Source: Candidatus Heimdallarchaeota archaeon (lineage in GTDB: Archaea; Asgardarchaeota; Heimdallarchaeia; JABLTI01). From it: a stretch of 64,000 nt of DNA. Below are positions 1-64,000 of this stretch, in pieces. The stretch is from assembly GCA_018238155.1 (NCBI GenBank), contig JABCTZ010000032.1:64001-128000 (forward strand), written 5' to 3'. How positions within the stretch are numbered: position 1 is the first letter of the stretch; each line of letters starts with the position of its first letter. The translations under genes and the position numbers were made by a program. The notes under the pieces are model-generated. The model did no database searches. It had not been told where the DNA came from and was given only the letters and a program-made list of their open reading frames with translations.

Positions 1-8401: not shown

Positions 8402-10057
8402 ATGAAAACTAGAAAGGATTATATTTCAATTACATATCTAAAACCATTGGACTATAAAGAAAATTATGTTTTTTTACCTAAAAACTATGGTTCAAAAAAG
8501 TACTTTGAACGCAAAGACATTCAAGCAATTAAGAAAGCTGTTTTTGATAATTTGAATTCTATTGATAAAAGAACTAAATTCACAGAACAGATTAAAAATA
8601 GGAAAGTCATAATTAAACCGAATTTAGTTGGAGTTTTTTACAAGCTAGGTTTTAATCCTGAAATTGCACCACAATCAACGGATCCACGTGTAATTGATTC
8701 AGTTATAGAATATTTGAAACAATACACACACAAAATAGTTATTGCAGAATCATCTGGAAGCGGATTTCCAACGAGAACATCATATAGAATCTCCCGGCTA
8801 AAGAAAATAGCTAAGCGCCATCATGTTAAATTAATAAACATTGAAGAACAACCCGTAGTACGCTATTATCTGCCAAAAGCAAGCGCTATGAAGGAAATTT
8901 TAATACCTGAAATTTTTGACGATGTTGTTAAAGGTGATGCATTTTATATAACACTTCCAAAAATGAAAACAAATCTGTACACCGATATATCATTGGGATT
9001 TAAGAATGCCATGGGAATTATTCCATTAAACTTACGACAAAGGGATCATAATCATAATCTTGAGAAGAAGTTAGTGGATATCTTATATCTCATTAAACCT
9101 AATTTAACAATAGTTGATGGAGTAATTGGTGCTGAAGGACAATGCCCAGCTATCGCTGAACCTGTTGATAGCCATGTAATTATTAGTGGAACAAATGTTG
9201 TTGAGACTGATTCTGTTACTTCACAAATGATGGGTTTTGTTCCTGAAGAAGTCAAATTGCTTAAACATGCAAAAAAGCTTGGTTTTGGAAACAAAAATGT
9301 AGAAATCATTGGTAAGAAAAGAGTTATTCCATTTAAAAAAGCAAATCCATCTTTGATGAATGATTCATTCACTGAAAAATTTCCAGAAATTACTGTTCTA
9401 ATAGGACATGAATTGGAAAAATCACCTCAAATATCAACTATAGAATCAGTGACCAACAGCACTATGTGTGAAATGGAACTATCTTGTAGAGGGGGATGTT
9501 TAGTTTGTACAAAAATGGGTCTTGTGATGTTGGTTGCTGAAGAATTTGACAATTATAAAGCAACGATCATTATTGGAAAAGGTGTTAAGATAAATGGCAA
9601 AGGCCCTTACTATTTCGATAGAAATGGTAAACCATTTACCGCAAAAGATATTGGTAAAATAAATGGACCAAAATTAGCTGTAGGAGATTGTTCTGTTCAC
9701 CTTAGAGATATATGTGAACACTATATTCCTGGTTGCTTATTTCATGCAGGTTTAGTACATGTTATGTTGCATAAAATCTCCAAAACTAAATGCCGAATGA
9801 CTTCATCAAAGAATAAATTCCTTTTACCTTTTATTGGAGATACCTTAAAAATGAGAATTGCTAGACGGCAACAGATAAGGAAAGGAAGGTATGTTGATAT
9901 AAGTATGAATGATATTAATACACGAGGTAAACATGAAGCTTTATCTGATTTAGAGAAAAATCGTGATTATATCCGGTGGGATTTCCCTCCAATGGATAGA
10001 AAACTAAAAAGAAAATTAATGAAAGAAGAATGGGAATCACTTCTAATCTTATTCTAG
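8402..10057 (+). CDS. DUF362-family Fe-S protein
   Basis: VIIKPNLV, TDPRV, IAES, LPKMKT, KNAMG, IVDGVIGAEGQCP; Cys-rich C-terminal part (CxxGCxxC, GDC, PGC); start ATG 8402 or TTG 8387. Confidence 0.8.
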   Translation: MKTRKDYISITYLKPLDYKENYVFLPKNYGSKKYFERKDIQAIKKAVFDNLNSIDKRTKFTEQIKNRKVIIKPNLVGVFYKLGFNPEIAPQSTDPRVIDSVIEYLKQYTHKIVIAESSGSGFPTRTSYRISRLKKIAKRHHVKLINIEEQPVVRYYLPKASAMKEILIPEIFDDVVKGDAFYITLPKMKTNLYTDISLGFKNAMGIIPLNLRQRDHNHNLEKKLVDILYLIKPNLTIVDGVIGAEGQCPAIAEPVDSHVIISGTNVVETDSVTSQMMGFVPEEVKLLKHAKKLGFGNKNVEIIGKKRVIPFKKANPSLMNDSFTEKFPEITVLIGHELEKSPQISTIESVTNSTMCEMELSCRGGCLVCTKMGLVMLVAEEFDNYKATIIIGKGVKINGKGPYYFDRNGKPFTAKDIGKINGPKLAVGDCSVHLRDICEHYIPGCLFHAGLVHVMLHKISKTKCRMTSSKNKFLLPFIGDTLKMRIARRQQIRKGRYVDISMNDINTRGKHEALSDLEKNRDYIRWDFPPMDRKLKRKLMKEEWESLLILF

Positions 10058-10227
10058 TTGGAATCAAAATTAGAAAATCATTTTCTTTCTTGCTTTTTTA
10101 CACTTTGCTACTGTAAAAGTTTTTTTTTTACTTTGTCTGCAATAGTAGAATTTATATCTGCTGATACTAAGGTTACTCGGATAAATAATATTAAATTTCG
10201 TCTTAAAAATAGAAGGAAATAGTAATT

Positions 10228-10728
10228 ATGAAACCAATTAATTTATGTTTAATACATGTCGGAAAAAAAGGCTTAGAATTAGTAGGCTCTCATCCAAAAT
10301 CTCTCCCAACGGAAATCATGAACCAAATTCTTCTTAAGAGTATGCCTTTTGGAGCAAAACCGGGAGACTTTTTAACAACCAGTACAGGAAATAATTGTTT
10401 CTCTGGATTTGTTTTTAGAGTACCTTCAAATATTGGTCGAGATAATTTGGCTACAATAATGGCTATTTTTGATTCAGAAGACTATAATCCAAATTCAGTA
10501 AAGAAATTATTCTCTACAATTTTAGAAAAATTGCAAGAGAATGACTTAGTAAAAATGGAAACAATGGTTAATTTATTGCCAGAAATGTACAGAGGGATGA
10601 GCAAAGGATACTTAAAACTAAAAATAAGTTCTGTTGTGACATTAGAGTTTGATTTCAAATCAGAAGACAAGGAAAGAGATCAAACTGAACGCAAAGTCTC
10701 TGATATTAGAAGAGAACTTTGGCGTTAA
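10228..10728 (+). CDS. Longin/uDENN-like protein
   Basis: Beta-beta-alpha start NLCLIHV-GKKG-LELVGSHP...IMNQILLKSMPFG, then three strands and helices, matching the uDENN pattern G-P/L-x5-P...I-x3-(C/S)-x-P-x-G. Confidence 0.5.
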   Translation: MKPINLCLIHVGKKGLELVGSHPKSLPTEIMNQILLKSMPFGAKPGDFLTTSTGNNCFSGFVFRVPSNIGRDNLATIMAIFDSEDYNPNSVKKLFSTILEKLQENDLVKMETMVNLLPEMYRGMSKGYLKLKISSVVTLEFDFKSEDKERDQTERKVSDIRRELWR

Positions 10729-10761
10729 AGAAACTATTAAATGCTAATATGAGGTACTATA

Positions 10762-11292
10762 ATGTCTTTTATTTTATCTTTATTTAAAAAAACTCGGAAA
10801 GTGAATATTACTATAGCAGGTTTAGATAATGCTGGAAAAACTGCTTTTATTAATTATCTACTAAGTGGCACATTTGAGAGTACAATGCCAACAGCAGGAG
10901 TAAATCGTGAAACAATTAATCTACCAAAACTACAAATAAATGTTTTTGATTTAGGTGGACAAGAAAAATTCAGAGTTATGTGGCCCCAAATTAATGAAAA
11001 ATCCAATGGGTTGATTTATGTAATCGATAGTACAGACCATGAACGATACGAAAAGACATTGGAAATTCTTTACGATATTCTCAAAAGACAAGTTAATGAT
11101 TTAATTCCAGTTCTCGTACTTTTACATAAACACGATTTGCCTAACAAGATTGAAATGGAGAAATTCTTAGTTCAAACTGAACTGACAGATTACAATATTA
11201 AATGGGCTTGTTTTGAGACATCTGCAAAAACGGGGATTGGGATAATGGTGGCTATGCAATGGTTTATTTCTGAATTGGAGGCAAAGAATTAA
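10762..11292 (+). CDS. Arf-family-like small GTPase
   Basis: G1 GLDNAGKT, G2 PTAG, G3 DLGGQ + RxxW, G4 HKHD, G5 TSAK; N-terminal amphipathic segment MSFILSLFKK; SD GAGGT. Confidence 0.95.
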   Translation: MSFILSLFKKTRKVNITIAGLDNAGKTAFINYLLSGTFESTMPTAGVNRETINLPKLQINVFDLGGQEKFRVMWPQINEKSNGLIYVIDSTDHERYEKTLEILYDILKRQVNDLIPVLVLLHKHDLPNKIEMEKFLVQTELTDYNIKWACFETSAKTGIGIMVAMQWFISELEAKN

Positions 11293-12206
11293 TGAATAGT
11301 TTTACAACATACTTTCTAATCATTGGAACACTGAGTTCATTAACTTGCGTTATTTTTTCAAGTTTTATTCTACGAAGTTTCTTTAGAAAAAGAACCATGG
11401 GTTCTTTGTTATTAAGTATAACATTTTTATCAACAACCATTGCTGAAATTTTGCTTTGTTCAAGTTTCTATATAGAGACATTTATTAAAGGGTCAAATAT
11501 TGTAAAAATAACCGAATTTCTAACATTTACATGTTATTTATTCTTTGCTTTTAATATCGTTTTCCTTTATGTGTTCGGTAATAGATTATTACTTCATGAT
11601 AATGATATTGTACGATTATTGTTTGTTTTAGGTTTTACTTTTCTAACAGCATTCTCAGCTGGCCTTGTTTACAAGAACATTTTTTCATTGGGAAATCCAG
11701 ATTTGTACACAAAAATTTTACTTGTAGCTCCTCAACTATCAATGATTTTTCCTGAAAGATCATTTATAATTTTAGCAATATTGACTCCACTTGGAGTTAC
11801 ACCTGCTATAAGAATAATTATTGAAGCGATAAAAATTCAACGTGGAACAAAAGATCCAATCGCTAAGAAAGGGTTCCAATTCATTTGGCAAGGAACACTT
11901 TTCTGGTATCTTGGTTATAGTGCTACGTTTGGAATGTTATGGTTTGTAGAATTTATTTCAACTAATCCCATTCTAGTAACTGGGATTTTTACTTTCAAAT
12001 TTATTTTCTCAAATATCATTGGGTTTGCGTTGCTCTATTTAGGTTGGGTTATGCCTGATAGGTTCAAAAGACGATTCAGGAAGAAAGCATGGATTGTTCA
12101 AGTCCAAAATGGAGATATTGTCGCTGATCAAGAAGCATCAGCTGGAGTGTATATTCACAAAAACAATCCACAGAAACCTCAATTTGTAGAAATCACAAAT
12201 GAATAG
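11292..12206 (+). CDS. Seven-TM membrane protein
   Basis: About seven hydrophobic segments, ending YLGWVMP then basic DRFKRRFRKK; start overlaps the GTPase stop (TAATG). Confidence 0.75.
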   Translation: MNSFTTYFLIIGTLSSLTCVIFSSFILRSFFRKRTMGSLLLSITFLSTTIAEILLCSSFYIETFIKGSNIVKITEFLTFTCYLFFAFNIVFLYVFGNRLLLHDNDIVRLLFVLGFTFLTAFSAGLVYKNIFSLGNPDLYTKILLVAPQLSMIFPERSFIILAILTPLGVTPAIRIIIEAIKIQRGTKDPIAKKGFQFIWQGTLFWYLGYSATFGMLWFVEFISTNPILVTGIFTFKFIFSNIIGFALLYLGWVMPDRFKRRFRKKAWIVQVQNGDIVADQEASAGVYIHKNNPQKPQFVEITNE

Positions 12207-12217
12207 TTAAAATAATT

Positions 12218-12251
12218 GGTAGATTTAATCTGCCTTTTTTTCTTTATTTTT
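12218..12251 (+). terminator. Hairpin terminator of the longin-Arf-7TM operon
   Basis: GGTAGAT-tta-ATCTGCC (one U-G pair) followed by a long T tract. Confidence 0.65.
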
Positions 12252-12332
12252 GAGAAACAGTAAACATTTAATGCCTTTTTTTTAAAAGAAATTCTTCGCT
12301 GTTTAGTGTTATGTTCTTTGAAATCTAAAAAG

Positions 12333-12406
12333 TGGTGCACCGACCGGGATTTGAACCCGGGTTCCTTCCTAGGCAGAGAAGAGTCCTACCACTAGACTAT
12401 CGGTGC
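12333..12406 (-). tRNA. tRNA-Gly(GCC), intronless, CCA encoded
   Basis: GCACCGA TA GTCT AGTGGTA GGAC T CTTCT CTGCCTA GGAAG GAAC CCGGG TTCAAAT CCCGG TCGGTGC A CCA folds into a full cloverleaf. Confidence 0.95.
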
Positions 12407-12534
12407 TCTGATATTACACACTTATCTTTTTCGAGATTTTTTACCTTTAAAGCTTTCGCAAAATGTGGTTTTTATGTATAGCACTATTTAATTACTAAAA
12501 TTGGTAATGGATAAAATCTCGTATATTGAAAATT

Positions 12535-13263
12535 CTATTGTGTGTCAAAAAACTTTAGCTTTTCATTTGAAACTTTGATGATTGATGTTGTTGGTTTTCT
12601 TTCTGCTTTATACTTTTCAAGAATAGTGATGTCCTTTGGTGAAATTGCTGGAATTAATTCAGCTTTAATTGTAGTGGGTATTTTGTGTTTCACGTCACAT
12701 TGACCCTTTCTTATTGCATTTACTAAGTCATCGTCATTTTCTAATTCATTGTGGAATTGAGTACTGATGGTACCTACTCTCTCAATATAATGGGCATCAC
12801 TTCCTCCAACTAAAGTTATTCTCATCAATTTAGCTGCTACTTCTGCAGCTCTATTTTGTGCAGATTTAGTTCTACCGTTTAATTCAATACCATCAAAATG
12901 GTGTTCATACACCTTATCTCCAATACTTGGAGCAGAAGCTCTAAATGGATGAGCACATACTGCTGCACCATCTCTATCTTTAATCCAATCAATTGTTTCA
13001 GCAACAGACTTTCGATAAATTGGTTTTTCATCAATGCCGTAAGCTAGTAAATGACCACTTTGAGTAGAAATTTCCACTCCAGTAAAAACTTTAACATTAT
13101 ATTTTCTTGCTAAATCTTTAGCTTTTAGAATCGCTGCTATGGAGTCATGATCCGTAATTGCTATACCATCTAGACCTATTGCTTTCAATTTTTTTAGGAG
13201 AATACCTATTTTAATTTTTGAATCGAAACTTGTATTCGAATGTACATGCAGATCTAGAATCAT
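12535..13263 (-). CDS. PHP-family metal-dependent phosphoesterase
   Basis: DLHVHS, AITDHD, GVEIST..GHL, AHPFR, GGSDAH. Confidence 0.92.
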   Translation of the reverse strand: MILDLHVHSNTSFDSKIKIGILLKKLKAIGLDGIAITDHDSIAAILKAKDLARKYNVKVFTGVEISTQSGHLLAYGIDEKPIYRKSVAETIDWIKDRDGAAVCAHPFRASAPSIGDKVYEHHFDGIELNGRTKSAQNRAAEVAAKLMRITLVGGSDAHYIERVGTISTQFHNELENDDDLVNAIRKGQCDVKHKIPTTIKAELIPAISPKDITILEKYKAERKPTTSIIKVSNEKLKFFDTQ

Positions 13264-13856
13264 ATTCCGTTAAGACTCCTCTTATGATATAGCGGAATGA
13301 CACTCAAAATCTAGTAGGCACTTTTACTTAATAACCTCTAGTTTAGAGGCAAAAATGGTTGAAAGAGTTTTCTATTCAAAGAATACATGAGATTTCTCAT
13401 ACCATCATTTTCACTATTTCTTCCGCTTGTTTGATTTCTTGGGGTATGTTTTATTCACTGACAAATTCGTCATTCTATTTTGAAATTACTAAAATTCATG
13501 TTAGAAAAATATTTTAAAGACCAGTTCTACAAAAACAGTAGAGGTATTTCAATGAGGAATAGTGTTCTTCTTAACTGGTGATGATTTTACTTTTCAAAAG
13601 AGTCCTTACAGCAAAGAAGGCACATGTGCTCAAAGAATTTCTTTCTCTTTTGTGAAAGCTTCTATTGAAAGAATTAACATTAGAATCAGTAGTAGCAACC
13701 AATGGAGCTCAAATTTAAAAGCTATTTTTACCTATGTTGTAAGCTCTAATAATAATAAGAGTTTTAAACAATCTAATTGCTGTTCTTTCATTGGTGTTTC
13801 AGAGTTAATCACAAGCAAAGGCATTTGTAAAATTATTATTGGAGTTAAAAAGAATA

Positions 13857-16709
13857 ATGAGTGAATACGATCCAAGCAAAGTGGAGCCAAAATGGCAACA
13901 GCGATGGGCAGAAGCAAAAGCTTTCGAAGCTAATGTTGATCATGCTAAAAAGAAATTTATGACTACGTTTCCAATCGCTTATCTTAATGGTAGTATCCAT
14001 GCCGGACATGGTTATACTACAATGAAAGTCGATTCATATGCACGCTTCAAACGTATGCTTGGTTTCAATGTGGTTTTTCCTCAAGGTTGGCATGCAACAG
14101 GACAACCTATCCAGGGTGTAGCAGAACGGTTGAAAAAGGGTGATGAAGTTCAAAAACGAATCTTACTTCAAAGTGGAGTTACTGATAAAGAATTAAGTAA
14201 ATTCACTGATCCTCTTCACATTTCCAATTATTATAAAAATCATGCGAAAAGAGATTTTATTCTCTTTGGCGTAAGTATTGATTGGCGTCGAGAATTTGTT
14301 ACAACTCCACTCTGTCCACCATTTAGTAGGTTTATTGAATGGCAATATGAAACTTTGAGAAAGTTGGGTTATGTAAAGAAAGGCACTCACCCTGTTATTT
14401 GGTGTTCGCATTGTTTGAGCCCAACTGGAGATCATGATCGATTAAAAGGTGAAGGTGTTTCCTCTACAGAATTTATTGTCATAAAATTCCCATTTGAAGG
14501 TGGATATCTAGTACCGGCAACTTTGCGTCCTGAAACTATTTTTGGCGTCACCAATATGTGGATTCATCCAGATGGTGATTATGTAGAAGCTGAAGTTGAT
14601 GGCGAAAAATGGTTTGTTAGTGAACATGCAATTATCAAGTTAAAGGACCAACTACATACCGTTAAAATAATTCGTAAATTCAAAGGGATCGAAATCATCG
14701 GGAAATCTTGTCACACACCTGTGCGAGAAGAAGATGTGAAAATATTACCTGCAACTTTTGTAGCTGTGGATCATACCACCGGTGTGGTTATGAGCGTTCC
14801 AAGTCATGCACCCTTTGATTATGTTGCTTTGAGAGATTTGAAAAATAACCCTGATATGCTAACTAAATATGGTTTACCTGCTGATTTTGCAGATGACATT
14901 AATTTAATTTCAATGATAAAAACAGAAGGTTTAGATGAGCATCCCGCAAAAGATATTATAGAAAAAATGAGTATTGAATCACAAGATGATCCCAAAACCG
15001 AAGAAGCCACTCAAACGATTTACAAAGAAGAATTCCATAAAGGATTAATGCGTGAAAATTGTGGAAAATACGCCAAAACCAAAGTGAGCGATATCAAAGA
15101 TATTCTAATAAAAGATTTGCAAGTTGATAAAATTACTTCTATATTGTTGGAACCGGCTGAACCTGTCATCTGTCGATGTTCAACTAAAAATCATGTTAAA
15201 ATCTTGAAAGACCAGTGGTTTATTGCTTATGGTGATCAGAAGTGGAAAAAGAAAGCCATGAATCACCTAGATAAAAAGATGACTATTTATCCCCCTGAAG
15301 CAAAACAAGCTTTTGTATATACTATCAATTGGTTACGAGATAAAGCATGTGCACGCAAAAGTGGTCTAGGAACTCCTTTACCATGGGATAAGGATTGGTT
15401 AGTGGAAACATTATCGGATAGCACGGTATATATGGCATATTATACAATAGCACGAATTATCAATGAACATGATATCAAACCAGAACAATTACCAAATGAA
15501 TTGTTTGATTATCTTTTCAGAAATAAAGCAACAATCGAAGAGGCAATTGAGAAATCTGGTTTGCCGAAAGAGTTAGCTGAAGAAATGAAAGAAGAGTTCG
15601 AATATTTCTACCCTCCTGATTTCCGTGCAAGTGCAAAAGAATTGATCTTTAATCATTTCACTTTCTACATCTTTCAACATTTAGCATTGTTTCCCAAGAA
15701 TCACTATCCATTAGAAATCGAAGCAAATGGTATGATAATGATTGAAGGTGGGAAAATGAGTAAAAGTGGAGGAAATTCTGTAACTCTCAAAAAGCTAATA
15801 GAAAAATTCGGTACAGATGCTACACGATTTGGTTTGGCTTTTTGTGGTGAAGGATATGCTGATGCAAGTTTCCGATTTGCAGATGCAGAAGCTGCAGGTC
15901 GAAGAATGAAGACACTGTTCAATGACATTACTACTACAACATTCTCTGATGGAGAAAAGAGAATTGATCAATGGCTCATTAGTCGTTTGCAAAAGAAAAT
16001 ACTTGAAACAACAGACCATTATCAAAATGTTCGTACTAGAAGTGCTATCGGCTCAGCATTCTTCGACATTCTGAACGATTTGAAATGGTATGAAGCGAGA
16101 TCTGAAAATATAAAAGGTCCTGGATATAGAGAAGCATTATTGACATTAGTTGATTTAATGACTCCAATTATACCACATTTTGCAGAAGAAGTGAATGAAA
16201 TCATTAGGGAAACAAAGAATGGTTTTGCATCATTTCGTTCATTCCCCAAAGTAGATAAAAAACGCATTAAGATTATTTTGGAACAAGAAGAGCAACTAAT
16301 TAAAAATGTCAAAGAAGATATTGATGGCATTTTTGATGCAATTAAGAAACAAGAAAAGAAACAACCATCAAAAATCGAAATATTTGTTGCACCAAAATGG
16401 ATGTATAAAATATTGAAAATTCGTCGTGAAGAACCAGAAAATCTCATCAAAGCTATCATGGAACATGATGATATTAAAAAGAATGGCAACAAAGCGGTCA
16501 AATATGCTCAGAAATTAACTAAGCATCCCGGAATCGATTCAACATTGAATATCAAATCGGAATTTGCTGCTATTACAGATGCTAAAAATTACTTCAAGCG
16601 AGAATACAATATTAAGGAATTTCTAATTACATTTGCTTCCAAATCATCTCATCCTAAAGCAAATGTGGCAGAACCTGGTCGTCCTGGTATTGCTATTGAT
16701 TTTTCCTAA
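13857..16709 (+). CDS. leuS: Leucine--tRNA ligase (archaeal/eukaryotic type)
   Basis: YLNGSIHAGH, DWRREFVTT, ATLRPET, TGVVMSVPSHAPFD editing domain, LSDSTVYMAYY, KMSKS; start ATG 13857. Confidence 0.98.
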   Translation: MSEYDPSKVEPKWQQRWAEAKAFEANVDHAKKKFMTTFPIAYLNGSIHAGHGYTTMKVDSYARFKRMLGFNVVFPQGWHATGQPIQGVAERLKKGDEVQKRILLQSGVTDKELSKFTDPLHISNYYKNHAKRDFILFGVSIDWRREFVTTPLCPPFSRFIEWQYETLRKLGYVKKGTHPVIWCSHCLSPTGDHDRLKGEGVSSTEFIVIKFPFEGGYLVPATLRPETIFGVTNMWIHPDGDYVEAEVDGEKWFVSEHAIIKLKDQLHTVKIIRKFKGIEIIGKSCHTPVREEDVKILPATFVAVDHTTGVVMSVPSHAPFDYVALRDLKNNPDMLTKYGLPADFADDINLISMIKTEGLDEHPAKDIIEKMSIESQDDPKTEEATQTIYKEEFHKGLMRENCGKYAKTKVSDIKDILIKDLQVDKITSILLEPAEPVICRCSTKNHVKILKDQWFIAYGDQKWKKKAMNHLDKKMTIYPPEAKQAFVYTINWLRDKACARKSGLGTPLPWDKDWLVETLSDSTVYMAYYTIARIINEHDIKPEQLPNELFDYLFRNKATIEEAIEKSGLPKELAEEMKEEFEYFYPPDFRASAKELIFNHFTFYIFQHLALFPKNHYPLEIEANGMIMIEGGKMSKSGGNSVTLKKLIEKFGTDATRFGLAFCGEGYADASFRFADAEAAGRRMKTLFNDITTTTFSDGEKRIDQWLISRLQKKILETTDHYQNVRTRSAIGSAFFDILNDLKWYEARSENIKGPGYREALLTLVDLMTPIIPHFAEEVNEIIRETKNGFASFRSFPKVDKKRIKIILEQEEQLIKNVKEDIDGIFDAIKKQEKKQPSKIEIFVAPKWMYKILKIRREEPENLIKAIMEHDDIKKNGNKAVKYAQKLTKHPGIDSTLNIKSEFAAITDAKNYFKREYNIKEFLITFASKSSHPKANVAEPGRPGIAIDFS

Positions 16710-16722
16710 ATCAGAATCCAAA

Positions 16723-16760
16723 TGCTTCCTGTTTTAGGAAGCAAAAAATACTTTTCTTCT
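16723..16760. terminator. Hairpin between convergent leuS and trmO
   Basis: TGCTTCCT-gtttt-AGGAAGCA, perfect 8 bp stem. Confidence 0.6.
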
Positions 16761-16767
16761 TAATTTT

Positions 16768-17217
16768 TCATTCTTGCTTCTTTGGATGTGCAATTGCTTC
16801 CATAAAATCTGGTAAAGCAGTATCGATAATACAATCGGATTTTGGAATGTAAGGTTTGAGATCAATAACTGGTGTGTTGTTGAATGCATCCGATTTATCA
16901 ATGTAGATTTTATTATCTAACACCTCTAAAATTTCCACTATTGTTAAACCAATTGGGTTTGGTCGTAAAGGTGATCGACAAGCAAAAACTCCCGTAAGAG
17001 GTGAGTTCTCTCTATTTCCATCAACACAAGGGAAAACTTGAAGCCGAGCTCTATCTTCTTTTGTATCTCTCCCCTCAATCCACCAAATTGTAATTAGATG
17101 TGAAAATTTGCTTAGATTCAATAATCCCGATTGATATTCTTTTTTAACCTCAATCCATGTTTTTGTTTCATTTTTTCGAATAAAACCTATAGGGTTCACT
17201 TTGAATTTCTTCTTCAT
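16768..17217 (-). CDS. tsaA: tRNA t6A37 N6-methyltransferase TrmO/TsaA family (SAM-binding)
   Basis: PIGFI, FSHL, GVFACRSPLRPNPIGL, DAFNNTPVIDLKPY. Confidence 0.9.
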   Translation of the reverse strand: MKKKFKVNPIGFIRKNETKTWIEVKKEYQSGLLNLSKFSHLITIWWIEGRDTKEDRARLQVFPCVDGNRENSPLTGVFACRSPLRPNPIGLTIVEILEVLDNKIYIDKSDAFNNTPVIDLKPYIPKSDCIIDTALPDFMEAIAHPKKQE

Positions 17218-17338
17218 TATTTGTTCCTCGAATTTGTGTTTCTTTCAATAGTTTTTAATGATAGTTCGTACATTAACTAAATATTAAATCTTTTAAAGCA
17301 CAAAAATTATTGTTGCTTTAAACTGAGGTTGTAATTCC

Positions 17339-19543
17339 ATGGCAGACAAGCAACGATATAACACTACTTTATGGACGATTATAATTATCTTTTTGGTGAT
17401 CTCAACAAGTGGAATATTCTTCCTAGCATTTTATATTCCACAAGGATCAGGAGGAAAAGGTGTTAAAATAGCTATTTTAGATACCGGTATAAACATGGAT
17501 GCAAAAATTGCTGGTTATAAAGTTTCAAAGCATTTAAGTGACAGAGTAATTTTAAAGAAAAATTTCGCAACAACGGAATATGGTTTTGATAAAAATTGTA
17601 CCATTGTTGACGATACATCTGTTTTACATGGAACTATTATTGCCCTAACAATTGCAGGCAAAGCAGATGGAATTGCACCTGAATCAGAATTAATTATTGG
17701 GCGGTGTGCAGACACAGATGGTTCTGCAAGTTATGAAGCATTATTGGCTGCTTTTCTTTGGGCAGTGAATGAAGCTGATGCTGATATCGTTAATATTTCT
17801 CTTGGTGGAGGAATATTATATAATGATACTGTTGTTGAAGCTATAAACCGCGCAACTCTAGAAAAGGGTGTGTTGACAGTTGTTTCAGCTGGGAACAGTG
17901 GTGATGAGTTACGATACTCACTATCATCGATTAATGGTCCCGCAAATGCGTTACAATCAATCGCTGTTGGAGCTGTTGATTTTCTTGGTGTTTCTTCTTA
18001 CAGTAGTTTAGGACCTCTAAAAAATCATCAAATAAAACCTGATTTACTTGATTCTGGTTTTGGGTTGAATGTTCTTGGAACGAGTTTCGCAGCACCAAAA
18101 ATTGCCGCTAAAGCCGCAGTGTTACTTTCATGGTGTAGAGAACAAGGATATATTTCATCACCTGGGTTGCTAAAAGCTGCTTTAATGCGAAGTGCTGACG
18201 TCAATATTGATTATCCCGTCCAATTTGGAGGAGCAGGTCTTCCAAGTGTTGAGGAAGCTAAAAAAATTATTACCGATGCAACAAAAATAAATGATGTGCC
18301 TATTCTTTCTTACATATTACCAAGAGAGTTACCCTTCGGTATTTCTGAGGTCTTTCAAGGTGATATTTGGTCTTTCCCATTAACAATAATCTCTTCACAA
18401 GAAATTGATTACACAATAACTTCGGATATTTCATCCGATAATTCAATAATATCGATTGCAAATAGTTTTACAAACAATCAAACTGGTATTTTAGACTGTC
18501 ATTTTGATGTTCCTTCAAATTTCACACCAACAAACAATTATTACGAGCAATTCACATTCACGAACCAATTTGCTGGAACTATTCATCTAAATATTTCTGT
18601 AGATGTAGCAAAACCAATAGTACGCATTGGATTTGATGTTTATCATTCCTTATGGAGTAATGATCATTTATTAGGTCAATTTCTTGAAATGAGAAATTAT
18701 CTAGCTGATGAATCAATAGCATTAATTGAACTCGGATCTCCTGAGAATTACACTGATTTAAGTAACTACGATGCAGTGATATTACCAGATCCAAATTCCT
18801 TTGGTTCCTACATCAATTCAATAAATCAAATGGAATATTTCTATAGACCATTTTCTAATGATACTATTACGGCATTAGTCGATTTTGTCAATAATGGAAA
18901 AGGATTATTCATATTGACGACTGATGCTGATTCTTCCAATATCACAGAAACAAATCGACTATTACAAAATTTCAATATTACCGCAACTAAATTTAGTGTC
19001 CCTTCGACAGAAGTAGACCTTGAAGACGGAACATATGCTGTAGTAAAAATAACAGACTTCTTAGAAAATCACCCGATTATTGCTGGTGAAATTGAAAAAA
19101 TTGATTTTTATGGTGCAATATTAAATGTCTCTGGAGATAATGCACAAGAAATTGCTTGGGGTAAAGGTTCAACTGGTACTTTAAAACCTGTATTAGCTGG
19201 ATTTAATACTTCTCTCTCCAGCTCTGGAAGAGTGCTAGTTTCAGGATCAAATTTCATGATTGATAATTGGGGTATTAATAATGGATATGGCGCAACAGAT
19301 AATCTGAAATTTCTTTACAATGTTATTTCATGGATAACAAATACAACAATTAACTTGCATATATTGAGTAATCCATCACAAAGTGAAGTTTTTTCGAGCT
19401 ATAAGGATTTGCCACAACAACTTGGAATAAATACTGTTATAACAATAAATAGTAGTCAATCAATAGAAACAATGACTTTAGGTATCACATTAAATGTGAT
19501 GTCCTTAAATGAAGAAAAGAAAAAAAGATTCTTTTCTTTCTAA
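17339..19543 (+). CDS. Membrane-anchored S8 subtilase, site-1 protease (MBTPS1/SKI-1)-like, with C-terminal GATase/DUF4350-like domain
   Basis: Triad ILDTG / HGT / GTSFAAP, oxyanion SAGNSG, IKPDL; N-terminal TM; C-terminal RIGFDVYH...DH...F, GRVLVSG. Confidence 0.85.
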   Translation: MADKQRYNTTLWTIIIIFLVISTSGIFFLAFYIPQGSGGKGVKIAILDTGINMDAKIAGYKVSKHLSDRVILKKNFATTEYGFDKNCTIVDDTSVLHGTIIALTIAGKADGIAPESELIIGRCADTDGSASYEALLAAFLWAVNEADADIVNISLGGGILYNDTVVEAINRATLEKGVLTVVSAGNSGDELRYSLSSINGPANALQSIAVGAVDFLGVSSYSSLGPLKNHQIKPDLLDSGFGLNVLGTSFAAPKIAAKAAVLLSWCREQGYISSPGLLKAALMRSADVNIDYPVQFGGAGLPSVEEAKKIITDATKINDVPILSYILPRELPFGISEVFQGDIWSFPLTIISSQEIDYTITSDISSDNSIISIANSFTNNQTGILDCHFDVPSNFTPTNNYYEQFTFTNQFAGTIHLNISVDVAKPIVRIGFDVYHSLWSNDHLLGQFLEMRNYLADESIALIELGSPENYTDLSNYDAVILPDPNSFGSYINSINQMEYFYRPFSNDTITALVDFVNNGKGLFILTTDADSSNITETNRLLQNFNITATKFSVPSTEVDLEDGTYAVVKITDFLENHPIIAGEIEKIDFYGAILNVSGDNAQEIAWGKGSTGTLKPVLAGFNTSLSSSGRVLVSGSNFMIDNWGINNGYGATDNLKFLYNVISWITNTTINLHILSNPSQSEVFSSYKDLPQQLGINTVITINSSQSIETMTLGITLNVMSLNEEKKKRFFSF

Positions 19544-19550
19544 TATTTTT

Positions 19551-20375
19551 TTAGAATAAGAAAGCAATGGACTTTTTCTTTTTGTCTGCCCATTCAATAT
19601 ATCCTTTTTCATGCATGAGTTTGAAAATCCTTTTGAGATCCTGTTGAGGTATAGAACTCCAAGGTTGTCCTGCATCTTGAATGTCAAATAATGTCATTAC
19701 TCTCTCTGCACTTGCGGCTCTACCAGTTTTAATACTCCACTCATAGATGATATCTCCCCATTCATCAAGAGTTCGCCAATACAAGCGCAATCGTATCTTC
19801 TTCTTATCCCACCAAATTCCCATCTCTTGAGCAACAATATAATCACCAATTTCTTGAAATTGCTCTCTATCTAGTTTTTTCTTTACTGTTTTATTGTTAA
19901 ATGGGTAGTTTGAGCTTTCTTCTTCGACATGGATTATGTGTTTGATATTTATTCTAGCATAGTCCATAATAAAGTTAGACCAATCTGAAGACCACGAATC
20001 AAGCTGTTTTTGATGTTCTGGTGTGACATACATCCAAGGTTTATCAATCCATTCCGGAAGAATCTCTTTTAACTGTCTTTCGATATCTTGTCCAAGATCA
20101 AAAAGGTCCTCTCGAGATATTGCTACATCAGATTCGATTAATTGTTCAATTCGAAGCATCGCATTGAATATCTTTTCTTCTGTTGTTACTGGATTTTCTA
20201 TTAAAGAAATAGTAATTGTTGCTTCTTTTGGTGGTTTAATTTTAATTTTAGATTTCTCAGCGGGTATTTCTTCTTTAACTTTTTCTTTTTTTACTTTTTC
20301 CTTTACAGCGACTTGATCTGTCTTGTTACGTTTGGATTTCGTTTTTCCTTTCTTTTTCTTCGGTTTTATTGACAT
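19551..20375 (-). CDS. vps25: ESCRT-II Vps25/EAP20 homolog with Lys-rich N-terminal extension
   Basis: PWMYVTP...KQLDSW...PFNNKTVKKKL...WDKKK...LYWRTLDEWGDIIYEW...TLFDI, matching Vps25 tandem winged helices. Confidence 0.88.
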   Translation of the reverse strand: MSIKPKKKKGKTKSKRNKTDQVAVKEKVKKEKVKEEIPAEKSKIKIKPPKEATITISLIENPVTTEEKIFNAMLRIEQLIESDVAISREDLFDLGQDIERQLKEILPEWIDKPWMYVTPEHQKQLDSWSSDWSNFIMDYARINIKHIIHVEEESSNYPFNNKTVKKKLDREQFQEIGDYIVAQEMGIWWDKKKIRLRLYWRTLDEWGDIIYEWSIKTGRAASAERVMTLFDIQDAGQPWSSIPQQDLKRIFKLMHEKGYIEWADKKKKSIAFLF

Positions 20376-20656
20376 AACGCATTCCCGCTAAATAATAAAA
20401 TAATAGTGTAAACAATCTATTTTAAACTATTTTCCTTATACTCTTTTGTTTACAGATCAAATAATATATTCATTTTGTAGTAATAATCATTTTTATATTT
20501 TATCGAATATGTAATATATTGATGTTCAATAATAGGCAAATCATCTGCGCCACGATTGAAAAACTTAGTAATCATTCGATTGGTACAAACAATTTCCAAA
20601 GAAAGATCTTTGTTTTATGTCTGAGAAAGATAATGGAATATCTTTGAAAGATTGTT

Positions 20657-21841
20657 TCAAATATTTCCAAATTCTTCGGCCCAATCTCTATGTCTAAGTA
20701 ATTCTTCAGGTGCAACACTTGGTTTAATTTTTTCAAATGCTAACATGTAATCTTGTACTGTTACAGCTCGAGCTTTGATGTCAGGATTATCTAAGGCACC
20801 TGAAATATCAAGCTCTCTAACAGGCATCATTATTGCTTCACGACAGATTAATTGAATATCTCTTCCAGAATATCCATCACTCATCTCACCAATTAGTTGG
20901 AAATCAATTGTATCTTCAATTTCTACACCTTTGGAATGAATCTCAAAGATTTTAGATCTTGCAAGTAAATCTGGCAGATTGATATAAATTCTCTTTTCAA
21001 ATCTGCTCCTAAAGGCTGGGTCAATTTCCCAGGGAAGATTTGTTGCACCAATAACCACTACTCTGTCTTCCTTTTTGGTAGTCACACCACTCATTTGAGT
21101 CATGAGTGTTGTTTTCACTCTTCGCATTGCATCATGCTCTCCTCCTCTTGCAGCAGCTATACTATCTATTTCATCAATGAATATTAGAGATGGTTGTTTT
21201 TCTTGTGCAGATTCAAATAATTGTGTAACAAGCTTTTCTGACTCTCCTAACCATTTCGAAATAATACTTGAAGCGCTGACATTGAAAAATGTAGCATCAA
21301 CTTCTGTTGCTACTGCTCTTGCAAGCAATGTTTTTCCAGTACCTGGTGGTCCAAATAATAGAATACCTCTCCAAGGATTCCTTGCACCAGTAAATAAATC
21401 CGGTCTTTTCATAGGTAATATAATTGCTTCTCTTAGAGCTCTTTTTGCATCTTCTAAACCTGCGACATTGCTCATTTTGACATTTGGTTTTTCTACGATA
21501 ATGATTTCATCAATTGCTTCTTCTAATTCATCTTTATCTTCATCTGATTCATCTGAATCTTTGCCACCACTCTTTCTATTGGACCCTCTTTTCTTTCTAC
21601 TTGAATCGGCAGGTTGCATTCCTTGATCTTTCAATTCCTTCGCTCGAGCAAGATATTCTTTTGATTTTAAGAAATACATATTTTTTAGCTGTGGATTGCT
21701 CGTGAAGCTTATTAGTTGCTGCAGTATTTCTGCAGCTTTCAAGTAATTTTGAAAAGCTGATTTATAATTTCCAGCTTGATCTTGGTCATATGCTTTTTGT
21801 GCATATTTTGATGCATATTGATACAAAGATGAATTAGCCAC
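20657..21841 (-). CDS. vps4: Vps4 AAA ATPase (MIT + AAA)
   Basis: N-terminal MIT-like helices; VAGLEDAKRALREAIILP, PWRGILLFGPPGTGKT, SKWLGESEK, FIDEID, RFEKRIYI, GYSGRDI, C-terminal WAEEFG. Confidence 0.95.
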   Translation of the reverse strand: MANSSLYQYASKYAQKAYDQDQAGNYKSAFQNYLKAAEILQQLISFTSNPQLKNMYFLKSKEYLARAKELKDQGMQPADSSRKKRGSNRKSGGKDSDESDEDKDELEEAIDEIIIVEKPNVKMSNVAGLEDAKRALREAIILPMKRPDLFTGARNPWRGILLFGPPGTGKTLLARAVATEVDATFFNVSASSIISKWLGESEKLVTQLFESAQEKQPSLIFIDEIDSIAAARGGEHDAMRRVKTTLMTQMSGVTTKKEDRVVVIGATNLPWEIDPAFRSRFEKRIYINLPDLLARSKIFEIHSKGVEIEDTIDFQLIGEMSDGYSGRDIQLICREAIMMPVRELDISGALDNPDIKARAVTVQDYMLAFEKIKPSVAPEELLRHRDWAEEFGNI

Positions 21842-21998
21842 TTTCGTTCACGCTCGTTATTTCATAGAATCTTCTATCTTATATATTTACCATTATAGAC
21901 ATTTTTCTCTTGCTATTCGAAACCCTATCTTTAACTATGATATCATGGTGTTTCTCTTATAAAAGTATATTATTTTACACCGTTTATTTAGATTGTAA

Positions 21999-23399
21999 TT
22001 ATTCTTTCAATTTCAAAGCGATTATAAAATCCATAACATTCGTTCCTGTAGATTCAGTTATTATTAAACCATTAGTTTCTTTGAAGAAATTATATGAATC
22101 ATTGTTTGTAAGGAATTCTTGTAAATCTAAATTCAATTGTTTCGCCTTTTTGATAATACAATTATCTATGAGTGCTCCTGCTGCATCTGTTGGACCATCT
22201 TTTCCATCTGACCCTATAGAAGCAATTACTATTGTTTCAGATTTCTTTAATGAAATTCCTGATGCCAATGTTAATTCTTGATTTCTTCCCCCTTGACCTT
22301 GACCGGTTATTTTTACTGTTGTTTCACCACAGCCAATTAGTAGGGTATTCTTTTCAACATTATTTATTGCAGTAGCAATTTTAGAACCAACATCTTTGGC
22401 TTCTCCATTTATCTCAGTAGAGAGGATCTTACAATTTAAACCGATATCAAGCGCTGTTTTTTTCATAGCTAAACACGAAACTGTATTCGAAGCAATAATA
22501 TAATTGCTTACTTTTTTAAATAATGTCTTTGTTTTCTTAGGAGAATTGCTAATTTCATTATTTATTTCCTTCTCAATTATTTTAGCTATTGCTATTGGTA
22601 TTTTTCCTTTCAAGTTATATTTTAGTACTATTTCTTCTACATCTTGCCACGTTGTAGTATCTGGAGCAGTTGGACCTGATGCAATTGTATCTATATTATC
22701 ACCAATAACATCACTGATGATAAGAGAAATTACTTTTGCAGGTTGTGCTGCTTCTGCTAATTTACCTCCTTTAATTTTTGATAAATGTTTTCTAATAGTG
22801 TTTAATTCATGAATTGTAGCACCTACATTTGTCAAGAGGTTGAAAATTATCTGTAAATCTGTAAGAGAGATTGTTTCAAGAGGTAATTCCAAAAGAGCAG
22901 AACCTCCACCACTTATCAACGAGAGAACTATATCATTTTCAGTTAGATTTTCAACTAGTTCTAGAATTCTTTTCGCTCCTGCAACACTTCCCTTATTTAC
23001 AAAAGGATGACCTGCCGATTGTAGAATTATTTTCTTTAATGGATATTTTTTCTTGATTTCTTCAGCTGGAACACATATCAAACCTTGGTGAATTCGTTCC
23101 CCTAAAATCTTCTCTACAGCTAACGCCATTGCAGCAGATGCTTTACCAGCTCCAATTACAACAATTCTACATCCTTTTTTTATCTCTATTTGGGAATAAT
23201 CAGATAATATCAATTCATTATTTTTGATGGATAGAAATTCTTCCACTACTTTCTGTGGGTTTGCTGCTTCGAGACCTTTCTCCAAAACAGCTAAAATGAT
23301 TTTACGTGCATTGAGATTTCTTTCATCACAAACCTTTGATAGTAAAATAGCTCTATTTTTGACATATTGTTCTTTTTTCTGAATTATTTTTCCCCTCAA
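21999..23399 (-). CDS. gck: Glycerate 2-kinase (MOFRL family)
   Basis: GAGKAS, GHP, LISGGGSAL, ELNTIRKHLSKIKGGKLA, ISDVIGD, IASGPT, GETTV, GGRNQE, GSDGKDG, TGTNVMD; start uncertain. Confidence 0.93.
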   Translation of the reverse strand: MRGKIIQKKEQYVKNRAILLSKVCDERNLNARKIILAVLEKGLEAANPQKVVEEFLSIKNNELILSDYSQIEIKKGCRIVVIGAGKASAAMALAVEKILGERIHQGLICVPAEEIKKKYPLKKIILQSAGHPFVNKGSVAGAKRILELVENLTENDIVLSLISGGGSALLELPLETISLTDLQIIFNLLTNVGATIHELNTIRKHLSKIKGGKLAEAAQPAKVISLIISDVIGDNIDTIASGPTAPDTTTWQDVEEIVLKYNLKGKIPIAIAKIIEKEINNEISNSPKKTKTLFKKVSNYIIASNTVSCLAMKKTALDIGLNCKILSTEINGEAKDVGSKIATAINNVEKNTLLIGCGETTVKITGQGQGGRNQELTLASGISLKKSETIVIASIGSDGKDGPTDAAGALIDNCIIKKAKQLNLDLQEFLTNNDSYNFFKETNGLIITESTGTNVMDFIIALKLKE

Positions 23400-23504
23400 G
23401 TATTATTTTTTCATCAACTTCTATTGTAAACTAAGAGAACATTCATTAATTACTTTTTCAGTTATTTATTATTGGTTAAATATTATTGCCGGGGTTGACA
23501 AACA

Positions 23505-24917
23505 ATTACAAGTAGATTTCTAAGTAGAACAACAAATGCTCTCTTCAATCAGAGGTTCTTTTTAGGTGTTTATGCACCAATAATCCTTGAGTTCATTGTT
23601 TATGCAATTTATTCTGTTGCAAGAGGCAGTGAGTTCAATTTTGGAACAATCCTTTGGGCAGTGATGCTTATTGCTCCCGCTTTATTCTTCTATATGTTGT
23701 CACCTGTGTTTATTTATTATGTTAGTGGAGCAGGAAAATATTATGAGAAAAATCTGAAAGAGAACTTAGATTCACTATTTATATTTTCAGATGATGAAGA
23801 TCATTTAGTTGATAAACAGAAATTAAAGATTAGAGAAGAAATAAATGAAAAGCTAATTCCTAGGTTGGTAAAAGATGTCAAAGGATTGTATATTGATTCA
23901 TATATTAGTCGATCTCGTAGTGATAAGAAAAATAACTTATTGAGTAGCTTTGAATCATTGTTTCTATTTTCTATTCTTTGGTCTATTTTATCTTTAGCAG
24001 ATTTTATTGGTGTAATAATTCTTCATTACACACCAATCGCTTTAGATTTTGTTTATATTGATCAAATCACTAATGGTATAAATGTAGTAATCTTTGCTCT
24101 GATTTTTGGTTCATTAACTATTCTAAGTGATTTACTGGCATTTTATTCACTTGGACGTCTAAGACATTTAATGCTTGAAACTCTTCCAATTGTTATTTAT
24201 GTTGATGAAGAAGAGCAAATTAAAAGAAATAATTACATTAGAGCGTTAAGTCAATTTCCAATAGAAGGATTAGTAAGTGATCGATTATTACGTAAACATT
24301 CAAGACGAATTGATGGAATCTATGAACAAGAGTTTTCCGAACCACTTTCGGAAGCATTGCGTGTATATGCTAGGAATCAAGTTGCCAAACAGCAAGCTTG
24401 GAGGATATACAAACCAATATTAGATGAATTAGAAGTGACTGCTGTGCAAACAGCAATAATCAAGGATCGATTCTTTGATAGTCCTATCTATGAAATTGCT
24501 CGAGATGTTTTTAGTTATGATCATGAACTTCACTCACTTAAAACAGATATTGAATATGTAAAGAATAGATTGAATTTGTGGGATGAGATTTCTGAGGAAG
24601 AAAGAGCAACCTCATTAGTTTTCCTCTTCAGATCAACTGAGCAGCTTTTCAAAAGTATTTTAGATGGATTTGATGCTCCAATTGAGATTAATGCCAATTT
24701 TTCTGCTATGCTCAAATATCTTAAAGAAAAATCTTTGGTGAATGAAAAAGAAGAACAATCATTCAACAAAATTAGAAAGAAAAGAAATACTTTAGTTCAT
24801 CAATCCGGACGTATAGTATCAATTAAGAAGAGTGAAATTGAAAGCTTTCTACAAAGTTTAGAAAGTGTTTTACTTAAAGTTGAAAAACGATTCAAAAGCT
24901 TAAAAAGTAAAAGCTAG
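23505..24917 (+). CDS. Multi-TM protein with C-terminal HEPN-like domain
   Basis: About four TM segments; C-terminal LFRSTEQLF...FSAMLKYL...IRKKRNTLVH; frame open from 23499, probable ATT start at 23505 (ORF track starts at GTG 23661). Confidence 0.65.
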   Translation: MTSRFLSRTTNALFNQRFFLGVYAPIILEFIVYAIYSVARGSEFNFGTILWAVMLIAPALFFYMLSPVFIYYVSGAGKYYEKNLKENLDSLFIFSDDEDHLVDKQKLKIREEINEKLIPRLVKDVKGLYIDSYISRSRSDKKNNLLSSFESLFLFSILWSILSLADFIGVIILHYTPIALDFVYIDQITNGINVVIFALIFGSLTILSDLLAFYSLGRLRHLMLETLPIVIYVDEEEQIKRNNYIRALSQFPIEGLVSDRLLRKHSRRIDGIYEQEFSEPLSEALRVYARNQVAKQQAWRIYKPILDELEVTAVQTAIIKDRFFDSPIYEIARDVFSYDHELHSLKTDIEYVKNRLNLWDEISEEERATSLVFLFRSTEQLFKSILDGFDAPIEINANFSAMLKYLKEKSLVNEKEEQSFNKIRKKRNTLVHQSGRIVSIKKSEIESFLQSLESVLLKVEKRFKSLKSKS

Positions 24918-25009
24918 GTGCAATATTAACAATAAATTCAGTTCTAGCGAAAAACTTTTTGAATAGACTTTATTCACCTCATTATTAGATGATAAAAGAA
25001 CGTGATATT

Positions 25010-25435
25010 ATGTCAGAAAGAAAGAAAACAACCTCTTCAAAGAAACCTACAAAAAAATCCAAAACATCAGCAGTTACAAAAAAGACTGGAAAAGCTAAAG
25101 CTTCTTCTACAAAGAAATCTACTGCTAAGAAACCCGCATCAACTAAAAAAGTCTCCAAAAAAGCCTCGACTGTAAAAGCACAAATTGTGAGCTATAGAAG
25201 AAGCAATCGATTACAAGTCACTAATCAAGCAATTGCCTTGATTTTAGATGATGTTAATCATAAAGCATTAGTGGGTAGAAAATTCACTCTTAACTTTGCA
25301 GATAGCAATGCTATTGCAAAAGGAATTGTTTCTGCAACTCATGGTCAATTAAGAAATAAGCGAGTAAGACTACGTTTTGCGAAAGGCGGTATGGCTGGTA
25401 AAGCAGTCAATCAAATAATTGAAATTCATATTTAA
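25010..25435 (+). CDS. rpl35ae: Ribosomal protein eL33 (L35Ae) with Lys/Ser/Thr/Ala-rich N-terminal extension
   Basis: KAQIVSYRRS..LQ..NQA, LVGRK, GIVSATHG, VRLRF, GKAVNQIIEI. Confidence 0.85.
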   Translation: MSERKKTTSSKKPTKKSKTSAVTKKTGKAKASSTKKSTAKKPASTKKVSKKASTVKAQIVSYRRSNRLQVTNQAIALILDDVNHKALVGRKFTLNFADSNAIAKGIVSATHGQLRNKRVRLRFAKGGMAGKAVNQIIEIHI

Positions 25436-25510
25436 AAAAATTCTAGAGAGCAAGGGGGTCTCCTCTTCTCTCCGAGACTAATTCTATTTGTTTTTTATGC
25501 AATTAATTAT

Positions 25511-26917
25511 TTACATTTCTGGTAATTCTTTCTTCCAAGCAGATAGGAGATCAATAAGCATCTGTTTTCTTTTAACTCCACCACTTTTAATCTTATAGAC
25601 TCTAGTCATTCCTGGTGAACCAACATGTTCATACATCTGTTCTATGAACTTATCACATATATCATTAAATGAACTTGTATCATTGATAGCTTCAATATAT
25701 TTAATGAAAACATCAATAACTTTCACAAGCTCAGGACTAGGTTTTCTATCAATTTTAACTGTTTTTTTACTTCTAGAAGCTCTTTTCTTTGTATATGATA
25801 CTTTAGGAACTTTTACTCCTTCATCAAGATCTGGTTGTTCTTTCTCAGAAGCATCATCTTTTGGTTTATCTTTTTGAACACTTTTACCTTTAAGATAATC
25901 ACTTGGTTTAACAGAACGTTCATCTGGATCTTCTTCAATATTTTCTGTTGAAGCTTTGGCAGGTTTTCTTTTAACTACCTCCTGAGTAGTTTCACTTGCT
26001 TTTTGTTCTGTTACTCGTGATTGAGTAGCTTGCTGAGCCGGTGCTGAACTCACAAATTGTCTTGTCATTGAAGCTATTTGAGGTTGGAATATTTTCTCAA
26101 TTTCATGAGCATGAATAGCAATTTGATTCAATATTTTTTGTTTAGTAATATGTCTATCATCTACAATTTCACTTAGCTCTACGCCAAGGAAAGCTATAAA
26201 TTCCTTCTTGAAAGGATCATCTACAGTTCCATAGATTTCATCCAGTTCTCCAATGATATTTTCAATATTCTTGAGTGTTTTATCTGAACCTGACCCTTTT
26301 CTCTTTTCATCCTCATATTCTAGAGCAACTTCTTTAAGTTCTCTTTGAAGATCCTTCAAACGCATTTCTAATTGGCTATTCTCAACTTCTAAATCATTTG
26401 CTTCTTCTAGCTTTTCATCATATTTCTCTTTAACTTTCTTGAAATCAGTTGAAAGTGATTCGTTAGTCATTTTGAGATATTTGCTTTCTTCAGTTAATTT
26501 GATGTTTGTCTCCCTGATTTTTGCGTCTGCTTGGGGAGCTGCGGATAAATTCTTTAACTGACTTTGTAATTCTTTTGCTTGAGCATCAGTTGTTTGATAT
26601 TTGCTCTTTAGAGTAATGTTTTCCTGTTTAAGTGTGGCAGTTTCTATCTCCAATTCTTCATTTCTTTCTGAATATTTCGAAACCATGGAAATCATTCTTG
26701 GTGCCATCCCTAAACTGATTTTTTTATTATCAAGTAAAGAGATCAAATTCTCCAATTCAAAATATTTCATATCTTTTTCTTTAAGAAGGTTAGAAGGTCG
26801 AAGGAGTACATCAATATCTTCAATGAAGAAGCTCAACTTCTCGTACCCGAATTGTTTTGCTTTTTTCTCCAATATAGCAAGTTGTTTTTGAGTTATTGAT
26901 GAAGATTCTTCGCTCAT
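25511..26917 (-). CDS. Hypothetical coiled-coil protein
   Basis: Heptad-rich E/K/L segment at about aa 75-215, disordered linker, small helical C-terminal domain. Confidence 0.65.
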   Translation of the reverse strand: MSEESSSITQKQLAILEKKAKQFGYEKLSFFIEDIDVLLRPSNLLKEKDMKYFELENLISLLDNKKISLGMAPRMISMVSKYSERNEELEIETATLKQENITLKSKYQTTDAQAKELQSQLKNLSAAPQADAKIRETNIKLTEESKYLKMTNESLSTDFKKVKEKYDEKLEEANDLEVENSQLEMRLKDLQRELKEVALEYEDEKRKGSGSDKTLKNIENIIGELDEIYGTVDDPFKKEFIAFLGVELSEIVDDRHITKQKILNQIAIHAHEIEKIFQPQIASMTRQFVSSAPAQQATQSRVTEQKASETTQEVVKRKPAKASTENIEEDPDERSVKPSDYLKGKSVQKDKPKDDASEKEQPDLDEGVKVPKVSYTKKRASRSKKTVKIDRKPSPELVKVIDVFIKYIEAINDTSSFNDICDKFIEQMYEHVGSPGMTRVYKIKSGGVKRKQMLIDLLSAWKKELPEM

Positions 26918-27205
26918 TTTTTTTCGCCACGCATTAGATAAGAACGTTATTCTAATGATTGAAAAAGTTTTTCTTTGTAAAAAAGCTATCGAACTTCTTT
27001 ATTACCTTTCGGTTTGTGCTATTTTCCATATAATTTAGTCCCATACTTGAACATTTAAATATGTTAGAGAATTTTCCTAAAAAACATTTAAAAGATTAAG
27101 ATAACAATTATGCTTATCTGGTATTTAGAATCAATTTGTACTTTCATTAAAGTTTAATAACACATTATTATTGTTATCTTTATAAAACGAATTGAGGGTT
27201 ATTAT

Positions 27206-29245
27206 TTGGTACTCCCAAAAGATTTCAATTTACATGAAAATCGTTTATCCAAAGATTCTTTGGAAAGCATAGAATTTCAATTCGAACGTTTGGGGTTAGA
27301 TTCCAAAGACATAAATATTTTTTTGAAAAGGTTTATTCGAATATCAAACTCAGCGGCATTACCTTCTGATGACTATGAGATTGTGTATTTAGCAGCTAAA
27401 ATTGCCTATATGCTTTCAGATTATGTTTATTTTGAATCAGAAGAATTTTTAGAAAAACAAATGGGAAACGACGGTGCTCGAATTTGGCAAGCCTTAGCCA
27501 AAGCCGCTCAAGGAGATCTTGATGAATCAATTAAAATATTAGAGGATATTAAAAAAATAACTGAAAATTCTGGTGATATTCTTCAACACATAGAAACTCT
27601 CAGTATTCTTGGTCAAATTTGGATTGTTCGAGGTTCCAAAGGTCATTCCAATTTAAATCAGATCATGGAGAGTATCGATAAATTCGAAGAAAAATACAAA
27701 CATTCTTTGCCGGATTTCAATCATATCTTTATGCCTGCTTATTTGCTCAAGGAGCGTTTTATGGCTCTTCAACTTCCACCAAAGGATCTAATTAAAAAAA
27801 TTAACATTATCTACAAAATTGCTGAAGAAATAGGCACTACATATTGGATGACTCATCTTCAATTGGATCTTGCTATAGCTCATTTACAAAATAATGCTGT
27901 AAAAGAAACAAGTGATTTCCTTCAGAAGGCATTTGAAACACTTGAAAATAAAAAATATCTAGCATTAGAAGCAAAAGCAATTAGAGTTCAAGGTACACTA
28001 TTTGAAAAACAAAATAAGAGTGATTTAGCTGAAAAAAAATACTTACAAGCTAAAATAGCATATTCAGAATTGAAGGATCAGATTGGTGTATCCACTTGTA
28101 TCTCGAAATTAGCAAATCTAGCTTTCACTCAAAATCAGCATGATAAAGCTGAACAGTATTTTACTGAATCTTATGCTATCTCTGAATCAATAAGTGATTT
28201 CTATGGTATGACTGTTTCTTTAAATGCACTAGCTGAATTCTCCTCAAAAAAAGGGCAATATGCGGAATCATTTGCAACATATAAACGTGCATTAGAAATG
28301 GCAAAAAATAATTCTTTTGAGCTGCTTCTTCCCTCTATTTATAGTGGTTTAGCTTTTGTCAATTTCATTTCAGGTGATTTCTGGCAGGCTGTAGAAAACA
28401 GAAGTAAAGTTGTCATTTACAAAGAAAAGATGAATACAAGTGAAGAAGAATTACTTTTCGAACATATGAAATTGGGTCAATTGAATGCGATTGTTGGCAA
28501 TTTGGATGCGGCATTTGACGGTTTCGAACAAGCATTAAATTTCTGCATGAAACTTGGTAAAAAAGATGATTTATATTTTGATATTCTTAATTGGCTGTTT
28601 GAAATTTCTACTGCACTTGGAAATTTATCATTAGCAGAAACCTATGTGAGTAGAGCTGACCTTTTCGCTTCAATTCATAATTCTGAAGAGGAAAATGTTC
28701 AAGCTTTAATATCCCGAATACGATTTTTAATTCAAAAAAGAGAACTTGCCAAAGCTGATAGTTATTTAGAAAGCGTTTTTGAGAAAGCACTTGAGTTTCC
28801 ATCAGCATTAACAATGGCATTAGCAATAGTAGAGAAGACTAATGTTTTATTGCTCCAGTATCAAGAAAAAGCTGATGAAAGTCTTTTTGAAGATGCATTG
28901 GGAAAGATGGAAGATATGGTTTTTATTTCATTAGATTTAGAATTTTTACCATTAACTATGTATGCAAAACGTGCTTTAGCAAAAGCTCTTGCTTATAGAA
29001 ATAAATACCAAGAAGGAATTGAAGAAATAGATGAAGCATGTGAATTAGCAGAACAATTGGGTATGGATAAATTTGTTGAAACAATGAGAGACGATCAAGA
29101 TAACTTGAAAAAGAATATGAAAAAAGCAGATACAATGAGTGAGAAAACACTCGAAGAAAAACGACAATCATATTTAAAGGATATTTTTGCAATATTGACA
29201 CAAACTTTCTGGTTAGTAAGTGCATCTGAACATCAACAAATTTGA
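27206..29245 (+). CDS. TPR-repeat protein
   Basis: Repeated LAxLxxxxGxYxxA-type ~40 aa units (NB-ARC/MalT-type TPR). Confidence 0.8.
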   Translation: MVLPKDFNLHENRLSKDSLESIEFQFERLGLDSKDINIFLKRFIRISNSAALPSDDYEIVYLAAKIAYMLSDYVYFESEEFLEKQMGNDGARIWQALAKAAQGDLDESIKILEDIKKITENSGDILQHIETLSILGQIWIVRGSKGHSNLNQIMESIDKFEEKYKHSLPDFNHIFMPAYLLKERFMALQLPPKDLIKKINIIYKIAEEIGTTYWMTHLQLDLAIAHLQNNAVKETSDFLQKAFETLENKKYLALEAKAIRVQGTLFEKQNKSDLAEKKYLQAKIAYSELKDQIGVSTCISKLANLAFTQNQHDKAEQYFTESYAISESISDFYGMTVSLNALAEFSSKKGQYAESFATYKRALEMAKNNSFELLLPSIYSGLAFVNFISGDFWQAVENRSKVVIYKEKMNTSEEELLFEHMKLGQLNAIVGNLDAAFDGFEQALNFCMKLGKKDDLYFDILNWLFEISTALGNLSLAETYVSRADLFASIHNSEEENVQALISRIRFLIQKRELAKADSYLESVFEKALEFPSALTMALAIVEKTNVLLLQYQEKADESLFEDALGKMEDMVFISLDLEFLPLTMYAKRALAKALAYRNKYQEGIEEIDEACELAEQLGMDKFVETMRDDQDNLKKNMKKADTMSEKTLEEKRQSYLKDIFAILTQTFWLVSASEHQQI

Positions 29246-29320
29246 AATTCAGGTTAGAAATTATTTCTAGATACCAGAAGGTTTTTCGGTCGTTTTTTTC
29301 TATACATCACTTGAATTATT

Positions 29321-29611
29321 ATGACTGATTTCGAAATAATTTGCCAAAAAGTAGATGATCTAATCAATTCATTAGGTGGTTACTGGTCTAAAGAATGGTT
29401 GATTGAACCTGTAATTGAAGAACTAGGTGAATTTTCTAAAGAATTACAGATTAGTGCGGGTTTACACCCTAATAAAACAACGACACCAGAAAAACTAATG
29501 GAAGAATATGGTGACTTGCTTTTTGCAGTAATTGCATTAGGCAGAGGACTAAAAATTGAAGTTGAGAAATCGTTGTTAAATACCATTTCGAAATATAATC
29601 AAAGAAAATAG
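29321..29611 (+). CDS. MazG-like nucleotide pyrophosphohydrolase (YpjD-like)
   Basis: GGYW, EELGE, EEYGDLLF, KYNQR. Confidence 0.85.
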   Translation: MTDFEIICQKVDDLINSLGGYWSKEWLIEPVIEELGEFSKELQISAGLHPNKTTTPEKLMEEYGDLLFAVIALGRGLKIEVEKSLLNTISKYNQRK

Positions 29612-29705
29612 CAATTGAATTATAATCAAATAACTTTAAAACTCAGTTTAGTATTGTTTTTGTTTAGAAATCATTGTTTAATATTATGACAAGAGGAATT
29701 GTTCT

Positions 29706-30896
29706 ATGAAAGATGCAGTTTGGAAAATAGCTCAAGAAATTAAATCTGAAATAACTGAAATTAGACGCCAAATTCATATGAATCCAGAGCTTGGTTTTGA
29801 AGAAAAGGAAACATCTGAGCTTGTAGTTAAGGAACTAAAAGAACTTGGAATTGAAGTAAAAGCGAATATTGCAAAATATGGTGTAGTCGGTCTAATTAAA
29901 GGGGGCGCAGGTGATGGTCCAACTATTGGAATTCGCGCTGATATGGATGCATTAGCATTACATGAAGAAAATGATGTCCCATACAAATCTAAAATTGATG
30001 GAAAAATGCATGCGTGTGGTCATGATGCGCACACAGCGATACTCATTGGTGTAGCGAAAATTTTAGTTAAATTGCAAGATAAAATCAAAGGTAACATCAA
30101 ACTATTTTTCCAACCTGCTGAGGAAGGTTTAGGTGGAGCAAAACCTATGGTTGAAGCTGGTGTACTTAAAAACCCAAATGTTTCAGCTGTTATCGCGTTA
30201 CATGTTGATACGGACAATCAAGTTGGTCAAATCCAAGTCAAAGATGGAAGTTTAACTGCAAGTGCAGATGAATTCTGGATTGATATTATTGGAAAAGGCG
30301 GACATGCTGCATATCCACATGAAACTAAAGATCCAATTTTCATTGGTTCTCATTTGGTTAATACTATACAAACAATTGCTTCAAGAAACACTGATCCCGT
30401 CTTTCCTGTTGTTGTTACTGTTGGAACATTTCATGCCGGATCAGCATTCAATATTATCCCCGAAACTGCTCGCTTAACAGGAACAATCAGAGCTTTATTG
30501 CCAGAGGTTAGAGACGAAACACACAAACACCTCCAAAGGATTGTCAAGGGAACCGAAGAAATGTTTGATGTTAAGGTATCTCTTGGAATAAAAAGAGGTT
30601 ATGCACCTGGTATAAATGATGCGGGTCTTAATGTGATATTAAAAGAAGCTGCAATTGAATTGATTGGAACAAAGAATGTAATAGAGACTGAATATCCTGG
30701 GATGGGTGCAGAAGATTTCTTTGATTTCAGTGACAATTATCGCTTGCCTGTAACTATGTTTTGGCTCGGCTCAGGAAATAAAGAAAAGGGCATAACTGCT
30801 CCTGGTCATAATCCTAAATTTGATATTGATGAAAATGCTTTGCCAATAGGGAGCTCTATATTAGCATTAACAGCAATTAAATATTTAAACAAATAA
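29706..30896 (+). CDS. M20D amidohydrolase/carboxypeptidase
   Basis: RRQIHMNPELGFEE, RADMDAL, MHACGHDAH, FQPAEE, GKGGHAA, AEDF, HNPKF. Confidence 0.95.
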   Translation: MKDAVWKIAQEIKSEITEIRRQIHMNPELGFEEKETSELVVKELKELGIEVKANIAKYGVVGLIKGGAGDGPTIGIRADMDALALHEENDVPYKSKIDGKMHACGHDAHTAILIGVAKILVKLQDKIKGNIKLFFQPAEEGLGGAKPMVEAGVLKNPNVSAVIALHVDTDNQVGQIQVKDGSLTASADEFWIDIIGKGGHAAYPHETKDPIFIGSHLVNTIQTIASRNTDPVFPVVVTVGTFHAGSAFNIIPETARLTGTIRALLPEVRDETHKHLQRIVKGTEEMFDVKVSLGIKRGYAPGINDAGLNVILKEAAIELIGTKNVIETEYPGMGAEDFFDFSDNYRLPVTMFWLGSGNKEKGITAPGHNPKFDIDENALPIGSSILALTAIKYLNK

Positions 30897-30906
30897 TTAA
30901 ACATTT

Positions 30907-30940
30907 AAAAAAACCCCTTTCGGGGATTTCTTTCTTTTTA
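30907..30940 (+). terminator. Hairpin plus T-tract
   Basis: CCCC-tttc-GGGG followed by atttctttcttttt. Confidence 0.5.
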
Positions 30941-31039
30941 TCAAAATATCCTCATTAATCAAATTTATATGCAGAATGCTTATACAGTAATATTAAATAA
31001 TCATCAAAACTTCGAGAGAAAAGGATGATGAACTAACCT

Positions 31040-31306
31040 ATGTCAGATAAAGAAATGCAAGTTTCAGAAGCAGATTTGAAAGGCGTTAACCTAAAGGAAA
31101 CACAAACAAAAGCTCAAGAGTCAGATATGAAATTAATGTTCAAATGTGATGATTGTAGTAAGACATATGATTGGCCTTTATGTTGCGGTGAATCAATGGA
31201 ATTAGAGGGCGATAATCTGGTTTGCACAGTAGAAGGTTGCGGGAAATCCATTCCTGTACCAGAATGCGATGGACATAAATGTAAACCATTTATAGCAAAA
31301 TCGTAA
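31040..31306 (+). CDS. Small protein: WH2/beta-thymosin-like N-terminus plus duplicated Cys-rich metal-binding motif
   Basis: MSDK...LKGVNLKETQT; CDDC...PLCCGESM and C....CG...P.P.C.GH.C. Confidence 0.7.
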   Translation: MSDKEMQVSEADLKGVNLKETQTKAQESDMKLMFKCDDCSKTYDWPLCCGESMELEGDNLVCTVEGCGKSIPVPECDGHKCKPFIAKS

Positions 31307-31358
31307 GTGATTGTTTTAATCTAATTCACAATAAAATAGACTATTCCTTACAAGGAAA

Positions 31359-32099
31359 TCAGGGGATTTTTTCCCCACCTTTAAATTTTTGAGTTTGATA
31401 AGATTTTTTGATAATGTCAATAATTTTACTAATTCTTTTGATGGCATAACTTGGTTTGTGATCTTCTTGTATCTTATCTAGATTTACTTTTTGCTCCGGG
31501 TCAAATAAGACACTAACCATTTTCATTTGATTAGCACCAAGTATATCTGTTTCAATTTTATTACCAATATACATAATTCTTGTAGGATCTTTTAAAGATA
31601 ATTTTTCCATTGCACGTTTGAATCCGACATTTGATGGTTTCCATGATTTAGGGTCTTCATTAATTACTACTATCTCAAAAAAATGTTGGAGCCTTAAGTA
31701 GATTAATTTCTCCCATTGTTTCTTCTTCATGCCATCAGATATTACTCCTATTCGATAATCTTTCATTAAAGTAAGCAATGTGAGTACAACATCTGGGAAT
31801 GGATGTAGCAATGTAGTTTTTGTTTTGTGATATGCAACTACAGCTGCTGCAATCAGTTTTGGATGGACCTCAAATCCAAGTTCCTCAATTAATCTATCAA
31901 AGTGATTAGGATAATTAGAACCATATTTCTTTACAATTTCCAGTAAATGATTAAATGCTATCTTTCTATCGATTTCTAATCCTGCTTCTCGCAAAGCTCT
32001 GATAGCATTCATTCTTGCTGTTTGGGACATCAATGTACTATTGAAAAGTGTATCATCGATATCAAATAACATCGCATCGAATTTTCTGAGTTCAGTCAA
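31359..32099 (-). CDS. HAD hydrolase (archaeal TIGR02253-like)
   Basis: LFDIDDTL, YGSNY..HF, ISDG...QWEKL, KP, IGNK.ETDI.GA. Confidence 0.9.
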   Translation of the reverse strand: MTELRKFDAMLFDIDDTLFNSTLMSQTARMNAIRALREAGLEIDRKIAFNHLLEIVKKYGSNYPNHFDRLIEELGFEVHPKLIAAAVVAYHKTKTTLLHPFPDVVLTLLTLMKDYRIGVISDGMKKKQWEKLIYLRLQHFFEIVVINEDPKSWKPSNVGFKRAMEKLSLKDPTRIMYIGNKIETDILGANQMKMVSVLFDPEQKVNLDKIQEDHKPSYAIKRISKIIDIIKKSYQTQKFKGGEKIP

Positions 32100-32171
32100 A
32101 CTGTAGCAACCTTAGTTATTAATCTCTAATAGATACTTAACAATTATTAAAGAAAGAAAGTAGAAAGAAGA

Positions 32172-32828
32172 TTATCCTTTTTTGATAGCATCTTCTTCAT
32201 CTGGGTGTCTAAAGAGCTCACCTTTAATATATTTTCTAGCACGTTCTTCGTATTTCTCTTGACAAATTGGACCGTCAAAGTACCGTTTTCTACCAAGGAT
32301 CGCTTTTGAAAATACTTCGCCTGAAAATTCTCGATGACAATAATCGCATCGTATAACCAAATTTATGGGTGAACTCGGAAGTTCAATAGTTTTACACAAA
32401 AATGTCTCAAGATTAATTGATGAAACAAGTTCAATAACTGATTCCCCTGGTAAAGAGTTAATGTGTTTGATAAAGTCCAATTTATTTCTATCATGCATGT
32501 TGTGTGTTACAACAATTAGATTGTAATGTCCAGAGGAAATTGTCATATTAGCGATAAATGGACTTTCAAATAATTTTTTTGCAACATCATCTAAATGACT
32601 TGGTTTGATTTTTAGCAGGAAAGTCATCGAAGTTCCTTTCATAATCATATTTTCATCAAGAATAATTGTGAATTTTTCAATCAAACCTGTATCGATGTAC
32701 TTCTGTATTCGTGTTTTGATAGACGGAATTGTTAAATTTGTCTCTCGAGCGAGGGCTGCATAGCTTGTTCTCGAATTCTCGATTAAAGTTGTCAATATTC
32801 GTAAATCTGTTTTGTCCAATTTGTGCAT
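32172..32828 (-). CDS. Lrp/AsnC-family regulator with C-terminal TRASH-like domain
   Basis: LDKTDLRIL...NSRTSY..LA HTH, RAM-like middle, CDYC...RYFDGPIC...Y. Confidence 0.85.
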   Translation of the reverse strand: MHKLDKTDLRILTTLIENSRTSYAALARETNLTIPSIKTRIQKYIDTGLIEKFTIILDENMIMKGTSMTFLLKIKPSHLDDVAKKLFESPFIANMTISSGHYNLIVVTHNMHDRNKLDFIKHINSLPGESVIELVSSINLETFLCKTIELPSSPINLVIRCDYCHREFSGEVFSKAILGRKRYFDGPICQEKYEERARKYIKGELFRHPDEEDAIKKG

Positions 32829-33009
32829 TCAATTGCCCTCTGGAAAATAGTATTACTTCAGTTTTTTATTAATCCTTTGGATATAATTCTTCATGATTAT
32901 TAATACTTTTTTGAAAACCATTTAAATATTATTAATTTTCATTAAAATCATCGCAATTTATTCCACAAAATGATGTGTAATTGATTCGACAAATCTGAGA
33001 TGACTTTGA

Positions 33010-34044
33010 ATGAAAAAAATTGACCTTCGTAGTGATACGGTTACTTTACCTACCGAAGAAATGTATGAAGCAATGAGAGCCGCAAATCTTGGTGATGATG
33101 TCTATAGAGAAGATCCAACAGCATTAGAACTACAAGAAAAAGCAGCAAAACTTTTGGGAAAAGAAGCAGCCCTTTTTGTTAGTTCTGGAACAATGGGAAA
33201 TATTTGTGGTGTTGTCGGGCAAACTAAACGTGGAGATGAAATAATTCTTGAACAAAATTCGCATATTTTCCAATTTGAGCAAGGCTCCTCTGCAGTAATT
33301 GGTGGGGTTCATACTAAGACCGTTCCCGGAAAAGAAGGATTCTTAATAACTCCAGAAATGTTGGAAGCAGCTATTAGATCTCCTGACTCTCATCACCCAA
33401 TTTCTTCCCTCGTATCATTAGAAAATACTCATAACTTATCTGGTGGGAAAATTTGGTCAATCGAACAAACACAAGATTTAATCAAAACAGCAAAAAAACA
33501 CCATTTAAAAGTTCATATTGATGGAGCGAGGATTTTTAATGCCGCAGTAGGTTTGGGTGTGCCTGCACACGAGTTAGTTAAAGGCGCTGATAGTGTTATG
33601 TTTTGTTTAAGTAAAGGATTAGCCTGTCCTATAGGTTCTATTGTTGCAGGAAGTCAAGATTTTATTGATCAAGCTTATCGTGTTAGAAAATTATTAGGTG
33701 GAGGAATGCGACAAGTAGGCATAATTGCCGCACCTGGAATAGTTGCTTTAGATACTATGATTGATCGATTAGCAGATGACCATGCAAATTCAAGGATTCT
33801 TGCTAAAGGTTTGTCTGCAATAGAGGGAATTACTGTACGTGAAAGTCAAACAAATTTACTATTTATTGACATTGGTGGTTTTGGTGTAACCAGACAGCAA
33901 TTCAAAACGAATTTAGCAAAAAATGGTATAATTGTAAGTAGCAGATGGGATACTGAATTTCGTCTTGTAACTCACTATGGTATTGAAAAAGAAGACGTAG
34001 AATTTGTTATAGAAACTATTGATAATTTGAAAAGTAAAAAATGA
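33010..34044 (+). CDS. ltaE: Low-specificity L-threonine aldolase
   Basis: IDLRSDTVTLPT, GDDVYREDPT, SGTMGN, ENTHN, HIDGARIFNA, CLSKGL, GGGMRQ. Confidence 0.95.
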   Translation: MKKIDLRSDTVTLPTEEMYEAMRAANLGDDVYREDPTALELQEKAAKLLGKEAALFVSSGTMGNICGVVGQTKRGDEIILEQNSHIFQFEQGSSAVIGGVHTKTVPGKEGFLITPEMLEAAIRSPDSHHPISSLVSLENTHNLSGGKIWSIEQTQDLIKTAKKHHLKVHIDGARIFNAAVGLGVPAHELVKGADSVMFCLSKGLACPIGSIVAGSQDFIDQAYRVRKLLGGGMRQVGIIAAPGIVALDTMIDRLADDHANSRILAKGLSAIEGITVRESQTNLLFIDIGGFGVTRQQFKTNLAKNGIIVSSRWDTEFRLVTHYGIEKEDVEFVIETIDNLKSKK

Positions 34045-34195
34045 TCACCAATTTAATTCAATATTCACCCCGAAAAGAATTAAATAGTGACGAACCATCT
34101 AAAAAATGACTCTGAAGTAAATCAGAATCAGTAGTAATTATATCTATGCGATTGAAATATCATCGTACCAAAAATAGCCTCGTTGGGAATAGTCA

Positions 34196-35287
34196 ATGAC
34201 AAAAATCTTTGTAACTGGTGCCTCAGGTCAAGTGGGTAGTCGAGTTGCGGAATATATAGTAAAAGAGAAGCTGTTAGGAATTGCGAGGGGAAAGGATGTT
34301 ATCTGTTTAGTAAGGAATCCTGATAAAGCTAATTTTTTGAAAGAGCTTGGTGTTACCATTATAAAAGGGGGCTTACAAGATAGCGATACAATTTCCTCAA
34401 TTATGGATAATGGTGTAGAATTTGTTTTTCATGTGGCAGCAAATTGCTTGTTGAATCAATCATATATGGAAATGTATATCCCCAATGTTCTTGGAACAAG
34501 GATTATGCTAGATGCTTTTATTAAATCAAAAGCAAGATGTTTTGTTCATACTAGTTCGATTGCCGTCTATTCTGTTTTTTTAGGTCGAAAAAAAGTCTAT
34601 AATATTGATGAAAATCATTCAATAGGTTCCTTAAAAGGAGATCCATATGCAGTTACAAAAAGAATAGCTGAAAATCTTGTCTCTTACTATTCGGAAAGAA
34701 ACACTGGGAAATATTTCATAACTACTAGACTAGGTCCAATAATAGGTGCAAGAGATAAACAAACTGTTCCTACCTTAGTTGATATACTGTCGTATAGATT
34801 CTTGCCAAAACTAATTAATGGTGGCAAAGATTTGTTTTCAATTACTTCTCCTTATGATGTCGCTCGTGCTCAAGTTTTTCTAGCTTCTAGAGCAAAATCT
34901 GTCTCAGGTCAAATATTCAATGTTGCAAGGGATTCAACGAATTACCGTCAAATGATGGCTGTAATAGCAAATTATTATCACAGAAAACCACCAACTTTTT
35001 CTATGAAATATTGGTTTTTTAAATTTACACTACCATTTTTAAAAATGCTAAGAACTATCTTTCCACATGTTCAATTAATTAAAAATGCGACTTCTCCGGT
35101 TTCAGTTAATTATATTGGAAAAAGTTACATATACAGTTCAGAGAAAATCAAAAAAATTGGTTTTGAATTTGTTGTATCTCCTGAAGAAGCTATTATTGAA
35201 TGTTTAGAACATTTAGACCCCGAAAAGAAACTGTTAAAGGTTGGTAAGAATAAAAAAAATGATTTAAGAGTAGATGACATAAACTAG
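34196..35287 (+). CDS. Extended SDR / NAD-dependent epimerase-dehydratase (3beta-HSD-like)
   Basis: VTGASGQVG, VFHVAA, NVLGT, HTSS, YAVTK. Confidence 0.88.
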   Translation: MTKIFVTGASGQVGSRVAEYIVKEKLLGIARGKDVICLVRNPDKANFLKELGVTIIKGGLQDSDTISSIMDNGVEFVFHVAANCLLNQSYMEMYIPNVLGTRIMLDAFIKSKARCFVHTSSIAVYSVFLGRKKVYNIDENHSIGSLKGDPYAVTKRIAENLVSYYSERNTGKYFITTRLGPIIGARDKQTVPTLVDILSYRFLPKLINGGKDLFSITSPYDVARAQVFLASRAKSVSGQIFNVARDSTNYRQMMAVIANYYHRKPPTFSMKYWFFKFTLPFLKMLRTIFPHVQLIKNATSPVSVNYIGKSYIYSSEKIKKIGFEFVVSPEEAIIECLEHLDPEKKLLKVGKNKKNDLRVDDIN

Positions 35288-35360
35288 CTAGCTGCAATTG
35301 TTAGTAGAATCTTACAAATATTTTTCAAAGTGAATGAAACTTTAGATTTTGTGAAAAATA

Positions 35361-36083
35361 ATGATAAAATGCATCTCCTTCGATTTTGATAGAACTTTAG
35401 CTTACGTTCGACCACAAACCCATCATTTAGTACCAAAGCTACTAACTGAAAAAGGAATAAACATTTCTGCTGATGAATTTTTAAAAAAATGTGTAGAACT
35501 TCGTCAGAATATACCTGTTCATTTACAAGATCATTATTTTCGATTTGGTAGTCTCTCTAAGAAATTACGAACAGCTTTCTTAAAGGAATATAATAAAGCT
35601 CGAATTGATATGCTTGAACTTTCTGGCGATCAAAAAGAAGTTGATACATTGAAAGAATGGTTAACAAATCAAATCTATTTACAACAGAATAAAGTACTTT
35701 ATGATGACATTGTCGATGTGGTAAAACAATTGGGCAACTTAGGGATAAGACAATATATTCTTTCTGGAAACCATTCTGATGGCATCATTGAGTTACTTGA
35801 AAAATCAAATATCTTGCAATATTTTGAAGAAATAATTACTGTTGACAAATACTTTGATAAAAAAATCGCTAATTTCAGAATTTTACTTGAACATTCTCAT
35901 TTTAGCCCACAAGAGATTCTTCACATTGGTGATGATTTAGTAACTGATGGATATGGTCCTAGAGATTATCAAATAAAATCAATTATCATCCGTAGATCTA
36001 ATCAACTCGATTTTCTTGCAAAACACGATGAAAATTTTCAAGTTATAACAAAATTAAATGAATTAGTTAAATTCCTTGATTGA
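35361..36083 (+). CDS. HAD-family hydrolase
   Basis: FDFDRTL, ILSG, HIGDD..TD..G. Confidence 0.85.
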   Translation: MIKCISFDFDRTLAYVRPQTHHLVPKLLTEKGINISADEFLKKCVELRQNIPVHLQDHYFRFGSLSKKLRTAFLKEYNKARIDMLELSGDQKEVDTLKEWLTNQIYLQQNKVLYDDIVDVVKQLGNLGIRQYILSGNHSDGIIELLEKSNILQYFEEIITVDKYFDKKIANFRILLEHSHFSPQEILHIGDDLVTDGYGPRDYQIKSIIIRRSNQLDFLAKHDENFQVITKLNELVKFLD

Positions 36084-36319
36084 TTATTTGTGGTGTAAAC
36101 CGATTGTAAAACAAGCTTTAATTGATTTATTCCCATTGTTATCTATTTATTCTATTAGATTGAATTTTTTTTATATAAACTTTTTTTCAATCATTAAACA
36201 TTTGCTTAAACATAAATCACTAAAATTCACTCTTCCTTGAATATAATATTCAGATAACAAATATTAAATATACAATGTATCATAACAAGTCAAAATTCCT
36301 AATAAAGTAATATCGGGGA

Positions 36320-37387
36320 ATGACAAACATGCTTTCAAAAATCATCTCGAGACAAGATTTACCAAAACTTGTAGATGCATTAGCTAAAGATTACCTTGTC
36401 ATCGCTCCCACATACGAAAAAAACGTTCCTACATTCTCTGAGGTAGAAAGTTCTTCAGAAGTGGAATTTGATATTCTTTTCAATGAAAAATTGCCAATGC
36501 TTCCGCCAAAGAAGGTATTCCTTCCTCCGAAGCAAACCATATTTAGATACAGCCTAACTAAGGGTGTAACAGATAGTTGTGCTGATATTTCAGATGCAGT
36601 TTCTCATAACAAGAATATAGTAATTTTTGGAGCGAGTCCATGTGATGTCACTGGCGTGGGTGTATTAAAGCGAATATTCAAGGATAATTATAGTGATGAT
36701 GTATTCCTACATGTGTATAATAAAACAACAATAATTAGCGTGAACTGTTTAGATCACTGCTATGAAAATTGCTTCTGTGAAACAATGTCAGCAAATGATC
36801 CAAAAAGTGGTTTTGATATTATGCTTACAGAAATTTCCAAGTCAAAATTAATCGCAGTACCAAATTCTGACAAAGGAAAACAAATATTACGAAATTATCC
36901 AGAAATCTTTACAAAAATAACTGAAGAAGACTCAGTAGCATATTCTGATGCATTAAAATTAAAGAATAAAAATTTCAAAACTGAATTTCCTGTTGAAGGA
37001 CTGGCAAGTCATGTTGAAGATAGTTTTGAATCAAAAATTTGGGAAGAATTTGCCCAAAAATGTTTGTTCTGCGGATCCTGTACATTCGTTTGTCCAACTT
37101 GTTATTGTTATAGTGTTAAAGATACAGTTTCAGTTGATTTGAAAGATGGCGAAAGACAGAGAGAGTGGGATTCATGTTATTTCCCTGAATTTGCACTTGT
37201 AGCAGGCAATCATAATTTCCGAGAAACAAAGGAACAACGCTTCAGATATCGGTACTTACACAAATTTGTTGATCTTCCCAGAAGATATAACTTCGAAGGT
37301 TGTGTTGGTTGTGGACGCTGTGTAACTTACTGCCCAGCTAATATTGATGTAAGAGATGTTCTAAAAAAAGTTAGAGGTGTAATGTAA
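36320..37387 (+). CDS. hydB: Group 3b [NiFe] hydrogenase (sulfhydrogenase) beta subunit
   Basis: PKKVFLPP, PCD, CFC, CLFCGSCTFVCPTCYC, WDSC, CVGCGRCVTYCP. Confidence 0.93.
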   Translation: MTNMLSKIISRQDLPKLVDALAKDYLVIAPTYEKNVPTFSEVESSSEVEFDILFNEKLPMLPPKKVFLPPKQTIFRYSLTKGVTDSCADISDAVSHNKNIVIFGASPCDVTGVGVLKRIFKDNYSDDVFLHVYNKTTIISVNCLDHCYENCFCETMSANDPKSGFDIMLTEISKSKLIAVPNSDKGKQILRNYPEIFTKITEEDSVAYSDALKLKNKNFKTEFPVEGLASHVEDSFESKIWEEFAQKCLFCGSCTFVCPTCYCYSVKDTVSVDLKDGERQREWDSCYFPEFALVAGNHNFRETKEQRFRYRYLHKFVDLPRRYNFEGCVGCGRCVTYCPANIDVRDVLKKVRGVM

Positions 37388-37388
37388 T

Positions 37389-38249
37389 ATGAGAGATGCT
37401 GCTATTACTCACAATGTTGGTGTTTGCACACCAAATAATGCTAAAATAGTTAAAATTACAGAGCTTACGCATAACACTAAACTCTTCGAGGTACAACTTG
37501 AAGATGAACATAGTAATAATTTCTTTGATTATAGCCCTGGTCAATTTGTATTGATAACTGTTTTCGGTGTCGGGGAAATTCCTATTGGTCTTACATCTTC
37601 ACCAACAAAACGTGGCTCATTTGAATTGGGTATTCGGAAAGTTGGTAATGTTACCAATAAAATTCACCAGATGAAAGTTGGTGATATTGTTGGTATACGA
37701 GGACCTTTTGGTAAGGGATTTCCAGTTGAAGAAAATAAACATAAAGATTTGTTGTTTGTTTGCGGCGGAACTGGTTATTTTCCAATTAGATCTACATTTA
37801 AATATGCAATAAACAAAAGGGAAAATTATGGTAAGATGACATTTCTTTATGGTGATCGGTGCCCAACTGATGTGCTATTTCCCGAAGAAAATGATGCTTA
37901 TAAAGAAAGGGATGACATACTCTTCCATCAATCTGTTGATAGAGATGATGATAAATGTTGGGATGGAAATGTTGGAGTTGTAACAACTCTCTTTCCAAAC
38001 ATTGCGAAAGAAGTTGATCCAGCAAATACTATCGTTTTTGTTGCTGGTCCGGCAATAATGTACAAATATGTAATCATTGAATTAGAGAAACTTGGAATCA
38101 AAAGTGAGAACATATTCCTTTCACTTGAAAGGAGAATGAAATGTGGTATAGGAAAATGTTGTCATTGTGGAATAGGTGATAAATTCGCCTGTTTGGATGG
38201 ACCTGTTTTCTCTTTAGATCAAATAAGAGGACTTTTGGAGGCACTATAA
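37389..38249 (+). CDS. hydG: Sulfhydrogenase gamma subunit (FAD/NAD(P), 2Fe-2S)
   Basis: PGQF, GEIPI, RGPFGKGF, GGTG, ERRMKCGIGKCCHC, CLDGPVF. Confidence 0.93.
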   Translation: MRDAAITHNVGVCTPNNAKIVKITELTHNTKLFEVQLEDEHSNNFFDYSPGQFVLITVFGVGEIPIGLTSSPTKRGSFELGIRKVGNVTNKIHQMKVGDIVGIRGPFGKGFPVEENKHKDLLFVCGGTGYFPIRSTFKYAINKRENYGKMTFLYGDRCPTDVLFPEENDAYKERDDILFHQSVDRDDDKCWDGNVGVVTTLFPNIAKEVDPANTIVFVAGPAIMYKYVIIELEKLGIKSENIFLSLERRMKCGIGKCCHCGIGDKFACLDGPVFSLDQIRGLLEAL

Positions 38250-38250
38250 A

Positions 38251-39060
38251 ATGGCAAGTAAACCGCAGGTTGGAATTGTTGGCTTCACAGGTTGTGCTGG
38301 TTGTCAATTAAGTATTCTAGATCTGGAAAACGAACTCTTAGATCTTCTTGGACTTGTAGACATTATTGATTTCAGAATGGCTATGAGTGGCAATAAGAAA
38401 GGACCATATGATATCCTCTTTGTTGAAGGTAGCATAGTAAATAAACATCAAGAAGAAGAGCTCAAAGAGCTTCGCAAAAAGGCTAAGGTACTGGTTGCTA
38501 TTGGTTCTTGCGCTTCATTTGGTGGAATACAAGCAATAAGGAGTTATCGAGATAACGAGAAAATCAAAATTGCTCAATACGGTAAAGAAAACATTGACAA
38601 AGTAGAGGTAATAAAAGTCAAACCTATAAACAAAGTTGTGAAGGTTGATCATTATCTTTTAGAGTGTCCTGTAAACAAATACGAATTCTTAGAATTTGTC
38701 AAATATTATCTTGTTGGTGGAACTCCTACATTACCAAATTATCCTGTTTGTCAACAATGTAAAGCAAATGGAAATCGATGTATCTTTCTTGAAGATGGTA
38801 TAATGTGTATGGGTCCAATTATTCAAGCTGGTTGTAATGCACTATGCCCCAGTTATGGAATGCCCTGTGATGGTTGTAGAGGTTCAACATTAGAAGCAGC
38901 TTATGACCAGCAAGTACAATTGATGATAGAAAAAGGAGCATCAGTTGAAGACATCACTCGTTATATTTTGAAATATAATGGTGAAGACAAACAAGTACAT
39001 GACTTCCTAATGGAGAAATGGAAGGAGCAAGATAAAAAATTAGTGTACCAAGAGGATTAA
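38251..39060 (+). CDS. hydD: Sulfhydrogenase delta (small) subunit
   Basis: GCAGC, VEGS, GSCA..GG, CP, CxxC...C...CMGP...GC.A.CP...C.GC.G. Confidence 0.93.
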   Translation: MASKPQVGIVGFTGCAGCQLSILDLENELLDLLGLVDIIDFRMAMSGNKKGPYDILFVEGSIVNKHQEEELKELRKKAKVLVAIGSCASFGGIQAIRSYRDNEKIKIAQYGKENIDKVEVIKVKPINKVVKVDHYLLECPVNKYEFLEFVKYYLVGGTPTLPNYPVCQQCKANGNRCIFLEDGIMCMGPIIQAGCNALCPSYGMPCDGCRGSTLEAAYDQQVQLMIEKGASVEDITRYILKYNGEDKQVHDFLMEKWKEQDKKLVYQED

Positions 39061-39064
39061 CAAG

Positions 39065-40378
39065 GTGGTAAGAAAAATGACATCAAAATCGTATCATATA
39101 AAACATATTTGTAGAGTAGAAGGTCATGGTAACCTCCTCGTTGAAATGGAAGGAGATGAAGTTAATCATGCTGAAATGCAAATTATTGAAGGAGCTCGCT
39201 TCTTCGAAGGAATTGCAGTTGGCAGAAAATATGATGAAGCAATTAACATCATGTCCCGAATATGTGCTATTTGTAGTACTTCCCATCAATTATCAGCTGT
39301 TGGTGCATTAGAAAGAAGTGTTGGAATTGAACCTAGCAAACAAGTGCATGATTTCCGTGTTCTTTTAGATCATGGTGAAAATCTTCAATCTCATATTTTA
39401 CATGTGGGAATGTTGGCTTTGCCCGACTTTTTAGGATTTGATGGAGCCATACAAATGGTACCCAAATATCCAAATGAAGTTAAAATGGTTTTATCTATGA
39501 AACGCACCGCAAACGATTTACAAACACTTATCGGTGGTCGTGAAATCCATCCTGTGAACATCAAACCTGGAGGATTTGGAGCTTATCCCACAACAAATCA
39601 ACTTAAAGAAATGAAAGAAAAACTTGTTGTGTTTAAACAGAACACTCAAGCTTTTGCTGACCTTCTTGCAACATTGAAGATGCCTGAATTTGAGAATAAA
39701 ACCGAGCAAGTAGCTGTATATGATGGAAAAAGCTATCCTTTCACTTTAGGAGATCATAAATGCCTCTTAAGTGGGAAAATTGTGAAACCCGAAGATTATA
39801 AGAAGAACTTCTTCAAAGAGGAAGTTAGAGGTTATTCTTCAGCTAAATTCTCAACCATTAATGATGGTGAAATATATTATGTTTCACCACTCGCTCGAGT
39901 AAACATTAACAACAAATTCTTGACAGATGATGCAAAGAAAGTATTAGCTCAATTTGATATGAAGATTCCAAATTTCAACCCATTCAATAATAATGTTGCT
40001 CGGGTTATCGAGCTAATGCATTGTGTTGATGAAGCAATTGAAATTACTGACAAGTATATAGAGAAACCACCCAAGGATGACAATAAAGAATTTACAATCA
40101 AAGCTGGAACAGGTTCTCTTGCTACAGAAGCTCCTAGAGGATTATTGAATCATTCTTATGATGTTGATAAAAATGGTATCATTAAACGAGCCGATGTAAT
40201 TACTCCAACAGCACACAACTTGAATAAAATCGAGGATGATGCCAAGAAATTTGGTTCATTGATAGCAGACAAAACAGATGAAGAAGCTGAATTATTGCTT
40301 AATATGTTGGTTCGTTCATATGATCCTTGTATTTCTTGTTCAGCACATGCGATTAGAATTGATTTACAAAGAAAATAA
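39065..40378 (+). CDS. hydA: Sulfhydrogenase alpha (large NiFe) subunit
   Basis: RVEGHG, RFFE, L1 RICAIC, GGREIHP, EAPRG, TPTA, L2 DPCISCSAH with short cleavable tail. Confidence 0.96.
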   Translation: MVRKMTSKSYHIKHICRVEGHGNLLVEMEGDEVNHAEMQIIEGARFFEGIAVGRKYDEAINIMSRICAICSTSHQLSAVGALERSVGIEPSKQVHDFRVLLDHGENLQSHILHVGMLALPDFLGFDGAIQMVPKYPNEVKMVLSMKRTANDLQTLIGGREIHPVNIKPGGFGAYPTTNQLKEMKEKLVVFKQNTQAFADLLATLKMPEFENKTEQVAVYDGKSYPFTLGDHKCLLSGKIVKPEDYKKNFFKEEVRGYSSAKFSTINDGEIYYVSPLARVNINNKFLTDDAKKVLAQFDMKIPNFNPFNNNVARVIELMHCVDEAIEITDKYIEKPPKDDNKEFTIKAGTGSLATEAPRGLLNHSYDVDKNGIIKRADVITPTAHNLNKIEDDAKKFGSLIADKTDEEAELLLNMLVRSYDPCISCSAHAIRIDLQRK

Positions 40379-40391
40379 CTTGGCTAATATT

Positions 40392-40430
40392 GGCGATCTT
40401 TATTGATCGCCCTCTCTTTCCTTTTTCTTT
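40392..40430 (+). terminator. Hairpin terminator of the hydrogenase operon
   Basis: GGCGATC-tttatt-GATCGCC followed by a pyrimidine tract. Confidence 0.7.
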
Positions 40431-40538
40431 ATACAGTTTTTGTTATTTATAGAAAAAAGTTAATCTAGAAGAAATGTTTATGAGTCTAACTTCTCACTCT
40501 TTAAAAGAGTATTATAAAAAAGCAAAGAACAGAAAGAA

Positions 40539-43010
40539 ATGGTGCAAATTTCAATGGCATTCTCGGATATCTTTAATTTTAGCTTATGGTTTGATGCTGA
40601 TCACTATCAGTATACTTTGGGTTACATTTTGGCAATTCTATGTGGAATAATTATGTTAACAGAACTGTACACTATTATCACTCAAAAAACTGAACCCGAT
40701 TTATTGATGTTATTATTGGGTGGAGTTATTGGTGGTGTCGTTCAAGGATTAACTGGTGATTTATTATTATCTATTCTTTCAGCATTGTGTTGGTTAATGA
40801 TATTTTCAGTTTACACAATTCGCGAAAGCCCTGTCTGGCGTGAACTCATGCTTGCTTCGTTGATATCATATCTTGTAGTTTTAGGTGGAAGAATAATCCA
40901 AATTGTTTTAGAATGGCATGCAAGAGTAATTCTGAATTTTACAACACCAGAAGAAGTGCCATATTGGGGTTTAACCGGTCAACAGTGGTTTGGCATTGCT
41001 TGGAATGTTTTTATTTATGTTTTCTTTTTACTCTGCATCATATTCTTCGGAAGAAGATTCTTCCTCGTTTCTCGTTTAACTTCTCCACAAATTATCTATT
41101 TGATGTTCTTTGCATTATCTTATCTGGTTCTTTACAACTTTACAGATTTTCTCAATGTAACATACCCTGGTGTGCCGGAAGCTATTGGCGAACGGGTTCT
41201 TTTCGCATCATTTGGAACATATGAAATAATGATAGTTGTGAATTTTCTCTTGTATCTTGTTTCTGGACCTCTCCTAAATTTCGTTTTTGGTGTTAAAAAA
41301 GTTGAAGATAAACGTGTGTTAGGTCTAGTTCAGGAAGTAAAAGAAAAATTAGGGATAAAAAGTAAAATTCGTGTTGGAAAAGTAAAAGCACCTATACTTA
41401 ATGCCTTTGCTTTTGGAGCATTTTTTGATAAAAGAATTGCTTTTATGTCTCGAGACCTTTCAGATTTCACTGATGATGATATTCGAGGGATAGCAGGTCA
41501 TGAGCTTGTACATGCACAAAGAGTTCATACTCTTTGGTTATTTCTACTTACAACAGTGACATTTGCAATTACTAAAGCACTAAAACTTCCTGCAACAACG
41601 CTCGATTATATCTTCGATCCAAATGTAGGATTAGATTTTCTATGGTATTATCTGTACAATATTGTAATACTTGTGTTCTCATACCTATTTGTACGAATAT
41701 TGGAAGGTAGAGCCGATCTCCTTACAATGAGAGCCGGTTACGGAAAAGCTTTAGCAAAGTCTCTTGTGAAATTGGATGGATTCTATCAAGGAATTGCCAG
41801 TGAAATGGGTTTAAGTGTATACCTCTTAACTGATAAGGAGCAAACGAAAGCTGAAAAAATCAGATTCTTAGGTGATGCAGGTCGAAATATGTATGATATT
41901 ACAATTAAACCAAATAAGATGGACTTGCTAATCAACCTAATGGCAAGTCATCCTAAATCTGCTTACAGAGTTGTTGCTTTAACAGATCAAGAAAAATTAC
42001 CTCCAGTAAAAGCTGCTATGTTACCATTATTATTGTTAATACCATTTGTAAGAAGAAAATTCTTGAAGGAACTTCAAGAATCTAGAAGCGGTATTGCAGA
42101 ATTAATTGATCAAGCATTCATCGAAGCTTATGGTAAAAAAGCACCAAAACAATATGATGAAGTATCACACAAAACGTATCAATATAAATTCATTAAAGGG
42201 AAAAACATTGTAGCAGTTTCAAAGTTAAATAAAAAAGACTATCTTCAAGGTAAAGTTGTGAAATTAAAAATTTCATCAAACATTACAACATTGGTCGTTT
42301 TAGAAATTTCCACTGCTGAAGGTAAGAAGGAGATTACTCTAAGTGATTATAATATCTTTGAAATGGAAGAAGGACAAAAACAACTTTTCAAAGATGGTAA
42401 ATTTGGTATCATTAAACAATTAGGAACAGGTGAGAAAAATTTTGCTTTCAAAGCTCAAATGCTTGGAGACGAGAGTGAAATAAAGGAAATGTCTGTTTCA
42501 GGTGTACCAATTGACTATTTTGAAAATATGATTGGTAAAGATGTTCTGTTCCTTCAAAAAGGCGTTACAAGATCTGCTCGATTGGATAATATTGAATTTT
42601 CAGATGAAGGTTTAGCTGAAAGTAATTTTACTATTTCCATAGGCAATGAAACGAAAGTTATAAGCGGAAAAAGCTTCATCATAGAATTCAAACCTTTTGC
42701 GGTTTACCTAAAGAAAGGAAAAGCAAAACAACAAAGGTCAATGTTTGACTCCCTCAAAGGAAAGCAAATTTCATTTCAAACAAAAGATGATCTCGATACT
42801 TTGCTGAAAGGTAAATTAGTTGAAGTAAAAGAAGATTCTGTTATGGTTAAAACCATTAATGAAACACAAGAAGTTTTTATTGAGAGAATTGAATTCATCT
42901 ATTCTTACGAGGATACTATGCTCTTGATATACAAACCAAATCTATCTTTTGTAGAAAGGATAATGATGTTTTTCCAAAATAGAAAGAAATTGGCTTATAT
43001 AATTTCTTAA
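40539..43010 (+). CDS. M48 (HtpX/Ste24-like) membrane Zn metalloprotease with extra N-terminal TMs and C-terminal beta-rich repeats
   Basis: ILNAFAFG, GHELVH, EGRADL, LAKSLVKL, SHP...RV. Confidence 0.85.
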   Translation: MVQISMAFSDIFNFSLWFDADHYQYTLGYILAILCGIIMLTELYTIITQKTEPDLLMLLLGGVIGGVVQGLTGDLLLSILSALCWLMIFSVYTIRESPVWRELMLASLISYLVVLGGRIIQIVLEWHARVILNFTTPEEVPYWGLTGQQWFGIAWNVFIYVFFLLCIIFFGRRFFLVSRLTSPQIIYLMFFALSYLVLYNFTDFLNVTYPGVPEAIGERVLFASFGTYEIMIVVNFLLYLVSGPLLNFVFGVKKVEDKRVLGLVQEVKEKLGIKSKIRVGKVKAPILNAFAFGAFFDKRIAFMSRDLSDFTDDDIRGIAGHELVHAQRVHTLWLFLLTTVTFAITKALKLPATTLDYIFDPNVGLDFLWYYLYNIVILVFSYLFVRILEGRADLLTMRAGYGKALAKSLVKLDGFYQGIASEMGLSVYLLTDKEQTKAEKIRFLGDAGRNMYDITIKPNKMDLLINLMASHPKSAYRVVALTDQEKLPPVKAAMLPLLLLIPFVRRKFLKELQESRSGIAELIDQAFIEAYGKKAPKQYDEVSHKTYQYKFIKGKNIVAVSKLNKKDYLQGKVVKLKISSNITTLVVLEISTAEGKKEITLSDYNIFEMEEGQKQLFKDGKFGIIKQLGTGEKNFAFKAQMLGDESEIKEMSVSGVPIDYFENMIGKDVLFLQKGVTRSARLDNIEFSDEGLAESNFTISIGNETKVISGKSFIIEFKPFAVYLKKGKAKQQRSMFDSLKGKQISFQTKDDLDTLLKGKLVEVKEDSVMVKTINETQEVFIERIEFIYSYEDTMLLIYKPNLSFVERIMMFFQNRKKLAYIIS

Positions 43011-43025
43011 TATTACTTAAAGAAA

Positions 43026-43061
43026 AACTTGGGAATTATTTCCCAGGTTCTTTCATTTTTT
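43026..43061 (+). terminator. Hairpin plus T-tract
   Basis: AACTTGGGAA-ttat-TTCCCAGGTT (one U-G pair) followed by ctttcatttttt. Confidence 0.65.
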
Positions 43062-43098
43062 ACCTGATAGAAAAAATTATTGCTTAAGAAAATTATTT

Positions 43099-46023
43099 TC
43101 ATTTGAGAAGATTTTCAGCTATTTTTCTCTTCCATTGAGTGGGTATTTTTTGCCCAAATAACTTGTTTAGTGCTCTGTTTGCTTCAAATAGGAATAATTT
43201 TGCTTCCTCAAGCGTTGGTATATATGGTAATTCGCCTGGTTTTGTGTGTTTAATTTTCTGTGCCCAGAATCTATTCAAACTCTTTAGTTCAACATTGGCT
43301 GGCAAAGATATTTTTGAAGTATCGGCGGCTCGTAGAATTTTGCCTAATTCCTTAGATTCTACAACATCTTGGAAGCGAGGTAATTTCTCAATATCTGATA
43401 TTTCTTGAATTTCAAGAAGCAATTTCTGTTTTAAAATAGATTCTACTACACTACCGATATCAAAAACAACTCTTCGAGTATCGCCTTTAGAGATATCTTC
43501 CACACTAGTTACTATCATTTCTTTCAATTGATCTGGTAAATTTTTCATACTGAGGAAAAGATCTTTTGTGAAAAATGTACCTTCAAGTTGATTTGTTTGT
43601 ATTAATTTTTCAATTAATATTCGAATCTCTTCTTTATCTTTAATTGTATATTCCTTAGCAAATTTTTCTAGATTTATACTACCTGCATTAGTTATTATTC
43701 TAGCAAGTAAGTCAAATACTACAAAATTATCTTCGTTTATGAATTCTCCCTTTACATACCCTTCTTCAGAAATCTTCTCAAAAATAATTCTAGTACTTTC
43801 CTCTGTAGTGTCATAAGATTTAGAGATTTCTTTTAATGATATTATCGGTGTTCTTTCTGCAACTTCAACCATTTCAGAAATTAAGTCTTCGGAAATTGAT
43901 AATAGCAATGAAGATCTATCCATATGTATTGGTGCAGGAATTTCTTTCCGCTCAACAAGATCTTTAAGAATCAATTTTAATGTTTTAATTTCAATATTAG
44001 TATCTTCTGCAAGGTTAGCCACTTTAACTTGTTTAATCTTCTTTAGATGCATTGCTCCTACTCTTTTCCAATAGGCTTGTCTAACTATTTCGCGTGCATA
44101 ATCTTTTGTAAGAATGAAATTCTTTGATTTATCCATAACATATCTATCATTAAGTAAAGGAATTGACTCAATGTAAGTAATTAACCGTTCCTCTGATAAC
44201 CATAACAATGAGATAATATCAGAAACTTTTGCTTTTTGTGTAGTTTTACTGGACTTTGATAGTTGTCTTCGAATTGTACTATCAATTATATTTGCTAAAT
44301 CATCATTGACTTCATGAAGTTTCTCTAATCGATTTCCAAAATCAGATTTTTCTTCTCGGAGTTTAGTTAGTACTTTTGTTTTTGATTTTTGGTCTTCTTC
44401 CAATCGATGGATTGTTTCAAGATCCTTTGCTCTCTTCGAATCTTTTTGAATTAGCTCTTCTCGATGAGTATTAATAGTTTCATCTCTAACTTTCAAAGCA
44501 TACTTGAGCGCTTTAACAGTTTCACCTTTTTCTTCATTACTAAAATATTTATCAAGTCTATTAGAAACCCAAGGAATTCTTTTTTCGGTAAAGAAATACA
44601 GAACAAATATTAGAATTATTATCATGAATATTGGTACTAAAACTGCTGAAATAATGGTTGGTATTAATTTATCCAATTCTATAATGGGAGTTGTTATTTG
44701 AGGGTTTATTAGTTGTACTCCAACTAATAATTGATAGTCTCCTTCTGCAAAATCATCTTCATCATAGTCACCAATAAAAGTGATAGAGATATAATAGGTA
44801 CCATTTTTTATCTCAATGAATGGAATTTTTTCTGCAGCACCATTGAGCACTCGTTTAGATTCGTCGATTTTAGTTTTTTCAGAGTCAAAGAGAGTTAAAT
44901 CAAAATTATGATCCTCTGGAACTTCGAGGAAAGCATAGAAGGTAGATGCACCAAAGACTGAGAAGGTGTAAAAGTCAATTTGGTCACCATTCCAAAATAA
45001 ACTACCATTAATTTCAATACTTGACAGAGGAGTAATAAATTCGGCTTCCTCTGCGGAATTACCAGCATCAATGCCATTGTTAGCATCATTTTGTGAATCT
45101 AATATAATTGATAAATTATAAGAAATAATATCAAAAAGATTAAGTGTGTCTATTAATTGTATTCCAATTTTGTATTCTCCTTCTAGAGAAATTGCCCAAG
45201 ATATTTTATCAATGAAACCTGATGTGTGTGTGGATTTACTAAGTTCTTGATTATTAATATCATAGAGAAAAACATCTACATTTGAAGTGTTTAATGATTC
45301 AAGAAGAACCGTGATTTTTTGTCCAGAAGTTATGGAAATCGAATAGAAATCAGAAGTATCACTGCCTTCAACAAGTGTCCCATTTGAAACTCCTTGAGTT
45401 ATAAGTAATGGAGAGCTTAAGTGAGCTGGCGCATCATGATTTGAATTAAAATCATTTTGTGTGATGAAGTACAACGAAAAACTATAGTTGCCAACTTGAT
45501 CGAAACTGGCCGGAATTATTGAAATCGAATAATTATCTGCTGATGCAGTGGAATAGAAAATAGTTTCTTTTATTCCTGCTCCTTTGAGGTTTTGAGGGAG
45601 CGGAACAAAATTACCATCGTATAATTTCAAATCGAAATTCATTGAGAGATTTAGTGGAATCATAGACACATCGATTATTGAACCTGCCTCTACTTCAAAA
45701 GTATAATAATCCTCATCACTAGTAACAAGTGATCCATTATAATCTCCAATAGTTATTGGAGTAGCAAGCGGAAGAGAATTGCCAGCATCTCCACCTGTGC
45801 TAGCATCATCTTCATCCCAATTTGGCGTTAGCAAACTTTCTCTAAAAGTAATAGATTTTAGTGAAATTGAATCAGATATTTTTGTATAGTCTTCATTGAA
45901 ATTATTGTCTTGAATACCAATTACACTAAGAGATAATACTGAAATAACAAAAATTATTACTACAAGTTTTATAATATTTTTATTTCTCAATTTGGGTGAC
46001 TCACGACATCTTTCTGATTTCAA
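43099..46023 (-). CDS. Single-pass receptor-like protein: three PPC-like extracellular repeats, TM, coiled coil, tandem PCI/winged helices, degenerate HEPN-like C-terminus
   Basis: Repeats (N/D)D(A/F)xxxxDA...G.L....D.D.Y...(N)FDL.L(Y/F)D; TM IISAVLVPIFMIIILIFVLYFF; three ISLxExxxxxxxxxExxxxIxxxxxxxGxxxG-like units; start may be TTG 45990. Confidence 0.7.
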   Translation of the reverse strand: MKSERCRESPKLRNKNIIKLVVIIFVISVLSLSVIGIQDNNFNEDYTKISDSISLKSITFRESLLTPNWDEDDASTGGDAGNSLPLATPITIGDYNGSLVTSDEDYYTFEVEAGSIIDVSMIPLNLSMNFDLKLYDGNFVPLPQNLKGAGIKETIFYSTASADNYSISIIPASFDQVGNYSFSLYFITQNDFNSNHDAPAHLSSPLLITQGVSNGTLVEGSDTSDFYSISITSGQKITVLLESLNTSNVDVFLYDINNQELSKSTHTSGFIDKISWAISLEGEYKIGIQLIDTLNLFDIISYNLSIILDSQNDANNGIDAGNSAEEAEFITPLSSIEINGSLFWNGDQIDFYTFSVFGASTFYAFLEVPEDHNFDLTLFDSEKTKIDESKRVLNGAAEKIPFIEIKNGTYYISITFIGDYDEDDFAEGDYQLLVGVQLINPQITTPIIELDKLIPTIISAVLVPIFMIIILIFVLYFFTEKRIPWVSNRLDKYFSNEEKGETVKALKYALKVRDETINTHREELIQKDSKRAKDLETIHRLEEDQKSKTKVLTKLREEKSDFGNRLEKLHEVNDDLANIIDSTIRRQLSKSSKTTQKAKVSDIISLLWLSEERLITYIESIPLLNDRYVMDKSKNFILTKDYAREIVRQAYWKRVGAMHLKKIKQVKVANLAEDTNIEIKTLKLILKDLVERKEIPAPIHMDRSSLLLSISEDLISEMVEVAERTPIISLKEISKSYDTTEESTRIIFEKISEEGYVKGEFINEDNFVVFDLLARIITNAGSINLEKFAKEYTIKDKEEIRILIEKLIQTNQLEGTFFTKDLFLSMKNLPDQLKEMIVTSVEDISKGDTRRVVFDIGSVVESILKQKLLLEIQEISDIEKLPRFQDVVESKELGKILRAADTSKISLPANVELKSLNRFWAQKIKHTKPGELPYIPTLEEAKLFLFEANRALNKLFGQKIPTQWKRKIAENLLK

Positions 46024-46261
46024 AAACTAACTTTTTCTCTCTTCTTTTATAAGCTTAAAGAATTACTTTTAAATGCTTGTTGTGACTCTGTAAAGTACAA
46101 TACTTCATAATATACGTTATGGTACAATGATATTTTGTTATAAAAGGATAAAAATTTATCTTACTAAAAGTGAAATTAGAAATATACTACAAAATAACAA
46201 ACCAAAAAAACTTTAATGCTGAAGTTAAGTAAATAAACAAAAAATGAAAGAGTGAATAAAA

Positions 46262-46687
46262 ATGTCTACACGCCCAACAGATGCAAATTCCATCAAAAGA
46301 GGTAGTTATATTATTGTTGATGATGAACCTTGTGTGGTCTTAGATTTGAGCCATTCTAAAACAGGTAAACATGGTCACGCGAAGATAAGAATGGAAGTTA
46401 TTGGTTTATTTGACAAGAAGAAACGATCACCAGTTATGCCTTCTACACATAAAGTTCAAGTACCAATAATTGATAAACGAAATGCTCAAGTAATTACAAC
46501 TGAAGGTGATGAAATATCTGTAATGGACAAAGAATCATTTGAAACATTATCCATTCCAAAACCTTCACAAGATGAGCATATTGCTAAACTAAAAGAAATT
46601 ACCTCTGCAGGTAAAATAGCTGAAATAGAATATTGGATAGTTATGAATAGATTTCTAGTTAATAGAGTACGAGAAATAGAATTATAG
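46262..46687 (+). CDS. eif5a: Translation factor aIF5A
   Basis: DEPC, SKTGKHGHAK hypusine loop, VPIIDKR.AQ. Confidence 0.97.
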   Translation: MSTRPTDANSIKRGSYIIVDDEPCVVLDLSHSKTGKHGHAKIRMEVIGLFDKKKRSPVMPSTHKVQVPIIDKRNAQVITTEGDEISVMDKESFETLSIPKPSQDEHIAKLKEITSAGKIAEIEYWIVMNRFLVNRVREIEL

Positions 46688-46693
46688 TAAAAG

Positions 46694-46730
46694 TAGGTCG
46701 AAGAATCGACCTATCTGTTACTTCTTTTTT
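46694..46730. terminator. Hairpin between convergent genes
   Basis: TAGGTCGA-agaa-TCGACCTA, perfect 8 bp stem, then cttcttttttt. Confidence 0.65.
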
Positions 46731-47185
46731 TATTTAATGTTATTTATCTCAACTTTAATAACATTTGGAATTTCTTCAAGTTCGGAAATAACATTTTCCC
46801 TAGATAACTTAATTGATGATTTCATGACTAATCCATCCCAGAAGCAATCTGATTTTGCAATACAAACACCTGTTGAATAGATAATTTCAGAAACAATTTT
46901 ATTTAGCTTTGCTAATATTTTTCCACTTGTTTGTGGACTCACGCTATCAATTACTATTTTAATCCACCAAATTTCCTCATCATTCACAGGGAAAAAACGC
47001 AACATTCTACTTTTCTTAGAATAAACTGTTAAGAAAACATCTCCTGATTTTTTCAAGTCATTGCGTACGGCTTTAGGCAGTATTACTGAGTCACTCGCTA
47101 CATCAATTTTAACTTTATTACATTCAATAATATTCACTGTGATTCCTCGCTTCTTTTGCATTCCTTTAATTTGACCATTAGTCAA
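46730..47185 (-). CDS. Hypothetical protein, AbrB-like N-part plus ACT-like C-part
   Basis: VILPKAVRNDL; IKIVID..SP....KI...L...ELEEIPNVIKVEI. Confidence 0.5.
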   Translation of the reverse strand: MTNGQIKGMQKKRGITVNIIECNKVKIDVASDSVILPKAVRNDLKKSGDVFLTVYSKKSRMLRFFPVNDEEIWWIKIVIDSVSPQTSGKILAKLNKIVSEIIYSTGVCIAKSDCFWDGLVMKSSIKLSRENVISELEEIPNVIKVEINNIK

Positions 47186-47327
47186 TATTTTAATAAAATA
47201 CTGATTGAGGTAATAACTGTTATGATTAAGGAATTTCCTTTATAAAAATAGTATTAACTATCCACAAAAGCAAAATTAAATAATGAATCCATATAATGTG
47301 TAATATAGATTACATGGATGTTAAAAT

Positions 47328-48197
47328 ATGGCGATAGAAAATGTTTGGATAATAGATAGTTCAAGTGGAATTTGTATCTATGATTGGTATGCTAGACAAC
47401 AAGATAAAAATATTGATGAACAACTTGTTTCAGGGTTATTAATAGCCTTTAAAAATTTTTCAAGTGAAGCTGGTCTTGTAGATATTTCTGCAATTGAAGG
47501 TATTGACAAAAAACTTGCCTACAAAACAGATGAGCAGTTTATCATTGCCGGTGTTTGCCACACCAAAGATTATGAAGCATTAGTTGATAGAACTTTCTTG
47601 GGATTATTGAAACAATTCAGGGAGAAGTATAAGGATTTGTTAGATAGTGGTATGACAACCGATGTGTCACCATTTAGAACATTTGATGAAGAGGTTAAAG
47701 AAGCACTAATAGATGTCTCATCCTCGAGAAATATTATAACCATGGTATCTGGAGTAATCACTTCTTTATTTATAGCTGGTTTAATATTTACTGGTTATTT
47801 CTTTGCTATTACGCCACTTCAAAGTGTTGTGGATCCTGGTGTTGCAAATATTATTGGTTTATTTCTTCTTCTAATTGGAATGATGATCGCAGGATTTGCG
47901 GGTGGGTTAGTTGCTGGCGATAGGAAGCTTGGCATAATCGCTTCTGTTCTTTCAACATTGCCAATACTTGGTTTAATGATAGGGTCGTTCAGTCCTTCAT
48001 GGAACGATGTTGGTGGTATTACATCAATAGTATTCTATTCATTACTCTATTTTCTACTCTTTGGTGCATTGTCTGCCGTTGGTGGTATGTTAGGTGGTTA
48101 TATTAAGGAAAGTAAGTTCTTCTTTCCTCCTACCGAATCTGATGAAGATGACAATGAAGAGGATGAAGAAGAGGAAAAATATGAAGAATTTGATTAA
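47328..48197 (+). CDS. Longin domain fused to four TMs and an acidic tail
   Basis: IENVWII..SSGICIY...DEQLVSGLLIAFKNFS.E...F.EKY...DVSPF..F; four hydrophobic helices; D/E tail. Confidence 0.75.
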   Translation: MAIENVWIIDSSSGICIYDWYARQQDKNIDEQLVSGLLIAFKNFSSEAGLVDISAIEGIDKKLAYKTDEQFIIAGVCHTKDYEALVDRTFLGLLKQFREKYKDLLDSGMTTDVSPFRTFDEEVKEALIDVSSSRNIITMVSGVITSLFIAGLIFTGYFFAITPLQSVVDPGVANIIGLFLLLIGMMIAGFAGGLVAGDRKLGIIASVLSTLPILGLMIGSFSPSWNDVGGITSIVFYSLLYFLLFGALSAVGGMLGGYIKESKFFFPPTESDEDDNEEDEEEEKYEEFD

Positions 48198-48259
48198 AAC
48201 AATTAATCATTTTTATAAAAATAAAACAAAGAGAAGAAGAAAATTCTTCTTCCATTTTT

Positions 48260-50839
48260 CTAAGCTATTTCTTGAGTATCAAATTGTAGTTGAGTCAATG
48301 CTGCAGTAATACCCGCATCATCTGTTATATCCATTGCATTGCTAATAGCTGTAAAAGCATCTCGCCATACTGCTAAATAGCTTTCAAAGTAATCTGGGAT
48401 TAATTCTGTATCAAGATTGCTAAAAATATCTGTTATTAGTATACTCTCAGCAGAATCCATTGTTGTTTGTGCACTGACGTAATCAGTAGCTTTATACTCT
48501 TCACAAGCCGTCCACAATAAACCTGTTGCATCAGCTAATTGTGCAGTATAATTACCAAATTCTTTTGGTTTGAAATCACTAATTAGTGTCTTTTCAAAAT
48601 CAGCACCAATATCATTGAAGAAACTACCATATTCGTTAGCATTTATCTTATTTCTAAATGATATTGCTGCAATATCAGCTAAGTCACCAAAGTTTTTTGT
48701 ATCTGTAGCATCAGCAATTATCGAAGGCATGGGTGAAGCTGTATAATCAACTGCAAGAATATCGTTTCCTTCTGTACTGAATATGCTTAAAACACTTGTA
48801 ATTCCAATATATGTGCTAGCAAAAGACTTCTGTTCATTGAGTAAAGGATCCATTAAGTCCAATAGATCTGTAAGCATCAATGAAAAACCATCTGTAATTT
48901 CAACAGCAAAGATAGCTCCTAATGTACCAGGATCAAAATCCTGAATACCTCCTTTTGATCGGATATCAGCGATTTTCATTGTTGCATTTTCGTAAGCTTC
49001 ATATGCTTCAACAAATCGATAATTCTTTAGATAGTCATTACCAACTAATGCGTAATATGAAATCCAGAGCATCTCCTTTGTAGGAGTTAAAGATTCATTA
49101 GCAAAACGTACAAATGATTGCAATCCATCAAGATGTCCTCGGTACTCGCCAAGTTTGTCTTGCAATTGAGATATAACATCACTTATTTTTTCTGGAAAAG
49201 TTGACAAATCTAATTCAGATAAGGATTCTGCAACTTCATCAAAAGAACCTGATACATCAGCTGTTTCTAAAACATTAAGAGCATAATTAAGGTTTTCTTG
49301 TGCAGCTTCCATACCTTCAATAGAGCTTCTGATACTTGCTCGTAAATCATCAGTATTTGTAACATTGTCTGCAAGGTAATTTGTGTCGCCATCACCAATA
49401 AAAGGTGAAGCGCTACTTGATTGTCCAAAATCAGCCATACTTCCAGTTGCATTATTGAAACTGTTAGTTAGTTGGAAAATTCCACTAAATAATGGATAGA
49501 GAACATGAGTAAAGGAAAGCGTAGCTAGTGCAAGCTGATCTCCTGCCTCAATCAATGGTCCGTACTGTCCAGATACTAGCACAGCAAAGTTAATCACACC
49601 AATATTTCTTAATCCTTGATAATTTATCTGAGAAATATTGAACCAATACCCTGCATCTTGAAGATTTCCTTCGATATTCTCTCCAAGAATAGATGGATTA
49701 TTATCTAAATCTTCAAAACTAGTAAATGCAGTTGTTAACTGTGATGATCCAGCCAAGAATGCAGTGCTTGCTTGTATAATTCCATATGTGGATGAAAATA
49801 GAATTGGTGTAAAAACAGCAAAGATTATTAGTCCAATACTGAGTAATGGAATTCCAATCCAATTGCCAACTTTCTTCTTTGGTTTTGCAATATTTTTGGT
49901 TAAAGCGGCAGCAATTGTAACCACAATTACCATCAGAACAAACATTAGAACTAAATCAATGATCCAAACCCATGTTTGAATTCGACCGAAATCAAAATTA
50001 ACATTAAATAGGCTTTGGAATGCCTCATATGCGCCTAATGCAAAATCCGTGCTTGCAAATAATGGTGTTAAAGGATTGAGTAGTGATAAATTAAATATCA
50101 AAGTTATAAACGGTAAAGCAAAGGTAACGGTAAAAATAATCAAAGCACCTATTAGTCCTTTCTGTATGCTTCTGCTAGCTAATCCTGGGATCATCAATGC
50201 AATAAGAACTACTACTAGCTCAATGTAATATAAATCAGGACTGCCTGCACCATTCTTCCATAATGGAATAGTGAACAATATTTCAGCTAAAATAGCGATA
50301 AATAGCCCTATGCCAAACCCAATCCAAAATGAAGTATTTTGTTTCTTCCTTTTCTTCTTCTTTTTCTTTTTGGGTTCTTTAATTTCAGTAACTTCAAAAG
50401 TATGCTCTTCGGCATCGATTTCAGCTACTTGCCCTTCTTCATCGAAATCAATTGGTTTTTCGTCAGGTAGGGGTATTGTAGGAATATCTAATTCTATTTC
50501 TGCTTCTTCTTCTGAAACTTCCTCGACTTCTTCCTCATCTTCAGTAATCTCTTCAATTTCAACAACTGGTTCAGTTTCTAGTTCTTCGTCTGTTTTCTCG
50601 ATTTCAGCTTCGCTTTCTTCGATAGAATCATCTGTTGTAACAGTTTCTTCTATTTCTTCTGAACTTTCTGTTGATTCAAGATCTTCAGCAATTTCTTCGC
50701 TGTCTTTCTCAACTTCATTGGAGATTTCTGCTTCTTCGGTTTGAAGAGGGTTTTCTTTGTCCTCTTCCTCAGTCACTTGAGTGGTTTCAGCTTCCTCTTG
50801 GGTTTCTTCTAATTCACCCTTAATATTTTCTTCGGACAA
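48260..50839 (-). CDS. Membrane protein: ~150 aa Glu-rich N-terminus, poly-Lys, about five TMs, long helical domain
   Basis: Composition and hydrophobic segments read from the translation. Confidence 0.7.
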   Translation of the reverse strand: MSEENIKGELEETQEEAETTQVTEEEDKENPLQTEEAEISNEVEKDSEEIAEDLESTESSEEIEETVTTDDSIEESEAEIEKTDEELETEPVVEIEEITEDEEEVEEVSEEEAEIELDIPTIPLPDEKPIDFDEEGQVAEIDAEEHTFEVTEIKEPKKKKKKKRKKQNTSFWIGFGIGLFIAILAEILFTIPLWKNGAGSPDLYYIELVVVLIALMIPGLASRSIQKGLIGALIIFTVTFALPFITLIFNLSLLNPLTPLFASTDFALGAYEAFQSLFNVNFDFGRIQTWVWIIDLVLMFVLMVIVVTIAAALTKNIAKPKKKVGNWIGIPLLSIGLIIFAVFTPILFSSTYGIIQASTAFLAGSSQLTTAFTSFEDLDNNPSILGENIEGNLQDAGYWFNISQINYQGLRNIGVINFAVLVSGQYGPLIEAGDQLALATLSFTHVLYPLFSGIFQLTNSFNNATGSMADFGQSSSASPFIGDGDTNYLADNVTNTDDLRASIRSSIEGMEAAQENLNYALNVLETADVSGSFDEVAESLSELDLSTFPEKISDVISQLQDKLGEYRGHLDGLQSFVRFANESLTPTKEMLWISYYALVGNDYLKNYRFVEAYEAYENATMKIADIRSKGGIQDFDPGTLGAIFAVEITDGFSLMLTDLLDLMDPLLNEQKSFASTYIGITSVLSIFSTEGNDILAVDYTASPMPSIIADATDTKNFGDLADIAAISFRNKINANEYGSFFNDIGADFEKTLISDFKPKEFGNYTAQLADATGLLWTACEEYKATDYVSAQTTMDSAESILITDIFSNLDTELIPDYFESYLAVWRDAFTAISNAMDITDDAGITAALTQLQFDTQEIA

Positions 50840-51020
50840 CTGTAATCATTTCCTCCGATTTTTTATAATCTACATCTAAATCAATTACAAAATGAAAGCT
50901 AATATAGCAGCTCTAATTTTGTTACTAAACTATATTCTGAGCTTAGTGTATAATAAGATAACTGCCTTTACATAATTTAACAACAAAAAATCGAACCAAA
51001 AAAGATTTCCTTTCCAATTT

Positions 51021-51443
51021 TTATTTGAAAACAACTCTAAAGTCAGAAGCAATTTCTTTTTCAAATTGAAGTGCATTTTGGTAAAGCTTATGGATTGATC
51101 CAATCTCTCTCTTGTTCTTAGGTAAAAAAGCAATAATAGTAATTTTTGTATCAAGATTTTCTTTCCCTATTTGTGAGATAAAATGATAAGCAATATCAAT
51201 ATTTTTCTCTGATTCCCAAGCTTGTATTGCAGCTAATTTTTTCACTCCTCGTAAGTTAAGGAATTTTGCTACATCAAACATGAACCCTGGTTTAAGTGTT
51301 GCTTTGTATTCTCTCTCTCTTTGAGAGACAGGACCTTTAATATTCTGTCCAAATACTTTCTTTATATTCTCAAAGAGAAGTGGAAGAGTTTTAGTATCTA
51401 AAATTTTACTATGGGTAATTGATGAATTCGTATTTGACATCAT
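51021..51443 (-). CDS. Orphan NuoC/EchD-like (complex I 30 kDa) protein
   Basis: L.AI.A......I.YHF...SIHKLYQNALQFEKEIASDFRVVF resembles the SITxxYPxAxxxERExxDxFGxxF motif. Confidence 0.7.
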   Translation of the reverse strand: MMSNTNSSITHSKILDTKTLPLLFENIKKVFGQNIKGPVSQREREYKATLKPGFMFDVAKFLNLRGVKKLAAIQAWESEKNIDIAYHFISQIGKENLDTKITIIAFLPKNKREIGSIHKLYQNALQFEKEIASDFRVVFK

Positions 51444-51727
51444 TCTCTCTCAATAAATTCTCTAATTATTAATCTATTATTCTTACCTTTAGAGTTTTCG
51501 ATTTATTTTACCCTCTAGGAAAAAAGCATTAAATTCAATTAATGCTTCTTACTTTGTTATTGTCAGTATCAAATAATTACAGTAAAATTCCTATATAGTT
51601 CTGTTTTTAAATGGTTGATAGTATCTTAATTTAGGACACGTTTGGTTTCGTAGTTGTAAATAGAAACAATTTTTCTCCTACAGAATCTTCTATCCTGTAA
51701 ATCATATTGGGAAAATGATCGACAACA

Positions 51728-52003
51728 ATGTCTGTACAAAAAATATTTGGTTTGATTGTAACTGAACAAAAAGTTCCATTACTAGAAAAACCAGAAGAAA
51801 AAGATCAATGTTATTTATGCGGTTTTACATTTGGTGATGAGGATTGCGTATTGGTACTTGTAAATGAAGATCTCAATGAACGTAGAAAGACTCATCAGAA
51901 ATGTTTACAGAGTCATATACAATTAATATCTAAAGATACAAAAATAGCTCTCGTTTGTGTAGAAACAAATGAAGTAATCGCTTATACTACAAATGGGAAA
52001 TAA
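51728..52003 (+). CDS. Small hypothetical Zn-finger protein
   Basis: CYLC...HQKC. Confidence 0.6.
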   Translation: MSVQKIFGLIVTEQKVPLLEKPEEKDQCYLCGFTFGDEDCVLVLVNEDLNERRKTHQKCLQSHIQLISKDTKIALVCVETNEVIAYTTNGK

Positions 52004-52140
52004 TCTAATAGAAGTCTGTTTTTTGGCTCCATTATTTCACAGCTTATTGATTTTGCATTTGAAATCCCAGAATAACAATTAAACATAAATTCTATATGTA
52101 AGATAATAGTATCATACATTAAATAGTAGAGTTATTCTAA

Positions 52141-53166
52141 GTGGAGTGTAAAGAATTGGCGCAAAAAGTTTTCGTTTCTACAAATTTGACCCCAAATATA
52201 TTGATGCATGTTTTTTCTTGCCTTGAAATTGAGGGGTCGTTTTACGATTCCGAGTATGGAATGAAGCATCATTTCACTTTGTTGGATGATGAATATGAAG
52301 AATGGAATGGACACGCAAAGAAATGCATGACTCTTGGATGCAATGCTGAACTTTATGCTGTTCTTTTTCAAATCCCAAGCTTTATTCCAACAGATGACAT
52401 TGATATGATACTTGGTTCATTTGATAAAATCTCTGAAGCTTTAACAGAAGGGTCAATTGATGTTTTAATAGCAAGTTACCCTGAATTATTTGATACATTG
52501 TCAACATATGCTCCAAAGGAAGTTTTTGATAATCATTTTAAAAAGCTAAACAATCATGTTGAAACCATACAAAAGGTAATAGTTTTTTTCAAGAAGATTC
52601 TAAGAGGGCTCTGGGAAAGGTTCTATTCTGAATACTGGGAAAAAGAAGGTAAAATTAAATTACTAAAAAGGGCCGAGCATTTAAATACCATAATTAACCC
52701 GATAAATATTGTAAGTGCTTGGCATAAGGTTTTGAAATTGGACTTTCCATATTCAGAATTCTCTGCTATTCTTGTAGAAGCAACAAATACCGTTGCTACG
52801 AACCTTTTAGCAGAACAAGTGATGATTTCATTAAAAGCCGAAGATAAAGACGTTTACAAAATATTGACTCATGAAGTTGGAAGAAGCTTCTTACTCAATA
52901 CAAAGCTATTTGAAAACGAAAAAATAAAAGTGATAGCTGATTCTAATATAGATCGACTTTCTATGATTATTGATGCAGCTTGTTTACATATTAAAGGGTG
53001 CTTATTTGATACTTTAAGAATTCGGTCTGATGAGCTTGATCCCTATGTTGTTCCTGGAATCAAAGAAATAGTGGATATCTTTGGTACAATTTGGGATACG
53101 ATGGATGAGAAGAATATTTTTGAAGTAATTTCTCAAACTTATAATAAATTATCACCTATTGCTTAA
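52141..53166 (+). CDS. Hypothetical protein, possibly a degenerate zincin fold
   Basis: Long ORF with normal codon usage; ILTHEVGR where HExxH would be expected. Confidence 0.6.
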   Translation: MECKELAQKVFVSTNLTPNILMHVFSCLEIEGSFYDSEYGMKHHFTLLDDEYEEWNGHAKKCMTLGCNAELYAVLFQIPSFIPTDDIDMILGSFDKISEALTEGSIDVLIASYPELFDTLSTYAPKEVFDNHFKKLNNHVETIQKVIVFFKKILRGLWERFYSEYWEKEGKIKLLKRAEHLNTIINPINIVSAWHKVLKLDFPYSEFSAILVEATNTVATNLLAEQVMISLKAEDKDVYKILTHEVGRSFLLNTKLFENEKIKVIADSNIDRLSMIIDAACLHIKGCLFDTLRIRSDELDPYVVPGIKEIVDIFGTIWDTMDEKNIFEVISQTYNKLSPIA

Positions 53167-53254
53167 TCATCATCCTTTTTTTGCTATTTTTTTAAATAGT
53201 AAATATATAGTAACAGTTATTTTTTACTAGGATATCTATTATCTGGTTATAAAA

Positions 53255-54427
53255 ATGAATGTTGCAGAAATCGTAGATCAGATTGATTCTGAACTGATAA
53301 TTCGACTTACAAAAAAATTGGTTTCAATGGATAGTCAAAATCCACCTGGTAAATGTAATCACCATGCAAAATTCCTTGCAGAAGAATGTAAGAAGTTTGG
53401 TTTCGAAACAAAAATCTATCCGCTTGACGATAATCGTCACAATATTACTGTTTCTTTTGGAGAAGGTGAACGGGATATAGTACTAAGTGGTCATCTTGAT
53501 ACAGTTCCAATTGGTGATTCTTCCAATTGGAAATATCCGCCATTAAAAGCGACAGAAGAAAATGGACGATTGTATGGGCGTGGAACTGTAGATATGCTTG
53601 GAGGAGTTGCAACTCTGATTGGTGTTATGGAACTTCTTCATAGAATGGATATAAAATTTAATCACAGAATTGTTTTTGTCGGAACCGCGGATGAGGAGGT
53701 AGGAATGCTTGGTGCATTTCATTTACAAGAAAAGGGCATAATGGATGCTGCTGATTGTTTGATTATTACTGAAGCTACTGCCCTTAAAATAGGCATAGCT
53801 GAGAAAGGACCATATTGGATTAGGTTATATGTAAAAGGAAAATCTGCTCATGGAAGCATGCCTGATGTTGGAATTAATGCTATTGAAGGTGCATGTATTG
53901 CTATTAAATATCTAAAAGAAATTATACCTGTTGTAGAGCATGATCTCCTTGGGAGGACAACAGTAAATATTGGTAGTATAAAGGGTGGAGAGAAAATCAA
54001 CATTGTAGCTGATGAGTGTTATATTGACTGCGATTTTCGACTTATTCCAAGCGTTAATCGTAAAGAGTTTGATTTAGAAATAGAAAAATTAATGGTTCGA
54101 CTCTCAGAAGAGTATCCTTGTACATATTTTCATGAAGTTCTTCATGCAGTCCCAGCTCTTAGTACAAAACCAGATAATCTAATAATTCAAAATTTATTGA
54201 AATGGTCCAATAAAATTGCTAAGCATCCACCAGAACCAATAGGATTAGCTTATGCTACTGATGCCGCAGCATTAATTCCACCTAGGGATATTCCTTTTGC
54301 AATAATAGGTGGTGGCTCTCCTTCATTGCTCCACCAGGATAATGAATATGTGGAAATAGCTGAATTAATTGCTGCTGCTAAAATAATTGCCGGAGCAATC
54401 ATTGATACTTATGGGAAAGAGAAATAA
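53255..54427 (+). CDS. M20A ArgE/DapE-family deacylase
   Basis: SQNPPG, GHLDTVP, YGRGTVDM.GG, ADEE, AEKG, GKSAHGS.P..GINAI, TDA, HQDNE. Confidence 0.93.
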   Translation: MNVAEIVDQIDSELIIRLTKKLVSMDSQNPPGKCNHHAKFLAEECKKFGFETKIYPLDDNRHNITVSFGEGERDIVLSGHLDTVPIGDSSNWKYPPLKATEENGRLYGRGTVDMLGGVATLIGVMELLHRMDIKFNHRIVFVGTADEEVGMLGAFHLQEKGIMDAADCLIITEATALKIGIAEKGPYWIRLYVKGKSAHGSMPDVGINAIEGACIAIKYLKEIIPVVEHDLLGRTTVNIGSIKGGEKINIVADECYIDCDFRLIPSVNRKEFDLEIEKLMVRLSEEYPCTYFHEVLHAVPALSTKPDNLIIQNLLKWSNKIAKHPPEPIGLAYATDAAALIPPRDIPFAIIGGGSPSLLHQDNEYVEIAELIAAAKIIAGAIIDTYGKEK

Positions 54428-54517
54428 ACTCTTTCTTATTTCTTTTAAGAAAGTTTTTTATTGTATGTCGGGACTCAACAAATAGAGAAATGGCTCTTTA
54501 GCTGATAATTATTAGAT

Positions 54518-54976
54518 TTGGTGAAAAAAGAAATGTTAGAAATTAATAAAAGAGAAGATTGGGCATTTTTCTTCTTCTTTGTTGGTGGTAATATGATGGT
54601 CTTTAATGCAATTATCGGTTTTATTATTGCATTTGTTGAAGGCTCAACGATGTATTTCTTAGACGGTTTTGGATTATTTGCATTTATTACTACTACTGGT
54701 TCAAATTGGAATCTTATTTTGGGTGGTATAATTACTATATTTGTAGGAATAATTGCTATTTTAGTTGGCTTGAAACTATTTCTAGTACCTTTTAAAGCAT
54801 TTATGACTAAAATCGATTTAGCAATAACTGGATTGGTTCTTTTATTGCTTGGTGCAAGTTCATTTACTACTGGTGGTTTACTACTTTTTATAGGTGGAGT
54901 CTATTGTTTCATTTATAGATTAACTGTAGAAGGAGCAAAAAATCCGAAAGCAACATCTGCAAGCAAAACCACTTAA
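54518..54976 (+). CDS. Small Gly-rich membrane protein (about four TMs)
   Basis: Hydrophobic segments in the translation; start may be ATG 54533. Confidence 0.65.
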   Translation: MVKKEMLEINKREDWAFFFFFVGGNMMVFNAIIGFIIAFVEGSTMYFLDGFGLFAFITTTGSNWNLILGGIITIFVGIIAILVGLKLFLVPFKAFMTKIDLAITGLVLLLLGASSFTTGGLLLFIGGVYCFIYRLTVEGAKNPKATSASKTT

Positions 54977-55092
54977 ACATCCTTTTTTCATTTTGATTTC
55001 CACTTTACTCAAAAATAACACTTTCCAAACTAAAAATCTTTTAAGGATAAATCATTAGGAAACCTATAAAACATATTTCGAGCGAAAGATCT

Positions 55093-57363
55093 ATGGATAA
55101 GGAAAAATATTCCGATGAAGATAATGCTCTTTCAGCATTTGATAATTTTGAAACTTTATCAGAAAGTAATAATTTTAAAATAAATTTTCTAAGTGGTGGA
55201 ACATCATTAGAAAAATCTCAGCATATTGTCTCGAAAATATCTGAAATTGATGATCTTGGTAATTTTCAAGTTATTTTACCTTATTTAAAGAAATTAGAGG
55301 GAATAGTTAAATCTAACACAAAAAACAATGAAATCTTTTTTTGTTTAATTGAAGGCATAACAATTGCATTACAATCACTTGAGGATGATAGAAATGAAGA
55401 AATTCTCATTCAAATAATGGATAAAATCATTCTACTACTTCAGATAAATGTTAAGAATGCAGATTATTTGGCTGCTTTGTGTGATGTGTTTCTTCTTGCA
55501 GAAGAGGTTTTCACAAACAATGATTTGTTAGAAGATCTAGAGAAATACACTCATTTTCTCATTAATTTCTCTCTTGAACATTCAAATAACATTATATTAA
55601 GAACTTCTGCTGCAGATGCAGTAATTATAACTCTCTCTGGATTCGGAATTGATTGGAATTATGAGAAAACTAAGCAATACGGAAAGCTATTGAGGGGATT
55701 ACTTCCGCCTTCTGAAACCAGTGGAATCTTCGCGGGAATACTGATTAAAGGGTTGGCAGAAGAAATTAAGTGTTATGGAGATATGCATGAATTTGGTGCT
55801 TTAGAACGTTCACTTACATTAATGAAAGAAGTTTACTCATCAAATTCAGATTTTAAAATAGAGCTGATTGAAGATTATACAAATGGTTTGATAAATGCTC
55901 TTCGTTGGTTTGGCGAACAAGAAGAAGATTACAATAAAATGATGGCATTACTAAATGAAGTAGCTCAACTTACAAAAGAAAATGCCTTTTTTGAACCGAT
56001 AAAAATTGCTTATGCAAAAGGTTTGAGAATTGCCCTCGACCTTTCCGGTATAATGGATGATCTCGATACTGCTACAAAATTAGCTAAAGCTTTGTATGTT
56101 CTTTCTGAAGAAAATCCAAATATTCGGAAAGTTCAGGTTATTGCTTCAATTGGTTTATTTAAAGCTGCAACTTGGGCGGGGGCATTTTGGGAAACGGGAT
56201 TTGTCACTTCTCTTCTTTCAGATGTAGGTAAAATTCACGAACGATTTCCAAACGATAATAACTTTAAGAAACAACTAGGAAGAGGCTTATTCAACTTAAC
56301 AAAAATATTGACAAAGGTTGGCAAAAAGAAGATTATTGAAAAAATTCTATTTGAAATTAGAAAATTACATAAAGATAATCCTGACTTAATTGAAGTAGCT
56401 CAATATTATTCCAAGTCAATTGTTAATGCGATATTTCTTTTTGGTGAAGTGTCCGAATCTAAAGAAGAAATTTTCTCTTATTTATCTCATTCCAAAATAT
56501 TAGTAAAGACATATCCTGAGGATGAAGAGATAATTTTGAATTACTCCAAAGCTCTTGTTAATGTCATTAGAATTCTAGGGAAATTTGGGCAGTTAGATAA
56601 AATGGAACAAATGCTTGATACTCTAAGAGATTTCAGTACAGAATATGACTCTCGAGTTGTGTTAATTCGTTTAGCTAAAGCATATATTGATGCCATAACC
56701 GCTTATGGAGAAATGACTGAACTCGAAAAAATCATCCCTCTTTACAATGAATTGATTAATTGGGCTGAAGACGATATAGAAGACGTTGTTTTTCAAATTT
56801 TATTAGCAAAAGCAATTGTGAATATTGTAAGCAGTTTTGGTAAAAATAGTAAATATACTGAGATGGAGGTATATCTCGATGATTTACGTTTATTGGTCAA
56901 TGAATTTCCTGAACTTTCGGATGTGAATGTTCAATTAGCTAAAGGATTGTCATTAGCAATACGTTGGTTCATCCAAGCTAATAATTCTGAAAAAGCATTT
57001 GAATTACTGAATGAGATTAATAGGTTACAGTTACAATTTGCAGATGAATTCGAGTTCCATGAGTTATATGCTCGTGCTTCTAGAAGATTATTAGTGTATT
57101 CCACACAAGAAGGAAAAATTTCAAGAGCAAGTTTAATGCTTGAAAATCTTAGAGTATTATTCAAGGCTTATCCAACTGCTGAAATTATTCAATTAGAATT
57201 GGCAAGAGGCTTGTCCTATACAATAATAAAGAAATCCAATGATTATAAAGATCCTATTTTACAATCCTTAGTGATGGAGATAAAAGGCTTGAGAATACAA
57301 TTTCCAAATAACGATAAATTGGAAGAAATCTATATTGCGGTAGAACCGATTTTTAAGGATTAG
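55093..57363 (+). CDS. Alpha-helical repeat (TPR-like solenoid) protein
   Basis: ~45 aa units (L/Y)AKxLxNxxxxxG...xLxxLxxLxxxFP. Confidence 0.75.
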   Translation: MDKEKYSDEDNALSAFDNFETLSESNNFKINFLSGGTSLEKSQHIVSKISEIDDLGNFQVILPYLKKLEGIVKSNTKNNEIFFCLIEGITIALQSLEDDRNEEILIQIMDKIILLLQINVKNADYLAALCDVFLLAEEVFTNNDLLEDLEKYTHFLINFSLEHSNNIILRTSAADAVIITLSGFGIDWNYEKTKQYGKLLRGLLPPSETSGIFAGILIKGLAEEIKCYGDMHEFGALERSLTLMKEVYSSNSDFKIELIEDYTNGLINALRWFGEQEEDYNKMMALLNEVAQLTKENAFFEPIKIAYAKGLRIALDLSGIMDDLDTATKLAKALYVLSEENPNIRKVQVIASIGLFKAATWAGAFWETGFVTSLLSDVGKIHERFPNDNNFKKQLGRGLFNLTKILTKVGKKKIIEKILFEIRKLHKDNPDLIEVAQYYSKSIVNAIFLFGEVSESKEEIFSYLSHSKILVKTYPEDEEIILNYSKALVNVIRILGKFGQLDKMEQMLDTLRDFSTEYDSRVVLIRLAKAYIDAITAYGEMTELEKIIPLYNELINWAEDDIEDVVFQILLAKAIVNIVSSFGKNSKYTEMEVYLDDLRLLVNEFPELSDVNVQLAKGLSLAIRWFIQANNSEKAFELLNEINRLQLQFADEFEFHELYARASRRLLVYSTQEGKISRASLMLENLRVLFKAYPTAEIIQLELARGLSYTIIKKSNDYKDPILQSLVMEIKGLRIQFPNNDKLEEIYIAVEPIFKD

Positions 57364-57372
57364 AAATTTCAA

Positions 57373-57579
57373 TTATTCTAAAGGTGGAAAGATATCTTCA
57401 ACAGGTCCTCGTTTTCGTTGGTTCCGAGGTCTAGGAATTCTATTAAGTGGATCAGGTGGCAGATTGCGATAACACTCTTTACAAACAAGTTTTGGTCCAT
57501 TTGGAAAATTATAAACCTTTAATTCTTCACGCATAGCGACTTTGTGACATATACTGCAATGATCAAATGACTGAAGCAT
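57373..57579 (-). CDS. Small Zn-finger protein with Pro/Arg-rich tail
   Basis: CSIC...VCKEC, then PPDP...PRPR; SD-like GAAGG. Confidence 0.55.
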   Translation of the reverse strand: MLQSFDHCSICHKVAMREELKVYNFPNGPKLVCKECYRNLPPDPLNRIPRPRNQRKRGPVEDIFPPLE

Positions 57580-57738
57580 TTTTCCTTCAACTCTAATATA
57601 GATAATCCAAACTTATAATAATGCTACTCCGTTATCAAATAAAAAAGTTCCATTAATAGAAAGCTTTTTCAAAAGCAAAGATTTGTTCAGCAATTATCAA
57701 CTTTCAGTAAAACTTGAATAACTATCTTGGTGAAAAAA

Positions 57739-58992
57739 ATGGTTAACTGGACACAAATTAGAGATGATTTTCCTACACTTAAAAGAAAAATCGATGACAA
57801 ATCAATTGTCTATTTAGATAGCGCATGTAATAGCTTAAAACCGCAACAAGTTATTGATGCCCTCTGCTATTATTACACAAATCTTGGGGCTTGTGGTGGA
57901 CGATCAATACATTCACTTGCACGTGAAACTACCGAATTGAGAGATGATGCTCGAGAGAAAATTGCTAAACACATAAACGCTAGAAATACAAACGAAATTA
58001 TCTGGGTTAGAAATACAACAGAAGCAATTAATCTTATTGCAAATGCATTACATTTCGAGAAAGGACAGGAAATTATAACAACGAATCTTGAACATCATAG
58101 TGGAGTACTTCCTTTTCACAAAGTTATGGGACGAAAAAATCTAAAACTAAAAATAGTAGAAGCAGATAAAAGTGGTTTGTTTGACATAGAGGATTTCGAG
58201 AAAACAATCAACAAAAACACACGATTAATTTCTATCGTTCATACTTCAAACACTACAGGTACAACTGCACCTTTAGAAGAGATCATTAAAATTGCTCATG
58301 ATTATGGCGCATTAGTATTGTCTGATGATGCACAATATTTCCCACACAAAAAAACTGATGTTCAGAAATCTGATGCTGACTTTTGTGCTGTTAGCATGCA
58401 CAAAGCATTAGGTCCCTCTGGTATAGGTTTCTTGTATGGCAAAGAGCATCTATTAAAAGAAATGGATTCTTTCTTAGTTGGTGGAGATACCATTGAAGAT
58501 GTCAAATATATAGATGGAAAAGTAGTACCCACTTATTTGGAACCACCTCACAAATTTGAAGCTGGTTTACAAAATTATGCCGGAGAAATAGGTTCAGGAG
58601 CAGCAGTTGATTATCTTGATTCAATTGGTATGGAAAATATTGAAGCAAGAGAGCACATTTTAACAGAAAAATTACAAAAAGCATTGGAAAGTATCTCAAG
58701 TATTAATACTATAGGACCAAAAGATCCAAGTCAAAGAAGTGGACTAGTAGCATTCCAAATGAAGAATATAGAAACAACAGGTGACATAGCCAATTATTTG
58801 GATTCTGATGTAGAAGGGAATAAAATAATGATCCGAGCGGGAGCACATTGTACCAATCCTTTCCATTATCATATTGGAATTACACCAAGCACTGGAACAG
58901 CTCGAGCATCGATTTATGTCTATAATAATGAGGACGATATCAAACTTCTCAAAGATGCTTTAGAGGACCTTGATAAAATAGTAAATAGTTAA
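57739..58992 (+). CDS. sufS: Cysteine desulfurase, SufS type
   Basis: IRDDFP.L, YLDSA...KP, NTTEAIN, EHHS, SMHKALGPSGIG, KFEAG, RAGAHC, RAS...YN. Confidence 0.92.
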   Translation: MVNWTQIRDDFPTLKRKIDDKSIVYLDSACNSLKPQQVIDALCYYYTNLGACGGRSIHSLARETTELRDDAREKIAKHINARNTNEIIWVRNTTEAINLIANALHFEKGQEIITTNLEHHSGVLPFHKVMGRKNLKLKIVEADKSGLFDIEDFEKTINKNTRLISIVHTSNTTGTTAPLEEIIKIAHDYGALVLSDDAQYFPHKKTDVQKSDADFCAVSMHKALGPSGIGFLYGKEHLLKEMDSFLVGGDTIEDVKYIDGKVVPTYLEPPHKFEAGLQNYAGEIGSGAAVDYLDSIGMENIEAREHILTEKLQKALESISSINTIGPKDPSQRSGLVAFQMKNIETTGDIANYLDSDVEGNKIMIRAGAHCTNPFHYHIGITPSTGTARASIYVYNNEDDIKLLKDALEDLDKIVNS

Positions 58993-59020
58993 AAAGTAAA
59001 TATATTACCCTACTATACTC

Positions 59021-60592
59021 TTAACCATTCCAAAGGTTAAAGGGTAATTTCTCTTTTTCTTCATCGCTTGTTGAAAAACCTCTTTTTTCGCTTCTTACAG
59101 CATTTTCAAAAGAACCATACCTTTGTACTATTTGATCTTCTAGAGGTTTTGCAATTTCCACAGCAGCTTTTACATGCTTTGAGGTAATTCTATCATCACC
59201 ATTTGTCATCGCAAGATCACCTGCAACTTTAATTAAACCTGCAAGCTCTCTTAGACGTAACGTCAATGATGCTTCTTCCTTATCGACATTTTCAGCAATA
59301 TATCTGGCATATTTTATTATGTCATTGATACCTCTTCGATCCATTGCAGGAATTTTATTATCTCTTAAAATTTCTTGAGCAATAAATTGCATTAATTTCA
59401 TTCTGTTTCCTTCATTATCAAGCATGGCTGTTTTTAAGAGAATTTCATAGCCATCACCTTGAATCCTTGAACGCATAGGTGGTAATATTTTTGGAAGATC
59501 TGCAAGATTACAGGCAGCAACAAGAACGAAATCACAAGGAACATTATCTATTCTTACAGATGCACCTGAGCTTTGAGGATTTCTACCAATTATCGGGAAC
59601 TTTCGCTCTTGCATTGCTGTTAATAATGACCTTTGTAAAGCACCAAGCTGAGAAATTTCATCCACAAATAGAACTCCTTGATGAGCTTCATGTATACTTC
59701 CTGCTATTACTCGTTTGTATGGTGGAGTTCCTAGCTTATGATGCCCACCGTATGGATCATGCAAGCAATCTCCCAGTAATTCAGTTGCACTTGCACCTGT
59801 TGCTTGAACAAAAAGAGATCTCCTAATAGGAACTAAAACCTTCATTGGCTTTGTTCCTTTTTTAGCTTTAGAAAGTTCAATAGCTTCTTGGTCAAATACT
59901 CTAATACTATTTCCGGATTCTTCAAACAAAAGGATTTCTTCTCTGCCATCTGGAAGGTAAATCGCTTTTGATACCTTAGAACCATCTGTTGTTTTTGCAG
60001 TGAATGGTGAAAGTGAAAGCAAATCTCCAAATCTAGAAGATGATTTCTTACGTTTTGATTTATTACAATGAGGACATAACCGTGTTTCCGGGATAGAAAA
60101 ACCAGAACAGTGCTCACACCCATACCCTAGTTTTACTGCAACATCAAATGGTGCTTTAGACGGATGAATTAACTTTCCAAATTCACTATTTGTAGTTGTT
60201 TTTTGATTTCTCAGACGAAGTTCGTGTAATTGTTTAACTTCAAAAAATGGTCTTTCGGGGTTTTCTGGATTATGTACAATCCATATCTCTTCAGATGGCT
60301 GTCCAAGGTGAAAAGATAATGCTTGTGCTATCATTGACTTTCCAATTCCTGGGGGACCAATAAGCAATAAGTTTCTTCTTTGTTGAGCAGCCATACGAGC
60401 TACTTTAATAGCGAAATCTTGTCCGATTATTCTTTTCAGAGGGTCTTTTGGAATTGGAATATCAAAAGTATCTTCAATATCTCGTAATCTTACTATATGT
60501 GATTCATCTCGAGGTTGAGCTATTCTAGAATTCTCATTCTTGGTACTAGTAGATGATTGTTCCGATTGAAAAAAATCTTTGCCTCTTGACAT
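59021..60592 (-). CDS. LonB-like AAA+ ATPase lacking the protease domain, with Zn-ribbon insertion
   Basis: IIGQD, GPPGIGKS, LLGD..HDPYGG, RV.AG.IHEAHQGVLFVDEI, QSSGASV, PCDFVLV, LTLRLRELAGL; ends without a Ser-Lys domain. Confidence 0.88.
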   Translation of the reverse strand: MSRGKDFFQSEQSSTSTKNENSRIAQPRDESHIVRLRDIEDTFDIPIPKDPLKRIIGQDFAIKVARMAAQQRRNLLLIGPPGIGKSMIAQALSFHLGQPSEEIWIVHNPENPERPFFEVKQLHELRLRNQKTTTNSEFGKLIHPSKAPFDVAVKLGYGCEHCSGFSIPETRLCPHCNKSKRKKSSSRFGDLLSLSPFTAKTTDGSKVSKAIYLPDGREEILLFEESGNSIRVFDQEAIELSKAKKGTKPMKVLVPIRRSLFVQATGASATELLGDCLHDPYGGHHKLGTPPYKRVIAGSIHEAHQGVLFVDEISQLGALQRSLLTAMQERKFPIIGRNPQSSGASVRIDNVPCDFVLVAACNLADLPKILPPMRSRIQGDGYEILLKTAMLDNEGNRMKLMQFIAQEILRDNKIPAMDRRGINDIIKYARYIAENVDKEEASLTLRLRELAGLIKVAGDLAMTNGDDRITSKHVKAAVEIAKPLEDQIVQRYGSFENAVRSEKRGFSTSDEEKEKLPFNLWNG

Positions 60593-60669
60593 TGGTGTTG
60601 CACAAATAGATATTAGACATTGTTTTTCTTAAAACAATAGATTATCCATATATTATGAGAAACAATTAA

Positions 60670-60720
60670 ATAAAAAAGAGAAATTCTTTAGCTGGTAGAA
60701 AAAAACTCGCTACCAACTAA
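60670..60720 (-). terminator. Hairpin terminator of dnaG
   Basis: Minus strand TTAGTTGGTAG-11 nt-CTACCAGCTAA (one U-G pair) followed by agaatttctctttttt. Confidence 0.55.
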
Positions 60721-60738
60721 ATAAGTAATTAGAATTTT

Positions 60739-62196
60739 CTAAGCAAAACTAAATATTTTGGTTTTATTTGGTCTTCTTGAAAGTTCAGCTATTCGAGCCC
60801 CAATTAAAGTACTGATATTTTTTTCTTCACAAGCATCAATTAATCTTTGAGTTATAATGCCATCAAAAATAACTGTAATAACACTTGATTTTGCTTTTTT
60901 GATTTCATCATAGATTGAAATGACTTTGACTTTTTTCACTTGCTTTTTCTTTTCATTGAGGAAAATACCTTCTTGTTTTTCCTTTCCATCGATATCTTTA
61001 ACGAAGGTTAGTAATTCTTCGGGAATTTTAGGGGGTGGTGGACGACTATAATATTCACTTGAGCGGCTATCTCTCGAAGATCGTCTATCACCTCCACTTC
61101 GTGGGTGTGGTCTTCTACTTCTATTATCTCTTGATTGATATCTTGGAGATGAAGAGCTTCTTGAATCCCTTGACTGATAGGATTGTCTTCTAGTTCCTGA
61201 GGATGCTTGAACATGTGTTCTCTTCTTCTCTTGAGTAGGTTCGGGTGAAACTTTGGTTGCTATTTTTGGAGGAATTGTTTTTCCTTTAATTTTTGTTCCT
61301 CCTCTTGTTTGCTTTCTTTTGATTGCTTTTACAAGAATTTCATTAGCATGAATTTCAGTCACGAAACCTGCTTCTTCTATAGGAACTTTTTTGCCGAGGT
61401 GATCGACAATTTCCTTTGGTTTCAAATCTTCAACTTCAACACCTGTTGGTGCACGAGCAACATAATCAACTTCGCTATACATTAGAAGCTCTTTTAGTAT
61501 CAAATCTCCACCACGGTCTCCATCTAGAAACGCGATTGTTGTTTTTTTCTTGGTAAGATCACTAACAGCTCTTGGAACAGATGCTCCTTGGACCGCTACG
61601 GTATTTCTAACACCTGCTCGTAAGCAAGCAGCAATATCCGCTCTGCCCTCAACAATAATGATAGTATCTGAACTGTTCAATTCGGGTCCAGCTGGTAGAG
61701 GACCATAGTTGGTAATACCACCAACTCGAGCAGCTTTAATCACTTCATCGTGAATTTCACTTGAATCTTGAGAAGTCTCTGTTTCCCATTTCTTAAGAAG
61801 ATCTGAAGCACGTGAGATGATTTTCTTTCGTTTTTCTTCACGAACATCTTCTATTTTCTTTATGCTAATTTTTGCATTGCATGGACCAATTCTATCAACT
61901 GTTTCAATAGCTGCTGCTAAAATTGATGTTTCAACTTTATCAAGGCTGGATGGAACTGAGAGATTTCCTTTAGTTTTTCCTCCACGTATGATAAGGCTTA
62001 CTTGAATTCTTCCAACTCTTCCGCCTTTTTGCAATTCACGTAAATCAAGATCATCTGAGAGCAAACCTTCTGTTTGGCCAAATAAAGCACCAACGACATC
62101 AGGTTTCTCAACGATGCCTTCAATAGCGAAATCAGCATGAATCATGTATTTTGTTGTTGTTGATTCCTCGTTATTATGATTTTTAGTATATGGCAT
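60739..62196 (-). CDS. dnaG: Archaeal DnaG (exosome-associated TOPRIM protein)
   Basis: KY.I.A.F...G.VEKPDVVGA.FGQTEGLL, ELQK.GR.GRI, VEGRAD, DGDRGG, DGIITQRL; ATG 62196 with SD GGAGGT (ORF track 62298 is probably too long). Confidence 0.96.
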   Translation of the reverse strand: MPYTKNHNNEESTTTKYMIHADFAIEGIVEKPDVVGALFGQTEGLLSDDLDLRELQKGGRVGRIQVSLIIRGGKTKGNLSVPSSLDKVETSILAAAIETVDRIGPCNAKISIKKIEDVREEKRKKIISRASDLLKKWETETSQDSSEIHDEVIKAARVGGITNYGPLPAGPELNSSDTIIIVEGRADIAACLRAGVRNTVAVQGASVPRAVSDLTKKKTTIAFLDGDRGGDLILKELLMYSEVDYVARAPTGVEVEDLKPKEIVDHLGKKVPIEEAGFVTEIHANEILVKAIKRKQTRGGTKIKGKTIPPKIATKVSPEPTQEKKRTHVQASSGTRRQSYQSRDSRSSSSPRYQSRDNRSRRPHPRSGGDRRSSRDSRSSEYYSRPPPPKIPEELLTFVKDIDGKEKQEGIFLNEKKKQVKKVKVISIYDEIKKAKSSVITVIFDGIITQRLIDACEEKNISTLIGARIAELSRRPNKTKIFSFA

Positions 62197-62850
62197 TAAT
62201 TTTATACCTCCAATATTAACTTGGGTTAAATTGTTCAAATGACACATTTGTTGTAAAAATCGCTTTGGAGATTTTTTTCTTACACCTTTAAAGAGCAAGC
62301 GAAATAATAGGTTTTTTTTATTCTAACCTATGTATCTCAAATATCTCCTGATCAAAAAGAAAACGAATAGTCATCAATTATTGATATTTTTAGGAAATTA
62401 CCTTAGTAATTTTTCTTATATCTTTGAGCAATAGTAATAATTTGAAATTATTTTAATATTATTGCATTAATCCTATTTGATTATTTTATCTAAATTATTT
62501 CTCAACCACTTTTGTGGGAGTTAGTAATCGTGATTTGATGATGAGGCTCTGTTTATTTATTGTTTTTTTCTGTGAGCCTGTAATATTCTTAATTATTCTT
62601 TATGATCAATATATTCGATTCTTAGCAATCAATTGTCATTCGATTGTTAAGTCAAATGTGCCTAAGAGGTTTTTAAACCTTTGTCTGTTGCTGATTGCAA
62701 CCCGAAATTGAAATGAATTAATAGTTACAAAAATTGATTAAATCGATTTTCACTCTTACAAAAGGTAAGTCTTTTATTGTTGAAACAAACATTTTTCTAT
62801 TGGATGAAGTAATTTATTTCCACTCGTTGATGTTGGAGGAAAAAAAGACT

Positions 62851-64000
62851 TTGATTTCAAGAAAGAAAAAAATGACCATTTTAACTTTATTATTGATTCT
62901 TTTAGCTGGGAATATTTCTACCTTTATATTTACTGCAGAAGATACTATAGCAAAAGTACCCTTTAGCGGAAGCGGTGGATTAGATACTCAAGGATATTAT
63001 TACTCGCATTGGAATGAAACCATTACCGTTGGAATGGATGGATCACTGCTAATTATTGAGGAGATGACATTTAGAATGGATCCCGGTTCTTATGGATTTG
63101 CTTATAGAAATCTGAACTGGAAACTTTTTGATAATGTAAACAGTTGGAAAATAGAATCTGGGAATAATGCACCAAGTATTACCTATTATAAGATGGAAAA
63201 AACAGCTGAAGAAATTCAGTTCTACTGGGAATTTCCGAGAGATTATTATTCATCACATGTTAGCTTTACATTTGTTTTGACCTATAATGTCTCATCTGCT
63301 ATGGATTTGCGAGGAGAAAGGGATAGAGTATATTGGAACGTTATTGGAGATGAATTTGAAGTACCAATAAATGACATTTCAATTCGTGTAATCTTTCCTC
63401 AAGAATATGCCTTAGCTGATGTTCGATCAACTACTTATTTTCAAGGAACAAATCCTGGTGATGATACTGGGTCAAAATTGAATGTAGATGGAAAAACTCA
63501 TGTGACTTTCCATCAAAGCTCTGTAGGTGCATACGAATCTTATACCATTGATGTTGACACACCACCTGCAGGGATAATTATGCCTTTTAGTTGGAGAGTG
63601 TATTTGAATACGAATTGGTATTTATGTATAGCATTTGGTTTTATGCCTGTTTTGCTCTTCTTTGGATTGCTCTTCATTTTTAAAGGACTTGACCCAAAAG
63701 TAAAAAGTATCCCAACATTGAATGAAGTTACGTACAAAAAATGCATCCAATGTGGGTACAAAGATGCTCGAAAAATTAAATTCTGCCCAATGTGTGGCGA
63801 TGATGTTAAAATAGTAAATGAAATTGGCCCACCAAATAATCTAAGCCCAGCAGAAGTAGGAACTTTACTGGATGAGAAATTTGATAAGATTGATTTTGTT
63901 GCTGAATTCTTTTATCTCGCAGAAAAAGGTTATTTGAAAATTATTCAAACAGATAGATCAAGTGAGATTTATTTCCAAAGAACGGAAAAAGATGCTTATT
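62851..64000 (+). CDS. DUF2207-family membrane protein, truncated by the window edge (absent from the ORF track)
   Basis: Hand translation from TTG 62851 or ATG 62872 (SD GGAGG 62835) is open to 64000: signal/TM, ITVGMDGSLLIIEEMTF, YWNVIG..F.VPI, TM, PPNNLSPAEVGTL, LAEKGYLKI. Confidence 0.85.
   Translation, partial: MISRKKKMTILTLLLILLAGNISTFIFTAEDTIAKVPFSGSGGLDTQGYYYSHWNETITVGMDGSLLIIEEMTFRMDPGSYGFAYRNLNWKLFDNVNSWKIESGNNAPSITYYKMEKTAEEIQFYWEFPRDYYSSHVSFTFVLTYNVSSAMDLRGERDRVYWNVIGDEFEVPINDISIRVIFPQEYALADVRSTTYFQGTNPGDDTGSKLNVDGKTHVTFHQSSVGAYESYTIDVDTPPAGIIMPFSWRVYLNTNWYLCIAFGFMPVLLFFGLLFIFKGLDPKVKSIPTLNEVTYKKCIQCGYKDARKIKFCPMCGDDVKIVNEIGPPNNLSPAEVGTLLDEKFDKIDFVAEFFYLAEKGYLKIIQTDRSSEIYFQRTEKDAY

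What the first reader, a model, noticed from the sequence alone, without database searches (positions are those of the whole stretch)
10228..12251. Three-gene operon: uDENN/longin + Arf-like GTPase + 7TM protein (receptor-GEF-G-protein-like module)
Seen: co-oriented genes with a 33 bp gap and a TAATG stop/start overlap, closed by one hairpin terminator. Gene 1 has a longin/uDENN-like pattern, gene 2 is an Arf-type GTPase, and gene 3 has about seven TMs, a basic segment between TM5 and TM6 and a basic helix after TM7. Known: longin/DENN domains regulate small GTPases in eukaryotes, and G-alpha subunits are related to the Arf family. Inference: a membrane-coupled signalling or trafficking unit analogous to GPCR-G protein coupling.
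Basis: partly seen in the sequence, partly recalled or inferred. Interest (0 to 1): 0.8.

Follow-up and report, generated by a model that had tools for sequence, protein, structure and literature searches.

The report
Asgard longin, Arf GTPase, 7TM operon
A Heimdall-group Asgard archaeon carries a tight three-gene unit, copied six times in its genome, that joins an NPRL2-like longin regulator, an Arf-type GTP switch and a seven-helix sensor-like membrane protein; this names candidates for the still unknown native partners of archaeal Arf GTPases, but how they work together is not shown.

Summary
Three co-oriented genes lie at 10228-12206, with a 33-bp gap, a TAATG overlap, and a hairpin plus T-run after the last gene.

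- **Gene 2** is a clear Arf-family GTPase (Pfam 1.6e-38).
- **Gene 1** has no Pfam hit but folds as a longin. Its best match is the GAP subunit NPRL2 of GATOR1 (Z 16, 161 of 166 residues), ahead of DENN proteins. It carries a near-invariant Arg71.
- **Gene 3** is modelled with seven helices plus a basic helix 8. It has no sequence family. Its shape fits bacterial HisKA_7TM sensor domains best (TM 0.66), and fits GPCRs and microbial rhodopsins equally and only generically.

The order longin-Arf-7TM recurs in six diverged paralogous copies in this genome and in two related families. The three genes co-diverge (r 0.79-0.92).

Distant 7TM relatives across Asgard sit next to other small longin-like proteins that share a C-terminal ...LW end. 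The longin-7TM pair therefore looks like the older core.

My reading is a membrane-anchored Arf switch with a longin regulator, probably a GAP. GPCR homology and GEF action are unsupported.

This scan reported the same cassette earlier, on other DNA of this genome and in other genomes. I found no published description.

The parts
10228..10728 (+). Gene 1: 166-aa stand-alone longin protein, NPRL2-like, with near-invariant Arg71 in the b4-b5 loop, a G15-L16-E17 turn at the 'GP-motif' position, and a conserved C-terminal ...ELWR end
   Evidence: ORF. No Pfam or NCBIfam hit. AF2 model pLDDT 85 with longin topology. Foldseek PDB top hits are NPRL2 at E 3e-7, TM 0.68, rmsd 3.0. VIA Z 16.0 over 161 residues. 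Atlas matches NPR2/NPR3 clusters at TM 0.72-0.74. Conservation.
10729..10761 (+). 33-bp spacer with an SD-like GAGG about 9 nt before the ATG of gene 2
   Evidence: Sequence, read by eye.
10762..11292 (+). Gene 2: 176-aa Arf-family small GTPase (ArfR/AArf type). It has P-loop GLDNAGKT, switch I TMPTAG, DLGGQ with the catalytic Gln, G4 HKHD (NKxD in many paralogs), TSAK, and a conserved N-terminal MSF[IL]LxLFKK element.
   Evidence: Pfam Arf 1.6e-38, profile positions 5-172 of 174. TIGR00231 5.5e-18. Alignments.
11292..12206 (+). Gene 3: 304-aa seven-helix membrane protein, inferred N-out/C-in, with a b-hairpin between TM4 and TM5, a basic TM5-TM6 loop, a YLGWxMP motif at the TM7 end and a basic helix 8. 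It has no output domain.
   Evidence: ORF. No Pfam hit in any of 44 family members. AF2 pLDDT 88, pTM 0.84. Fold searches. Conservation and charge mapping.
12218..12241 (+). Terminator-like hairpin (7-bp stem, 3-nt loop) followed by T7

Best explanation
The three genes encode one membrane-bound small-GTPase switch module. The 7TM protein is a sensor-like membrane platform, shaped like the 7TM input domains of bacterial histidine kinases but lacking a fused output. Its conserved cytoplasmic face (loops 1-3, the YLGWxMP motif and helix 8) is the docking surface. The NPRL2-like longin binds there, possibly through its conserved C-terminal ...LW tail, and regulates the cognate Arf GTPase. The most likely mode is as a GAP that supplies Arg71 to the Arf active site, as NPRL2 Arg78 does for RagA. 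Arf-GTP would sit at the membrane through its N-terminal MSFLLxLFKK element and recruit unknown effectors. Shown here: gene unit, folds, synteny, co-divergence and face-specific conservation. Inferred: all contacts, the GAP role, and the direction of signalling.
For: (1) Six complete triads in the same order occur in this genome, plus one longin-7TM pair without Arf. All 7 strong 7TM genes lie directly downstream of a longin of this family.
(2) The same triad occurs in other genomes of two families of the class, while flanking genes differ.
(3) The three proteins co-diverge. The distance-matrix correlation is 0.89-0.92 over 19 triads. It is 0.79-0.86 among the six own-genome paralogs, reached by only 1-2 of 720 permutations.
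(4) The longin's best structural matches are NPRL2, at Z 13.6-16.0 with 154-161 of 166 residues aligned. Other longins score lower: 12.5 for a Loki longin, 12.3 for a chain I take to be NPRL3, 10.9-11.4 in the FLCN-FNIP2 complex entries, and 10.4 for DENND1A and DENND10.
(5) Arg71 is kept in 23 of 25 family members and Gly15 in 24 of 25. The three most distant members have G-P or N-P at the GP-motif position. Model range 2-166 aligns to NPRL2 6-173, which places Arg71 near residues 75-78 of NPRL2.
(6) Asgard proteins of 341-347 aa fuse a longin of this shape to an Arf domain (rows 7 and 10).
(7) The Arf keeps the catalytic Gln and has no Arg at the position where G-alpha carries its own finger in switch I, so an Arg supplied in trans is plausible (own knowledge of Arf/ArfGAP).
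(8) In the 7TM family, 25 of the 30 most conserved positions lie on the inferred cytoplasmic side. Mean conservation is 0.56 there against 0.33 outside, permutation p about 1e-4.
(9) Distant 7TM relatives (about 250 aa) in other Asgard families, and at C1:35810-37880 of this genome, lie next to other small longin-like proteins that also end in ...[AS]LW.
(10) Published work states that the native regulators of Asgard Arfs are unknown (PMC11914678) and asks which GTPases partner the GP-motif/Arg-finger Asgard longins (PMC12290439).
Against: No physical contact was shown. The longin has no sequence-level match to NPR2, Folliculin or Longin Pfam families, and the equivalence of Arg71 to NPRL2 Arg78 rests on linear offset, not on a residue-level superposition. 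This family has G-L rather than G-P at the GP-motif position. Eukaryotic longin GAPs act as heterodimers of two longin proteins in large complexes, whereas only one longin is encoded here. Arg71 is also kept in pairs that lack an adjacent Arf (L018-L020, L030), so it may serve another role. Longin domains are more often GEFs or platforms than GAPs. The topology of the 7TM protein is inferred only from the positive-inside rule and an AF2 model. The N-terminal element of the Arf did not score as significantly amphipathic in my hydrophobic-moment test. Related genomes are not independent samples.
Confidence: 0.5

Rival explanations
1. Receptor-G-protein reading. The 7TM protein is a GPCR-like receptor that acts directly as the exchange factor for the Arf GTPase, as GPCRs do for G-alpha. 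The longin is an accessory factor.
For: The protein has seven helices, inferred N-out/C-in topology, a conserved cytoplasmic face, a basic loop 3 and a helix 8. All Foldseek PDB hits are GPCRs and the top VIA hit is a GPCR at Z 14.4. The stop/start overlap couples the Arf and 7TM genes.
Against: Foldseek hits are weak (E about 1e-3, TM 0.4-0.54, rmsd 5-10). Microbial rhodopsins are tied with GPCRs (Z 13.4), and the tool notes that Z up to about 13-14 is common for helical bundles. Bacterial HisKA_7TM sensor domains fit better (TM 0.64-0.66, rmsd 3.6-4.0). There is no GPCR Pfam signature in 44 members. Longin-7TM pairs persist without an Arf gene, and distant 7TM relatives pair with longin-like proteins more often than with GTPases.
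Confidence: 0.12
2. The longin is a GEF or GEF platform for the Arf, like DENN, TRAPP or Mon1-Ccz1 longins, anchored by the 7TM protein.
For: Most characterised longin regulators are GEFs (own knowledge; PMC12290439 says GEF activity is more typical of longins). DENND10 and DENND1A appear among the structural matches (Z 10.4), as does FAM45B/DENND10 (TM 0.68).
Against: GAP-type longins match clearly better (Z 16.0 against 10.4) and over the whole protein. A near-invariant Arg sits in the loop expected for an Arg finger. There are no DENN or dDENN domains.
Confidence: 0.2
3. The 7TM protein is an effector or cargo rather than a sensor or anchor, for example a membrane-shaping or transport protein whose activity or location is set by Arf-GTP.
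For: Arf GTPases act by recruiting effectors at membranes (bioRxiv 10.1101/2024.02.28.582541; PMC11914678). Two conserved basic residues lie within the helices (R174, and K/R at 236).
Against: Few conserved polar residues lie in the membrane core: 3 of the top 30 positions. The nearest shapes are sensor input domains. The outer face diverges strongly between paralogs (22-37% identity overall), as in receptor families.
Confidence: 0.1
4. The genes are neighbours kept by descent without direct functional coupling.
For: All loci come from one class of related, MAG-derived genomes. Most Asgard small GTPases are not in operons with regulators (PMC10933270).
Against: The order is kept across six old paralogs (7TM identity 22-37%) whose flanking genes are unrelated. 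The genes overlap or nearly abut, and they co-diverge.
Confidence: 0.05

Closest known systems
GATOR1 (NPRL2-NPRL3-DEPDC5), GAP for RagA/B, with the GPCR-like lysosomal membrane partner LYCHOS/GPR155
   Same: The longin protein is the best structural match of NPRL2's N-terminal longin region, over its whole length. It has a conserved Arg in the loop where NPRL2 carries Arg78. A small GTPase and a multi-helix membrane partner are part of the same system.
   Different: There is a single 166-aa longin with no C-terminal NPRL2 domain, NPRL3 partner or DEPDC5. The client is an Arf-type, not a Rag-type, GTPase. The three genes form an operon. The 7TM protein has no transporter or DEP domains. There is no sequence similarity. 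The LYCHOS link comes from earlier notes of this scan and my own knowledge and was not tested here.
C9orf72-SMCR8-WDR41 (longin-DENN GAP for Arf), recruited to lysosomes by the 7-helix PQLC2 transporter
   Same: It combines a longin GAP, an Arf-family client and a seven-helix membrane recruiter (own knowledge; the GAP motifs are described in PMC12290439).
   Different: SMCR8/C9orf72 match the longin less well (Z 9.5). PQ-loop proteins have a different 3+1+3 fold, which did not appear among the matches. DENN and WD40 parts are absent.
Asgard ArfR/AArf GTPases (bioRxiv 10.1101/2024.02.28.582541; PMC11914678)
   Same: Gene 2 is an Asgard Arf-family GTPase with Arf-type G motifs and a conserved N-terminal element. 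These are the published proteins whose native regulators are unknown.
   Different: Those papers do not mention gene neighbourhoods, operons or transmembrane partners: a full-text search gave 0 hits for these words. Whether gene 2 belongs to one of their named clades was not tested.
Bacterial HisKA_7TM (PF16927) sensor input domains of histidine kinases and GGDEF/EAL proteins
   Same: These are the best shape matches of the 7TM protein (TM 0.64-0.66, rmsd 3.6-4.0 over about 240-255 residues). One Asgard look-alike cluster is automatically named as such.
   Different: There is no Pfam match at E <= 1 in 44 members. No kinase or cyclase output is fused, and the longest family member is 380 aa. 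Here the presumed output would be separate longin and Arf proteins.
Prokaryotic MglA-MglB and the Asgard LAMTOR1-like/Rab-like/DENN operon (bioRxiv 10.1101/2020.10.19.343400)
   Same: A small GTPase is encoded next to a roadblock/longin-superfamily regulator. That paper also records NPRL2-like longins in Asgard, some fused to two-component signalling domains.
   Different: The GTPase family is different (Arf). The longin is NPRL2-like rather than roadblock. A dedicated 7TM partner is present. The cassette is amplified to six or seven copies per genome.
GPCR-heterotrimeric G protein coupling
   Same: It shares a seven-helix bundle with helix 8 and a conserved cytoplasmic face, and a GTPase of the Arf/G-alpha lineage encoded alongside.
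   Different: There is no sequence signature, and the structural fit is no better than to microbial rhodopsins. No G-beta/gamma is present, and there is no evidence of GEF action.

Membership tests
Arf family GTPase (Pfam PF00025) | Profile match above the curated threshold | tested here: met
   132.3 bits against a cut-off of 22.3, E 1.6e-38, profile positions 5-172 of 174.
Arf family GTPase (Pfam PF00025) | G motifs: GxxxxGKT, switch I Thr, DxxGQ, NKxD, SA | tested here: met
   GLDNAGKT, PT44, DLGGQ67 and TSAK are present. G4 is HKHD in this copy and NKxD in many paralogs.
Arf family GTPase (Pfam PF00025) | N-terminal amphipathic helix that switches with nucleotide | tested here: inconclusive
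   M1, F3, L7 and F8 are invariant and a basic run follows. The hydrophobic moment of residues 2-12 does not exceed shuffles. The interswitch toggle is not testable here.
Longin domain fold | b-b-a-b-b-b-a-a order | tested here: met
   AF2 model: E5-12, E15-22, H28-38, E48-53, E56-65, E73-81, H88-104, H110-126. Many longin structures match at Z 8-16.
Longin domain fold | Sequence match to Pfam Longin, NPR2, NPR3 or Folliculin | tested here: not met
   None of these families is hit at E <= 1 in any of 25 members. The PDB profile search found no longin.
GAP-type longins (NPRL2, FLCN, SMCR8) | Closest structural similarity to the catalytic longin | tested here: met
   NPRL2 scores Z 13.6-16.0 with 154-161 residues aligned. 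It stands above all other longins and above the eukaryotic NPR2/NPR3 atlas clusters at TM 0.72-0.74.
GAP-type longins (NPRL2, FLCN, SMCR8) | Arginine finger at the equivalent position | tested here: inconclusive
   Arg71 is kept in 23 of 25 members, in the b4-b5 loop. The linear offset of the alignment ranges places it near NPRL2 residues 75-78. No residue-level superposition was available.
GAP-type longins (NPRL2, FLCN, SMCR8) | GP motif before or at the start of strand 2 (PMC12290439) | tested here: inconclusive
   Gly15 is kept in 24 of 25 members. Position 16 is L, I or V in 22 members and P only in the three most distant.
GAP-type longins (NPRL2, FLCN, SMCR8) | Stimulates GTP hydrolysis of its client; works as a longin heterodimer | not testable with these tools
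   This needs biochemistry. Only one longin gene is present per cassette.
GPCR superfamily | Seven TM helices, N-out/C-in | tested here: met
   The AF2 model has seven helices. K+R are concentrated in loops 1 and 3 and helix 8. Topology is inferred, not measured.
GPCR superfamily | Sequence signature of a GPCR class (Pfam 7tm families) | tested here: not met
   No family is shared among 44 members; one member has a single chance-level Srsx hit at E 0.56.
GPCR superfamily | Structural similarity specific to GPCRs | tested here: inconclusive
   Z 14.4, rmsd 4.5 over 240 residues for MT1, against Z 13.4 for the rhodopsin KR2. Foldseek TM is 0.4-0.54. HisKA_7TM-type models fit better.
HisKA_7TM (PF16927) | Profile match | tested here: not met
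   No hit at E <= 1.
HisKA_7TM (PF16927) | Shared 7TM shape | tested here: met
   TM 0.64-0.66, rmsd 3.6-4.0, 236-255 residues aligned to HK, GGDEF and EAL sensor N-domains. A feature search names one Asgard cluster accordingly. Shape alone does not prove homology.
Microbial rhodopsin | Conserved retinal-binding Lys in TM7 | tested here: not met
   Position 236 is K here but R in an ortholog and R in the family consensus.

The most novel reading that the evidence does not exclude
The 7TM proteins are archaeal sensors whose conserved cytoplasmic face holds a longin GAP by its C-terminal ...LW tail, and so gates a dedicated Arf switch in response to an outside or membrane cue. This would be a prokaryotic forerunner of the eukaryotic lysosomal axis '7-helix membrane protein - longin GAP - small GTPase' (LYCHOS-GATOR1-Rag, PQLC2-C9orf72/SMCR8-Arf). 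In it the longin-7TM pair is older than the recruitment of Arf.
Probability: 0.2. Interest if true: 0.85.

Novelty: new variant of a known kind. Interest (0 to 1): 0.62.

Why it matters
Asgard Arf GTPases have been shown to behave as membrane-binding switches in yeast and in vitro. Their native GEFs, GAPs, effectors and membrane targets are explicitly unknown (PMC11914678). The partners of the Arg-finger longins of Asgard archaea are an open question (PMC12290439). This cassette supplies matched triplets of candidate partners, six per genome, that can be expressed and assayed directly. If the longin is a GAP tied to a 7TM sensor, the logic of eukaryotic lysosomal nutrient-sensing GTPase modules would predate eukaryotes.

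Tried and rejected
- **Complex prediction.** I ran longin + Arf + 7TM with the 7TM as partner. The verdict was 'no answer': 0.41-0.44 for the complex, 0.00 with the partner replaced, and 0.44 with the Arf replaced by an unrelated protein. It only suggests that a pairwise job (7TM with longin alone) should be run next.
- **Pfam and NCBIfam scans.** Scans of the longin and the 7TM protein, singly and for all family members, gave no informative family.
- **Profile search of PDB sequences with the longin alignment.** It returned only chance-level hits, so no residue-level alignment to NPRL2 was obtained.
- **hhalign of the g1 longin family against the second small-protein family (A7).** Only the C-terminal LW motif aligned, and not significantly (E 0.12). 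Their homology is not shown. Pfam gives A7 members only sub-threshold longin/roadblock hits.
- **Hydrophobic-moment test of the Arf N-terminus.** The value did not exceed shuffles.
- **Rhodopsin reading.** Rejected, because the TM7 Lys is not conserved.
- **DUF362 as part of the unit.** Rejected. It precedes only the orthologs of this copy and none of the other five paralogs.
- **Fused forms of the 7TM protein.** An exhaustive profile search of 1.84 billion representatives gave 63 hits, the longest 380 aa, with no sign of a fused kinase, GTPase or longin.
- **Supplement of PMC12290439.** Its Asgard longin sequences are not held.
- **Literature searches.** Searches for a description of this operon found none in the held library. 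Subscription journals are not covered.
Full report
**What is there.** Three + strand ORFs lie at 10228-10728 (166 aa), 10762-11292 (176 aa) and 11292-12206 (304 aa). They are separated by 33 bp and by a one-base stop/start overlap (TAATG). SD-like GAGG/GGAGG motifs precede genes 2 and 3. A 7-bp hairpin plus T7 follows at 12218-12241. Its folding energy is ordinary (z -1.5). A tRNA-Gly gene follows on the other strand. The window is AT-rich (GC about 0.30-0.36). The nearest database proteins are named 'Candidatus Heimdallarchaeota archaeon'.

**The GTPase.** Gene 2 matches Pfam Arf at 1.6e-38 over profile positions 5-172 of 174. It has GLDNAGKT, switch I PT44, DLGGQ67 and TSAK. Its G4 motif is HKHD where many paralogs have NKxD. 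The N-terminus MSF[IL]LxLFKK is conserved, with M1, F3, L7 and F8 invariant. However, my hydrophobic-moment test did not exceed shuffles. I therefore call it an Arf-type N-terminal element, not a proven amphipathic helix.

**The longin.** Gene 1 has no Pfam or NCBIfam match, alone or across 25 relatives.
- With a 25-row alignment, AF2 gives pLDDT 85 and the longin order b-b-a-b-b-b-a-a, followed by a hairpin and a C-terminal helix.
- Foldseek against the PDB puts NPRL2 of GATOR1 first (E 3e-7, TM 0.68, rmsd 3.0). Then come yeast Npr2, a longer GATOR1 chain that I take to be NPRL3, and a Lokiarchaeal longin. DENN proteins rank lower.
- VIA-align gives NPRL2 Z 13.6-16.0 with 154-161 of 166 residues aligned. 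Other scores are 12.5 (Loki longin), 12.3 (the presumed NPRL3 chain), 10.9-11.4 (chains of the FLCN-FNIP2 complex), 10.4 (DENND10, DENND1A) and 9.5 (the C9orf72-SMCR8 entry).
- Against the ESM Atlas, eukaryotic NPR2/NPR3 clusters match at TM 0.72-0.74. Two Asgard clusters of 341-347 aa that carry Pfam Arf contain a domain of this shape, so longin-Arf fusions exist.
- Arg71 (GRDN, b4-b5 loop) is kept in 23 of 25 relatives, Gly15 in 24 and Pro23 in all. Position 16 is L, I or V except in the three most distant members, which have Pro there (G-P in two, N-P in one).

PMC12290439 defines GAP-type longins by a GP motif at the start of strand 2 and a neighbouring Arg finger. It reports such longins in Heimdallarchaeia and asks whether ArfR or Rag GTPases are their partners. 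The aligned ranges (model 2-166 to NPRL2 6-173) put Arg71 near NPRL2 residues 75-78. That Arg78 is the NPRL2 finger is my own knowledge. I could not make a residue-level superposition.

**The membrane protein.** Gene 3 has no family by sequence in any of 44 relatives. An exhaustive profile search of 1.84 billion representatives found only 63 hits, none longer than 380 aa, so there is no sign of a fused output domain.
- AF2 (44 rows) gives pLDDT 88 and pTM 0.84. The model has seven long helices, a b-hairpin between TM4 and TM5, and a short basic helix after TM7.
- Lys and Arg cluster in loop 1 (RSFFRKRT), loop 3 and helix 8, which indicates N-out/C-in.
- Of the 30 most conserved positions, 25 lie on that inferred cytoplasmic side (0.56 against 0.33 outside, p about 1e-4). 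They include RKRTxG (loop 1), YxFxNRxxLxDN (TM3 end and loop 2), KKGF (loop 3) and YLGWxMPDW (TM7 to helix 8).
- In the PDB all Foldseek hits are GPCRs, but weak ones (E about 1e-3, TM 0.4-0.54).
- VIA-align gives Z 14.4 for a GPCR and 13.4 for the rhodopsin KR2. That is a tie, in a range the tool calls common for helical bundles.
- The Atlas search gives better fits to the 7TM input domains of bacterial histidine kinases and GGDEF/EAL proteins, several carrying PF16927 HisKA_7TM (TM 0.64-0.66, rmsd 3.6-4.0). A feature search finds Asgard clusters, one automatically named as such.
- The TM7 Lys is not conserved, so the protein is not a rhodopsin.

**Linkage of the three genes.**
- Orthologs on other contigs keep DUF362-longin-Arf-7TM while downstream genes differ.
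- The genome holding the window (4.08 Mb, 46 contigs, 90.7% complete) has six complete triads in the same order, on C41 (this one), C10, C29, C15, C39 and C20. C21 has one longin-7TM pair without Arf.
- All seven strong 7TM genes follow a longin of this family. DUF362 accompanies only this copy.
- The paralogs are old. Among the six own-genome paralogs, identity is 22-37% for the 7TM protein, 42-63% for the longin and 47-64% for the Arf.
- Pairwise distances of the three proteins correlate at 0.89-0.92 over 19 triads. Among the six own-genome paralogs they correlate at 0.79-0.86, reached by 1-2 of 720 permutations. The cassette was therefore duplicated and diverged as a unit.
- Across 400 genomes of the phylum, strong matches to the 7TM profile (over 216 bits) occur in 18 genomes of two families of one class. 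Strong longin matches (over 100 bits) occur in the same two families and largely the same genomes. Related genomes are not independent, so I rely mainly on the paralog argument.

**An older core.** Weak but significant 7TM matches (at most about 74 bits, about 250 aa) occur in 156 of 400 Asgard genomes.
- I examined 18 such loci. In eight, a small protein lies directly upstream and co-directional: six of a second family (alignment A7) and two of the gene 1 family, the latter with a further 212-213-aa membrane protein between it and the 7TM gene. In two more loci a small protein of the second family is transcribed divergently.
- Two further loci have an Arf-fusion or a Ras-like GTPase next door.
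- The second small-protein family has only sub-threshold longin/roadblock Pfam hits. Eight of the nine aligned members end in ...[AS][LF]W, like the ...[DE]LW[KR] end of gene 1. hhalign aligns only that motif and not significantly.
- The same arrangement exists in this genome at C1:35810-37880: a 151-aa protein ending ...DALW, followed by two tandem 7TM genes ending YLGYxMP.

I infer that a small longin-like protein with a C-terminal Trp, together with a 7TM protein, is the older pair. A dedicated Arf was inserted in the lineage that holds this window.

**Mechanism.** My best reading (confidence 0.5) has four parts.
- The 7TM protein is a sensor-like membrane platform.
- The longin docks on its conserved cytoplasmic face.
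- The longin regulates the cognate Arf, most likely as an Arg-finger GAP.
- Arf-GTP acts at the same membrane on unknown effectors.

All contacts and activities are inferred. The rivals are a longin GEF (0.2), a GPCR-like GEF role of the 7TM protein (0.12), the 7TM protein as effector or cargo (0.1), and no coupling (0.05).

**Known or new.**
- Asgard Arf GTPases are published (bioRxiv 10.1101/2024.02.28.582541; PMC11914678). In those texts the words neighbour, operon, synteny and transmembrane do not occur. PMC11914678 states that the native regulators remain to be established.
- NPRL2-like longins in Asgard, some fused to two-component domains, and a LAMTOR1-like/Rab-like/DENN operon are reported in bioRxiv 10.1101/2020.10.19.343400.
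- PMC10933270 notes that small GTPases of the Asgard strain MK-D1 are generally not in operons with longin or roadblock genes.
- A 2026 preprint lists Asgard 7TM and GPCR-like structural clusters without context.
- I found no description of this triad in the held library. The library lacks most subscription journals.

This scan has reported the same cassette before, on other contigs of this genome and in other genomes. One earlier follow-up was later marked 'part of it fell; bold reading 23/100'. My results were obtained independently and agree on the facts. I keep the bold reading at about 0.2.

**Verdict.** The cassette is a real, conserved and amplified unit. It is a new variant of the known kind 'small GTPase with a longin/roadblock regulator', made unusual by the dedicated 7TM partner. 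It is worth bench tests. It is not evidence for an archaeal GPCR-G protein system.

Noticed in passing
window 8387-10057 (+): A 556-aa DUF362 protein (Pfam 1.7e-33) lies 170 bp upstream. It is kept upstream of the orthologs of this cassette in L001-L004 but is absent from the five paralogous cassettes, so it is a neighbour and not a member.
   Followed up: partly
G000 C1:35810-37880 (-), same genome, outside the window: A 151-aa protein ending ...DKMKDALW lies directly upstream of two tandem 265/267-aa distant relatives of the 7TM protein (ends YLGYVMP and YLGYAMP). No GTPase gene is present.
   Followed up: partly
L030 (G000 C21:5505-6928), L018, L019, L020: These are variant cassettes with the longin directly followed by the 7TM gene and no Arf gene between them. 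Arg71 is kept in these longins. In L020 the 7TM gene is split into two ORFs.
   Followed up: partly
L054 3016-4907 and L055 3211-5075: A distant longin of this family (with G-P at the GP-motif position) is followed by a 212-213-aa hydrophobic protein without a Pfam family, and then by a distant 7TM relative. Here a second membrane protein occupies the place of the Arf.
   Followed up: no
L048 1944-4366 and L058 952-2546: Distant 7TM relatives lie next to GTPases in other Asgard families. One is a 384-aa protein with a C-terminal Arf domain (Pfam 1e-37), transcribed divergently. The other is a 188-aa Ras-family GTPase (1.5e-32) directly upstream.
   Followed up: no
window 11122-11133 (G4 motif of gene 2) and alignment A6: The first residue of the NKxD guanine-specificity motif is His (HKHD, HKSD, HKYD) in this copy, its orthologs and some paralogs, and Asn in the rest. 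The effect on nucleotide specificity is unknown.
   Followed up: no
G000, whole genome: About 43 ORFs match the Arf profile at E <= 1e-5. At least eight are 312-336-aa proteins in which the GTPase is fused to a further domain (for example C7:131375-132331, C19:58254-59261). This fits the longin-Arf fusion clusters seen in the Atlas search.
   Followed up: no
window 12333-12406 (-): A tRNA-Gly(GCC) gene converges on the end of the cassette.
   Followed up: yes
window 5480-7543 (-) and L004 237-2300: A 687-aa HEAT-repeat protein with a Cys-rich C-terminal end is conserved two to three genes upstream in L004 as well (precomputed Pfam HEAT_2 and DZR).
   Followed up: no

Follow-up and report, generated by a model that had tools for sequence, protein, structure and literature searches.

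The window is the whole stretch of DNA that was analysed, 64,000 nucleotides from a Candidatus Heimdallarchaeota archaeon whose assembly is 4.08 Mb long and 91% complete. The gene considered here has 88 codons plus a stop (Table 1) and lies at C41:95040-95306 of that assembly. Its reading frame was confirmed from the ORF listing and by translation, and the protein sequence (P0001) quoted in the first-pass annotation is exact. All 10 genomes of the window's own family (f1) carry the gene as one copy per genome. The protein has two parts, an N-terminal tail and a cysteine-rich module. A search of P0001 against Pfam and NCBIfam returned sub-threshold zinc-finger noise and nothing else.

Upstream of the gene, at 30914-30940, a CCCC-TTTC-GGGG hairpin and a T-rich run follow right after the stop codon of an M20 peptidase gene, and this terminator-like structure sets the peptidase gene apart from the upstream region of the 88-codon gene. 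The order M20 peptidase, 88-codon gene, HAD gene and Lrp-like regulator is kept in 9 of 9 relatives of the window's family and not in family f4. A MazG-like gene also belongs to this neighbourhood, which is conserved within the window's own family only, and with no conservation further out it gives no operon-level clue to function. The regulator, two genes downstream in 9 of 9 relatives (32172-32828, minus strand in the window), is Lrp/AsnC-like and has a C-terminal extension with a C-x2-C pair.

Table 1. Coordinates of the gene, its parts and the CopA-type ATPases that carry the same module. Positions refer to the window unless a locus is named.
Feature	Position	Strand	Remarks
Whole gene	31040..31306	+	88 codons plus stop; 17 close homologs, 68-86% identity
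TATA-like element, A/T-rich	30961..30971	+	about 70 nt 5' of the start; identified by eye
N-terminal tail, residues 1-28	31040..31123	+	conserved, predicted disordered, thymosin-beta/WH2-like at family level
Short predicted helix, residues 10-15 (EADLKG)	31067..31084	+	DSSP on the AF2 model; L13 is the sole conserved hydrophobic residue
Motif L18-K-E-T-Q-T23	31091..31108	+	diverged from the family motif L-[EK]-H-[VT]-E-T; Tb4 has LKKTET
Putative metal-binding module, residues 31-88, predicted all-beta double zinc-ribbon	31130..31303	+	AF2, hhalign, ESM Atlas
Cys unit 1, C36-x2-C39 ... P46-x-C48-C49-G50	31145..31189	+	sequence reading
Cys unit 2, C62-x4-C67-G ... P74-x-C76 ... C81	31223..31282	+	sequence reading
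CopA-type ATPases of family f14	L018:4199-7081, L019:4025-6820, L020:3879-7079	-	one or two YHS/TRASH domains, then one or two modules of about 55 residues

The cysteine-rich module and its relatives

The first-pass annotation described two cysteine units and likened them to sites of the desulforedoxin or rubredoxin kind. The two units are real, and the eight cysteines of the window's module (36, 39, 48, 49 and 62, 67, 76, 81) make two sets of four ligands. In unit 1, C36 and C49 never vary, position 48 is either Cys or His, and one subgroup has no C39; in unit 2, C62, C67 and P74 are invariant. Across the wider family the pattern C-x2-C...P-x-(H/C)-C-G-x-P-M occurs twice, the second unit of distant members being C-x2-C...P-x-H-C-G-x-P-M. 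The window's second unit is diverged and reads C-x4-C...P-x-C-D-G-x-K-C. A subgroup of close relatives (P0011, P0013-P0017, L010-L012) has lost C39 and C81 together and has six cysteines, not eight, which suggests that these two residues form a pair or share one metal site. AF2 models the module with a pLDDT of 78-81 in the window protein and of about 89 in P0038, a distant member.

The module is widespread, its family profile matching 193 of the 301 genomes of the phylum. In family f11 it stands alone in ORFs of about 60 residues, and in f14 it is found at the C-terminus of frames of 900-1075 residues, sometimes as two tandem copies; among the matches listed, about 50 genomes have it inside frames of that size. 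Three of the f14 frames were read, and these are CopA-type heavy-metal P-type ATPases with E1-E2 ATPase, HAD, HMA and YHS/TRASH domains and the motifs GMTCASCA, CPC and DKTGT. CopA-type ATPases are the module's only fusion partner, which speaks for a role in metal homeostasis and not in the cytoskeleton. An hhalign comparison of the family with the CopA C-terminus gave 99.4% (E 2e-21) over 53 columns, covering window residues 31-84 and excluding the tail. In the ESM Atlas, the best neighbour is a cluster of 170 archaeal P-type ATPases of about 1007 aa (TM 0.56, rmsd 2.1, 60 residues), followed by hypothetical proteins of 57-60 residues, some of them bacterial, and then by clusters of the PriA Cys-rich region. 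The f14 C-termini and the free proteins of 55-65 residues thus contain a homologous module with the same C-x2-C...P-x-(H/C)-C-G-x-P-M units, but they do not have the N-terminal tail. It is likely that the module is a metal-binding domain of archaeal heavy-metal pumps that Pfam does not cover, which would make it an unannotated domain on archaeal copper pumps. The homology to the CopA C-terminus and a weak likeness to desulforedoxin support the earlier reading of a metal module, and binding itself is suggested by the ligand pattern together with the company of HMA and copper-binding YHS/TRASH domains.

The host's own CopA homolog (826 aa, C41:263100-265538) does not contain the module, while other genomes have it fused, and the domain is therefore fused to the pump in some genomes and separate in others. 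Free tail-less modules of 57-62 residues (P0065-P0069) are found in bacterial metagenome bins (e.g. Binatota) as well as in Asgard archaea, and the module is therefore wider in distribution and probably older than the tail.

As for the fold, Foldseek against the PDB returned nothing below E 0.78, and the PDB fold matches that were seen, to zinc-ribbon, desulforedoxin or Rieske folds, are all weak (Z at most 3.4). The nearest named fold class is the PriA Cys-rich region (PF18319), a two-zinc interleaved ribbon, with the weak scores of TM 0.40-0.46 in the Atlas and VIA Z 3.4 over 66 residues (rmsd 5.8). A PriA-like fold explains the label 'primosomal protein N' that is found in some sources, but the family has neither a helicase context nor a sequence-level Pfam match to PriA. 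Desulforedoxin, or the N-terminal domain of desulfoferrodoxin (PF06397), is similar in its C-x2-C ... C-C-G-E-x-M signature, and it is the best VIA match of the window model (Z 2.8, rmsd 2.4 over 33 residues). PF06397 matches 7 of 23 family members weakly (best E 0.00093) and does not match P0001. The spacer is 8 residues in the family versus about 15 in desulforedoxin, His often takes the place of the first Cys of the pair, and there are two tandem units. The likeness that the first-pass annotation had seen is present in a weak form, with scores that appear to lie far below any membership level. The C-terminal zinc domain of Loki gelsolin, a single (CxxC)2 ribbon with a Tyr-tipped loop (PMC9433394), was considered as well and is a different domain; hhalign of the family with the C-terminus of Loki 2DGel (L043) gave 12.8%, with the CxxC knuckle alone aligned.

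The N-terminal tail

The tail is the best-conserved part of the protein. S9-Q26 is nearly invariant in the 17 close homologs, all labelled Heimdallarchaeota or Asgard, and distant relatives keep L-x-H-[VT]-E-T, so that the N-terminus is conserved among homologs, as an actin-binding role proposed in the first-pass annotation would have it. In the family alignments, conservation of L18 and T23 is 90% or more. When seven distinct genes of the window's family are compared, synonymous divergence peaks in codons 9-26 (0.34 per codon-pair) and non-synonymous divergence is at its lowest there (0.18), so that selection is on the peptide and not on an overlapping nucleotide element. The tail is under protein-level purifying selection.

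Residues 1-28 of the window protein have an AF2 pLDDT below 50, with a short helix at 10-15, and in the models of both this protein and P0038 the tail is unpacked against the metal module. In P0038 the predicted tail helix is 14 residues long (5-18) and is followed by the extended, unpacked DPKLKHTET (pLDDT about 55). As modelled, this layout of a helix plus an extended motif is that of a WH2 or thymosin peptide. In the long-helix subgroup, the last hydrophobic residue of the helix lies five residues before the motif Leu, like F12 before L17 in thymosin beta-4 (Tb4). The window copy has the same spacing between L13 and L18, with a helix of 6 residues and the motif LKETQT. Outside one subgroup, the tail helix has one well-conserved hydrophobic residue only.

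Distant relatives, short proteins with 27-44% identity, came from searching 1.84 billion representatives exhaustively and then searching with a profile. All that carry a name are from Asgard archaea (Hodarchaeales, Thor-, Hermod- and Promethearchaeota). Their tails have the form MSD/E ... E-L ... L-[EKD]-H-[VT]-E-T, with examples such as KLKHTET, DLKKTTT, DLKHVET and GLEHVET, and in most family members the first basic residue of LKKT is replaced by Glu. The large proteins that the exhaustive search also returned (SRCR, Calx-beta and C2H2 arrays) are repeated weak matches to the Cys pattern, and a language-model atlas search with one distant tail gave no usable match.

Within the phylum, the tail profile matches 32 of 301 genomes, always as a single copy and at the N-terminus of a frame of 77-160 residues. 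It is found in 10 of 10 genomes of f1, 9 of 21 of f4, 4 of 11 of f3 and 1 of 2 of f7, all of the window's class, and in the one genome of f22 (1/1). In this search it is near-absent from f11 (1 of 76, weak) and f14 (2 of 68, weak). Weak matches in larger frames, to a tRNA-synthetase-like protein and an unrelated acidic protein, are spurious. Within the genomes and databases searched, the tail thus appears as an Asgard-only addition to an older module.

Likeness to thymosin beta-4

The first-pass annotation had proposed that the protein begins like Tb4. The Tb4 reference sequence was verified against PDB chains 4pl7 and 4pl8, and in a gapless alignment the window protein has eight identities in the first 26 positions (M1, S2, D3, K4, L18, K19, T21 and T23) with L in place of F at position 13, just as had been described. 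The accompanying claim that the tail fits the WH2 pattern (I/L)xxGxxLKKT is off by one, since the window reads L-x-G-x-x-L-K-E-T and is one residue short before the Gly when compared with the I-x-x-G-x-x-LKK[TV] of WH2. The local score between window protein and Tb4 is 29, which ranks 1171 of the 16,370 ORFs in the host's own genome. When the comparison is anchored at the N-terminus the window protein ranks 2nd among the same 16,370 ORFs, with MSDK giving 20 of the 29 points. The pairwise likeness is not beyond chance.

The signal beyond chance lies in the tail profile of the whole family and not in the window's own copy. A tail-only profile of 26 sequences and 37 positions was searched against 177,635 distinct PDB sequences, and its best four matches, with E 0.054-0.26, are chains that contain Tb4, in alignments that span SD to KLKKTETQE. 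All matches other than Tb4 have E above 1, and the best non-thymosin sequence among the 177,635 scores 12.6 bits; native Tb4 with its Met scores 22.4. The WH2 chains of WASP, WAVE, MIM and Spire are not among the PDB matches of this profile. A profile of 22 distant tails, with the window's subfamily excluded, gives Tb4 1-26 a score of 22.2 bits (P 6.9e-9), a test that depends partly on how the hypothesis arose, as the distant tails are related to that of the window. With the same profile, P0001 reaches 24.1 bits, and among the remaining 30,358 frames of the genome the highest score is 7.4. Composition-matched shuffles of Tb4 do not reach the real score (0 of 60,000), even with MSDK fixed, and nor do column-permuted tail profiles (0 of 400). 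Without MSDK, Tb4 still scores 17.1 bits against the tail profile.

The signal survives a jackknife. Tb4 scores 16.8 bits when the three most thymosin-like members are left out and 15.4 without the whole long-helix subgroup. Two of the tail subgroups alone give Tb4 14-16 bits, and three of the six lack significance when taken singly. The f4-type is weak, with 5.4 bits, and the lowest thymosin likeness of all is that of the window's own subfamily, whose profile gives Tb4 -4.8 bits. In hhalign, the distant tails against a thymosin alignment gave 83.9% (P 7.7e-6, 24 columns), and the real score of 25.9 compares with a maximum of 15.0 in permuted nulls, which are a small sample from which rare numerical artefacts (score above 130, similarity 0.13) were excluded. 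Likeness to Tb4 grows in the relatives, where a chance likeness should fade. As measured with these sequence profiles, the family-level tail resembles residues 1-26 of Tb4 well beyond chance.

The likeness is one-directional. In the reciprocal test, an HMM of vertebrate thymosins gives no family member more than 6.1 bits, which is inside the genome background. Scoring against Pfam, which the first-pass annotation had named as a check, did not bear the proposal out: the Thymosin model PF01290 (gathering score 24.8 bits) has no match on P0001, 23 family members or 10 isolated tails at E up to 10, and the WH2 model PF02205 has none on P0001 or the family tails at the same limit. When both models were scanned genome-wide, the 88-codon ORF was not among the matches at E up to 10. 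The genome's best Thymosin and WH2 matches are of the same strength as in control genomes, and the WH2 match, at C41:53900, is antisense inside a 344-aa gene. Of the proposed thymosin-like tail, the part that stands is an Asgard-only profile of distant tails that matches Tb4 1-26; the window's own subfamily and the reciprocal profile do not show it.

Compared with beta-thymosins, the tail is likewise predicted to be disordered, starts with MSD and has its motif at the extreme N-terminus. At family level, it also has a short amphipathic helix with L-x-K/H-T/V-E-T five residues after the last hydrophobic. The linker and second helix of thymosins (residues 27-43) are missing, however, and a folded metal module stands in their place: in the AF2 models, about 10 residues follow the tail motif before the beta-strand module begins, and there is no thymosin C-terminal helix to cap the pointed face of actin. 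The window copy further differs in reading LKETQT and in giving no match to the Pfam model.

Possible partners of the tail

Asgard archaea have eukaryote-like actin, and their characterised actin regulators are profilins and gelsolin/cofilin-like proteins. The actin of the host genome (C45:43051-44163) is also eukaryote-like, with E of about 1e-160 to yeast and muscle actins, including an actin-Tb4 fusion chain. It retains the acidic pair (GEDQPR) and the 334-349 PPERRYSVWIGGSILSSL helix, which together we take to be the surface contacted by WH2 and thymosin motifs. The host also has a two-domain gelsolin (217 aa, L047:1435-2088, plus strand, C7) with LVHV as the WH2-like motif between its domains.

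The motifs of the tail family have counterparts in known actin-binding peptides. The literature records LKHTET and LKHAET as variants of LKKTET of the thymosin/actobindin type (PMC3284464, PMC2132640). Asgard gelsolins contact actin through the WH2-like motifs LRRV, LKHV and LVDV (PMC9433394), and for Asgard and human gelsolins together the WH2-like motifs of the linker are LRRV, LKHV, LVDV and FKHV (PMC9433394, PMC7444086). In Loki gelsolin, the Asp of LVDV binds Ca2+ jointly with Asp25 of actin (PMC9433394). Given these motifs, LEHV and LKET do not go beyond what is known of such sequences, and an acidic residue is no necessary bar to binding. Like WH2 peptides and gelsolin linkers, the tail has a helix plus an L-x-x-V/T core, with L-x-H-V as in the gelsolins of Heimdall, human and host, but unlike the gelsolin motifs it is not part of a gelsolin. 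The LVHV of the host gelsolin is intermediate between the published LKHV of Heim and LVDV of Loki.

The account that we favour, at a little under an even chance, is that of a metal-binding microprotein with a thymosin/WH2-like docking tail for which actin is the candidate partner. The tail would dock as a short linear motif, folding upon its partner, which is most likely actin. Its helix would lie in the cleft that separates subdomain 1 of actin from subdomain 3, and the motif Leu would enter the 341-349 pocket, as happens with thymosin and WH2 peptides. Lying about 10 residues further downstream, the metal module would take the place of the second helix of thymosin, and could make actin binding dependent on metal or redox state. 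Through its acidic or His residues the motif might form a cation bridge to Asp25 of actin, in the manner of the LVDV of Loki gelsolin. The window copy, with its LKETQT and weak helix, would be a diverged member whose activity may be weaker or altered. Judged from sequence, the protein is a testable candidate for an archaeal actin regulator.

A more far-reaching form of the same idea is that Asgard archaea, especially those of the Heimdall type, possess a free-standing, pre-eukaryotic thymosin/WH2 peptide that binds G-actin and is joined to a metal domain, sequestering or delivering monomers in a metal- or redox-dependent way. This stronger form is rather doubtful. If true, it would add a third class of archaeal actin regulators besides profilin and gelsolin, and the tail could be an ancestor or an early convergent twin of the thymosin/WH2 motif. 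Should the tail bind actin, the most widespread of the short actin-binding motifs would have arisen before eukaryogenesis, and cytoskeletal control would be linked to metal status, a coupling that to our knowledge is not known in eukaryotic thymosins. In our literature search, no description of a free archaeal thymosin or WH2 peptide came to light.

The main competitor is that the protein belongs to the CopA system, as a metallochaperone-like or metal-sensing protein whose module would bind either Cu(I) or Zn(II), just as on the pump. The tail would then be a lineage-specific docking or regulatory element for a non-actin partner (a module-less CopA, another metalloprotein or its own module), and the likeness to thymosin would be convergent, as may happen among simple disordered sequences made of a helix plus LxxTET. 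It is a real possibility, somewhat less likely than the actin account. The fusion of the module to CopA-type ATPases and to nothing else, adjoining YHS/TRASH in about 50 genomes among the matches listed, points this way, as do the absence of the module from the host CopA, the cysteine desulfurase/NifU/TusA/DsrE cluster next to one distant member, the negative results with Pfam Thymosin/WH2 and the reciprocal thymosin HMM, and the conserved His and Glu of LEHVET, which are plausible metal ligands. However, such a role leaves unexplained why Tb4 is the best PDB match of the tail profile (P of about 7e-9 for the distant tails) with matching N-terminal register and spacing. In f14 and f11, moreover, the fused and the free modules work without a tail, and the inspected neighbourhoods of tail-bearing members showed no link to a copA gene.

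It is improbable that the tail is a mere flexible, charged extension, serving solubility, N-terminal processing or as an intramolecular lid, with a coincidental likeness to thymosin. Such a coincidence would agree with the chance-level pairwise similarity of the window's protein to Tb4, with a thymosin signal that runs in one direction and is not significant in three of six subgroups alone, and with the small, artefact-prone null sample of hhalign. Against this, residues 9-26 are near-invariant despite free synonymous change, which indicates a specific function; the best real sequences used as nulls leave a gap of about 10-15 bits (7.4 in the genome, 12.6 in the PDB); and the tail is not packed on the module in the AF2 models. 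Finally, the tail (SEADL-KGVNL-KETQT) is almost certainly not a pair of A(D/N)LxX pentapeptide repeats: pentapeptide-repeat proteins are the best PDB matches of window residues 1-33 (whole-sequence E 0.0014), but this score sums weak matches on a repetitive target with each individual stretch insignificant, the two or three units present at most fall short of the at least four needed (two make less than one coil of the repeat helix), disorder is predicted by AF2, and the five-residue periodicity is absent in distant relatives, so that the family alignment effectively refutes it.

The gene neighbourhoods have no steady link to actin genes and are not conserved beyond the window's family. Among the distant members, the tail-bearing P0060 (L023:5062-8282) divergently adjoins a 126-aa gene and an Fe-S/sulfur-relay cluster of cysteine desulfurase, NifU, TusA and DsrE, an arrangement that is identical in two samples. 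P0047 (L026:2823-8270) is the next gene downstream of an FtsZ/tubulin gene, surrounded by ribosomal and translation genes, with a gelsolin gene 4.5 kb upstream, and other distant members adjoin peptidases.
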